Shown here one piece after another: positions 1 to 64,000 of a DNA stretch of 64,000 bases. The stretch comes from Octopus vulgaris (taxonomy: Eukaryota), in contig OX597815.1 in the NCBI GenBank assembly GCA_951406725.2, positions 37,634,001 to 37,698,000 of the forward strand, read 5' to 3'. The position numbers and the translations under genes are program-made. Position 1 is the stretch's first letter; each line of letters begins with the position of its first letter. The notes beneath the pieces were generated by a model. It was not told the origin of the DNA. It was given only the letters and a program-made list of their open reading frames with translations, and made no database searches.

Positions 1-509
1 AAATTCCTTTCCATACAAATGAAATCTTACTCATTCTGTGTATTTTTTCAGAAAGAGTTTTCTGAATTGGATAGTATTTACGTTTACTTACCTTTAGATA
101 AAAAAAATCCTGAAATTCCAATGCAACCATTTTTTCTCACACGGAATTTCTAATATACTGTCCACACTGCACACTGCTCATTTATCACACCAGGAACAAT
201 CATTTTGATTTGTCGACCAATTTTTTGGGGCATGTTTATGTTTATGACAGTTTGAACTTACCAATGCCACTGGAACTAATAGTACAAATAACAGAGCTGT
301 ACTCACCCTCTCCTCTCTCTTTCCCTGCCTCTCGCCCTCACTGTGACCAGAGAACATGACCGTGGGCTGTTTTTCTCTTTGAAACGCAGCTGTATATTTA
401 TATATTAGCTGTTTGAATCTTCGTCTTAGTTTTCTTCATATTTGTGCAATCTCCCCATCTTGTAGTGTTTCTGAACGCAGTCGGATAGGTACATAGGTAA
501 TATGAACAG

Positions 510-880
510 ACAAGCACACATACACACACACACACGCAAATGAAGAGAGAAACACATGACCATATACACATACACTTCACTTCACACAAGGACACATATA
601 GAGACACACATCCACACATATAGAGACACATCCATACATACAAACACACACACATGCAAGCACACACCCACATTAAAGCACACAAACAGGAATACACAAA
701 CACATGAATATGCAGAATACATGCATACAAGCGTACACACATACATACATATATACATACGCGTGCACACACACACATACATACATGCATACACACACTT
801 ACATGCATGCATACATACATACATACATACCTACATGTGTATGCGCGCGCACACTGACCCACACACATGCGCACAAACAA
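510..880. repeat. Degenerate (CA)n/(TACA)n microsatellite tract
   Basis: Direct reading; explains the H/T/Y-rich and C/V/M-rich ORFs here. Confidence 0.9.
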
Positions 881-2289
881 ACAAAAAGAATGCTGCTCGG
901 ATAACAGACAGAGTCAACAACTATTGAAGAGGTTGCAAAACGCAACGAAAGTTTTAGAAAAATAAATATGCAAATGAAGCTATTTCGAAGCTATGAGTTT
1001 CATGTAATAGAAGTGAAGGAGCTGTTCTCTGTTATCACCAGTCTGTAACCAAAGTTCAGTATCAAGTACAGGGAGTCTATTGTTGGGGAGCATATTGGGG
1101 TAATCTATAGTTACCTTGATACTTTGTGGATGGAGTTAGCTACTTGCTGGTTGCCCTACGTTATGTTCTTCCCAATTTCTACATTATTGTTACTATAGTT
1201 GGTCTTCAACAACTACAGAAAAGGTTACAAGACGCAACGAAAACTATAGAAAAATAAATAAGTAAATTAGTGAAAATTTTACCGGTGAATGTGTTAAGTT
1301 ATAAAGCACTAAAAGAGAATGACTCTCCCCAGACGCAACAGAATATGCTTCAACACAAGAACTCACATAAAGAATCTTGCAAACCAAATGTTGCAAACCA
1401 AATTCAAAAACGAAATAATTTTTATTTATTTCAATGAATTTTCGCAAACGTGTGGTTCCATCTGGCTAGTGCTATTAATACAAGGGAGACAACCATCACC
1501 TCACAGTATGAGATACCAATTAGAAATTTGTATTTGTAGTTAAGAAATATGAGGAAGAATATTTATATAGATCACGTATTTAATTATTTCTTATCTATTA
1601 TGAAGTTGTTGCAATTTCTCTTTGGTGTTAATTGTTTTCATCATTTTGTATAAGCGATGAGAAATTTAGCAAAAATAGTAACATTAAAATTAATGTACGT
1701 CTGCTATATTTCTTGATATTGCCCATGGTGGCAGAAGTATATTTCCAAATTTACCTGTCATAAGACGAGTAAACCGTATGTGGGGAAGATAATTATAGTA
1801 AAAAATGCTATGTAACTCTCCGAACAAGAGGTGATATTTGAAAAAAAAAGTGAAACAAATAATGCTGGAATATCTAACAAGCTCTTGCAACTACACTACC
1901 TCTTTTATTTCTTTCCTCTTGCAGAAATAAAAAAAAAAGTTGGCGATAAATGAATCACATAGCTAAATATCTGGGCCAAACTATTTCCAAATTGGCTTAA
2001 TTTGTACTAGCGATTATTTCTGCAGCCAGCTTTCATCTTAATCACATTTACTGCGTCACCTCTCCAGAATGATTCTATTAACCTTGCTAACAGACATTGC
2101 TTCATATATCTTAGGTAGCCGTTAATAGCTATCGTTGTCGCAAATGTCATTATTCTGCACGATCTCTCTCTCTCTCTCTTTCTGTTCTCTGCCATACCCA
2201 TATTCTAAAACATCATTAGCTTTTATTTTTGCAAACGGATGAACAAAACGGATGAACAAAACGAACTAAATGTCTTCCAGTGCAGAGTT

Positions 2290-3089
2290 TCATGCTTTCA
2301 GTGCATCTTTGGTGTTACAAGAAGTTTTGTCCGTCTCTCACTCAACTGCGCCCCGCACATATTAATGAAAGGCGTTGCAGTCTGGGGAGTTAGGTGGCTA
2401 TATATTAGGGGTGATGTGGTCGCAGAAATTGTCTGACAGCCATGCCCGGGATTTCCTGCTAATGTGGCAGGGTGCAGATTCCTGTTGCCAGACATAGGGT
2501 CTTCCAGCAGCCATCCTCTTGACCCATGTTGGGTCTGAGGGCGTGTTGGAAGATGAACGGAGGTATAACGTCGCCATCACTAGTGACTACTCCAAACATG
2601 TTGACTTGATGTTTGATTTTTGTCACTCTTGGTACATATTGTAGGCACACAGCAAGCCTACGGTTTTTCTGTGTGTTCACCATCTGATTCTGGCAGAAAC
2701 TTTTCTTGTTTGAGAAAAACCAAAGCATGTTCAGTTGGAGGAGATGCTTGAGTTTGTTCAAAAGCTTCGTAGCACGGTCTTTCCTCTTGTTATTGATGGA
2801 TGGGATAAAAATTGACCCTTTCTCATCTTCTATAAGGAATACCCAATGTCTTCATGCACTACCTGCCTGATAAGAAACTCAGACACTCCCATATCACTGG
2901 CGATGGACCTGATTGACATGGAGGGATCATTGTCAATCCTGAGCTTACGTCATAGTGCTGTTTTTCTCACAGACGGTGCCCCACAGATCCTACTATACTA
3001 TATAGTCAATAAAATGAAACACAAACAATGCGCATGCGCGAAATTAAAATGTAAAATAGCGACGGTGACAATTTACCCATTGCATCCTG
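2290..3089 (-). mobile_element. Decayed, internally deleted maT (DD37D) Tc1/mariner element
   Basis: Minus-strand peptides MFGVVTSDGDVIPPFIF and WQQESAPCH..WLSDNFCDHITPNI*PPNSPDCN. Terminus (TA)CAGGATGCAATGGGTAAATTGTC matches the ends at 20217 and 63939. Confidence 0.85.
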
Positions 3090-3659
3090 TATATAGAATT
3101 TATATAGCTACATAATTTATATATCTATATATATATAAAATTCACTGTCTGTGTTTGTGTGTGTGTTTCCTCTATGCACGGCCAAACCATTGCATCAATG
3201 TGTACCAAATTTGGCATGAAGTGTTTTCATTACTCGGGGAAGTTTCTAGGGTGGGGGAATTTGGGTTCTTGCCCATATAGGAGGCTGTATCCTCCCCTAT
3301 GTGACCCTTTCGATTTTTTCAGCGGTATAATAGTTTCACTTTCATTCCTTCACTTTTGATAACGCTAATTGTCTCACTTTTATTCTTTCACTTTTGACTA
3401 CCGACTTTTTTCAGCGTTAAAATATTGTTCCATTTTTATTCTTTCACTTTTGGTTAGACCATGATATTGTTTATACTACATACATACAGCTACTTACAAA
3501 GATAGAGATTAATGTACAATTTTTTCTGTGTTCATAATTTTTGTTTACAATATTGAAAGATACCACCAAAGAAAAGATGTAATCTTTGCAGAAACAACTA
3601 TAAAGCAAGGAGGATTGTAGAAAACCGAACGCGACAGTCTCAAGAAAGAAAGGAAGTGA

Positions 3660-3835
3660 GACTTTCTCAATATCAGCAAACGCATGCTGCAGCACGTGAA
3701 ATGCAGTTTCAAGAGAGAAGGTAGGGGAGTCTTTCGCAAGATCAGTAAACGCATGCTGCAGCACGTCGAATGCAGTCTCAAGAGGGAAGGGCAATTAGAC
3801 TTGCTCAAGATCAGCAAACGCATGCTGCAGGACGT
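3660..3835 (+). repeat. Three 69-bp tandem units encoding 23-aa (STPR-like) repeats of the Helitron protein
   Basis: AAACGCATGCTGCAG starts at 3678, 3747 and 3816; translates as ..QDQQTHAAAR.. units. Confidence 0.8.
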
Positions 3836-4469
3836 CTGATGGTGTTTCAGTACAGAAAGGAGATGCGCCTTTCCCCAAATTTCCAAATGAAACTAATAGC
3901 ATGCGCTGCTCAGGCGGTAAAGTAAGATTGCTAGCATTATAGCTCCTCCGCAACATCTTATAGATCTTCTGGAAGGTACTTCCATCCAGTGAAAGGATTC
4001 TCCGAACAATATCAGATAATATAACTCTGCATTTCAAATTATATCCTTTGTTGTTTCTAAGGAGATAGTTGATTATGGATTTACGCCAACGTTCAAAGTT
4101 CAAGGGCGAGTCATTTCTTCCATGTTACCCACAAATGAACAACCACTGTTCCTCCAAATTTTCTTCGTGAGTGATGTAGACAACAAAACGGATGTAGGTG
4201 TCAATACATCAGATGATGGGTCGTGTTAGACGCAGCACCGACTACCACAAAGGAGAGTATATCCACTGACAGTTTTTTGGTGGGTTCAAAAATCACATGC
4301 ACCCACCTCCCAATTTCCATGACAGGTTAGGACCTGGAATACTCCAAACAGAGGTATGACATGACGCTTAGTCGAAATAGCCCATCATTTACTCAACAAA
4401 TGTTTTCTCAATGCTGCACTTTCCCGTATCACCTTTTTCAACATAACTGTAATATATATATACAAACTA

Positions 4470-5258
4470 GGGCGGCGAGCTGGCAGAAACGTTACCACGC
4501 CGGGCGAAATGCTTAGCGGTCTTTCTTCTGCCGCTATGTTCTGAGTTCAAATTCCGCCGAGGTCGACTTTGCCTTTCATCCTTTCGCGGTCGATTAAATA
4601 AGTACCACTTACGCACTGGGGTCGATGTAATCAACTTATTCCTTTTGTCTGTCCTTGTTTGTCCTCTCTGTGTTTAGCCCCTCGTGGGTAGTAAAGAAAT
4701 AGGTATTTCTTCTGCCGCTACGTTTTGAGTTCAAATCCCGCCGAGGTCGACTTTGCCTTTCATCCTTTCGGGGTCGATTAAATAAGTACCAGTTACGCAC
4801 CGGTGTCGATATAATCGACTTAATCCGTTTGTATGTCCTTGTTTGTCCTCTCTATGTTTAGCCCCTTGTGGGTAGTAAAGAAATAGGTATTTCGTCTGCT
4901 GTTACGTTCTGAGTTCAAATTCTGCCGAGGTCGACTTTGCCTTTCATTCTTTCGGGGTCGATAAATTAAGTACCATTTGCACACTGGGGTCGATGTAATC
5001 CTTTGTCAGTCCTAGTTTTCCCCCTCTCTGTTTATCCCCTTGTGGGCAATAAAGAAATAAGAAACGTTAGCACGCCGGGTGAAATGCTTTGCGGTATTTC
5101 GTCTATCTCTATGTTCTGAGTTCAAATTCCGCCGAGGTCGACTCTTTCTTTCAGCTTTTGGGGGTCGATAAACTAAGTACCAATTGCGTACTGGGATCGA
5201 TGTAATTGACTGGCCCCCTCCCCCAAAATTTCGAGCCTTGTGCCTAGAGTAGAAAAGA
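4470..5258 (+). mobile_element. Tetrameric tRNA-derived SINE (type A; octopus OR-like, Nin/Deu-like core)
   Basis: Four copies of the core GTTCTGAGTTCAAATTCCGCCGAGGTCGACTTTGCCTTTCATCCTTTCGGGGTCGAT, flanked by the direct repeat TATACAAACTA. Confidence 0.9.
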
Positions 5259-5369
5259 ATATGTATACAAACTATGTTTTTCTAATCCCGAGCCACGCCG
5301 GGTATCTCTGCTAGTATATATATATGTGTGAGTATTTACATATATATATGTTTGTGTGTGTGCGCGCGC

Positions 5370-5426
<57 letters not shown>

Positions 5427-5439
5427 TGTGCGTGTTCAT

Positions 5440-6150
5440 CCTAAGAATTTTGAAAGGAAATTCTCCAGATTGTTAACAAATTTTTACTGCAGCGCTTACC
5501 GATTATATTTGGAGAATGCAAATCAGTTTCTTTTATTCTTTCGTTGACATTCGTGGATAACCGCTGATGATATGCGTGATATCTTAGCACAGTTGTGCAC
5601 CAAACGATATATTTTTTGTCGCAACGTGGATCGAGAAGCATTCTTGCCACCTATCTCCTGTTCTTAGATAACAAAGACGTAACATTTTATAGGAAATGTT
5701 ACAATTTGTGAGCAAAAAGTCTTTTCCATCCGTAAATGCTTACGTACAAAACGAATTTTCCTGCTGTAGCGAGGCAGAAGATAAACCACTAACAGCAAAA
5801 ATTTCCAAAGGGTCCTACAAAATAAAGGCTGCCTGCTATCTTTTATCGGAAAAGGATTGTATGCATCAAAGGATGGCCCACACTTCAAGCGTGTATTCCC
5901 TGAGATCATCATATCTCGAAGATAGACCTAATAATGCATTACAGCGAGAGCTCTGTAGAGAGGAAATGAACATGCAGTCATTGTCCTCCGGCCCCTCTTT
6001 GTTTTCAAACCATCCAATACACAGTAACAAGGTGTTTACACTTGTCAACTGCTCTATCAACAATATGGACATGTGCTGGATGGCTACGTAGTGTAAAGAT
6101 TTGTCTAAAATAAACGTGATGGTTTTTACGTCGAAAGCGCCATCAAAGTA
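5440..6150 (+). pseudogene. Possible highly decayed L1/Tx1-type ORF2 C-terminal fragment
   Basis: Stop-poor stretch. NALQRELC and a frameshifted EHAVI-CP loosely resemble the region around the ORF2 cysteine motif. Weak. Confidence 0.3.
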
Positions 6151-6604
6151 TTATATATCTTAATCAATGATCAGGGGCAGACAAACACATCATTCAAGAA
6201 AACAGCTGGAGAAAGTAACTTAGGGATCAAAGGAGCACTTTCATTAATGAACTGAAACTGTCAACCGACAAAACCATGAGTTACACAAAGCAAACTGAAC
6301 ATTGTAAACCCCTATACATATCTAAGCAAAATATTCAAGCTGGACACCTTCTTTATCATAAAGGACTGATGTTAACTTCAAAATATTGAAATAAAATGTA
6401 AAGTGGTAACTGCTGCTCTGTCTCACCTCTGACTTAACACCTTTATTTCAGTTGCATTTCTTGATTTTTGAACAATTACAATGTTAATTTCATACGCAGA
6501 CACACAACACACCACACACATCACACATACACACACACACACAAACAACTAACATATGCTTAAGCATACACACATATGCAAGTATATACATATATTAAAT
6601 TATA

Positions 6605-7190
6605 TAAATAATATTTCATAAGCTTAAAACTTATAAGGGATTACCGTACAATGACGAAAGAAAATAGACTAATACTGGGGCATATAAGTACTTGACGGGG
6701 AAAAAAGTAGGGTTTCCGTACACATGCGTCACGGACCACAGCTCTTTGTTTTCCCGTGAAGTGCGTTACCACTTCACCAAGTAGTGATGATTTTTAGAAT
6801 TCTGTAAATTCTTTAGTCGTTACGAGGTGATCGATTATAAGCTTTAAGCTTATAAAATATTATTATTATCACTTACAGTACTGTAAAATTGGACACTGCT
6901 TACCAAAAACCATCACAGAAAACGCAGATGAATTAATTATAGTTCTTAAATCTGACGTAAATAAACCAGGGGTACGTTGGTATAATCGTGAAACACATGT
7001 CGTGAAAACGAAGAGTTATCGTTCGAGTCCCATTCGTATGAAGCCCTATTTTTTTCCACCGAGGGCTTATATGCCCCTATATTCGACTATTTTCTTTAAT
7101 CATTGCTCCGTGATCGTTTATAAGCTTTAAGATTATAAAATATTATTATTATTATTATTCTTTACAGAAATATAAAAATCGACACTGCTT
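6605..7190. mobile_element. Cluster of tRNA-headed SINE-like copies: one inverted pair plus one direct partial repeat
   Basis: 6607-6770 is a diverged reverse complement of ~6985-7150; 6826-6901 repeats at 7110-7190; B-box-like GTTCGAGTCCC at 7021. Confidence 0.6.
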
Positions 7191-7444
7191 GTACATCTCG
7201 ATCTCCCAACTGTGATTCTCTTTTTTCCTCTGTCTATATCTCTCTCCTATAGACTAATGTTTGTGTAGATGTACATACACTCACATATCTATTCATAATT
7301 ATACAACTCCCTGTTTCTCTCTCTACCACCCCCTGATTTTCGTCCTCTCTCCATTCCTCTTATTCTCTCCTTATTTTCTCTCTGTCTCTCTGTCTCTCTC
7401 TGTCTCTCTCTCTCTCTTTCCCTTTCTCTTTCTCTATGTATACA

Positions 7445-8230
7445 CTGCAGCAATGTCGCGTATTTGGAAAATCAAAGGGTTGCAATTACTCTAGCGAGCT
7501 TGGAAAATTGCAGACGGAGATCTTCCAAACCTTAACGCAGCAACATTGAAGAGCATTCTTTGCTCTAGAACTACAACCCAGGATTGTCCTATATGTCTAT
7601 CCACTGAGTCAACTCCCAAAACAGTCTTTAATTTTTCCAAAGAAGCGGCCTCAGTACAGAAAAGATGATTCCTCACAGGAAACCGAAGGAGAATAAATGA
7701 AATAGTGAACTAACAATTCAAAAATGTTTTCACCACCCCGTTAGAACACAAGCAAGAAAAAAAGCAGAGGCGTTCTTTGTCACTACATCTGTAACCAAGG
7801 AAGCGATATTAAATGTTTACAGTGACATCAAAGAAGATCAAGCCGAGGCAAACTCAGCTGCTGGCCTTGATGGATTCCTAACAATCCTTTTGAAATCATG
7901 TGAACAACTGCAGCTTCTTTTATAAAGCTTCCTTACATGTAGTAAGTTCAAGTGCAAAACGAAGCGAGAAATAATATTCACTATCTACAAAGGATTAAGC
8001 AGTAGTGATACTTAAAACTATATGCCTATTTCTCTCTGACCTTACACATCAGCGATGTCATAGAACGAATATGCAGAAATAAAGAAATGCGACCCTTGAA
8101 GAGAGTGATTTTCTAGGTGATACTCAGCGTGATTTTCGGTCAAGCAGAAACTTTCACACACAACCCTTAGGACACTACGACTGGGTGTTAAAGCAGTTGC
8201 TCAACAGTTCAAACGTGGACGTGAACTTTC
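7445..8230 (+). mobile_element. Decayed CR1-group LINE RT fragment
   Basis: Remnants NSAAGLDGF, NYMPISL and QRDFRSSR correspond to the GPDG, NYRPISL and QHGFR motifs. Confidence 0.7.
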
Positions 8231-8793
8231 AGAATATGAGATCAGGTAACCATGACGGTCCTCTTGAAGACCTATCCTCGTCTCTAACCTCTCCTCTGAC
8301 AGTATTACCCGTCCATTCCTGAGTATAATCCCCAAAATTCACTACCATGTAACTACCATCTGCCCTCTTTAAACCCATTGCAGAAGGTCTAATGTATTTT
8401 ATAAATGCACCGTCCTCAACACGTTACACAATTATACAACCATATATACAGGATCAACTATAAATTCTAAACAGCGATACGCTGCGCTCTCGATCCTTTT
8501 AGATACGAGAAACATAGTAAATCCACAACACTAACCAGTCACATGTATCATCTCAAAAATAGAAATATTCCCGATATCTTGTCATAGTTCATAATAGATT
8601 CAGTGCTTCCCTACCAAGTCAACACTCAGTCTGTAAGTTATGCTTAAAAGAAGCATTCTACATATTAAAACACAACTCTTCAATACAACTAAATAAATAT
8701 AATGGCTAGACCATCGCGGATCTTCTTCTAGCATAATGGATGACCACTTACGGGTCATCCCTTTTATATGTATGTAATACATACACACATACA

Positions 8794-8845
<52 letters not shown>

Positions 8846-11004
8846 TATATATACCAGTCTTTGCCTACTATAGCTGATAATATTGTTTCAATGTCTAAAG
8901 GTCCTTTCTGCTGCTTTTTCACTAATTAGGCAGTTATTGCTTGTAATACTCTCGGACAGGATTTTACACTTATTGCGCATAGTTTTACATAGAAACATTC
9001 AAAAGTTTCATTTTACCACACTGTAATTTATGGACCACATATTGTTGTTTAACTCCACTTCAGTTCTAACCGAACAGCCCTATGATGTTTAGACATTTTC
9101 TTGTTGAACAAAATTATTCATTGCATTATCCCATTAACATTCTATAAACAGACGAGGCATAACCTGGAAAATATTTAACGTTGTTTCTCTAGAAGCCCCA
9201 TCATATTGTCGAAACTATAAATCTTGCTATTATTTCTTTTGTTTAGTCTCTTTTATGTGCATCATTTTCATATTTTCTATTGAAAGAGTTTCCTGTGCGT
9301 TGTAGGTTGAGAATGCAGAATTAGATATGCTATAGTTATGAGTGAAACACCACGGATATTATAGGAGAATCCACTAATATCTGAAGGAGAGAAGAACATA
9401 CAAGTTTATTACATATAATGTACATTAAAAATCGAAAACTAGCATCTTGCAGAAATAGGTGTAAATGAAGGAGTCTTCAGGAAACGATTTAACAAAACAA
9501 ATGACTACATATTATTGTTGTTTAGTACCAGCTAAAATTTTGGTCGAGAAATCAGAAGCTTTCCAGATTTGCTTATTTGTTTCGGGCAGACAGCTTCAAT
9601 ATCTAATCTCTACTTGCCTTGCATAAGACGGTGGGGTAAGGTTTGGTTGTTGTGTCTTGTAGTTGGATATCTATTGCTATATTGCACAGAAAAAGCAATC
9701 ACAGGTGAGTTAGTATTGTATAGGAGAAGAGTATATGCATGGAAGGTTTGGAAGCAGCGAAAGTTATACTAAGATCTCCAGAAATGAATATTATTTAAAA
9801 ATAATACTACGGATTTTGTTTGTATCTTGGTAAACAAGTAAACAATATTATTCTGAAGTACTCTTTGATATAAAGGAATAAATACATATAATAAGAAATG
9901 TAATTTGGTTTTGAAATCCAAAATTACAATTTTCGACAATTTCCTATCAGACAAAGATAACACGACATCTTCACAATGCAACAGAGTTATTATCAAACAC
10001 TCAATGATATAGAATTTCTGAAGCAGTAAGACGCTTCTATTTTGCAAAACTCAATCTCTCTTTCCAATCTCTATATCCATAAACATATATACGCAAACAC
10101 ACACTCACATGTATTTATGTACGTGTGTATATGTGTATATATGTCTATGCGTGTGTGTATGTGTGTATATATAAATATTATATACATACATACACGTATA
10201 TATATACACATACCAGTAAAGAAATACGATAATGAATAAATACAGCCGTACAATTTCAATTTATTTAACACATTTCATCTTTTGATTCTTTAACAATAAG
10301 TGCTGAATTGAGATGGAAAAAATATTGTGTGCACTCTTAAAAGTAATTTAGAAGATAATGTGGTAAGAGCGTTACTGAGGGAAAATGAAATTAACGTGAA
10401 GGTGCGATGCCTATTATTTAGGATATTGGAAACACGATAATAAGGTTGTGAAGTAAATTCATGAAGCGATGGCAGGTTGTCCCCTTAAGGAATGAACTTC
10501 ATTTCATGCTACTTCACTATACTCACCTGAAAATAGGTATCATCTAAGCGTTAGTGCAGCAAGCTCTCTTTCTGCGACTGTCATACATCTCCAATGTTTC
10601 GTTCAGTCAAGACAAAGAGGGCTAAGGTGGAATATCGGCTCGCGAATACTTATATTACTAAGACAGTAAGCGTGTTATATGAAACCAAATCATACTCGTT
10701 TGCTATTAACGTCTATAGTTTTATGGAATGACGTGAGAATGTGGGATTGTAAAGAAAGTATCTTTTGTAGGAAAAGCCATGAAACGAAAAAAAAAGGAGT
10801 GAGATTGTAGACATTGTTGAAAACTGAGAAAATATGAAATATAAGGAATTGAACAGTGTATGAAGAGAGTTATAGAAAGAGTAAGAGAGTGAGACAGGGG
10901 TAGGAGGTTTAGAATGTTCGATTATGTAGAAGACAAGTTGATTAATAATCAATAATGAAGGAATAAGCGTATGGGAAAGTATATATATATATATATATAT
11001 ATAT

Positions 11005-11197
11005 ACGGTCGCCATGATAGATCGTTAGCCACTGCACACCTTTTTTCTCTCTCCTTGTTTTTCTGATACCTTTCTGTAGAAGAGCGTAGGCACGAAACGT
11101 AAAAGACTTTTTCTATTCCTGAGCGTTATATTAATACATCTGTTTGTTTTGTACACCACCTGTCTTCGTCTTTTTTTTTTTTCGTAAACTTTCCCTA
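11005..11197 (+). mobile_element. Penelope-like terminal fragment with hammerhead-like motif
   Basis: Reverse-complement homologue at ~40046-40240; CTGTAGA-AGAGC-GTAG-GCAC-GAAACGTA. Confidence 0.6.
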
Positions 11198-11495
11198 TAT
11201 ATATATATATATATTGTCGAAAGAATGAGAAAGGAGAGCATAATATATGTTGCAGAGAATAGATATTCTTAAAAATTGAAGCTCGCAGAAGCGCGAAACT
11301 CGAGTCACAAGAAAAACAATCAGCTCGAGATTTAATAAAAAATGCAATTTCTGTGTGTGTGAGGGTGTGCGTAAAAATGTGTGTGTAGGAGTATGTGTGA
11401 GCGTGGTTATGTATGTGTTCATATGCATACGTACTTATCTATCTATCTATTTATCTATCTATACATACATACATACATACATACATACATACATT

Positions 11496-12260
11496 CGAGG
11501 TCTGGTCAATAAGTATCTGGACTGTTGCCATAGAAACGAAGCTAAACCACGCAGATTAAACCCGCTTGGCATAGATTCACCTTCAACTTTGCTGTGCATG
11601 CGCATTGAGTTGCAACGTTCTAGCTCACTCCCGCTGCTTACAGTAGTGCTAGGAAGGAAAGTGTGTAGCTTGTGATCGTCTCATTGACCATGACAGAAAG
11701 TTGTCATGGCAATACCTGCTCAGAGGCCTACGTAAAGTTGCAGAATGTGTATGAAGAGGAGTGTCTAAGCCGCACACAATAGTACGAGTGGCTAGTCGTT
11801 TCTAAGATGGCCGAGAAAATGCCGATATTGATGGATGTGCTGGGACACCTGCAACCAGCGGAACTGAGAAAAACATCGCGGATGTGCGTGCAGCTGTGGG
11901 GAAAATCGTCGAATCACCATCTGTAAGTTATCAAAGAATGTGCAGATTAGTTACGATTCAGTTCAGTGTATTATTACTGAAAATCTGGGTATGAGATGAG
12001 TGTCTGCCAAGTTTATGACAAAGTCTATCTCGGCGGAATTTTGAACACAGAACACAGGAAGAAATGTAGCTAAGCATTTTGTGCGGTATGCACTCGGGTT
12101 TCAGTTGCACAAGATATCCTTGATTATGTCTAGAACGATAAAAAATTTTGAAAACCTCGCGTAGGCCTCTGAGCATGTATCGCCAAGCTTTTGACAAAAT
12201 TTAATGTAGATTTTCTGCTCAACTGTCATGTTCAATGTGACGACCACACGCTACGCACCT
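11496..12260 (+). mobile_element. Fold-back non-autonomous mariner (N-terminal HTH region plus inverted copy of its 5' part)
   Basis: Terminus CGAGGTCTGGTCAATAAGT; peptide SEAYVKLQNVYEEECLSRTQ..ENRRITI..LGMR*VSAKF; 12160-12258 is the reverse complement of 11661-11732. Confidence 0.8.
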
Positions 12261-12423
12261 TTGATGCAAAAAGTGCTTCACGATGATTTGTTGTGACTGA
12301 GTTTTTATGGTGTTATTAGTCTTGACTCTTTAAATTACAGAGTGTCTGTTTATGCAATTAATAATATTCGTTAAATTATTTAAAATATATAATTAGTTGT
12401 CAATTTATAGTATTACATATATA

Positions 12424-12843
12424 GGCGCAGGAGTGGCTGTTTGGTAAGTAGCTTGCTAACCAACCACATGGTTCCGGGTTCAGTCCCACTGCGTGGCATC
12501 TTGGGCAAGTGTCTTCTGCTATAGCCCCGGGCCGACCAATGCCTTGTGAGTGGATTTGGTAGATGGAAACTGAAAGAAGCCTGTCGTATATATGTATATA
12601 TATATATAAGTGTGTGTGAATATGTTTGTGTGTCTGTGTTCGTTTCCCTAGCATTGCTTGACAACCGATGCTGGTGTGTTTACGTCCCCGTCACTTAGCG
12701 GTTCGGCAAAAGAGACTGATAGAATAAGTACTGGGCTTACAAAGAATAAGTCCCGGGGTCGATTTGCTCGACTAAAGGCGGTGCTCCAGCATGGCCGCAG
12801 TCAAATGACTGAAACAAGTAAAAAGAGTAAAAAAAAAAAAAAA
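12424..12843 (+). mobile_element. tRNA-derived SINE type B (octopus OK/OR-like) with internal microsatellite
   Basis: Head GGCGCAGGAGTGGCTG..GGTTCCGGGTTCAGTCCC and tail ATGACTGAAACAAGTAAAAAGAG; many copies in the window. Confidence 0.9.
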
Positions 12844-13849
12844 TATGAGAATGGCATAACAGGTAAACGTATGACTATAACATATTATAGATTTTACCCT
12901 ACCGCGTATCTTAGGCTCTTACCTTTTAAATTAATGTTGCTCATATCATAAATTGTATTTTTCACAAGATTGTTTTTCAAATATATATCTTAAATACAAT
13001 TAACGTTTAAAGTATTTTATTTAACCTTGGAGTGTGTTGTATGTGTGATCGTTATAGGTTAACTTTTATACACAAGTTTAGAAAATATCTCAAGGAAAAT
13101 GAATTTCTAATTGCTATGATAAAACCTTAATATCTGAGTTTATAGCTTTTTATGACAAGTATTAAATATGTCAGTTATAGTAGAACTTCTTGATGTGCGA
13201 GTTTATAACCTTGTTTTGTAGTTTAAAAAGTTCGTAATTCTGGAATTAATCGATTGCTGAATCATTCAGTAGTTGGAGGCCTATTCAACGATTGATATTT
13301 GTTTGTGCTTAGATGATTTCCAGTTTCAGTATCATGACTACTCATAAATACATTTAAAATATTTTTCGATATTTCACGAAATACTAGCGCAATTTCTTCG
13401 CACAAAAAATTGAATACACCCCACCAATTTATTTGAATTAGTGAGTTGGTTTTCTTCAGCATCACGCTAATCTATACTAATCTTTAACACAATTTTCCGG
13501 AAAATTACAAACTATGACTTAAACTAATGGCTAGATAATTGGCTTAGCAGTAGGTAGTAAGAAAATATCTTTATAATGTTCAAATGTATAATAATGTAAT
13601 GAAGAATTAGAAATTGTAATAAAATGTTGATGTCAAGGTTAGTTCTTTTAAAATAATTTGTATCAATCTCATTTTCAGGAGCAAGGTTTTGATAAAACCG
13701 GTTCTCATATATTGCATACATCATCTAGGATGTTTTATTCGCAACCCAATGAAAAAAGAAATGTCTTCAATCTTCTCTGAAAAAGTGAACTATGAGCCAG
13801 ATTGTATATTATAAGATTAACGTCTGAAATTTTGGGTTAGGTGCAAGTC

Positions 13850-14008
13850 TATTAAATCAACCCCAGTGCTCAACTGGTAATTATTTTATCAACCCTAAAA
13901 GGAATGAAGCCAAAGTCTATCTCGGCGGAATTTTGAACGCAGAACACAGGAAGAAATGTAGCTAAGCATTTTGTGCGGTATGCTTAGGATTCTGCCATCT
14001 CATTGCCA
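13850..14008 (-). mobile_element. Diverged SINE type A
   Basis: Reverse-complement similarity to the 4470 and 15921 core. Confidence 0.75.
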
Positions 14009-14184
14009 GAAGAATCAAGTTAATTAATAAGGGTTTCATGGAACAATCATTTAATGCATTACAACACAATAATAATGAAATTAAATATTTAGGTGTTTGG
14101 ACGAGTTAATCTAAATCTTCAGTGGCAGCTATGCCATGATAAATTGATCTCATTAGCGCGTGACTTTCTAAAGAAGCGGATAAT

Positions 14185-14403
14185 TGTTTTATATATAACG
14201 ACCTCTTCTTTATGTTTTATTACGAATCTGACCTTTCTTTTTAATGTATCAATGAAAATAAGTTATATGGGAAAAAATCAGTAACGAATATTAAAATATA
14301 TCGTGTCTAAATACGTGAACTGGTAATAACGAATATCTGAAAGTATAAAGTTATAAAGTATAAAGCTATAAAGTATAAAGAAGAGGTCGTTATGTATAAA
14401 ACA
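14185..14403. repeat. 219-bp segment bounded by a 28-bp inverted repeat (MITE-like)
   Basis: 14185-14212 versus 14376-14403: 27/28 complementary. Confidence 0.75.
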
Positions 14404-15558
14404 TATGCAGTATATATATGTTAAAAATACACACAGACAAAAAAAAACGATGCTGGTTTCTGCTGATTATATCTTGATTACACATTTCGCGAATAGAAAG
14501 CAACAATACGATTGCATTTCTCAAATGTTTAAGGTAATCAATTAGTTTCAATAAGAATCGAATCCGGTACAGTTGTAGCTTAAATCTTGTAAGTAGAATT
14601 CTACTGGCAACGACAAAGTGTTTATTTTTAAGTGCAGAGATAAGAGGGTGTAGAGTGTATGCTTTTGTTAAGGACACAATCAGTGAAACCAACGTGAAAT
14701 TGCTTGGACCAGAAATGTATTTGATTTATTTGTCATGAAGAGATATGCAATTTGCTAAAATTGTTAGATTAGTTCGGGTTGAAAATAAGCAATTTTACGG
14801 AAATGACGTGAGTTAATCCTGTAAGCCCGTTTATACATCTTTCGTTCTTTTACAAGACTAAACCAAATGATAGTTGCGAAGAACAGCTGCAATACAGGAA
14901 ATACAGCTATATAAATATCCATGCTTGCAAAGAAAGGTGCCAATTCAACATACATTTCATTCTAATTTATTCTTAAATTAATAATCTGTAACTGGACATT
15001 GACTTTAGAATTGATCTATGTGGCTTGTTTGTTTTTGCTATTCAAGTTTAACACGTTTTTGCTCCACCAGTCATCTGATTCGCAAATTTCCCAAGAAGTG
15101 ATACTATTTCAAAATCAATGTTTTACATTAGCATTGCTCTTGCTTGCTGACTCTTAACACTTGGTTATCCCTAACTGTACATGTGTGAACAGAAATATTT
15201 TAGTCGTGACGATTCCATAATTTTTTTTTTGCATATTGTGACTATGTTTACATTGGTCACTGTGTCTTGCGTTTTAAAAGACTGTAGTGAGATTTGACCA
15301 TTTATTCTAATTAACCGAGCAACCGAGTAGAGGCTTGGTCGTTTAGTCATTTGGGGAGCTGTGCTCTTATGAAGTAATTTTCACGTGGAAAAAATCTTAA
15401 GGCAATTATTTGTCTGTATAGAACACGCACCACGCATTCATATACACTCTCTCACGAACACTAAAAATTTGAAGCATTTTGGCCTCAGTAATTTCGTATC
15501 TCATCGTGGTTTACAATGAAATTTTCAGTATTAAAAAATCAACTAGGTTTTTTATCCA

Positions 15559-15709
15559 CTTCTATAGCTTTATACTTTCAGATATTCGTTATTACCAGTT
15601 CAGGTATTTAGACACGACATATTTTAATATTCGTTACTGATTTTTTCCCATGTAACTTATTTCCATTAATATATTAAAAAGAAAGGTCAGATTCGTAATA
15701 AAACGTAAA
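15559..15709. repeat. Inverted copy of ~14209-14370
   Basis: TTTCAGATATTCGTTATTACCAGTTCA..AAAGGTCAGATTCGTAATAAAAC is the reverse complement of the left copy. Confidence 0.9.
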
Positions 15710-15920
15710 TTATGGGAATATAATTTTTTATCAATTTCAGAATTCTCATGAGAAAAGAAAAACGGTGTTAGAAAATAATGACCTTAGAAATTTATTCCAT
15801 TTAAATACTTACTGTCTTAATGAATGTTTGATCTCTGCTGTAAAATATACAATGCATAATCATGGAAATTCATTATTTTGTATTTCTTTTAAGTTTTCTC
15901 TTCAATATATTCTCACACGA

Positions 15921-16152
15921 AGGGCGGCGTGATTGCAGAAACGTTAGCGCGCCGGGCGAAATGTTTTCCAGTATTTCGTCTGCAGCTACGTTCTGAGTTC
16001 AAATTCCGCCGAGGTCGACTTTGCCTTTCATCCTTTCGGGGTCGATAAATTAAGTACCAGTTACGTACTGGGATCGACTTAATCGGCCTAATCTCTTTGT
16101 CTGTTCTTGTTTGTCCCCTCTGTGTTTAGCCCCTTGTGGGTAGTAAAGAGAT
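15921..16152 (+). mobile_element. SINE type A with 16-bp TSD
   Basis: TSD ATATATTCTCACA(C/T)GA at 15905-15920 and 16153-16168. Confidence 0.92.
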
Positions 16153-16955
16153 ATATATTCTCACATGATATATTTAAGGTTGGTAATTTCAATTAAAATT
16201 TTCTACCCCTTAGTTTTCAATGACTTGAAACGATGTCGTGATATCAGTCTGATGTATTTCTTCCTTTCCTCGATAAATCTGTACAAGATTCATTTACAGT
16301 TTATAGTGATGTTTAAATGTCAAAGTTTCGTTTGTAATTCTGTATGCCTTCTTATCGTACATATGATAAAAGGACGATTTGTCTAAAACGATTCTCATTA
16401 CTTCTAATATGCTGAACACTACATAAAAAGTATTCTAAATTTTGTTTTGGCTTGAAAAAGAAAATCACTGGATAATATTTTTTGATATGTAAAGTAGAAC
16501 ACAGCACGCATATCAGGCTTTGACATTAAACTATTTTGAAAGAGAAATGTCAATAAAAAAAAATGTTATATCGAATGTTTGATAAACACTGAACTCTCTG
16601 TAGTTTTGTCCACCACGCTGTAAATAAATAATATGGGAATGTGAAACTGATCATTATGAAAAAAAGAAAGAGAAAAAGATCATGGGACTCAAATGTGTTT
16701 TGTTCTGTTGCACTGCAAACATAAAATACATTAGAAAAGCACTGTCCAAAATTCAAACGCATTAGATACAACTGATTAGAAAAAGTGGAGCGGATGTATA
16801 TTTGTATGAAGCTAATTTGCGGTAATTGATGATTTATAGGTGTCAACAAACCACATCGGCATTCCAGTTAAGAAAAGTTGAATATTTTCATTATCTCTTA
16901 ATTTTCAAACTTAAATAATTTCGATTTTGTTAGACGGCAAATTAGAGACAATGTA

Positions 16956-16956
<1 letters not shown>

Positions 16957-17030
<74 letters not shown>
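16957..17030. repeat. (CA)n microsatellite
   Basis: Direct reading. Confidence 0.95.
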
Positions 17031-17769
17031 TCACACAAAGTGATTCGAATCAGTTAACATTGAACAAACATATTTAGATTGCACTTTTCGCAAGTCGGTA
17101 ATGAAATTTTTGCCGTTGCAATTTACTACCAATGTGAGATCACTTCATAACGGTCCGATTTCGTAGGCGGCATTGGACTCAATACAGACATCTATTGAAA
17201 CACATAGATTAAAAGTGATTTTGCTTCATTGAGCAGCAAGGTGTATCAAATCAGTATATCTGTATACTCGGAAATGTCAGATCTAGAATTCAACTTCTTA
17301 CAGTTGACTGACAATCTGCCGATTGCGACTGGGAATTTGATATTTTGTTCATTCTGAATCTACAAATTGATGGAGAAGATAAATAAAACTGTAGATGAAA
17401 CAAAACAACTTTAGCATTATGTGTGTGTGAGCGCCCGCGCTCGCGTGCATTTCTTGATGAAACTTATATTAACATTAAGCATTATGCCAGTCTAAAAGGC
17501 ATACGTAAATTTCGGTATAGGTCTTCTTTATTACAAAGTTTTGTTTACAACATTCTTAGTAAAAAAGGTTGGCTCCTATATAACAATTACGAACCGAAGA
17601 ATAACACCTACTAGCTTCGAATACAAACAGGGCTTTGGGCATGCATCGTACAATGATTCCTGTACTTGATAAGAACATTGCAAACAATTATTGAGTTTAC
17701 CTGCAATTGTCTCACATCTTTCAGTGCACGACCGCAGGAAAATTGCAAATGTCAAAGAAAAGAGCATGC

Positions 17770-17915
17770 AGTAAGTAGCTTGCTTGCCAACCACATGGTT
17801 CCGGGTTCAGGTCCACCGCGTGGTAACTTGAGAAAGTGTCTTCTAGTATAGTCTCGGACCGACTAAAGCCTTGTGAGTGGATTTAGTAGACGGAAACTGA
17901 AAGAAGTCCGTCGTA

Positions 17916-17920
<5 letters not shown>
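17770..17920 (+). mobile_element. SINE type B, 5' half
   Basis: Matches ~12445-12590. Confidence 0.85.
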
Positions 17921-17956
<36 letters not shown>

Positions 17957-18486
17957 AGTACAGATAAAGGGTGAATTATAATTAATTTAATAAAATCAAC
18001 ACATTTCACCAAGTAGTATTTCGGTATGGAAAAGGAGCATATTCGGTAAAATTATATGTAATTATAACAATGAGGGTATTTGCAAGAAGTTCCTAGACCA
18101 CATACCGAAAGTATTAGAAATAGCAGCCAGAGGACTGTTATTTCTTTTACTACAAAAATATGTCCCCATCGACAACAGTATTTGTAATATAGCAAAAAAA
18201 CGAAGAAAAATAACGAAATCAAACAGTCCACGATCAATTATGGACGCATACGTTTCTGGATTAGAATCAAAGATTCATTTCTTTCATCAACATAATATTC
18301 CGATAAATAAATCTAGAAATGCTAGGAAATCTTACCCTCCATATTTCCGACCAGGCGACATCGGGGCATACAGAAGCTAATCAGCAAACCCACATTTATA
18401 TAGACAAGTGAATTCGTATCTCCCTCCAGAATTTCTACCACGTGAGTCACAACATAATACTGCCGAAAATAAATTCGTAGTTATAT

Positions 18487-18631
18487 TTATTATTATTATT
18501 ATTATTATCATTATTATTATTATTATTCAGGTCAGTGACCTAAATAATAATAATGATAATAATAATAACAATAACAACAATAATATAATAACAACAACAA
18601 CAACAACAATAATAATAATAATAACAACAAC

Positions 18632-18718
<87 letters not shown>
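18487..18718. repeat. (ATT)n then (AAT/AAC)n microsatellites around a 13-bp palindrome
   Basis: Direct reading; AGGTCAGTGACCT at 18529-18541. Confidence 0.9.
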
Positions 18719-18719
<1 letters not shown>

Positions 18720-19273
18720 GCCCTGATGCAGTACCAGGCAGTGGCTCTCATGGCTTCTGATCTTAACTGATTGGAAGTGTTATCATGTACATTGTTTTGT
18801 CTTGGTATAAAAGATGGGCTACAGCAAATATTCTGCTCAATACCACAGATTTGCTTGTCAGTTGTTTGACCTTAACCAGTTGAGCATGTCCCTTAGTGGC
18901 TGACGATATGTGCATCTCTGATCACGAGCAGAAGTAGTGGGGGAGCATCATAGCCATGTGTTGAGAGGGATTCTTTGGGGTTTGAATAATTCACCTCTGG
19001 AAACATGGGTGGTTCTTTCAACATCCTTAAACAACCCTTATTCAGGGACCTTTTGAGCGGGATGGGCTACTCAACCTGAAGAAAATTCTAACTGGGCCCC
19101 ACCTGCAAGGTCATGTGCTGTTTATCTTGATATGAGATCACCATGTCGCGCACATATGGTTGTGATGCATGTGCCTGGTGTACCCTTATCAGACGGGTAG
19201 TCATGATGGGTATCTTGGGCTTCGTATATTTTACCCCAGTGTCACTTTGATGGCATGCACTGCTCTCTCACTC
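18719..19273. mobile_element. ~555-bp non-coding element embedded in (AAT)n
   Basis: Higher-GC block flanked on both sides by (AAT)n; no recognisable ORF; classification inferred. Confidence 0.55.
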
Positions 19274-19349
<76 letters not shown>

Positions 19350-19350
<1 letters not shown>

Positions 19351-19495
19351 CATCGTAAAATACCTTAGGAATGAGAAATCAGGTTCGAAATTTCTCCAAG
19401 ACACCTAACGAAGGCTGGGGAGTATATCAGCCGAAACGTTGTGCTAACAACTAACAAAATGAAGACAAACATCCCTGAAATAATATAAATAAATG
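19350..19495 (+). mobile_element. Penelope-like terminal fragment with hammerhead-like motif
   Basis: CAC-CTAACGA-A-GGCTG..CAGCC-GAAAC-GTT-GTG. Confidence 0.6.
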
Positions 19496-19499
19496 ATGG

Positions 19500-20217
19500 G
19501 CATGCTATACTGTTTGGCATTCGCGCCGGACGCTCCCATACAAACATTTCAGAGTGTTTGGTTGTCAATCTGAGAACAGTGCAAAGTGAGGACATGTACT
19601 GAGAGTGATAAAAATCAAACATCCAGTCAGTATCATGGTGTTTGGAGTGATCACTAGTGATGGTGACATTATGCTTCCATTCATCTTCCTAAACGGCCAC
19701 AGACTCAACATGGAGGCCTACAGCAAGCGACTTGAGGAGGTAGGCCTGCTATGTGTCAAAAGGATGGCTGCTGGAAGACTCTCCGTCGGTCAACAGGACT
19801 CTGCACCATGCCACACAAATATGAGAACCCAGTGATAGCTGTGAGATAATTTCTGCGACCACATCACACCTGATATCTGGCCACCTAACCCCAAGACTGC
19901 AAACCCTTGATTATTATGTATGGGATACATTTGAGCGAGAGACCAACAAAACTCCTTGTAACACCAAAGATTAACTGAAGGCAAGGAATATGGCAGCATT
20001 AAAGTGAAACAAGAAGACTGTCCAAAGGAGTTGCAGGAGATTCCGAAGTCGTCTGAAGACCCTGGTTGAAGTTAATGGCAATTTTATTGAAAAAATGTAC
20101 TTTTTAGTATTTCAAGATATTTGTATGTGATTTTGGTAAATATATCTGTTAAAATGAGATGTTGGTGTTATTTTCATTTTTGTACAATTTAGACGACAAT
20201 TTATTCCCCGCACCCTG
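19500..20217 (+). mobile_element. Decayed maT (DD37D) element, 3' part
   Basis: KHPVSIMVFGVITSDGD..QQDSAPCH..DNFCDHITPDIWPPN..DCKPLDYYVW; right TIR GACAATTTATTCCCCGCACCCTG(TA). Confidence 0.88.
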
Positions 20218-20300
20218 TATGCGTGTGTGTGTGTGTGTGTGTTTGTGTGTGTGTATGTGTGTATACGTGTGTAAAGACAGGCTAACAAACAGATAGACAA

Positions 20301-20335
<35 letters not shown>

Positions 20336-20584
20336 TGAAAGTTGAAATCAGGATTCAGTGAAAAGCTGCCCATCGTTGGGAGCGCTGGAACAAAATATAT
20401 TGAAGTACCTATTCTACCTTAGTTTGTATGTGTGTGTGTGTGTGTGTGTGCGTGTGTGCGTGTGTGCGCGTATGTATGTATGGTTGGATGGATGAACATA
20501 TACGTATGTATATATGCATGTATTCATATGTAAATTTGTGTATATGTATATGTGTGTGTGGTGTGTTTGTGTGTATGTGTGTGT

Positions 20585-20619
<35 letters not shown>

Positions 20620-21627
20620 TGTGTGTTAATGACAGTTTTTATGGTCCATTTAAATACTCCAGCGTCTCTCAATCGGAATCGTACCGATTGGATCAATGCG
20701 CTGGAAGATATTAATAATAATGTGCTAGTTTTGGCAATTGTTTGATAAAAAGTTCAAAGATATACAAAACTAAATATCATAAGACATTTCATTCGCAGTC
20801 TGTTGATTCTGAATATCTAACACTCTGTTTAAACCAATTCGTAATGACTACAATTATACGGAGAAAGGTTTGAAATGTTTGGGAGAAGGACATAATTATT
20901 TACATAAAATGCCGCTACTTCATTACTGATATCGAACCATGAAGGGTAATGGACAAAATCGTTGTGTACTGGATTTGATCTCACTTTCTCGAACTGGGAG
21001 CAATGACTGCTATGATCAACATAGGTCAGATTTAACTCAGAATATAAAGAGACGTAACAAAATATTGAAAAACATTTTCTAGGCAGATCTCTCGATTCTG
21101 AAATTCACCACTCTAATGTGATAGCTATTAATAAATAATTTCTTGTATTTCATGCTTTCTCTAATGTACCATCACTGATGATATATGGGGAAATATTTTA
21201 TATCAAATATTCAAATACAGAATTTTATATCAACGGCATACGAAGAGCAGTTGCCAGCTTTTGTTCTGCGTGCAACACCCCTCTAACTGCTTATGTTCAA
21301 CGATGTGTATATCATCTTTTTTCATTGTCACTCTTTTTCGCTAGACATTTCCACTTTTGCAATTATATCAACTACACTCTCTCTACCCACCATGTAACAC
21401 GCACTGGCACGCACACATGTAATCACACCACCGCGCACACACACACCTCTGGTTTTGTTATCCTTTCTGTCATTTTGTCTTTCACAGTATCCCCTTGTGG
21501 GAGTTATAACTATCTCTACCAGCTTTAAACTTACCATCACTTTTACACTCATGGTTTAGCTTAGATGTCTTTGTTCCTGCTTATGTGTCTGCTTATCTGC
21601 ACATACCTCCCTTACTTTGCGTCTTTC

Positions 21628-21677
<50 letters not shown>

Positions 21678-21972
21678 AACACATACCCACACGCACCCTC
21701 GTGCACACGCACACACACACATTCGCAAATGTATGCAGTGATGCTTGTGCTTCATACACGCTCATGATGAACCAAATGACTTATAAACTAAGTGAGCACT
21801 CAATACATTTACTAGAGCATAAAATTGGAATTTTTCCAATGAAGAAGTACAAAGTGATTTTTATGTCAGTCAAAGGCAGAATTTGAATGCCAATATCAAA
21901 ATATTTTCCTTGTAAGTATGTATGTATGTATGTATGTATGTATGTATGTATGTATGTATGTATGTATGTATG

Positions 21973-22003
<31 letters not shown>

Positions 22004-22299
22004 TGATATGTGAATATATGAGTATATGTATGTGTGTGTGTGTGTGTTAATGTCTGTTTTAACATTAAACAGAGGAATTACTCAAGACTTCTTTGGGAGT
22101 ACACATTATAATTTTTACAAGACAACGACGTCGAAGTTTAGGCGTGATAACCTTCATCGGACAGTCCAACGAAGACTGGCAGGCTGTAATTTCGAAGTCC
22201 TTACCTTCTCTCCCTTCGTAAAAGTATAACATACATATGTACATACATACATAGATGCATGTATGCGTACATGCATATGTACATACATACATGTATACG

Positions 22300-22673
22300 A
22301 CTACTGAGGGGCTAAGAAAAACCTGGGTAGCAATTCTTACACTTAAAAAATGAAGTGGAACGATCGTCTCCAATGGTATAAATATTTTTGTTCATTTTGG
22401 CCTTAAGCCCATTATCATTCCTGGTACAAAATAAAAAAACGGTTACATGCTAGGGTCTGCAACTGATAGAGATATTAATGTAACCCATAATTTCTTTGTG
22501 GATGACCTCAATATTTATAAGAGTGGATGTGTGGTAAGTAGCTTGCTTACTTCCGGGTTCACTCGAACTGCTTGGCACCTTGGGCAAGTGTCTTCTACTA
22601 TAGCCTCGGGCCGACCAAAGCCTTGTGAGTGGATTTGGTAAACAAAAGCTGAAACAAGCCCGTCGTATATATG

Positions 22674-22718
<45 letters not shown>

Positions 22719-23415
22719 GTGTATGTATGTATGTATGTATCTATGTATGTATGTATGTATGGATGTATGTATGTATGTATGTAAGTATGTATGCGTGTGT
22801 ATACGTTCGTGTGTCTGTGTTTGTCCCCCAAACATCGTTTGACAACCGATGCTGGTGTGTTTACGTCCCCGTAACTTAGCGTTTCGGCATAAGAGAGCTG
22901 ATAGAATAAGTACTAGGCTTACAAAGAATAAGTCCTGTGGTCGATTTACTTGACTAATGGTGGTGCTACAGCATGGCCACTGTCAAATGACCGAAACAAG
23001 TAAAAGAGTAAAAGAATTCAAAAAACAAAAAGACAGCTGGAATTTAAAATAACATTTTCAACTGATATAGGAATGGAATTCTGTCAAAGGAAATCTTCAA
23101 ATTTGATTGATGAATGGGGAAAATAAGTCCTCGAAACCCGAAACCTGTGCATCAATGGTCTCATTATCTCTGCCGTCCCTTACAAAGAATACTACAAGTA
23201 CCTAGATATTGATGAAAACATATAAAAAGGTGATGTGAGATAAGATAGTGTGACCCAAGAATATTATACAGACTTAGAAAAGTACGACTGTCCGAACTCT
23301 CCTCTCACAAGACTATTCTACAATGCGTTTGCAATACCAGTGCTGATTTCGAAATTTGGGATACTTCACTGGTGTATGAGGAAATCCACTTTATAGACGT
23401 TACATCTGCAAAATG
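22300..23415 (+). mobile_element. R4/Dong-type LINE RT relic split by a type B SINE
   Basis: FILALSPLSF..VTHNFFVDDLNIY before the SINE; DIGMEF, YKYLDIDEN and NAFAIPVL after it. Confidence 0.75.
22518..23016 (+). mobile_element. SINE type B with expanded internal (TA)/(TATG)n
   Basis: Collinear with the 12424 copy. Confidence 0.9.
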
Positions 23416-23689
23416 CTGACATACATACATACATACATATGGTCTGTACTTATCAAAAAAGCTTTGTCCTGAAGTATATGTATGTTGAGTTCTAATACCA
23501 GGCTATTAATATTGCTATTCTTAAGGGAAATCTTAAAACACACCACACATACACACACACACACACACACACTCACACACATATGCACACACACTCATGC
23601 GTACACACACATACATACACATATATGTATATATACATATACATATATAGTTATGATGTTATCAGCCTCTTGTATGCAAACTTAGACAA

Positions 23690-25400
23690 GGGATGCACTT
23701 CGACACTTGGTGGTTAAAAGATGTTTTCTGAATGGATATGATGCGACCTTGAAAGGAATTTTTGGATTGATGTTAATCCTCTGCCGCCTGGTTTCCGTTT
23801 TAGGTAGATATGGTCTACGTCACTGTTTATGTGGAAATTATGTTTGCTTGTTCGTATTTTTCGGTTTTTTTCATCAATGGCTCGGATCTCATCAAGCGGC
23901 CAATCAAGCAGCCCAAATGTCGATATGAGTACTGGCACTGCAAACACAATTTGGGCCACTGTTTTATTGAATGCAGAGAGGTCTGAGCTCCAAATTTTCT
24001 TTATTCGGCTGTAATATTCTATAGCGACACGTGTTTTGTTACAGGTGCCATTGTAAGATATGTTTTCATCCATTCCTAGATACCTGTAACATTTTTCGTC
24101 AGATATAGGAGGAACAGTCAAATCATTGATGGAGATGTTACTAGTCGGGTTTATAGTTTCCCCCTTGGCACAACTCTATAACAACATTTATCCTGACCAA
24201 ACTCCAACTCTACATCCTTTGAGAACGTAATTAGAGCAATGATCTTATTCATCTCATGCATATTTTTTGCCTAAAGTTTTAAGTCATCCACAAAAAACTG
24301 TGTAATTTTAGTATTTCTGTTTCCTTGTGAACCACTGAGATATCCTTCAGACTTCCTTAACATGAATGACAAGGGGTTTGCAGAAATCATAAACATCACA
24401 TTGAGGCTGTCCCTTTGGAATATGCTTTTGTTATACTGTATTCTATCAGTGATAATACAGCCACTCTTTGTGTTTAATTTCAAGATGGTGGCCCACGATG
24501 AAGTCTGGTCAGCTATGGCTTTGACTATGCTCACAGGAACTTTAGCAAGTTGAAAGACATCTAGCATCCATGAGTGCAGGCAGGGTTAAAGACTTTCTTG
24601 TAGGCTTTCCACATTGAAACTAGGTTCCGCATATGCTCTTGCACCTCTGACATCAGAGTTTTGCTGATTAAAATTGGCTCAGCACATCCCCAAGCTCCCT
24701 TTTCCCCAGCTGTTTGTTCTGCGGTGATGATGTCATTGGTTTCACAATGGTCCTTAAGGAAGAGGTTTAAACATACTGTATATATCTTATACATAAATTC
24801 TGGTATGCAATTGACCGGTAGATTTTTGCCATGTGTGTGGTTCTGCATTTGGGGATCAATTTTGTCTCTGCCAGAGCTACTGTTTCCAATGAGAGCTTGC
24901 TGGTACAGATTGATAAGGTATGGTCGGTAGAACGTGAGATTCTTGTACCAATATCCAATAATCAAGTCTCTTCCAGGTGCCTGCTATTTACCATAGTCGC
25001 AGTAGGGGGACAGTGGTCAGTTACTTGAGTCAGTAATGTAGTTTGGCTGGCAGGCACCATGGAATCTGTTGGAATGTCGCTAGCTGTGACACCACGTGGT
25101 GGTCTTGTATCATTCACGTTTTCGTTCTTGTTTATAGAATTGGGAAGAAGGTTAATTTTCGAATTCTTAAGAAAGTTACAGTTATTAAACTTCTTCCTAT
25201 GTATTAGAAATGTTGTCTGTTGGCGTAGCTGCTTCGCTGTAAAATGATATAATCCTGGATGCAGATTATTATATGGTTTCAGTCGATTCGTATAGCCAAC
25301 AGCGGGGTTTTCTTCCGCTTTATTGTAGCAATTAAATAGACCAGTATTTAATTCATAATTCCAAGGGAAATGAGTTTTTTGTAATTACAGTTTCTTCTAT
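23690..25400 (-). mobile_element. R4/Dong-clade non-LTR retrotransposon relic
   Basis: IITAEQTAGEKGAWGC, AYKKVFN, IFQRDSL, FFVDDLKL, YRYLGMDE and IWSSDLSAFNKTVA..FAVPVL..FGLLDW in RT order, with frameshifts. Confidence 0.88.
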
Positions 25401-25869
25401 AACTACAGCTAGAAAACATGTATTCACCTGTTGAGCTGTTGTTTTCGTTCTGTTCCTTCTGTTGTGCTGTTGTTGATGTTGTGTCCAGCCATGATGCTTG
25501 TTGTAGCTCTCTGCATGCTAAATTCAAATCGAACGTCACTACGATCGTGAATTAAAGGTCCCCTCAGTAAATTCATCTGAAGATCAACCAGTAATTTTAT
25601 AAGGTTGATAGTTGAAGATAGTTTTCATCGTATTTTCGATAAATAGTCTCCCACGTCAAATGTGGGATTTGTCAATTCTATTGAATGAATGAAAGAATGC
25701 CTGTGTGTGTATGTATGTATGTATGTATGTATGTATGTATGTATGTATGTATGTATGTATGTATGTATGTATGTGTGCATGTATGTATGTGAGTATGTAT
25801 GCATGGAGGTAGATAAGTAGGTGGGTAGGTATATATGCATGTACATATATATATACATATATATATGAT

Positions 25870-26203
25870 GGACTCATCGTTTTTGGTGCGTAAGTGCCAA
25901 ATAACTTTTATTTACTCCATATTTTAGTTTTTGTATTTGTGTCTTCTGTAAGGCACTAGACGTGCTTTGTTTTTGCAAATGAGACCGCATTCTTCACAAA
26001 CAAAATCGTAGTGGAGAAGATATGATATTGCTGTGGGCTCGCCCTAGACAAAAAGTTTAATTTTTGCCGATGACACTCCCCGGACACTAAGTAAGGCATG
26101 TGTAAAATTTGAATGAAATTGGTTGTGTAGTTCTCAAGTTTTAGGGAAACAGACAGACAGAGAGACAGTCAAACACACATTCTCAGCTTTATATATAGAG
26201 AGA
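25870..26203 (-). mobile_element. Helitron-like 5' fragment
   Basis: Minus strand starts TCTCTCTATATATAAAGCTG..(CTGT)n..CCAATTTCATTCAAATTTT; related segment at 35570-35625. Confidence 0.65.
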
Positions 26204-26499
26204 TATAAACATATTACAATGACGATTTCGGTCGGTGTGTCAAAATGCAAAGTTTGCAGCATAGGACCATCGTTTCCCTAAAATCCCAGTAAAATGATAG
26301 TGTACCTAGTCATGTTGTCGGAATTTATACATCCAACAACCGACAAACTATTTGATGGTGTAGAATTCACTTTGCAGAAAGGAATTGTCATCTGAAAATG
26401 TAAAGAAAAAATCAAATCCCGACTTTTTGGGTCGTTACACATTGCTTTTGACCAATAAACTCACTTGAACTGAACCTCATTACAGAACAATTCAAAGTG

Positions 26500-26716
26500 C
26501 GAAGGGGGTGTTGAAAAGTTCCTGGTTTTGGGCAAAAGAAAATACAAAAGGATCAGTTAATATGATTTTATTCAACATATTCCCCTCTCACATTCACACT
26601 CTTATTGCAGACGCCTTTCAGTTTTTCTAAGCCCTGTTAAAAAACTCGGAAGATTGGGCCTCCAACCAATCCTTTCGCGATACCCTTGACGCCAGGAAGC
26701 TTTCAGTACGCCCTCA
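26500..26716 (-). mobile_element. Mariner-derived MITE (~220 bp)
   Basis: Imperfect TIR CGAAGGGGGTGTTGAAAAGTTCCTGG; inverted homologue at 50626. Confidence 0.8.
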
Positions 26717-27195
26717 TAGATAAAAATAAAATAGCTAACTTGTATCCTAAGGGGGACGGAATTCTACTATTGAAACGAAATTTTACTCCATTAACATGAA
26801 TAGTGTATGCTGGTTGCGTCTAATACCATGAAAAATTGGGGTCGTCACTGCAGCCAAAGTTCCTAAGTGAATTCACGTACACGCTTTTAAGTTTTTCTTT
26901 TGTTTTTTGGGGTGTGGGGGAATCATTATGCTATTTTCTCTGGATAAGTTTTGGAGGTCGAGATAATACAATCTAATATTTCCTGATAATGGATTTTTAA
27001 TGGCCCCCGAAGCTTGGAAACATAGCTGTTAGCTTATATCACCTGTCAGTTTATATCAGCTTATACTAGGAATAGATCAGTTTTGATTCAGTGAGCCTAA
27101 TCTAATCGAAATTTTGAGGTTCTCACTTAGGTGACAAAATTTATGTTTCATATTCTAGTCTTCTGAAACGCACTCTCTCTATCTCTCTATCTATC

Positions 27196-27258
<63 letters not shown>

Positions 27259-27403
27259 GGCGCAAGAGTGGCTGTGTGGTAAGAAACTTGCTTCTCAACC
27301 ACATGGTTCTGGCACCTTGTGCAAGTGTCTTCTGCTACAGCCTCAGATCGATCAAAGCCTTGTAAGTGAATTTGATCCACGGAAACTGAAAGAAGCACGT
27401 CGA

Positions 27404-27467
<64 letters not shown>

Positions 27468-27641
27468 TTGTGTGTGCGTCTGTGTTTGTCCCACATCATC
27501 GCTAGACAACTCACGGTTCAGCAAAAGAGACCGATAGAATAAGTACTAGGCTTGCAAAGAATAAGCCCTGTGGTCGATTTGGTCGACAAAAGGTGGTGTT
27601 CCAGCATGGCTGCAGACAAATGACTAAAACAAGTAAAAGAA

Positions 27642-27642
<1 letters not shown>
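27259..27642 (+). mobile_element. SINE type B
   Basis: Collinear with the 12424 copy, with internal deletions. Confidence 0.88.
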
Positions 27643-27690
<48 letters not shown>

Positions 27691-28499
27691 TATATATATA
27701 TATGTGTGTGTGTATACAATCACACACACACACATATATATATGAGCTTGTGTAAATACCTTTATGCATGCAACAATGTATGCAATACTGAAAGAATAAT
27801 AGAAATAGAAATTGCACAATTATTTTTATGCTGCATCTAATTGAATTATTCCAAAATACATTCTTATATATCGGTTTCACTTCTAATAGAAACAATCATT
27901 TCAATATAGACATGTAATAGCTCCCACTTATCGTTCAGTTAAAATGTATATTAGCGCATCAACTGGAAGAAGTCCTGTTATAAACACAGGTATTATAGGA
28001 GGTAACTCCATGTATATTAAAGTGTACATAGAAGTGGTGACATATATTCTCTCATGGATGTTGATATTTAAAATTAAGGAAAAACTTATGCAATTATCTA
28101 TCGACGGAAAGAGGTTTGTATGTGTAATTCCTAGTGACCACCCTTCCGTTAAAGTATAACATGTGAGTCGAGTAAATGTAATAATTTGTGAACGCAAATA
28201 TAGCAATAAGTGACTGCATGTTATATACGTAAAATTATTTTTAAAGTGTCGGATATGTATACTTCATAAAGTAAGTATATCTATTTATTTCCGCATACTC
28301 TTCTCTGTCTATAAGTTTGTACTATATATATATGCATAGTGGATACATACATACATACGTACATACATACGTTCATACACGCATACATACATACATACAT
28401 ACATACATACGTACGTACATACGTACACATATACATACGTACATACATACATACGTACATACCTACACATATACATACATACATACATACATACATACA

Positions 28500-28531
<32 letters not shown>

Positions 28532-28798
28532 CATATGAAGGAGCATTGGATCTAGGTTTGACAAAGTCTCTTTCTTTTTCTATTGGCAAGAAATCTTCAA
28601 ATAAAAATGAAGAATGACGCGCACACACACACACACACACACACACATACATACACACACACACACACATACACACACACACACACACACACATGTATAT
28701 ATAAACACTAAATTTAAGCTTCATTAATTTCGTTCATGGGTAACTGCCTTGCTGAAAATATAGTTTGCTGTATTCTAAATACCTTATGTGCAGTCATA

Positions 28799-30075
28799 CA
28801 GGGGTTGGACAAAATAACGGAAACACCTAACATCATAGCATCAAAATTTTGGAATACCTATAAAACTATCAAAAGCTTGTTTATTTTTATGTTTTTGATT
28901 CATTTTTAGTGTTGCTTAATATGTTTTGTTAAAATTGCCGTTTCTTTTCAGATATTATCAGAAAAAGGTAATTAAAATCCATTAAAATAACAGGTCTATC
29001 GGACTATCATAGAGGTCAAATTGTTGGTGCCCGTATGGCTGGCGCTTACGTAACGAAAACAGCCGAAATATTTGGTGTATCAAGAGTACTGCCTCGAAAG
29101 TAACAGGGAAAAACCTCCTCGTCGAAACAAAACTCCGGAAGAAAACCAAAACTTTCAGATGGGGACCGTCGAACACTTACGCGAATTGTTAGAAAGGATC
29201 ACAAAAGAAGTGCTCCAAAAATTACTGCAGAGCTTAATGACCACCTCGAGAACCCATTTTCTACAAAAACTGTTCGCCGGAAGCTGCACAAAGCCGGATT
29301 TTACGGGAGAGCTGCAATCAGAAAACCACTACTTTCAGAAACAAACGTTGCAAAGCATTTAGAGTGGAGTAACAACCAACAAAATTGTTCCCTGGAGCTG
29401 TGGAAGTATGTTGTTTTCTCGAACGAGTCGTCCTTTACCTTATTTCCGGCCAGCGACCGAGTATATGTGGAGACAGCCAAAAGAAACATTTGACCCAGAC
29501 TGCCTTTTTCCAACTGTTAAACATAGGAGGCTCTGTGATGATCTGGGGATGGGGGCCATATCTTGAAAATCCGCCGGCCCAATGGTTTCCCTTCATGGTA
29601 GAATTAATAGTCAAGACTATTTAAGCATTTTATCTGATTAAATTCATCCTATGGTTGCAGAACTGGTTCCGGATGGAAACGCAAGCTCTCAGGATGATAA
29701 TGCACCAATTCACAGAGCTAAAGAAGTTACCGAATGACACGAGAAACATTCTAGTGAAGTTGAACATCTTATCTGGCCACCACAGCCCTCAAATCTTAGT
29801 ATTATTGAATATCTATGGCACATTTTTGAAAATCAGGTAAGGAGTCGATATCCTTCATCAACAGGTAAGGATTCGATCTCCATCATCATTACAAGAACTG
29901 GAGACTGTTTTAGCTGAAGAATGGACACAAATTCCTTTGGAAACAATTCAAACTTTCTACAAGTCCATACCTCGTAGAATTCAAGCTGTAATTACTGCTA
30001 AAGGCGTTTCTACCCCATATTAAATAAAATTTGTTTGAAATTTTAAGGTGTTTCCATTATTTTGTCCAGCGCCTG
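28799..30075 (+). mobile_element. Full-length decayed Tc1-type transposon, DD36E spacing
   Basis: TIRs CAGGGGTTGGACAAAATAA(C/T)GGAAACACCT with TA TSDs; GRKPKL, RKPLL, FSNES, SVMIWG and QDDNAPIH..WPPQPSNLSIIE. Confidence 0.93.
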
Positions 30076-30857
30076 TATATGTTGTTAAACAATTGATTAA
30101 TTTCTTTTTCATCGCCATTTTTCTTAATACAACCATTTGACCCAAAGTACTTAGGCAATGTACTAGACCATTTAGAGACATTAATTAACCCTATCTTTCC
30201 AAAGACATTATCTTATGGTCATCATTTCCTGTGTGTAATTCTATATTTAGAATTTTATGTGAAAATATCATATCGCTCTTCCATTAAATAATATATGATT
30301 CTAGCAGGTTGAGAGATTCAGATCCTTCCTTGTATCTTAGAAACAAATGAGAGGGTTAAATTTCTACATTTCTAACATTCATTACTGACGGCTAGAAGAC
30401 TCATCTGAAACCTTGTATTTAAATATTTCCAACATGAATTGACGTGGAATAATTCGTGGTACACGTCAGTGGTTGTCATATCGCTTTACATTCTATACTA
30501 CCTGATTAAGATTCTTATTTCAGCTACCTGACTTTGGTTTCCGTATGGAAAACATATAATCTAAGACGTACCGTCCGTGATAACCCCGGCCAGTACTCAA
30601 GAATGGTCTATTGGGAATAGACTACATTATTCACTATTATTTCTTTTCAAACTGATGCACTGTTATTTCAAGTTTTAGCAGGTATTTCTATCACATCCAA
30701 CTATCGAATGAAGGCTTCCTCTTTGGTTGGATCTATGATGAATATAGGAACAATTTTTTAATACTATATGTACTGCCCTCCAAATATCAATTTTGCGAAA
30801 CCACCAATTTTATATTTCATACATAGATACATACATAAATACATGCATATATAGGTC

Positions 30858-30970
30858 CATCCATTCATCCATCCATCCATCCAACCGTCTATCCATCCAA
30901 CCGTCTATCCATCCATCCATCCATCCATCCATCCATCCATCCATCCATCCATCCATCCATCCATCCATTC
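30858..30970. repeat. (CCAT)n microsatellite
   Basis: Direct reading. Confidence 0.9.
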
Positions 30971-30981
30971 ATACATACATA

Positions 30982-32250
30982 TCAGGTCGTCAAGTATGAA
31001 ATTTGTTGTAAGGTATATGGTAAACTTTGACAGCTGCACATTTTGCGCCATTATTATGTTTTGACAATCTTTATTTTTTGTTAGAAAGCTGACACATCTA
31101 TTTCTTTATTCTAACTAATTTTGAGCTTTTTAAAGTATTTATAAATCGTTTTTTGCTATTTTTATTTAAAGATGGATAAGTCGGAAATTTATACAGTTTG
31201 GAATATGAATTCTTTCTTGGGAATACAACATCACACACAGCTCGGAATATTAATGGAGTATTTTATTCTAATGTTATTACACAGCAGCCGATATCAAATG
31301 GGTTTGCCAAATTTCATTGTGGTAACTTTCACCTCGCAAATGAGCAACGCGGTCGACTAGAAAGAAAAGTGGATAATGACAAAATGAAAGCAACCGTCGA
31401 GTCAGATCCATCTCAAAGTGCCGGTAAATTATCGTTGTTGTTTGCTGTTAGCAAGCAAAAAATGTTGACTCACCTAGTTCAAATTGGTAAAGAGAAAAAT
31501 TTGGATAAGTAGGTTCCACATGAAGTCAATGAAAATCAGAAACAGTAAGGTTTGGAAGACTGCTTTCTCGTTAAAAAAAAAATGAATCATTTTTAATCGA
31601 ATTGTAACATGTGATGAGAAATGGATCCAATACAACAACCGTTGGATAAAGACGAGCCACCAAAACACTGTCCAAAAGGTAAAATTCATCAAAAGAAGCT
31701 GATGGTGTGTGTTTGGTGGTCTGGCACAGGTGTGATCCATTATGATTTCAATAAATCTGGCCCATCAATCATTGCCGAAATATACAGCAGCCAATTGGAC
31801 CAAATGATGCAGAAATTTACACCCATCCCGCCAAAAAATAGTCTAAATTAGTCAACAAACCCACTCCTATTTTATTGCAAGTCAACACCAGACGACACAT
31901 CGCAAAAATGACATTGGCGAAACTACAGGAGGTGGAGTTGGAAGTTCTCCATCATCCACCATACTCATCTGATCTTGCCCCCACTGACTACCACTTCTTC
32001 CAGAATTTCGACAAGATTTTGATAGGAAAAAAATTTAATTCTGACGATGCTGTAAAATAGGCCTTCCAAGATTTTATTGACTCTAGATTGCCATACTTTT
32101 ACAGTTCCGGGTTGGACAAGCTACCGCTGAAATGGCAAAAGTGTATTGACAATATGGGTGCATACTTTGATGAATAAAACTATTCCTTGTATTTATAAAA
32201 CATCAGCAAACATTTTTTCTTTTCTACAAATTTCATACTTGACGACCTTA
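30982..32250 (+). mobile_element. Full-length decayed mariner (DD34D-type)
   Basis: TIRs T(C/A)AGGTCGTCAAGTATGAAATTTGT with TA TSDs; ATG at 31172, *VPHE, TCDEKW, KKLMVCVWW and HPPYSSDLAPTDYHFF; multiple stops and frameshifts. Confidence 0.95.
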
Positions 32251-33689
32251 TACATACATACATACATACATACATACATACATACATACATACATACATA
32301 CATACATACATACATGCATACATACATACATACATATATACATACATACATACATCCATACATACACGCACATACATACCGACATACATACATGCATATA
32401 GACAAACTTACATACGTACACACATAAAAACACACACATGCATACATAGATACATCCATGCATTGAGACAAACATGCAGACAGACAAACATATCCAGATT
32501 CAAAATATGTAACAATAAAAGATTTAGGTATTCTAATGCTCCTCTTTTTGGAATTTACATACACAGTTTTTTTTAAAGTTTCATCTCAGAGCTGCGACCA
32601 TGCTGATGCACCGCCGTTTTGTCTGTTTATCTACAAAAACGAAATCATGCGCACACATACTCACAAACAATTACTAAGGATGCATTCTCTCACAGAGTAA
32701 GTGCAGGTTCACACACCTTCATATATGAACACTCTAATTCAACCACATACTTTAAAACCCCAGGAACTGCTTCAAGTCAAAATCTCACTTTGTTAGCGAC
32801 TGGTTAGAACACAATGAAGAACTTAAATGAATTAAAAAATACACAGAGGCAAGCGCACGCAAACACACACGCATACACATACATCTTCTGTCAATATATG
32901 ACCTTGTGTAATACTCCACGCAATGATGATATAAAATATTGGTCTCTATTGTAGACGCTCAGTCGAATGTATAATCACCGCTTCACTTTGAGTTTGTATT
33001 TAATTGTCCGCCTTCAGGTGTAATATAACAGTCACACAGTCTCCGAAGCATTCTTGATATAATCCGGTAACAACAAAGGCTGTTACATCTTTCTCTACTG
33101 TGGATAACAGTGTGAGGTAAATCTGAAGTTTTAACCCTTTGCTAGTTACATCAGTGTTTTCAGAATAATCAAAATATTAATCATTCGAAATCAGTGACAA
33201 GCTACATTTTCTTATAATCAAATCAACTGACTAGGAATGTTTTAAAATTTCAGAATATAAAATGACACGGATGGGAAATGTAATTAAGCTAGAGAAAGCA
33301 CTTAATATCATTAGATAACATGAAATATTTATTCAAATATGTCTGTGTGAGTTGTTTTGCATTTTCATTTTATTCCTCCACACTTAAGCTACTGAATGAG
33401 ATATGATGTCTTCATGCCAACTTCAACATCGTGTTTTGATGGTTCATAATGGTACGAAACTTCAAGCATGTTTATAAAGACATCGGTTGCGTTTATATAG
33501 AGACTTTAGTTTATGAGTATATATCAATGTGCAAAGTGGTGTACAAAACTTTGTATCGTAACAAAATCTACATTGATAAATATTACAGTATATGTATGCA
33601 TGTATGAAACTGTTTATATAATGTATGCCTACATTTATCTTAACTTATCTATTTATTTCTCTCTCTCGATACATACATACATGCATATA

Positions 33690-34092
<403 letters not shown>

Positions 34093-34216
34093 CACAGTGA
34101 TACTTACATTGATATACCCAACCATAAATCTATGCAGTTATGGATATTTATATGTATTATGTACTTATGTCCACAAGGATGTATTTGTACTTATGTGTAC
34201 CAATTAATATGTACAT

Positions 34217-34257
34217 ACTAGCATTATGACCCGGCGTTGCCGGGTCATACTGCTAGT
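34217..34257. repeat. 41-bp palindrome made of Helitron 3'-end sequence
   Basis: ACTAGCATTATGACCCGGC-GTT-GCCGGGTCATACTGCTAGT; 18/19 paired. Confidence 0.85.
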
Positions 34258-34399
34258 GCATGTATATATGTGCATATATATGTGTACATATTACATGTAC
34301 ATCTATATATATACATCTACACATAAAATACAAAATACAAAGTTATATTTTGATATCGCTAGTGATAACAATACTCAAAATATATAACAGACTGGAATT

Positions 34400-35185
34400 G
34401 TAGGTCCGTCTCTTGCGATTTCGATCAATTGGATCTTGTCCTCCCTCTTGTATAGAAGTGTGTTTACAATCCAGCCTAGCACTACTTCTGGGGGGACATT
34501 TTAAATTTTTTATCCGGGACGTCCTACGTCCCAGATATAAAGGTAAAAATAATATATTTCCACTTTGCAAGGTTCGAGTCGAGTACTCCCTTGCACGCTC
34601 CGTTGACTCGAACTTTGCTTCTATTGTGGCGAATTTACCGCCTCTGGTTAGATACTTGATATATTTCATAGTCGCACCAAGACACTTTTCAATGGTGCTT
34701 TCGTCCATGTGTTCAAATAGTATCCTATATTCACCGTTTTTGTCGGTGATCAATCCGAAATAGGTTTGTATTTCTTCCATTTTAATTTTAATGAGTTCGC
34801 GCCCGCCGACGGCTGCAGCGAAATTCAGTTTTGGACTTCTTCTATCAAAGACAATTTAACAAAAATACTTCCGTACAAACGGTGAAAATATTGTCAATTT
34901 CCCCAAACAGGGACACAATTCAATTTCTAAACAATAACCAAAGCTCCTTCTCCCAAAGGGGGAGGGTTATGGTTTACAATTATTTAACAAATGCAACACA
35001 ACAACGCTTGCCTTACGAGGAACCAACAAACGTGATAACAATAGTTAAACAGTAATAATAATAACAACAAACCTTACGGTGAATCAAAAAGCAGTACTCA
35101 GTTGAAGCTATAGTTCTTTATGGATTAGAAATAAACCAACAGCAGTACTCAGTAGAAGCGTCTGTTCGAGACAACAGACATTACA
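34400..35185 (-). mobile_element. 5' UTR plus truncated ORF1-like sequence of an L1/Tx1-type element
   Basis: IKYLTRGGKFATIEAKFESTERAREY..ILFLPLYLGRR aligns by eye with LKYISRVKHATVWLLFDNEEKARQF..ILFLPSYCGRK of ORF 60537. Confidence 0.7.
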
Positions 35186-35638
35186 TACAGCCAAACTTCA
35201 TATAGATACTTAATGCTAGCTAATTAGCAGATAATCGAATGTAAAATACGTGGTAAAGGGTATGTGCACAGCTCCATCTGGACTATTCCATTTCTGCACT
35301 TAAATTTTATTTTTTATTTATTCCCATTCATGTGAAACCACTTATTCAAGTTCAAGTCATTGATGCAATTTTATACCAATTGCTATTTTTACTTTTAATT
35401 GTTATGTTACGATTTAATTATTATATTATACTTTAGTTTGATTTTAATTATTATTTACTACATATAATTCAATTGTTATTATTATCACTAATTTTTATTG
35501 TTAAAGTGAAAGTATCTGACATAAAATAGAGAAATGTTTTTGTTTCACTTTTAACACGTAATACTGAAATAGTGGAGAAGACATGATATTGCTATGGGCT
35601 CACCCTAGGCAAGAAGTTGAACATTTATATATACATAC

Positions 35639-35700
<62 letters not shown>

Positions 35701-35755
35701 CTTTACAAATATATATATATCGATCACGTCCCCTGAAATAAATGTTTATATGTAA

Positions 35756-36060
35756 AGGTGCCTGTCTTAGTGGTTAGGGTATTCAGCTTACGATCGTAAA
35801 GTCGTGAATTCGATGCCCGGCGGGATGATGTGTCTTTCAGCAAGACACTTTATTTCTCGTTGCTTCAGTCCCCTGAGCTGGAAAAAAATATTAGTATCTG
35901 TAACTCCAAGGATCAGATTTGTCATACTATGTCACCGTGAATCTCCCTCAGAACTACTTTAAGTGGCCGCGTGTCTGTAGATTGCTCAGTCACTTGGACG
36001 TTCATTTCACGAGCAAGTTGTTCGGTTCATCGTACCAACTAGCACACACCGTCTTGGACG
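35756..36060 (+). mobile_element. Old tRNA-derived SINE type C
   Basis: A-box-like CTTAGTGG, B-box-like AATTCGATGCC, then GCAAGACACTTTATTT. Confidence 0.65.
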
Positions 36061-36431
36061 TAAATAAATGTGTGTATGTGTATTGTATGTATGCGTGTGA
36101 GTCTGTGTATTTGTCTGTGTCTGTTTATGAATGGTTGTGTATACATATCTATGTATTAGCCTGTGGATAAATATATCTATGTGCCCACGACAGTCCTCTT
36201 ATACCCAAACAATAACCCTGTTCTTTTCCTTTAATTGCTTGTCACCTTTGGAGAAATTTTGTTTGTTGAGATTATCTTCCCTTCCCATATGGTGGTGGTC
36301 TTCATTGCCATTCAGTGCATGGTGAGACATGCTCTGAAGCATCTGATAATTCTAACACATCAAGACTTTATATTGAATGTTGATATATGTATATTTGTCT
36401 ATGTTGTTCATATAAAGGCAACTGGCCAGTA

Positions 36432-36630
36432 AGGCACATGACTCAATAGTTAAAGCGTAGAGCTTACTATCATGTGGTAGTGAGTTCGATTCCTGGACTG
36501 GACTGTGGGTTGTGTTCTTGAGGAAGACACTTTATTTTCACGTTGAATGCATTGTGACGTCACTGGTACCAAGCTGTATCGGCTTTTGCTTTTCCCTTGG
36601 ATAACATCGGTGGCGTGGAGAGGGGAGGAA
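36432..36630 (+). mobile_element. tRNA-derived SINE type C relative
   Basis: TGACTCAATAG..GAGTTCGATTCC..GAAGACACTTTATTT. Confidence 0.65.
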
Positions 36631-36737
36631 CGTAGCACTGCCAGGCCAGGGATCTCTGAAAGTTGTCCATGGGCCCTGGCCCGAAAGTCGTTCTGAGCAG
36701 GCGGGTCGTGTATTCCTCGTCGATGTCCAGGTTCGCA
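36630..36737 (-). mobile_element. Short L1/Tx1-type ORF2 fragment
   Basis: Open minus frame ANLDIDEEYTTRLLRTTFGPGPMDNFQRSLAWQCY resembles the region before the ORF2 C-terminal zinc motif (from memory). Confidence 0.55.
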
Positions 36738-36884
36738 GATAGATAGATAGATAGATAGATAAAGAGAGTTTGTGAGTGAGAAAGAAGGAGAGTAAAGTTT
36801 TAGGGACACAAAACTAAAACGAAACCAAGAGGCGCAGTTCGAGATAAGTGAATGAACATAGGCAGAAATGCGTAGATTACAGAC

Positions 36885-37260
36885 AGACAAAGTCAGAGAC
36901 AGAAATAGAAACAGAGAGAGAGAGAGAGAGAGTGAGTGAGAGAAGGAGACAGACAGAGGGACAGACAGAGAGACAGACAGAGAAGGAGACAGACAGACAG
37001 ACAGAGACAGAAACAGAGAGACAGAGAGATTGATAAAAACGAAGGGAAAATCGCTGTGTCACAAGAGCGATAGAAAAGTGTGACTGAAAGTAGGAAAATA
37101 AAAGAAAGAGTACGAGGGAAAGAGAAAGAGAGAGAGAGAGAGAGACAGAGAGAGAGAGAGAAAGAGAGAGAGTGAGAGAGAGAGAAAGAGAGAGAGAGTG
37201 AGACTGGAAGAAAAGCTAGATAAGAAAGAAGGATGTGTGAGAGTGAAAGAGAACTGCAGA
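36885..37260. repeat. (GA)n/(GACA)n purine-rich tract
   Basis: Direct reading. Confidence 0.9.
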
Positions 37261-37386
37261 AGAGTAAGCCCAGATAAAACAGTGTTTGAGGGAGGGGATG
37301 TAAGAGATAAAAGATGATAGGAACCACTCTGGTTTGGAAGATTCAAATAGAGAGAGAAATAGTATCAGCAGAATAGTAGTTTAACC

Positions 37387-38190
37387 CAGTGCTTCTCAAA
37401 CAATCTGATGTGGGGCAGCGGCAGTTTTTTTTCTCCAATGTGCCAGGGACCAGTAATATTTCTTAGTAATATTAACTTATACCGGAGACAATGTATATCC
37501 ATATATATATAAAACTGTAGTTGTGTGAGTGTTTGTCCCCTTCGATTTAGATTCCTAACTACTCCCACATTTTGCGGTGCAGTTTAACCAAATTCGGGTA
37601 TCTTATAGTCGTGATTCATATCGAGCCCGGCTGAGTATTAGCGCGCGTCTACGATGAGTCTACGATTTAAAAAATAATTTAACATCATTTTTTATTCCAT
37701 TTTAATGCATAATTTTTCGTGTGTCGATGGCGGCGGAGTTGGCGTCCATGGTCACACCTGCACCTGTTTGCTTCTTCCCCTTCTTCCCTTCCTCGTGAAG
37801 CTGTGGGGAAGGGAGTGTAAGGAAACCAACGTCGTAAGCGTTGTCAAGGAGACCAGCGTTCTTTTAGAACAACTTCATGGCTTGAAGACACCAAAACAGA
37901 AATGGCTAAGAAAGCCCGAATTGGCATCTATAAGGGAAGTAACTTTCTAAAAATGCTTATATAGTTATTTCCCTTACAAACCCGAGCAACGCCGGGCGAT
38001 ACTGCTAGTAATGAATATAATAGAGGTTGACAATTTTGTTTTATCTTTTATTTATTTTGTAAACAAATAATACAATTTAACATTAGCATTTTATAAGCAT
38101 TTTGTAATCATGTTAAGTTTCTTGCTTTTCTGGAAACTCGCTACGTACAGGCAGCTGATGGCTCGTGGGCCACCACTTTGAGTAGCACTG
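37387..38190. mobile_element. hAT (Charlie-like) MITE, ~293 bp once the nested Helitron is removed
   Basis: TIRs CAGTGCTTCTCAAA / TTTGAGTAGCACTG; perfect 8-bp TSD GTTTAACC at 37379-37386 and 38191-38198. Confidence 0.92.
37498..38008 (+). mobile_element. Complete 511-bp non-autonomous Helitron
   Basis: 5' TC, 3' CCCGAGCAACGCCGGG hairpin followed by CTAG, A|T insertion site. Confidence 0.93.
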
Positions 38191-38371
38191 GTTTAACCCA
38201 TTAACTGCGAAGTTATTTTATTCATATTTTTTTGGGCTTTGCCAGATGTGTTAAAAGTTAAAATGATATATATATTTAAATTTTCTTCATATGTGGATAA
38301 TTTTGAAAATTATAATTTTTTCAAAAAGTCCCAAATGGGGATAGCTGAAAAAAAAAAAGCATACTCATTCT

Positions 38372-38728
38372 CATCTACTTGTTTCAGTCATTTAACTGTG
38401 GCCATGCTGGAGCACCGCCCTTTAGTTGAGGAAATGACCCCAGGACTTATTCTTTGTAAGCCTAGTACTTATTCTATCGGTCTCTTTTGCCGAACCACTA
38501 AGTTACGGGGACGTAAACACACCAGCATCGGTTGTCAAGCGATGGGGGGGGGGGCAAACATAACATAAGCATACATATATATATATACATATATACGACG
38601 GGCTTCTTTCAGTTTCCGTCAACCAAATCCACTCACAAGGCTTCGGTCGGCCCGAGGCTATAATAGAAGACACTTTCCCAAGGTGCCACGCAGTGGGACT
38701 GAACCCGGAACCATGTGGTTCGTAAGCA
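38372..38728 (-). mobile_element. SINE type B
   Basis: Reverse complement of the type B sequence. Confidence 0.9.
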
Positions 38729-39697
38729 TATTTATCCTTTTCTATTCAACTGAAATATTAAACATTTTAGTTTTTTTAAAACTATAGTATCGAATGCGAA
38801 TGAGTATGAAAAATCAATGAATGCCAAAAGAAAAAGGAAAAATATTTTCAAAGCAGTCAATATTTTTGTAGTTCAAAAATTGCGATTTATGACATAAAAT
38901 GTCCTCTAGAATTAGCTAGAGCTAAAAATGACAAACTTTAACTACTAAATATTATTAAACACACCTCTGCAAATGCAATGTACATAAGCAATTCACTTTA
39001 AGCACAACGAACAACCGGCAGTGATACTGTTTTTAGCAGATACCCAAATGGAGCTCATGGTAGGCAATGTGTTAAATATCTATTATCAGTATGTGTGTAT
39101 GTGTGTATACCGTTCTAGGAAATTCTTACAGAGTAGTCACATATAAATACATAAATGTACACACACACACACACACACACACATACACACACACATGTAT
39201 ATATATATATACACATTATTGTGTATACAGATATAAACAGCGCATATGTGCGTCTAAGTATGTACGTATACACGCACATAAAATCACGCAGGTGTAGATG
39301 TTTCCATCTAGAAGCATATGCATACATATACAAGCAAATGTACTGTATTCACACACATACATATATAGATTGGGAGACAAGAAAAAAAAACCTATGAGCA
39401 GATGACTCAAGTTTCCTATATCTATGCAAAAAAGAAAAATTCTATATATTTTGGGGGCATTGTTATTGTATTTAATACTGTTGACCTGCAAGTCGTTGTT
39501 GTTGTTGTTGCTGCTGAGGAGGAGGAAGCTTTACCCGTGTTTTTATTGTTGCTTCTGTATTCATACTTTTGCTTGGATTTCCAAAGTTGTCAATTATGCT
39601 ATTGCCATCACACCGCGAAGTTACTCTGGCGGCTGTGTGTATTGTCTGCAAGATTTTTGGTGTGAAATCTGTGTGTAGAATGTATGTGAGAAGGAAG

Positions 39698-39735
<38 letters not shown>

Positions 39736-39929
39736 GAAAGAGGAAGAGAGAGAAAGTAGGAGTAAAAAGGAGAAAGACAGTGTGCGCGCGTGTGTGTGAA
39801 TGTGTGTGTATGTGCGTGATGTGAATGCGTACGTGATTGTACGTAAGGTTTTCGTGTGTGTCAGCTGAAGATTATTTGCGCTCCCCTACTATACATCCAT
39901 ATTTTTATACGCACATACGCACATGCACA

Positions 39930-39992
<63 letters not shown>

Positions 39993-40045
39993 GTATATAT
40001 GTATACATACACACACACACACACATGTATATATATATATATATA

Positions 40046-40350
40046 GGGAGAATTCATAAAAAAACAAAAGACGAAGATAGGTGGTGTAAACAACAAACAG
40101 ATGTATTAGTATAACGCTCGGGAAGTCAAAAAGTCTTTAACATTTCGAGTCTGTGCTCTTCCGCAGAAAGGAACACAGAAAGAAACAAGGAGAGAAAGTA
40201 AAGAATGTGTAGTGGCTAGCGATCTATCATGGCGAATGCCGGAGAAAAGGGTAACACAAGAGAGCTAGGAAGAAGGGGAAATAATAAAGTGCGTGTGTAT
40301 AAGAGTATATATGTACGTGTGGAAGAGGGCTGGTGACCTTGACGTGTGAG
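40046..40350 (-). mobile_element. Penelope-like terminal fragment (same family as 11005)
   Basis: Reverse-complement homology; hammerhead-like motif at 40135-40170. Confidence 0.6.
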
Positions 40351-40599
40351 TGTGTGTATGTGGATATATACATAAACACACACAGACACACACACACACA
40401 TATATATATATATAACGTAGTTCCTCTTCCCTGTCCTTCAATAAGTAACATAACGCTCTGTAGTCAGCTGATACTGAATTCTAACAACTGGTCATTAGTA
40501 TTGTCATGCCTAAGAAAAACTTAGATTGTATGTATATGTTCTTTTCGTGTTTTACTTGTTTCACTTTATCAGACCGCGGCCATGCTGAGGCAACATCTT

Positions 40600-40743
40600 G
40601 ACGTGTAAAGAGGGAAATAACCCTGATCTGCAATTTTTATGAAATTCGAAACATAGATATTCCAGTTCATTAGAGAAAATATAACAGAAAAGTCTAATTC
40701 TTCAATTGTATGTAACACGGGCAACGTCGGGTATCTATGCTAG
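40600..40743 (+). mobile_element. Helitron 3' end fragment
   Basis: CACGGGCAACGTCGGGTATCTATGCTAG|T; 5' limit uncertain. Confidence 0.6.
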
Positions 40744-40814
40744 TATATATACATATATATATGTAATGATATAAATAAAAATAATATATATGTGCATATA
40801 TAGATACCTAAATA

Positions 40815-40850
<36 letters not shown>

Positions 40851-40852
40851 TA

Positions 40853-41540
40853 TATGGGGACAGGTCGTCACAAAACGTAAACAACATGAAATACGAAATA
40901 TGAAAACAACATGACATATGAAGATAAACTCTTGTATGCAAGCAACGAGAGAAACAAATGGAAAACAAGACAAATAACATAAAACACGACCCTTCATCAG
41001 TTGTCGGCTGTCCATCTACTCCTCATTTCGAGCATTATGCGACAATATGAAGCTACAAAAAGCAGTTGCTTCCGCGAACCAAAATAGAATTTTGGATTTG
41101 CGAAGGGTCAGAGTTTGTAAGAAAAACAGGACAGTGGAAACATACAACAAACCAAACAAAAAGAAACAAGGAGGGCCGTTAGGCCACGTGTGGCAAGGTA
41201 GTGAACGCTTGAAGGGTGAAATATTGTCTTTGACAAGGGAAAAGATAGAAGAGGAGACAAGTAAGAATGCATCTGGTCTGTAAGACAGACTGAAAGAAAA
41301 GAAAGATGATCACATGAGGAAACAAATATGGACAATGGTCAAGTGTGAGCAACGAGGGAGAGAGAGAGAGTAAAGGAGAGAGAGAGAGAGCAAAGGGGAG
41401 AGAGATAGTAAACGGTGAAGGGGAGGAAAAGAATTAGAGAAAGGATAAAACGAAAGGGGGAGTAGAGAGAGAACGGTACAGGGTAGTGTCGCATCAAAAT
41501 GATTAAGGTATACTTACTTGGAAATAGATGCGTGGCGTTA
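40853..41540 (-). mobile_element. Pyrimidine-rich repeat (possibly Penelope-derived), inverted relative to 43015-43370
   Basis: 40855-41190 is the reverse complement of 43015-43370; 41505-41535 matches 43688-43720 inverted. Confidence 0.6.
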
Positions 41541-41544
41541 GTGC

Positions 41545-42770
41545 TGAAAGAGCTGCTCAACCATTCAAATTTGGAAGTGATATATCCCGACTTTGCAAAG
41601 GCCTTTAATAAAGTCGATCATGGAATGATATGTCCCAAACTGCGTGATCTCGGCATAGTTGGAAAATTGGGAGAATGACTTCATGACTTTCTGAAGGATA
41701 GAAATCAGATGGTAGTAGCCAATGGGACCACCTCCAATGACACGCAAATAGTGAGCGGTATTCCGCAAGGCACTCTTTTGGGATCACTAAAATGCAAGGC
41801 ACTGTTTTGGGACCACATAATGGCCCTATCAGACATGCCCTTAGCCACACAGAGAGCCACGATCCCAAGTTATGCAGATGATACAAAAGTCTCACAGGTA
41901 ATACAGAACCCTGAAGACACTATGCACCTGCAATGTGAGCTGGATGAAATATACAAGTGGGCTGAAAAGAATAGCATGCAGTTTAATGCTGAAAAGTTTC
42001 AAGCATTGTGCTATCAGCATGCAAAACTAAGAGCAATACCCATTAAATACACTGGACCTGGAGGAATTGCAATCCCAGAGGCACAGTCAGTGCGAGACCT
42101 GGGTATTTTCATAGTAATGTGCATCCTTTCATGTGCATGTTGCTAAATTAGCAATGAAATGCAGGCGGCTGACCTGATGGATCCTTAGAACTCTTAGAAC
42201 AAGAGATCAGGAAACCATGATGGTCCTCTAGAGAACACTTGTCCGAAGCCACTTACACTATTTCTCTCAGCTATGGTCACCAACCAGCGTCAAATTAATC
42301 TCAGAATTTGAGGCAATCCAACGAAGCTATACGATGTAGATAGCCTCTATGCAGCATTGGGAAAAACTCAAGAGATTAAGACTCTATTCCTTAGAGTAGG
42401 CGAGAAAGTTATGCCATAATATAGATCTGGATGATTCTGGAAGGAATTGTCCCAAACTTTGGCATGGAGAGTTACACAAATACTAGAACTGGGCGCCACT
42501 GCATTGTGCCAAGGATTCCAAATTTTCCACAAGATGTAGGACAAGATACTGCAATAGCCTGGGCTTCAGCGGTCCACTGATCTTCAATATCCTCCAGAAG
42601 AACCTGAGAGACCTGCCTGGGGTGGATGTAGGTGTCTTCAAACTAAAGCTGGATCTTCTTGTCAAGTGTCACAGATGAACTAACTTCGCAGCAGGAGGTG
42701 CATATGAGGGAAGCTGCATCAAATTCTCTTATGCACCAAATGTCAATTCCTAAAAAGCATTCGTGAAGTA
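41545..42770 (+). mobile_element. CR1-group LINE, RT domain and 3' end (pseudogene)
   Basis: YPDFAKAFNKVDH, SGIPQGTLLG, YADDTK, MQFNAEKF and VRDLG; stops and frameshifts. Confidence 0.92.
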
Positions 42771-42932
42771 AAATTACGTAGCAACACCAACTGGCGGTGC
42801 CCCAGCATGGCTACAGCTCGTGAGCTGAAACTAGATAAAATAAAAAATAAATAAAAAATATATATGTCTGTATACATACAGATATGTACATAAATACATA
42901 TATATGTATAGGTATAAATGTATATGTATATA

Positions 42933-43368
42933 TGGGTACAGGACGTCACAAAAACATGAAATACGAAATACGAAATACGAAAACAACAAGAAAAGCGCTC
43001 GCTACCTTAGCTCGCCTCATCTAACGACCCTCCTTGATTCTTTTCATTTGGTTTGTTGTATGTCTCCACTGCCCTGTTTTTCTTACCAAATTTGACCCTC
43101 CGGAAATTCCAAATTTTATTTTGGTTTGCGGGAGCAACTGCCTTTTCGATGCCTCATATTGTCGTTAATTACTCGAAATGAGGAGTAGATGGACAACTGA
43201 CAACCGAGGAAGGATCGTGTTTTTATGTTACTTGTCTTGTTTTCCATTTGTTTCTCTCGTTGTTCGCATACAAAAGTTTATCTTCGTATTTCATGTTGTT
43301 TTCGTATTTCGTATTACATATCGTTTTCATATTTCATGTTGTTTACATTTTGTAACGTTCTGTACCCA

Positions 43369-43370
<2 letters not shown>
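42933..43370 (+). mobile_element. Second copy of the 40853 family, with inverted terminal duplication
   Basis: ATGGGTACAGGACGTCACAAAA at 42932 is complementary to TTTTGTAACGTTCTGTACCCAT at ~43348-43369. Confidence 0.65.
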
Positions 43371-43426
<56 letters not shown>

Positions 43427-43428
<2 letters not shown>

Positions 43429-43556
43429 AGTTAGTTAGTTAGTTAGTTAGTTAATTTGGCTCAAAAGCAAATAGCAAGGCCATGTAGGGGGACATGGAGT
43501 TAAGTACAGGGTGGTGTTCATGTAAAGAGTTTCAGGCCACTTGAGGTCCAGGGAGG

Positions 43557-43560
<4 letters not shown>
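43427..43560 (-). mobile_element. Probable 5'-truncated LINE 3' end with (TAAC)n tail
   Basis: (TTAG)n run abutting a ~110-bp higher-GC block. Confidence 0.45.
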
Positions 43561-43595
<35 letters not shown>

Positions 43596-43629
43596 TATAT
43601 GTAGGTATGTACATATATGCATTTATATA

Positions 43630-43667
<38 letters not shown>

Positions 43668-43679
43668 ATTATTATATGA

Positions 43680-44575
43680 TCGAATACAACGCATCCATTT
43701 CCAAGTAAGTTTATCTTAGATATGTATATTCTTCTTTCTCTCACTGATTTATCATTCCCCACTATCACTTTAGATAGTACAGCCTCTGACCTCATACAAG
43801 TGCCTACGTCTATTTTTAGAAACTTGTCCATTATATTTTCTTATTCTTCTCTTCTTTTTGAGGTTTACTACTCACTTTTAAGACTCTTCTCCGTATCACA
43901 TTCTTTATCTATCCCTCCACCTTAGTGCCTTTGAAACATACTACCTCATCTCTCACTTCTCACAAATATTCCTTCCTTACATTCTTATCTCTTCCTTCTA
44001 TTCTTTTTATCTACACATAGCTCTCCTCCCCCATCCTCTCACAATATCTTGGCCACCATCAAGCAATCCTCTGTCATTTTCTCTACCTCTTTCTTTCTTT
44101 CTTTCCTCTTTCCTCCCCCAATCCTTTTGACCAATATCTTTTTCTCTCTCCTAACATACTTATCTATTCTATTCTCAAAATTTCATATACAAGATCCCGT
44201 TCAATGAACACCACATGGAATTGATACCTGCAAAATATCCATTTGTAATGACAAAATATGAACTACTGTCGGACCTTACATACCATGGACAAGAAACCGC
44301 TTTACACATTCTTTGGATAATGAAACTACAAGTTTAACAACCAACATATATTTTTTATTTTTACTCTTATATTTCCCTTTATACGTCCTATATCTCTCAC
44401 TTTCCAAAATAATTTCTTATATTGATCTCAACTATTTTCTTCTATTTAACGCGCTCATATAGTCTCTGTTGCTGGGATATACTTTATATCCCTGAAACAG
44501 CTGTAAGATTACCTTTCTCTTTATAAAATATCCTAGAAATTTCACACTGCCTTGGTTTCGTTGTTTCATTTTACT
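43680..44575 (+). mobile_element. Pyrimidine-rich Penelope-like relic ending in a hammerhead-like motif
   Basis: GGGATATA-CTT-TATATCCC-T-GAAACAGCTGTA at 44474-44505. Confidence 0.5.
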
Positions 44576-44604
44576 TAACACACACACACACACTCACGCA
44601 GACG

Positions 44605-44637
<33 letters not shown>

Positions 44638-45534
44638 GGTTGTGTTGTAAGGAGTTTGCTTCTCAACCACATGGTACCAGATTCAGTCCCACTTTGTGAA
44701 ATCTTTAACAGGTGTCTTCAGCTATTGCGCTCAAGCTTTAAATGTTCTATCTACACATTGTAAATACGCCCAAATGAACTCATACAAGATTCCAATATAG
44801 TCGATCGTGGAAGCGAATGGGCTATAGGATTATTATAACTCATTTCCATATATTATGTAGGAATTACATTGTAGGAATTACATAATATTGTGTGTAATTA
44901 ATGAAATCGTCCGTTTATGGAAATATTTGCAATGTCCATTTGACTTCTCCCTTCCTCCTTTTAATCATTTTATTATACATTCTGCTGGTCTTATATTAAG
45001 ACTCCTGCACCTTAACTTGAAGTTGTGCAGTGCTTCTAGTAATATTAATCGAAGCCTTACGAAATTGGACTGAACTCTGCACTATGTGGGTCGGAAGCAC
45101 ATTTCATACCACAGAACTACGATGGTAGACTTTCATTTTATAGTCTTATGTTACATATGTTACTATTTTTAAGCATTACCATGTTTCTATGACTTTAACT
45201 GTTTTACTTAATATTTGAAATTACACAACCATTGTACATTAATTAATATAAAAATGTGATAATTTAATATTAATTATACATTTTTGCATTAATTAAATTT
45301 TTCTGTTCTTTTACAAAGAGATCTTAATATCCTCAATAAATTTTCTAATGATTTAAAAATAATTTTCGCATTTTAAAATTCTTTATAAAGTCATTCCATA
45401 TTTATATATTTTTATATTTGGTATATTAATGCATTTCCGTATTTATGCATTTATGTATTCAAAATATTTATAAACTGATACACCAATATATATCTGTGTA
45501 TTTATGTAAAGATATATGGATGTGTGTGTGTGTG

Positions 45535-45582
<48 letters not shown>

Positions 45583-46111
45583 TGTGTGTGTGAGTGTGTT
45601 TCTTGAGTATTTTCAATTAAGACCACGGAAAGAAAACGTTTCAGGTCAAAGGATATAATGCATAGTTGTAGGGGGTTTTATTAAATTTTCTAAGAATACT
45701 TCTCTCCAAAACGCAATTTTACTTACAGTCCTCATTATTATTAATGAAGCAATTTGTGTTTTTACTGTTTTAGTGCTTGGGGATCCAAATCTGAAGTAAG
45801 CGTTAGCTGAACTTAATTAATAACAGAACAAAACACCTTTGTTAATAATGATCAGGGATAAAGAGTAGTCGAAGAATAATTGCAATGAATGTTAAACGAA
45901 AATGCTGGTAATAATGGCCTTAAGAATATTCATATAACAAAAAATATCCGCTATAGAGTAACGTAACAGATTATAAGGTTACATGGACAATAAGAAGTAA
46001 TAAATGGGAAATGGTATAATTTGCATATACGTTAGATAATACGTAGATACGAGAATTAGAATAAGCTGTCATAAGTAAGGAATTAGTGATAAAAAGGTAA
46101 TGCAAACATTT

Positions 46112-46343
46112 AAGGCGGCGAGCTGGCAGCAACTTTAGCACGCCGGGCGAAATGCGTAGCCGTATTTTGTCTGCCGTTACGTTCTGAGTTCAAATTCCGC
46201 TGAGGGCAACTTTGCTTTTTATCCTTTCGGGGTCGATAAATTAAGTACCAGTTACGCACTGGGGTCGATATAATCGACTTAATCCGTCTGTATGCCCTTG
46301 TTTGTCTCCTATGTGTTTAGCCCCTTGTGGGTAGTAAAGAAAT
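46112..46343 (+). mobile_element. SINE type A with perfect 17-bp TSD
   Basis: AGGTAATGCAAACATTT at 46095-46111 and 46344-46360. Confidence 0.95.
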
Positions 46344-47315
46344 AGGTAATGCAAACATTTGTAAATACAGTAGGAGGAGAAAATATACGTAGGTAGAATA
46401 GGAAAGTGAATTTAACCGTCATCTTTATAATAAATCAGTCTATTTGAGGGTCTTGTGTGTTTAACGTCTTAAAATTCGATGCATGTATGATAAAAAAAAA
46501 TTCGGAATGTTTTCCCAGAAGAAAAGTCTTATCAAAGAGCAGTCCTAGAGGCCGAATGGTTCTTCATATAAGTGCAATTTTAATTTCATTCTGATTTTCA
46601 ACTCACGTCGGTGTGTGTAGAGATATATATTTTAGTTCCCACGCATACATAGCTAACGAAGCCTGGTTAGATGTCTTATAGTTTTTGAAGTTGTGGGTAT
46701 AAGTTTAAAATACATCATTGTTATTCCAGTGTTGACTTGTTCATGCAGGCATTGCATTAATGGAGAATGTCCATCGATAAATATTCTGAGTCCACGAGAA
46801 TTAGACAACGTTGTGGCAGATCTATTAATTATTGAAACCGGCGTGCCTGCTATTTGTTTAGGCTAGAGTTACTAGAATTGGCTGTTCTCGAAAATATTCA
46901 AGTGTTTGAACAGAATGAGATTTAATTTTTAAATGACAATGCAAATAAGAATATTAGACTTGATTTAATTGTATAATAATTGTTTCTGTATTCATTAACT
47001 AATTGTTTACTTAAGAATTTTCGTACATATTTGTGAATTAAATTAAACATTCTATATAATTACAAAACTAATATATTTTTTCTTGATATACTTCTTTTCT
47101 TACGTAGTCATCTTCGACCACAGTGAGGCCTTTTGTCTTGCTCTTCCCCAATCTGCTTAAACGCTACGATTTGTTTTATTCTTTCTGGCAACGGTTCATA
47201 TTCCCCCTTTTGATTCTGTTTCATTTCAGTCCCCATCATACTTGTACGAAGAATTACTGACCAACTGACTGGCCATACCTCAAGTGAATTTTTCCACCGT
47301 AGTTCCAAACCTCTA

Positions 47316-47559
47316 TGCTTCTCCCCCTTCTTCCCTCCCTCGTGAAGCTATGGGGAAGGGAGTTTAAGGAAATCAACGTCGTAATGCGTTGTCAAGGAGA
47401 CCAGCGTTCTTTTAGAACAACGACTTCATGGCTTGAAGACACCAAAACAGAAATGGCTAAGAAATCCCGAATTGGCATCTATAAAGGAAGTAACTCTCTA
47501 AAAATGCTTATATAGTTATTTCCCTTACAAACCCGAGCAACGCCGGGCGATACTGCTAG
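47316..47559 (+). mobile_element. 5'-truncated copy of the 37498 Helitron
   Basis: Near-identical to ~37769-38008, including hairpin and CTAG. Confidence 0.93.
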
Positions 47560-49894
47560 TACTCTATAAAAGCGTCTCTAGAGAAGGCAACAATCTAGCA
47601 TTAGACACATTTTAAAAATATAGACGTATGCATAAGTTAGCAAGCAAAATTGGCTTCGAATCACCAAAGCCTCCCCCGCCGCCCCGAATAAGTAGCACTG
47701 AGGATTTTAAAGCTGATTTGCAAAGCATATCAAAAGGTAACATTGCGGCACCTTTCTAAACTCTTCAAACAATTACATGGCACATTTAAACAAATCCCAC
47801 AAATTCTGATGGTGGAAGGTTTGTGGAGGTTGATTCAAGGGGACTGCTGCATTGCTGTAATTAACTAGTTTCGTGATATCGATAGTAGCCTGCAAATTTA
47901 ATTAGTTTGATAAGGTGAATTTCTACGCTTCAATGTCGACATTTCTCCTCCTGAAAGACCTAAACTTCGGGAAAACAAAATACTAGAAATAGCAACACCA
48001 ATTTCAGAAGGTTTTTGGACAATCAAAAACCCATCTATTTCACGATGATTTGTATTAGGCACAGTAGGGGTTTCACTATTCGATGTATTTTGGTGGGTGG
48101 GTGGGGTCAGTACTGAAATCGAGGACTCTGAACTCGTCAGCTTATTAATCTTGGATATTCTAGAAAAGAATGTACAAAGCCCCACAATTTGACCCTATAG
48201 AGGGATGAAGATGTGAAAAGCTCGACTTATGAGTGGCACCAAAAGGAACAGTTTCCTGGAAATCTTATAAATGTCTTCATAAATCTCGTCTTGGCGATAG
48301 CTGTTACACAAACTTGGAAAAGTCGATTTCAAGGTCACCAATGACCCCATGGGATGTAAATACTAAGCTTACAGAAAGCCCTACAGGAGGAATGTTTATA
48401 TGAGTAGAAAATTCAATTACCCTCGATTGTGAATAAGAAATTAATTCTCTGGCATCAGCAGAAGAATATCTAATCTCTCAGAGGATATGAAAATCTTCAA
48501 TCGCACCGTATTTCATTATAACAAGGTTGTAGCGAGGATTGCCTTTACTGATAAGTTAGTTTAGATAGGAGATCCACACCTTGAACCACCAACGGAAGAG
48601 CTTAGAATAAGACAATTTAATTCAAACTTCCTAGAAATTTAGAGGTGTTCGTGCATGTAGATATTAATTTCTTGTCCCTAATTAAACTATATTTCCCAAG
48701 AACCCATACTCAATGGAAGCTCTTTAAAGCTCGAAATAGAAAGTTCTGCTGTTTGTGTGTACAAAACACAATTCCCAACACTACCCACTAGAACAGAAAT
48801 GAGAAATATAAATAAAAAACTCATAAAATCTCCACCCCATGCACCAACCAGCAACTTCTGAATCCCCATAAACTACCACTTGGAGTAGCCTGCCTCGCAA
48901 AGATGGAAGTCTATAGTGCAACTCTTATAGCATTCGATGACGTCACGAGCCACTATCCTGTCGTAAAAGTCAATGATTTCAAGAGAAAATTTACTCAATC
49001 CATGCACTTCCTCATTTGTAAAAACAGGGTAAACTATGCCTCTCCACTGTGCTTCAACTGAATATTCCGGAACCAAGGAATAAACTTCTCCAAAATCACA
49101 TTTAGCACCCTTGAGTGAGCCTCTCGTTACTCTCCTGGACTTAGTAATTACCAACTCTCACCGGTGAAAAATTTCATATAATATAAACAGCTTGCAGTAT
49201 TTGAAAGTTCCATTAACAGGATCAGCTTCCATCACTTGGAAAACGTATTTATCCAATTATTATCACGAAAGTCAGGCTCATTTAATGAACATCAAGTTAC
49301 TGACTACTGATAACTGACCTAATCCTTGCATGAAATGCAATGTCAGTTTTCCAAAGATAAGACTGTTCTCTTTCGTGTACAATCGCTATCTGGCTAAAAT
49401 CACACCAGTCATGGCATGCAAATTGACAGGTAACCTCAAACCGCCAAATTGACTATCCATCTGTATGATACAACATTAATTGGCGTAGCTGAACTCTCAC
49501 ATCATACAGACAACAGATTGCCTGATACAAATAGTCTATCTCCAATACCACGTGGAACATTTCTGAAATAAAATATTAATGCTGCGTTACCAAATTATTT
49601 ACGTGACATAAACTGACAAATGGGGATTCAAATATTCTCATCCAGAAAATACGTACGGATCTATTTTCTCACTATAGCTCCTTGACCTTTCGAGAGTGTA
49701 GGCACATATCTGTGCATGAGAAGCTCTAAATAATGAATGTGAAGCTAAGTCAACCTTTTACTAAATACAGCCCAGCTACTTCCAAAAAGTTCATGTCTGT
49801 CTTTCAGTCTTTTTATGATTTATTGATATAAATAATAATTTTTATTTTCAGAAAGTCTTTCTTCAAATATCATAACCGTTTCAAGAAGTGTTAT

Positions 49895-50116
49895 TCTTTT
49901 ATTTGTTTCAGTCATTTGATTGCAGCTATGCTGGAGCACCGCCTCCAGTCGAGCAAATCGACACCAGGACGTATTCTTTTAAGCCTAGTACTTATTCTAT
50001 CAGTCTCTCTTACTGAACCGCTAAGTGACGGGGACGTAAATACACCAGCATCGGTTGTCAAGAGATGTCGGAGAGACAAACACAGACATGCAAACATACA
50101 CACACACAAACACACT

Positions 50117-50156
<40 letters not shown>

Positions 50157-50290
50157 TACGACGGCTTCTTTCAGTTTCCGTCTACCAAATCCACTGACAA
50201 GGCTTTGGTTGGCCCGAGGCTATAGTAGAAGACACTTGCCCAAGGTGCCACGCAGTGGGACTGAACCCGGAACCATGTGGTTGGTAAGCC
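49895..50290 (-). mobile_element. SINE type B
   Basis: Reverse complement of the type B sequence. Confidence 0.9.
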
Positions 50291-50625
50291 ACTTACTTAT
50301 ATATAAATATATAAATATGTATTTACATATATGTAAGAGTATATGTATGTTTGTATGTAAGTGTGTATGTAGCATATTGCTAACTTTCTAGGTACCATTC
50401 ACGAGTTTTCCTGTATTGGCTGATTTAGAAGGCTGACCAAATAAATCTGCATTCGAATTTTTCACATGAATACTTTCGTTACAATAGTTCTTCACGTGGA
50501 AAATATTTTTTATTGCAACACTCGTCTTTTATCTTACACTTTAAAATAAGCACATACGCGGAACTTACATTTCACGCTACATTGTTTTCATCTGGACCCT
50601 AGCAAAGCTAAACTTAGTGTATATA

Positions 50626-50842
50626 CGAAAGGGTGCTGAAAAAAGGTCCTGGCTTTAAGGGTGTCGTGAAAGGCCTGCTTGGAGGCCCAACCTTCCAAGT
50701 TCTTTTACAGGGCCTAGGAAATCTGAAGGACTGCTGCAATAAGCGTGTGAATCTGAGAGAGGAATATGTTGAATAAAATCATTAACTGATTCTCCTCTAT
50801 TTTCTGTTACCAAAAGCCAGGAACTTTTCAGCACCCCCCTCG
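50626..50842 (+). mobile_element. Mariner-derived MITE
   Basis: TA-CGAAAGGGTGCTGAAAA..TTTTCAGCACCCCCCTCG-TA; interior encodes mariner C-terminus-like CCNKRVNLREEYVE*. Confidence 0.85.
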
Positions 50843-53287
50843 TAAGCAAGCTTCAAGTGTCATATCACAGCTGCATAAGCATTTGAACCTGGGGCTTCTG
50901 TGAAGAACTCATAAAGACTCAACATTAAAAAAAGAAACATATTTTTGTATTAGCTTAGTTTGGAAGAAATCGTGCTTTCACAGACCCTCCTTCAGTGATG
51001 GCGTTGATACTGCAATGTACATTCATCGCTTACCTTCTTGCTATGGTCCTTGAAGTGATGGAATTTCTTTTGTTGGATGAATGGTGCGGGAACTTAGCAA
51101 TCTACTTGCTTATTAGCAATATTCAGTGACGTTACGCAGCAGGGCAATAACTTAAATGAAAGCGAATCGTATATATATTTATCTCCCATCATTTTCGGAT
51201 GAAAATATAATACTCATGAACTAACATTATTAATCGTTGACCTTTTTTTAAAGATTTTTAATGCGCTACACAGTAAATAGATTAGTTGATTTTTATGTAG
51301 ATAACTTCATAGAAACATTTAAATAGTTTCCTGATTGATTTAATTGCCAATAAGATAGCAAAAATACACAGATATAAGTAAACAACTAAACAACTTGCCT
51401 CTTTGTCTTTTTCGTTTGCTTCTTCAAATGACAGGCGTAATAATTTATTACTTTTCCTGTAATATACTTTCATTAAAATATTTATCTTTTGCTTTACTTT
51501 CCTTTAGCAAGCGTTTGTTCATTTTTTAAATTTCTTTTTAAAACTGTTTACCTGACTGCATGTCTGTTCGTCTGTCTGTTTGTCTATCAGTCTACCTGTC
51601 TGTTTCTGTCTTTGTCCCTCTCTCTCTTTCCCCCTGTATTTTTTCATTTATTTATATTCGAAAGTGATTGGCAATGCAAAACTAGGAATGCAGTCAATAA
51701 TATAAGGTGTACAGAGAGACGGTGCAGAAACAGGACGACGACGAATATTGATAGGAAACCCTGAGCATAGGTGAGGTGATAAGTAAACACTGGCGGCATC
51801 TCAAGGAGGAGAAAAGATCGTCAGTATACAATATGCTGAATTAGAGCATGGATGCTCTATTAATGACATAGATATTAAAATATTATCGACATATAGAACA
51901 GACACAACACTCAGACAGTTTACAGAGGCCCACACACTTAGTAGTCAAGAGACCGAACCTCAATAGAAAACATGAATGAAATAATAATATACCCCCCATT
52001 CCACTACAGTACGCAACTCGATAACTAAAGACAATAAAAAAATAAAAGATACCAGTACAAACAGTGTTATAAAGAAACCCTTATGCACACACATAAGACA
52101 CACATGCACATACTAAACACACAGATGCACACAGATACAGATGTAATCACATGCACAGATAGGGATACATATCACAGGAAGACAAAATGGAATAGACAGG
52201 ACAAGACGAGAGTTAAGAGGAGACAGGTACAGAAAGTAATTGAAGAGGTCATAGAATGTGTGGAAAAAGAACTCTTGACACATGAACTAATAATAATAAT
52301 AAAGAAGCGGAGATCAAATAGATATTGCGAATGTTTATGGGCAAAAAAATATGGTCTATCCATAAATATTACAAAAGATTGGCACTTAAGAGATTTCTTT
52401 TTTCAGAATTTATTTTACTTTTTTGTCTTTATATTCCTTACCGGACATTTCTTCTCGATCTAACTCGTCCAACTACCCCCACAAGGTTTTACTAGTTACT
52501 TCTCTTTCTCAAATTTCCTAGCTTTAAATAATATCCTCTCACTGTCTAATGAAGAATTCCACACAAAACAATTAATATTTATTTCCATCTGTAAATTTTC
52601 TATTTCTCCTTCTTTTAATGAATTAACGATTGTTGTTGTTAAATGCTTACTAAATCCCACATGAATTCTAATGATATCAATCAATTTCATACCTGCTGTT
52701 TCACCGTATGCACACTTGTACACTGTCTGGAATTCTATTTTGCTCACTGTTTGAGATAAATCTATGATAATGCCATGTAATTTCAAAAAGCATATGAATA
52801 TTATACGCATCTGCTAAATAAACACGCCTCTACTTCATAATAATTGTTTCTACAGTCATTACTATTTGCGCAGTTGTTTAGTGATGCAGCAAAACTATGA
52901 TAGATCAACACTACCACCTTTTCTTTAAAAAAAAGGAGCCATGCCATGTCTTACAGTATCATTGTCGTTTCCTTTTTCTGAGACAAAAGTATAATTATCA
53001 ATATTAAATTGTTTTTTCCTCCAAACAATGCGTAACTCTATAGATTCTGTCGTCCTTATTGCGAACACTCACCACACACGCACACATATATTATCTGCAA
53101 GGCTTCCACGTCCAATACAAACATACTAAACTCAGAGTTTGTAAATTATGCTCCGGGGAAACATGTAAGCACATATTTTATTCTTCGTTTTTCCGTTACG
53201 TAATGTCTATATTATTCCCCTAATTACGATACGGCCTTGAATTACAACTTAGACGTACTAAAACAGTTCTCCTCTACTTATAGCTCC

Positions 53288-53342
<55 letters not shown>

Positions 53343-53419
53343 CAAATACATGCATGTTTGTATGTATGTATATATCTATTTATCTATCTATCTGCCTGTC
53401 TATCTACTTTTATCAGTTC

Positions 53420-54550
53420 TCTTCGCACATTTCTCCTACCTAACACACCCTCATCCTTCGAATTCCTTCCTCGCCATCTCCTAGCTTCATAATTAACCAG
53501 AACCATTTAGCAATACCTATCTCTTGCCATTGTTCCCAACTTATTCCTCTCTTTTCCTCGCTCTCAACTCACCCCTTTCTATTTACTCATATATTTCTCC
53601 TTACATCAGTATTCTTAATCTATCACCAACCCACCGTAATCTTTCGAGATTTCCCTTCTCCTCCCTGCCGGCATCTGTAACTAGGTCCCTACCCTTCATT
53701 TCAGCCCCCTCTCCTTTTCTGTAATCGTACCAACTTCCCTTTCTCAGTTTCTATTGCTTCCACCATCTCTGATTGATAACACACCCATCACATCAAACAA
53801 CGACACCACCCTTCACAACACTACCTATCCAACCCTTCCCACTCATCTCTCGACTTACCACTTCTAATTCTACTTCTCTGAAGCCCTTGGTCACTCACCC
53901 TCTCCTTTCCCCTGCTGCTTCTCCTATCTCTTGTCCTTCCTCTGTTTCAACACACCCCTCCCATACCCCTAAAATGCCTACGTACTCATTCCACCATTAT
54001 CTAGTTGATTTCTTGTTCACCTGTTTTACCCTTGAATTCTATGGCGTTATGATCTGAACTGCTAGGTATCAGAAATACAACGCCTCTCCCCTTAGATATC
54101 TGTATATTTTCTATTCTATGTAAATTTGTTCTGTAAATATATAAATATTAATATACTTATACACGAATATTCATTTGAATATTTGCAGTTATGTTTCTGT
54201 CTGTATTTATCACTATATATAATATATAATATATAATATATAATATATATGTGTATAGTATTTTGCGAGTGGAATGAGTTTTCATCACAAGCTTCTCATT
54301 AACACACGATGAGGACAGGTAACCACCCAGAAACTCGAGTCCGTGTGTATCACGTAAGGCTAGAGATGGAAGCGATAACTTCCTCTCGCAAATACTATTT
54401 GGACACAGAATGTCTGTTGTAGCCAGCTGGAGGAGATGTCTTCCTGGGGCTATAAACGTCAGCAGCACTGTCGTGTATAGGGCGCCACACAGTTATATGT
54501 TACGGTTCCGTATTGCTACTGTTTATATCTCGCTCAGAGATTTACTGTAG
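53420..54550 (+). mobile_element. Pyrimidine-rich Penelope-like relic with hammerhead-like motif
   Basis: ACACAC-GATGA..GAAAC-TCGA-GTC-CGTGTGT at 54302-54348; boundaries approximate. Confidence 0.45.
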
Positions 54551-54560
54551 CCTATAGCTT

Positions 54561-54606
<46 letters not shown>

Positions 54607-54699
54607 CTTAGATAAACTTAGATATGTTTCGACCAATGATTGGTCCAGGCCATGTCTAAATTAATAGCACCACCTGATAGGATTATTTGAATCCTGTTT

Positions 54700-55005
54700 A
54701 AGTCAAGTTTTGTTTATGGTCCATTCAAGTAGTGAGTTTTTGTTGGGTGAGTTGTATCCAATTGAAGGAATCTATCCAGACTCCGTTTAAAGTTGATGGG
54801 ATCCTGTTCCTCATTGATCTCTTTCGGGACAATGTTAAATATGGTAGGGCCTGTTGAGGAAAAGAAATTATGTTGTAGTGTACATGTATGCAGTGATCTT
54901 GAATTGGGCAGGGGACGTATGGCCCGTGGTCCCAGTCTTGAATGAACCTTGAAACTAATGTTCAGGTCGTTTGGGCAAAGTTCGCGGTATATTCTCCACA
55001 TCGTA
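54700..55005 (-). mobile_element. CR1-group LINE 3' fragment
   Basis: NFFSSTGPTIFNIVPKEI..FKRSLDRFL parallels the C-terminus at ~42560-42660. Confidence 0.75.
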
Positions 55006-55050
55006 CAAATATATATATATAAAGCCCAAACGTGTTTATTTGCATCACTA

Positions 55051-55106
<56 letters not shown>

Positions 55107-56999
55107 TGGTTCGTGTGTGAATAAATAAATGTACGACTGCAAATGTTAAGTGTAGTTCTACTTCTTTAAGCCAAAACGAGAAGTAATAAAAAATGATATT
55201 CGAGGCAACAACGGACCTCTACATGGTGGCTCAGTATGATAAAATATCAATCTGATCCATCTCAAGTTAGGTCACGCCAGCTTAAATCCTCCCCGTCAAA
55301 ACAAAGAGACATTGGACAATATAATCTTAGATAATCAAGGACTGAAAACTAGACGTTTGGAACGCTTTTGTTGATAGATCTACACTGTCATGCTTGAACG
55401 GGGTTAAATAACACGAGCGACAAAATTATAGATTGTGGATCGTATAGGATGAAGATTGACTTTTATGTCTTTGTGGTTAACCAAATGATAAAGTAACAGC
55501 TGATTCAGTCGATTTTACAATTTACCTCAGCATATATCGACCTCTGACGAACGTCTATTCTTTGGTACATATTAGATGATAATATTGCAAGTAACATCTG
55601 TTATATATCTAATTGCCTTTGTGAACGTTTTTGGCGTATTTTTTCAGTTAACCGCATTTACTCAAAGATATCTCTTTAACTTTGTGTTGAACTGTTATTC
55701 AGCCTTGTGTTACAAATTTACAGCCAGATAAAAAAACTAGAGTGGGAGTCATGCGCATGTGTATGTGAAAGATATTGCAAAAACTCAATCTTTTCGCCAT
55801 TAAACACTAAAGCTATTTTCGTGTCATGTTAATCTAATCATTACTTGATTATTGGCAATCTATTATTCCATACGTTTTCATTGTTCAAGATTGGCTTTCC
55901 CTGTGAGCAATGTTACATATTTATTCCGAACAAGTAATCTCGATCATAGCTTGTTCATTGATGCATTTGTGAATAAGCAGAGATATTTTATACTTAGTCA
56001 TACATCCATAAATTCTCCAATACCTATGGAAACAATACTTTACCACCCGCAGCAATCAATTAAATCATGTTATGCATAAAGTATAGCTATGCAATATTTA
56101 GTGCGTCATTTATTATTTAGTCCATTATTTAGTATCCGATTAAGTATAGGAAATTTTATTGGATGTATCGTGTCTAACGTGTTCTTTTTCAACATTGTTA
56201 GTGGTATAGTTAAATTGAATGGCTTCACCTTATAGTACAAACTAGAGAACAGACTTGACTCGGATAGAATATACCTTGTGTTATAACAGTAATTTTAGAC
56301 AAAATCTTAAGTTAAGAACTGAAGTAAAAGAAGAGGTAGTGATTCAGAAGAATATATTGTGATGGAAGGGTTTCGTCTTTATCCTGGGTTAGTCATTCGA
56401 TTGATTTGTTCAGATGTCTGGAGGGAGTATTGTTTATGGAGCCATTAAGTTTGAGTAATGCTTCGCTGAAGGACTCAGGTAGCAATAAAATTCCCTCATA
56501 GCTTAAGCTGTACAGTTTTTGTCCTATTTTGGAGATTTTATAAAAGTGATTTTGAGGAGTATATGTTCAGCAAGCGTTATCACAATTAGAGTAGAATGAA
56601 ATTGTTTCAAATTCTTATAACTTTTGATGCATTTAGTTACTATATATATATATATATATATGTATGTATTTGTATATCTATTGCTTGATTTATATAAATG
56701 TTAATTACAAATATTTACTAGTATTTGGCATTTACTGTATTTTACATGTTATTCTTTTATCTAATTTCCGGAAATTGAGTTTCATTTGTGTTGTACCTAG
56801 AGTTGTCGTCATTCATTTAACATTGCTCTTAATTGTAATTCTTTTTACTCTTTCAGTGATTTCAGTCGTAGGACTGCAGCCATGCTGGAGTATCGCCTTA
56901 GTTTAGTTTCATTCACTTTTGTTGTCGCTTTATGACTAGACGTTAGTCTATGATTGAATTTGTAGCAACTGATCTCCCACGAGAGTATCCTTGAATATT

Positions 57000-59745
57000 C
57001 GCTGGTCCGGTATGAGTCTATCCAATAGATGTGTTTTTTTTTAATGTTTCAGTAAAAGTCTGTTTTATATTTTTGATTTCTTTAGGTAAGTAGTTGAACA
57101 ATTGAAGATCTCTAAATATCAGACTGTCACAATACAGTGTTTTTGATCGTGATATTGAAGGTCACATATTTGGAAGCTGACATTAATTACCAGTTCATGC
57201 ATTAAAATTTTCTATAATGCCGAAGTTCGAACATGCTCCTCCAGGATTTTCCAAGTGTATATGATAGTATATATCTCTCTTCGGCATTCAGGAGAGAATA
57301 GAGATACAGAGCTTTCAAGTGGTCTCAGTAATTAAGGATTTTAACCGAATTTAGTTTACTGTGAACGTTGTTTGTAACCCTTCGCTTGCTATTATGAGGC
57401 CGGATGAGGTTCGAGATCAAAGCTGTGAGCTGTAATCTAACCTGCTCAGGACTAAACTTTTCATAGAGTCAGCGTAACTACCGGTTTTCTTGTCACGTAG
57501 ATTCGTTGCATCAATCCTATGAAATCCCTGCATTTGAAGGTAAGATTGGTGATGCGACTGATGAAAGATGCAACATTTGACATGTTTAATTCTAAATCCC
57601 GTATGTCAGCGCTCACAGTCATGTGTTGTCTGGTGTCAAATAATGTGATTTACGTGTATTCCCTTCTTCAATGGGGAACCTGAAATCTTGATGTATTAAA
57701 TTTTATATTGTTTTTATCTGCCTATTGATAAATGAAGTTTAGCTCATTTTAGAGTGTGAGGGCGTCTTTGGGATTTTGGAAAGCTATCGATTCTTTAGTG
57801 TCATCAGCGTAACTGGTTACATTGTCCAAGTACAAGTGTGAGTTCATACCAAGACCGGTGAGGATAAATAATAATGGCCCTAGAACCGTGCCCTGAGGTA
57901 TACCACTTATTACATGTGATTTTGCAGAGGTGAAACCGTTTGAAACGTCGTATGAAGTCAAAGAACCATTTTTCCAGTTCTTCTCTGATACTAGGATCCC
58001 TAAGACAAATAATTCCAAGATCAATTTTGTCAGATGCTTTAGCAAAAGCAAGGTATTTACAGTCAGTGTTCATTCCTCTCAAGAGTATATTGAGGATAGT
58101 GTTATGGTACCGTAAACTTCGTCCAGTCCGAAAACCACGTTGTTCTTTATCTAAGAAGTTGTTTTCGTCAAGTTAAGTAATTATTCTTTATCGGACAAGG
58201 CGTTCGACAATTTTAGATGTGAGATGTGAAAAAAATAGGCTTGTAATTTTGTTTTAACTCTGCGACCTCCTTCGTGTATAGCTGTTACTATTGCGTTTTT
58301 GAGTGGTTCTGGGAATATGCTAGTATATTGCGACTTTTGAAATAGCATCTGTAAAAGTTTGGTTAGGCTGCTCGGTTACTTTTGCACGTTTTTAACAATA
58401 GGGAGACTATCTGGTACCGATGTTGAGTTTGAATCTAGGTTATTAATAGCTGCAGCTTCCATAATGTCATTAATTTCTAGACATATCACTTCAGTTGAAT
58501 TCTGTGGATAAAAGAATTCGTTTGAGTTATAAACTATTTTATAAATTATAGGTTGAGAAAATGCACTATTAAATTGTCGGTTCAAAAGTGTGCATGATGA
58601 TCCGCTTTTGTCTATTAGAGGGCAAATATGGTTGTATGTAGATGAGTTTTGTTTAACAAAGTGGGAAAAGAACTGTTCGGTTTGTCTTCAGCGAAGCTTT
58701 TTTATTTCATAATATATCATAGGTGCAGTTCAATAATTTTACATTTCTTTTTTCTCTCAATCTCATCTGTTGAGTAAGTTTGGTCTTTCTGTTGCTTTCT
58801 TAGTTTGGTTCCGTTATGTATCAGTATCCGTCTATCTCGTGGAATCAAGTTCTTGCGGGGATTGGCATATTTATATGGGTATGCTTTCAACAGATCTTGA
58901 TTAACTCTTCGTACAGAAACGTCATTCCCTCGGTCACAATGAGTTTGTCAATTTGCTGACCAGTTTTTTTCGTGGATTTCAGTTTCGAGTTCTTTCCATT
59001 TGGTCTTCGTGAAATTCAAGTTTATCAGGGATGAACCATTTTTGATATTATTTGTGTATGTTGCCCTCTTTGAAACATATATAGGTAATTATGTAAAGTT
59101 GTGGTCAGCGGGAGCTGTTGGAACGACCTACACATTGTGAATGAAGTCTGTATTAGAAGTAAAGACTAGGTCAAATATGTTATTTCCCCTCGTTGGAGAA
59201 GTAATGATTTATTATATGAAAAAGTGGTATCGAGAAAAGCGTTCATATATATCTTTTTTAGTAGTTTAGTTCCAGGTAGGATGTAGCCGTCGGACCAGCT
59301 GAGATTAAGAAAATTAAAGTCTTGTGTTAACAGTATATTGACTAGTCTGCTACTCTCACTTAGAGTTTGAATTATAAGCGAGAAAGCATCCCTGAAGTCA
59401 TCCCCGGATTTCGCCGCATTAGGAAAACGGTACTTAATGACTACAAACAAACTGAGGTCAATTGCATATTTTAGTGTATCTTAGTGTATCGCACATTGTA
59501 CTGGAGTAGGAGAGAGGGACATTTGTTGCTTGATCTTCACTGATGAAGAGTGCTACACCTCATTGCTTCTGCATTTTGCAGTCAATTCTGGCATATGTAC
59601 TTCCGCATCCAATATGTGTAGGATCAGGTGCGTTTCACACAAATTGTCTTTTCTTCGCGTGCAAGGTTTCTGAGATATGATACTTTTGTTCGATTCGTGA
59701 AATGTTAGAGACCTTGTACATTCAACATTATCAATGAATGGGTTT
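57000..59745 (-). mobile_element. Decayed CR1-group LINE ORF2 (APE endonuclease plus RT)
   Basis: LNVQGL, YRFPNA, QDFNF, QRGFR, YLAFAKASDKID, SGIPQGTVLGPLLF and YADDTK in order on the minus strand. Confidence 0.9.
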
Positions 59746-59956
59746 GTGGGATAATGATAGCAATGGTGGATGATTGTGCACGGGGAAAATAGAAGCGGTT
59801 GGTATTGTGTTTTAAGTGTAGTATTTTTATATTGAAATTTCCTTTAATCTTGTGTACTACTATTGCTTTGTTGAAAGTTTATAGTGATTATATCTGTGAA
59901 AGTGATTCATGTCTTATTGAATTCTGCGGAAGTCTAACTTTGTGAAAATAGTTATA

Positions 59957-59993
59957 GGTGTAGGTGTGGCTGTGTGGTAAGTAGCTTGCTTAC
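59957..59993 (+). mobile_element. SINE type B 5' head (continues at 62007)
   Basis: GGTGTAGGTGTGGCTGTGTGGTAAGTAGCTTGCTTAC. Confidence 0.85.
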
Positions 59994-62006
59994 TTCCGGT
60001 TAACCAAAATGCAACACTAGTTGGTCTGGACTGTTACAGTGAGATGTGAGTTTCGGCTCCGTGAATAGAAAAAAAAGAACAAAAAGAAAAATTGTCAATT
60101 GTGGCTCGCTATAGCGAGCAAAATACTGGGTTCTCACCACCGTAACGGTGAATTGAGAATTTTTGCTTAAATATGCTTATTGTAAATTCTAGTGGACGTA
60201 TCTCGCCAGAAAAATAAGAATAAGCCATTTAGATTACCTTTTTGATTTACAAAGGATTCCCAGTCTGTGCTATTTGTGAGGTGTTTCTTTTACTTTTCCC
60301 TTCTTCTATTTTTCTTTCTTCCTTTCTAAATTCTTTCTTCATTCTTTTCATTACTTTAATTTCTGTTTCCTCCCCTCCTCTTTTATTTTGTTTTATTTTT
60401 ATTCGGTTTAATTTTTTGGCAGACTGTCTTTTGAACTACTTTTGAACTGTTTTTTGACATGGCAGAGAAGGAACTTAAAATGAAAAACTCTGTCTTAGAG
60501 TGGGAAATTAACCCGCCTAAGCAGTGATTAAAAGATATGGAGGAGAAGACGATGGTACTTAGAACTTATTCTATAGTTCTTAATTCCATCACCGTCTTCC
60601 CAAAACAAGTCATAAAAAATGAACTTAAAGAATATTTGTCCTCTTTAAAATATATATCCCGCGTCAAACATGCAACCGTATGGTTGCTGTTTGACAACGA
60701 GGAAAAGGCTCGCCAGTTTGTGAGTCAGCCTTTAGAAGGCAAGGAAATTCTGTTCCTTCCGTCATATTGTGGAAGAAAATTAATACGAGCCTGGATATGT
60801 GGATTGGATTGGAGATACCCTCCGACGGGGACTGGGGGATGGCGGGCCCAGGCTCTTAAATGTAAGGGTATTGCCGGCGGTCAATTGGGAAGGTTCAAAA
60901 GCGATGTTGACCCTGTGGACCCCATCGGCCGCAAAAGATCTGGTTATTCCAGATTTCTTGAAAAAGCTGGCTGCAGGTATCCTGTGATACATGAGGGACG
61001 TCCCCTCAAGTGCCACTCGTGCCTGCAGCCAGACCACATTAAAAGGAACTGCCCCCAGAACCATTGTAAGGTCCTGGAACAGTCACTAGATGCCACCTCC
61101 CCCACCCGGTCAAAGGGAGAGGTGGATGTGGTCGAGGAGGCTTCAGCCTTCTCAACTCAAAAAGGATTAAAAAGGAAGAAGGCGGGCAACAATAGTTGCC
61201 CGCCGAAGGAACCTAAGGCTTCGGGAGGCACGGGAGAGTCTCCGGACAAAGCGGAAGAGCTCCACTCTCCCGAAGTCAGGAAGAAAAGAAAAAAAAAAGA
61301 AGAAATAAGAACGGGTCATCTCAGCGGGGAGATGATGTGCCGTCTGCATGTCCCGAAGTTGTGCCACCCACGGTGGAAGAAACCACCCCCACCCTTAAAG
61401 ATGAGCAATTAATTATCTTTTTCTATAAGGGCGGGGAGGTGGAAAAAATAGTAGAAGGAGACAGTAGATATGCCCTTCACACGGGATCCCGAATGGCCTC
61501 CGCAGATAGCTGTGAAGGTCATAAGGTTTCCCTTGTGGGAAAGGCTTAAAGGATTTGAGGAGGAGTGTCGCATATGGCCGGGTGGCCCTTACACGACTTA
61601 CATGTCCTACATGAGTGAGGCATGGGAAATGGCGGGATACAGAAACTCAAGCGGCACTGAAAATAATGATGGATATATCGAAGAGTAGGAGGTGAAAGAC
61701 CCTCGTTATAGGGTTTGAAACCTCATCTTATTGTATTATTTGTAGTGGTTTATAACCTCAATTGTGTGTTTTAAAAGAAAAACATGTTAAGTAAGAGGTT
61801 TGGTGCCTCCTTCTTGTAAGAGGTTTGAAAACTCATATTGATTTTTCAAAAAAGAAAATATGTTTTCGAGAAAAATCCAGTCGGCGGGTGTTGGGTTTCG
61901 TCTCTCATTTATTCATTCTATTTCATTTTGATTCATTAATGTGTTTGTCCAGCCCGCAAAGCTACACACTCTTTGTACTGTCTATGATGACAAATTTTAT
62001 GAAATA
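59994..62006 (+). mobile_element. ORF1-only non-LTR-type element bounded by a 15-bp TSD
   Basis: AAGTAGCTTGCTTAC at 59979-59993 and 62007-62021; single gag-like ORF; no RT; ends ..GAAATA. Confidence 0.8.
60459..61688 (+). pseudogene. Gag-like ORF1 with CCHC zinc knuckle (disrupted)
   Basis: CHSCLQPDHIKRNC (CX2CX4HX4C); basic KRKK tracts; ATG 60459 is in frame with 60537 but separated by a TGA; probable frameshifts near 60800, 60960 and in the C-terminal part. Confidence 0.8.
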
Positions 62007-62403
62007 AAGTAGCTTGCTTACCAACCACATGGTTCCGGGTTCAGTCCCGCTACGTGGCACCTTGGCCAAGTTTCTTCTACTATAGCCTCGGCCGACCAAA
62101 GCCTTGTGAGTGGATTTGGTAGACAGAAACTGAAAGAAGCCCGTCGTATATATGTATATATGTATATGTGTGTGTGTGTATATGTTTGTATATCTGTGTT
62201 TGTCTCCCCCGCCCAACAACGCTTAACAACAGATGTTCGTGTGTTTACGTCCCTGTAACTTAGCGGTTCGGCAAAAGGGTTCAATAGAATAAGTACTAGG
62301 CTTACAAAGAATAAGTCCTGGGGTCTATTTGCTCGACTAAAGGCAGTGCCCCAGCATGGCCACAGTCAAATGACTGAAAGAAGTAAAAGAGTAAAGAGAG
62401 AGA
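62007..62403 (+). mobile_element. SINE type B, remainder
   Basis: Resumes exactly where the 59957 head stops. Confidence 0.9.
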
Positions 62404-63479
62404 GTATACCAAGAGCTTTGAAAGCTTATCAAAATATATTATGGACAAGTGTGTTGTGGTAACTAGAAAACATTTACTCAAATTTAACCTATTTTCTTTT
62501 TAAATTGTGTATTTCGGTTACTAACGCAGTTTATATGGTAACGACAGTACGACACCAAAGTGCATAAAAATATTTAGTTTCGTTGAAATATTTCGTTATT
62601 CTCAACTTTATGTTGATATTTATATGAACACTTCCTTACAGAGTCGTACGATTAATCTAATCTATCCGAATATTAGTCTTGGCAAGTGAATTTGGTAAAT
62701 AATTGTTTAAATTATGCCCACCAACTGTTCTATAGAATCACCTATTTAGCACCTGTTTTTTCTTTCAATTTGCAATTCATCTGATTTGTTTGAGCAAAGT
62801 AGTGTCTCCATTGAAATTAATGCATTGTCAGCGGATGTATGAAGCTTGCTGTTTTTGATGATAGATTGCTGTGATATGAAGTGACACAAAATATTAATCA
62901 AACGAATAATACATTATGTCAGGATATACGCTTCTCTGTCTATAATTATTTCCTGGCTCAAACATCATTATTTTCGGATGCACGAAACCAAGATAAAATT
63001 AATTGTACAGAATGTTTTCTAAGTTTAGCACTATCGACTAGTTTCCAACATTTCCGTATCAATAAAAATAGCTTTTAGCAAAGGAATTTAGTTCTGCAAC
63101 TGTTGTAAGAATGCTAAAAGGATTGTAATAGATTTGAAATGAAAATCAACACCATTGTATTACAATCACAAATATGTTTTTTTTTTTTTTTTTTTTTGGA
63201 CGATGTTTTTATAGAGTGTGGTTGGAGTTGCTGAAATCGGTTCAGTGGAAGATCCATATATAGTCTGAAATGATAAACCGCGAGTGACGAGAATGCAGAA
63301 TGGGGATAGGCGAAAATAACTATTGTATCGCATATAGACTGGTGCTTCCCCATCTCTGCCTAACACAATGAAAAGCTGATGTTTTACCCAGGAACCATGT
63401 GTTATATTCTACACAAAATTCTGAAATGAGAATCAAATCATTCAAAAATTTCTCGCGAGCATTGGTATATCTTTTATGT

Positions 63480-63645
63480 TTTTTCAGTTATTGGACTTCG
63501 GCCACATTGTCGCTGCCTTGAAGACTTTTACTCGAACGAATCGACCTCAGCACTTATAGTTTTAAAGCCTTGTACTTATTGTATCGGTGTCTTATGCTGA
63601 ACCGGTAAGTTATGAGGACTGAAACATATCAATACAGGTAGTCAA
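63480..63645 (-). mobile_element. Diverged SINE type B 3' half
   Basis: AAGCCTTGTACTTATTGTATCGGTGTCTTATGCTGAACCG resembles type B. Confidence 0.65.
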
Positions 63646-63938
63646 GAAGGGAATCAGGCCTATGTTGACGAGTGAACTGCAAAATTTCACCCGTTGTTGG
63701 GTTCCTCAATTTGTGTGATGAAACTTCTAAACTATTATCAACATATCCTTGCGTGCACGCCAATCTGTCTCTTTGTATGTATGCATTTGTGCGTGTATAT
63801 ATATATACTGGCCTGTTCGCTTAGCCAACGGGGTGACGTCATTTGAAGGCTAAAACAATGCGAAGCGCATTATGACCAGCGATATGTAGCAACATCTGAT
63901 AGCCTGGTCGGTTACGAAAAAAAAAATATATATATATA

Positions 63939-64000
63939 CAGGGTGTGATGGGTAAATTGTCGCCATTTTATATTATTATTTTCTCTCATACGCATTGGTT
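63939..64000 (+). mobile_element. Left end of a maT-family element (runs off the window)
   Basis: (TA)CAGGGTGTGATGGGTAAATTGTCGCCATTTTA matches the terminus at 3089. Confidence 0.8.

Follow-up and report, generated by a model that had tools for sequence, protein, structure and literature searches.

A SINE in the Octopus vulgaris genome is split by a 2-kb insertion

The window analyzed here, a 64,000-nucleotide stretch of the Octopus vulgaris genome, carries at least eight copies of one SINE, and one of these copies is interrupted. Its 5' head (59953–59978, + strand) aligns with the other heads and contains, at 59967–59977, an A-box-like motif. SINE contigs in public runs begin at 59952–59956. 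In the alignment, the interrupted SINE breaks off at 59993 and picks up again at 62007, in register with seven other copies. A repeat search places a perfect 15-bp direct repeat on both sides of the break, at 59979–59993 and 62007–62021 (both + strand), the two copies lying 2028 apart. The alignment also identifies the left copy as SINE sequence, and the 15-mer has five matches in the window at up to two mismatches, against a mean of 0.15 in shuffles. Because the two halves are in register and flanked by the duplication, we conclude, as the preliminary description had, that a 2013-bp insertion has split this SINE and duplicated its target site. No second copy of the insert is present within the window.

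The remaining part of the host SINE (62022–62395, + strand) comprises a B-box-like motif at 62038–62048, the body, a (TA)n/(TG)n stretch and the 3' part. It matches the copy at 12446–12831 at 87%; measured against the majority letters of the other copies, the right SINE half carries 5 differences in 146 letters. On these motifs, both labeled by eye, the insertion appears to separate the A-box-like from the B-box-like element of the SINE. The description of this region as a tRNA head draws on the same two motifs; ARAGORN and Rfam returned nothing.

No poly(A) tail is found at the 3' end of the insert. Instead, an AATAAA motif (62003–62008) overlaps the duplication, making the 3' boundary ambiguous by 2 bases, so the duplication measures 13–15 bp. 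An earlier worry about the 5' boundary, raised by the SINE copy at 22536, proved unfounded: that copy lacks 11 bases, which 6 of 6 other aligned rows keep whole or nearly so, and then continues into SINE sequence rather than insert. It mimics the 5' junction of the element for 21 bases (22536–22556), and the loss of the 11 bases after the 15-mer could, speculatively, be a plain deletion or the microhomology-mediated scar of a lost insertion. The window also contains another dispersed repeat (4468–5232, 15921–16159, 46111–46348 and 13845–14001), with a tandem array of 184-bp period at 4518–5206.

The insert carries two UTRs and a broken ORF1

The insert opens with a 5' UTR of 465 bp (59994–60458, + strand; 34% GC), whose first bases may resemble the 5' termini of L1/Tx1 elements in fish. 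It contains two hairpins at 60104–60161, one of them a perfect 16-bp palindrome (z −3.3 for a hand-picked 81 nt). By the same measure the first 150 nt have no structure (0.41), the end of the 3' UTR is unstructured (0.54) and 61700–61849 is weakly structured (−1.97). The 3' UTR (61689–62006, + strand) extends for 318 bp beyond the last stop, and ends in the AATAAA motif. These lengths agree with the roughly 460 and 320 bp proposed initially.

Between the UTRs lies the core of an ORF1 (60459–61298, + strand) encoding two RRM-like domains, a CCHC knuckle (about 61008–61058) and a low-complexity basic tail. The frame starts at the ATG at 60459 and meets an in-frame TGA at codon 23 (60525–60527), where the nearest homolog has Trp. 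It is lost near 60806 and regained near 60965, the gap being readable in the neighboring frame, and it changes again near an A-run (61283–61298) and near 61445–61470. The 294-aa open frame that includes the knuckle at residues 161–177 is consequently a patchwork in which the middle ~50 codons are out of frame. Thus, of the single gag-like ORF with a CCHC knuckle that had been described, the knuckle is present (Pfam zf-CCHC, E 0.004, below the curated cut-off), but the ORF is not intact.

Downstream, 61299–61688 (+ strand) reads in two frames up to the last stop at 61686–61688 and likely encodes the C-terminus of ORF1, its coding status being judged from these frames. This stretch had no Pfam match, and the closest homolog, Octopus sinensis LOC115225585 (P0001), stops at the A-run. 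For the 77-aa C-terminal piece, none of three candidates was confirmed in the homolog search. A C-terminal match seen by eye was dropped, as a profile built from five homolog C-termini did not match the window pieces.

The element belongs to a multi-copy family

Parts of the insert occur in 20 public runs from four organism labels and ten studies, each run holding at most 0.46 of the insert words; no RNA run is among those listed as containing it. For four of the runs, X1, X3, X8 and X15 (the last possibly RNA), we aligned the contigs to 59850–62036 at 80% likeness. All 27 insert bins were covered in each of the four, and family contigs span the 5' UTR in every one. Summed contig depth across these bins ranged from 4,334 to 196,046 in X1, against 69.5 in the unique flank, and from 2,979 to 154,016 in X3, against 49.7. 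Summed contig depth cannot be equated with copy number, but insert and flank differ by two to three orders of magnitude.

Depth increased toward the 3' end. The ratio of the median of the last nine bins to that of the first nine was 5.5 in X1, 6.2 in X3, 5.5 in X8 and 2.0 in X15. Depth and position were correlated in X1, X3 and X8 (Spearman 0.81–0.86, with neighboring bins not independent); the trend in X15 was not significant (Spearman 0.33). This rise fits 5' truncation of the copies. Separately, a depth peak at 61456–61528, the family's deepest bin and two to four times the neighboring bins in all four runs, perhaps marks a segment common to related families.

The copy in the window differs from the rest. 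At several sites its letter occurs in no X1 or X3 contig, indicating that these runs do not show the window's own copy, and it differs from eight X15 pieces at 66 of 1480 letters (about 4.5%). Most family contigs, in three runs, carry an extra base at 60965 (depth 3452 of 4096 in X3), so the frame break there is private to the window copy. The earlier suggestion that this copy keeps its own RNA-binding protein is not supported: with a broken ORF1 and about 4.5% divergence from family-like contigs, it is a dead copy. We saw no intact ORF1 of this subfamily, the nearest protein being 50% identical.

ORF1 relatives are octopod proteins with a type I architecture

Among 923 candidates, one close homolog of the window ORF1 was found, LOC115225585, at 50–51% identity. 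A search aided by this protein returned 47 clusters at E up to 0.001, and 7 of the 10 clusters looked up came from Octopus sinensis, O. vulgaris, O. bimaculoides or Argonauta. The window ORF1 core is also matched by the ORF1 profile. LOC115225585 and the 46 further clusters share the same RRM-RRM-CCHC core; identity is 50% between the window ORF1 and LOC115225585 and 22–36% to most of the other clusters. Unlike the window element, these proteins are annotated as uncharacterised host genes.

An AlphaFold2 model of LOC115225585 (32-row alignment; pLDDT 80.8) has two alpha/beta domains and the knuckle. Its top PDB matches are the tandem-RRM proteins SFPQ, NONO and hnRNP A1 (E about 1e-5), with a whole-chain TM of only 0.2–0.3. 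On this model, the intact O. sinensis relative is predicted to be a LINE type I ORF1, with two RRMs and a CCHC knuckle. An ORF1 with RRM and CCHC is of type I, which in non-mammalian animals is consistent with the Tx1 clade (PMC5203782). The ORF1 type expected of Tx1 is thus present, though type I is not exclusive to that clade. Transposase_22, the domain of type II ORF1p, had no match in the window frames, in LOC115225585 or in 18 homologs. Atlas matches for ORF1 were CCHC proteins and ZCCHC3-like RNA-binding domains (0.90–0.92), which we treat as a lead; the link between ZCCHC3 and Tx1 that they hint at found no confirmation in the passages of PMC10351740 covered.

We also considered an LTR retroelement or provirus and rejected it, as there are no terminal repeats beyond the 15-bp duplication, no capsid match was found and the fold is RRM-like. 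The nucleocapsid likeness of ORF1 is confined to the knuckle.

Three further observations concern ORF1-related sequences. At 34343–34855 (− strand; in another frame from 34500) lies another ORF1 fragment, a more distant member of this octopod family. It is 37% identical to LOC115225585 over 68 aa (profile E 8e-28), is frameshifted, ends before the knuckle and has no SINE head beside it. A related ORF1 cluster (P0005, P0048–P0050) is represented by four Logan contigs of 1849–1930 bases, the size of an ORF1-only element. Finally, the O. sinensis gene model P0015 joins the first 45 residues of ORF1 (64% identical) to an integrase core, probably by fusing two neighboring elements.

The family probably lacks ORF2

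As first described, the insert lacks an endonuclease and a reverse transcriptase. The three insert frame pieces scanned with Pfam gave no match to either, the region 61689–62006 holds several stops in each of the three forward frames, and four LINE-remnant-like ORFs from elsewhere in the window gave no significant tblastn match (best E 0.32).

This absence could reflect a single deletion. In that case the window would hold a deleted or prematurely ended copy of a two-ORF LINE, and the deep coverage would come from full-length LINEs sharing its ORF1. Among the best 32 of 87,511 pieces, however, all three that span the stop at 61688 with at least 31 letters on each side continue into the 3' UTR, without an ORF2: X8 record 30 (61474–61917; 63 differences in ~450), X8 record 31 and X3 record 24. 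They are 86–93% alike, come from two organism labels and represent copies other than the window's. Since such diverged contigs pass directly from the last stop to the 3' UTR, the ORF2-less form belongs to the family rather than to a one-off deletion. The 3' UTR bins are also among the deepest, and the 3' end of the element meets target sequence in other copies too.

Some observations would suit the two-ORF reading. X3 record 22 departs from the window sequence at 61529, leaving 98 letters unplaced, and ORF2 continuations could sit among loose ends beyond those listed; 61455–61688 has no proven homology to ORF1; and no autonomous partner sharing the 3' end or the ORF1 was seen in protein, contig or metagenome searches. 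In particular, no ORF1–ORF2 fusion protein of 1405–4010 aa appeared among 4998 candidates in what was a weak search, and the longest ORF1 match among the cluster representatives was 801 aa. In JGI metagenomes, a query with the homolog P0051 gave 201 pattern matches, none of them confirmed, and a 22-nt pattern from the 3' UTR gave no matches. On balance, we consider the two-ORF reading improbable and hold that the family is, with good confidence, ORF1-only. Together with the coverage by family contigs and the shared junctions, these results support the initial view of a complete element without ORF2, and they support multiple copies that have their ends in common.

Decayed LINE remnants do occur elsewhere in the window, at 41679–42146 (+), 23714–25384 (−) and 54714–55145 (−). 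The one at 41679 has an RVT_1 match (E 2.4e-06); the other two are RT-like by eye and have no Pfam match.

Other copies join the SINE at the same site

We then looked at where other copies of the element end. The contig listings are dominated by SINE sequence, and we worked with the best 24 of 1138 loose ends, the best 15 of 139 joints and the best 32 of 87,511 pieces. Two of these 32 extend past one of the element's ends, and both do so into SINE. At the 5' end, X15 record 9 carries 27 bases of SINE head from 59967 and continues into the element to 60403. It is the sole contig at 60003 in this run, and it does not represent the window's copy, because X15 shows the family-majority letter at nine of nine listed sites in 59994–60403. 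At the 3' end, X1 record 8 passes the boundary and reaches 62031, differing at 30 of 207 letters.

Two joints involve the same site. In X3, the joint 59989→61987 (depth 318) connects the SINE head and 12 letters to the last 20 bases of the element. In X1, the joint 62016→61799 (depth 704) has eight in-between letters that match 61792–61799, its left side falling outside the listing. This joint can be read as target sequence leading into a truncated element, an apparent tandem pair similar to the tandem insertions of SINEU-3 (PMC4494074). A caveat is the 12-bp internal repeat of the 3' UTR in the region of the joint. The 14 other joint rows listed were set aside as SINE copies lacking the insert that were read across the duplication. 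X3 records 18 and 19 and X1 record 5 have unplaced upstream letters and stop next to indels or to differences carried by the window copy alone; we counted them neither for nor against targeting. The tail-less junction recurs in X1 record 8 and in the X3 joint, and the tail-less end looks like a trait of the family.

Among the rows listed, junctions at the SINE site are thus seen in the window copy and in four records from other copies. For comparison, a non-LTR element has been called target-specific when more than 20% of its flanks fall in one target sequence (PMC4494074). The four further records at the same site point toward targeting of the SINE, which we take as likely.

A preference for a short motif could mimic SINE targeting. 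An ORF1-only family without true SINE specificity might favor a T/A step or a GTAAGT-like sequence, with the SINE matches being a displayed minority. For a TAA-preferring enzyme, at most 8 of the 3008 TAA triplets in the window are SINE sites, and with perhaps a thousand copies a few chance insertions into SINEs would be expected at that rate. A 6-bp motif found at the site has just 39 occurrences across the window, so that the chance level could be up to 8 in 39. SINEs, moreover, make up 11.6% of the O. vulgaris genome (PMC13282606). The four records come from the longest or best-supported rows listed, and pieces that continue into SINE are longer and hence favored among those listed. Against this, the one contig that X15 has at the 5' end bears the SINE head (1 of 1), both end-crossing pieces listed lie in SINE, and the same site is met by three different truncation points. 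We regard the absence of specificity as unlikely, and a preference of the element for one SINE site as reasonably probable.

Alternatively, a single old insertion into a SINE may have spread later as a SINE-plus-insert composite, retrotransposed or segmentally duplicated, with its junctions inherited. Other copies do show the same two junctions, tail-less as in the window, and copying from the SINE 3' end would likewise yield an excess of depth at the 3' side. Separate events, however, are needed for the apparent tandem and for the very short form attached to the SINE head (59989→61987), and splitting the A and B boxes should, we infer, end Pol III transcription of such a composite. We give this origin little credence.

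Relation to known retroelements and a proposed model for mobilization

Taken together, the locus is best explained, though by no means conclusively, as a dead full-length copy of a multi-copy ORF1-only family that is copied in trans by an autonomous LINE, probably of the Tx1 clade, and that likely prefers a SINE site. Both the clade and the trans-mobilization are only probable.

HAL1 is a non-autonomous LINE derivative that encodes only ORF1p (PMC5753468), and the octopus element resembles it in being ORF1-only, bounded by a target-site duplication and about 2 kb long. A LINE-type ORF1 (recognized through LOC115225585 and broken in the window copy), multiple copies, a target-site duplication and 5' truncation are further features of the HAL1-like architecture. 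In contrast, the octopus ORF1 is of the RRM-RRM-CCHC type I, whereas mammalian L1 has a type II ORF1 with coiled coil, RRM and CTD (PMC5203782); the element also resides in a mollusc, has no poly(A) tail and bears signs of a fixed target. Its ORF1 type sets it apart from HAL1 proper, and we treat the resemblance as one of analogy rather than membership.

Fixed targets are known for Tx1 elements: Tx1 inserts in Tx1D, the crocodilian Tx1-Mar and its passenger SINEU-3 in Mariner-N4_AMi, and Keno in U2 (PMC4494074). Besides the fixed site within another repeat, they show duplications of about 15 bp, tandem insertions that sandwich the duplication and non-autonomous passengers that share a target (PMC4494074), features that the octopus element has or likely has. 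However, its likely target is a SINE head rather than a DNA transposon or an snRNA gene. It also differs as a passenger in retaining ORF1. Membership in Tx1 is defined by RT phylogeny and an APE endonuclease, and for the octopus element, which lacks an RT, it is probable.

In Dictyostelium, TRE5-A.2 lacks ORF2, is moved in trans by TRE5-A.1 and targets Pol III genes (PMC5633606). It thus combines the missing ORF2, trans-mobilization and Pol III gene targeting (PMC5633606), a combination to which we liken the octopus element. TRE5-A, on the other hand, inserts upstream of tRNA genes, at a distance of about 50 nt, unlike the octopus element, which lies inside the internal promoter of the SINE, and the host of TRE5-A.2 belongs to another kingdom.

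The curated O. vulgaris library contains 80 L1-Tx1 consensus sequences, with 13 recently active families (PMC13282606). HAL1 or non-autonomous elements are not mentioned in the part of its supplement covered, nor is this family described in the covered passages of the octopus papers PMC13282606, PMC9115989 and PMC8967140. Our search of the open-access literature found no description of it.

Our model suggests the following course. Transcription of a master copy would start in its own 5' UTR or arrive as read-through out of the SINE head, and the transcript would yield ORF1p. The ORF2p of the partner would bind the 3' end of the element RNA, and its endonuclease would nick the T/A step immediately preceding 59979, on the bottom strand. 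Reverse transcription would be primed at the AATAAA end, where two target T's could pair with A's of the RNA; priming directly at this end would explain the missing tail. A second nick 13–15 bp away would produce the duplication, and incomplete copying would leave 5'-truncated copies. By separating the A and B boxes, the insertion would shut down the SINE copy that it occupies, and the target re-created at the 3' junction would make tandem insertions possible. The nicking and priming steps are those of established TPRT biology. Pairing with read-through target RNA, as known from other site-specific elements, may also underlie the tail-less junction.

Implications for retroelement biology

Most descriptions of ORF1-only LINE derivatives concern mammals and Dictyostelium. 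A young, abundant invertebrate family would allow a direct test of why such derivatives retain ORF1, through dN/dS among the masters and the requirement for ORF1 in cis. A half-LINE that homes in on one SINE site, as this one likely does, brings together in a new way two strategies that are each known on their own. The analysis also shows that a set of octopod gene models annotated as uncharacterised are retroelement ORF1s.

If the targeting is true, a fixed target in the SINE promoter would imply an uncharacterized sequence-specific endonuclease, and the element would disable members of a repeat class that accounts for roughly a tenth of the genome in octopus. A bolder reading, which we consider doubtful, is that the half-LINE family, abundant in several octopus species, is a dedicated parasite of the dominant SINE. 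It would insert at one nucleotide between the two promoter boxes, destroy the Pol III promoter, form tandem arrays by restoring its own target and prime tail-lessly under the guidance of read-through RNA, with ORF1p needed in cis for targeting. Should this hold, octopus genomes would harbor a three-level parasitism of LINE, half-LINE and SINE, and with it a natural SINE-silencing agent.
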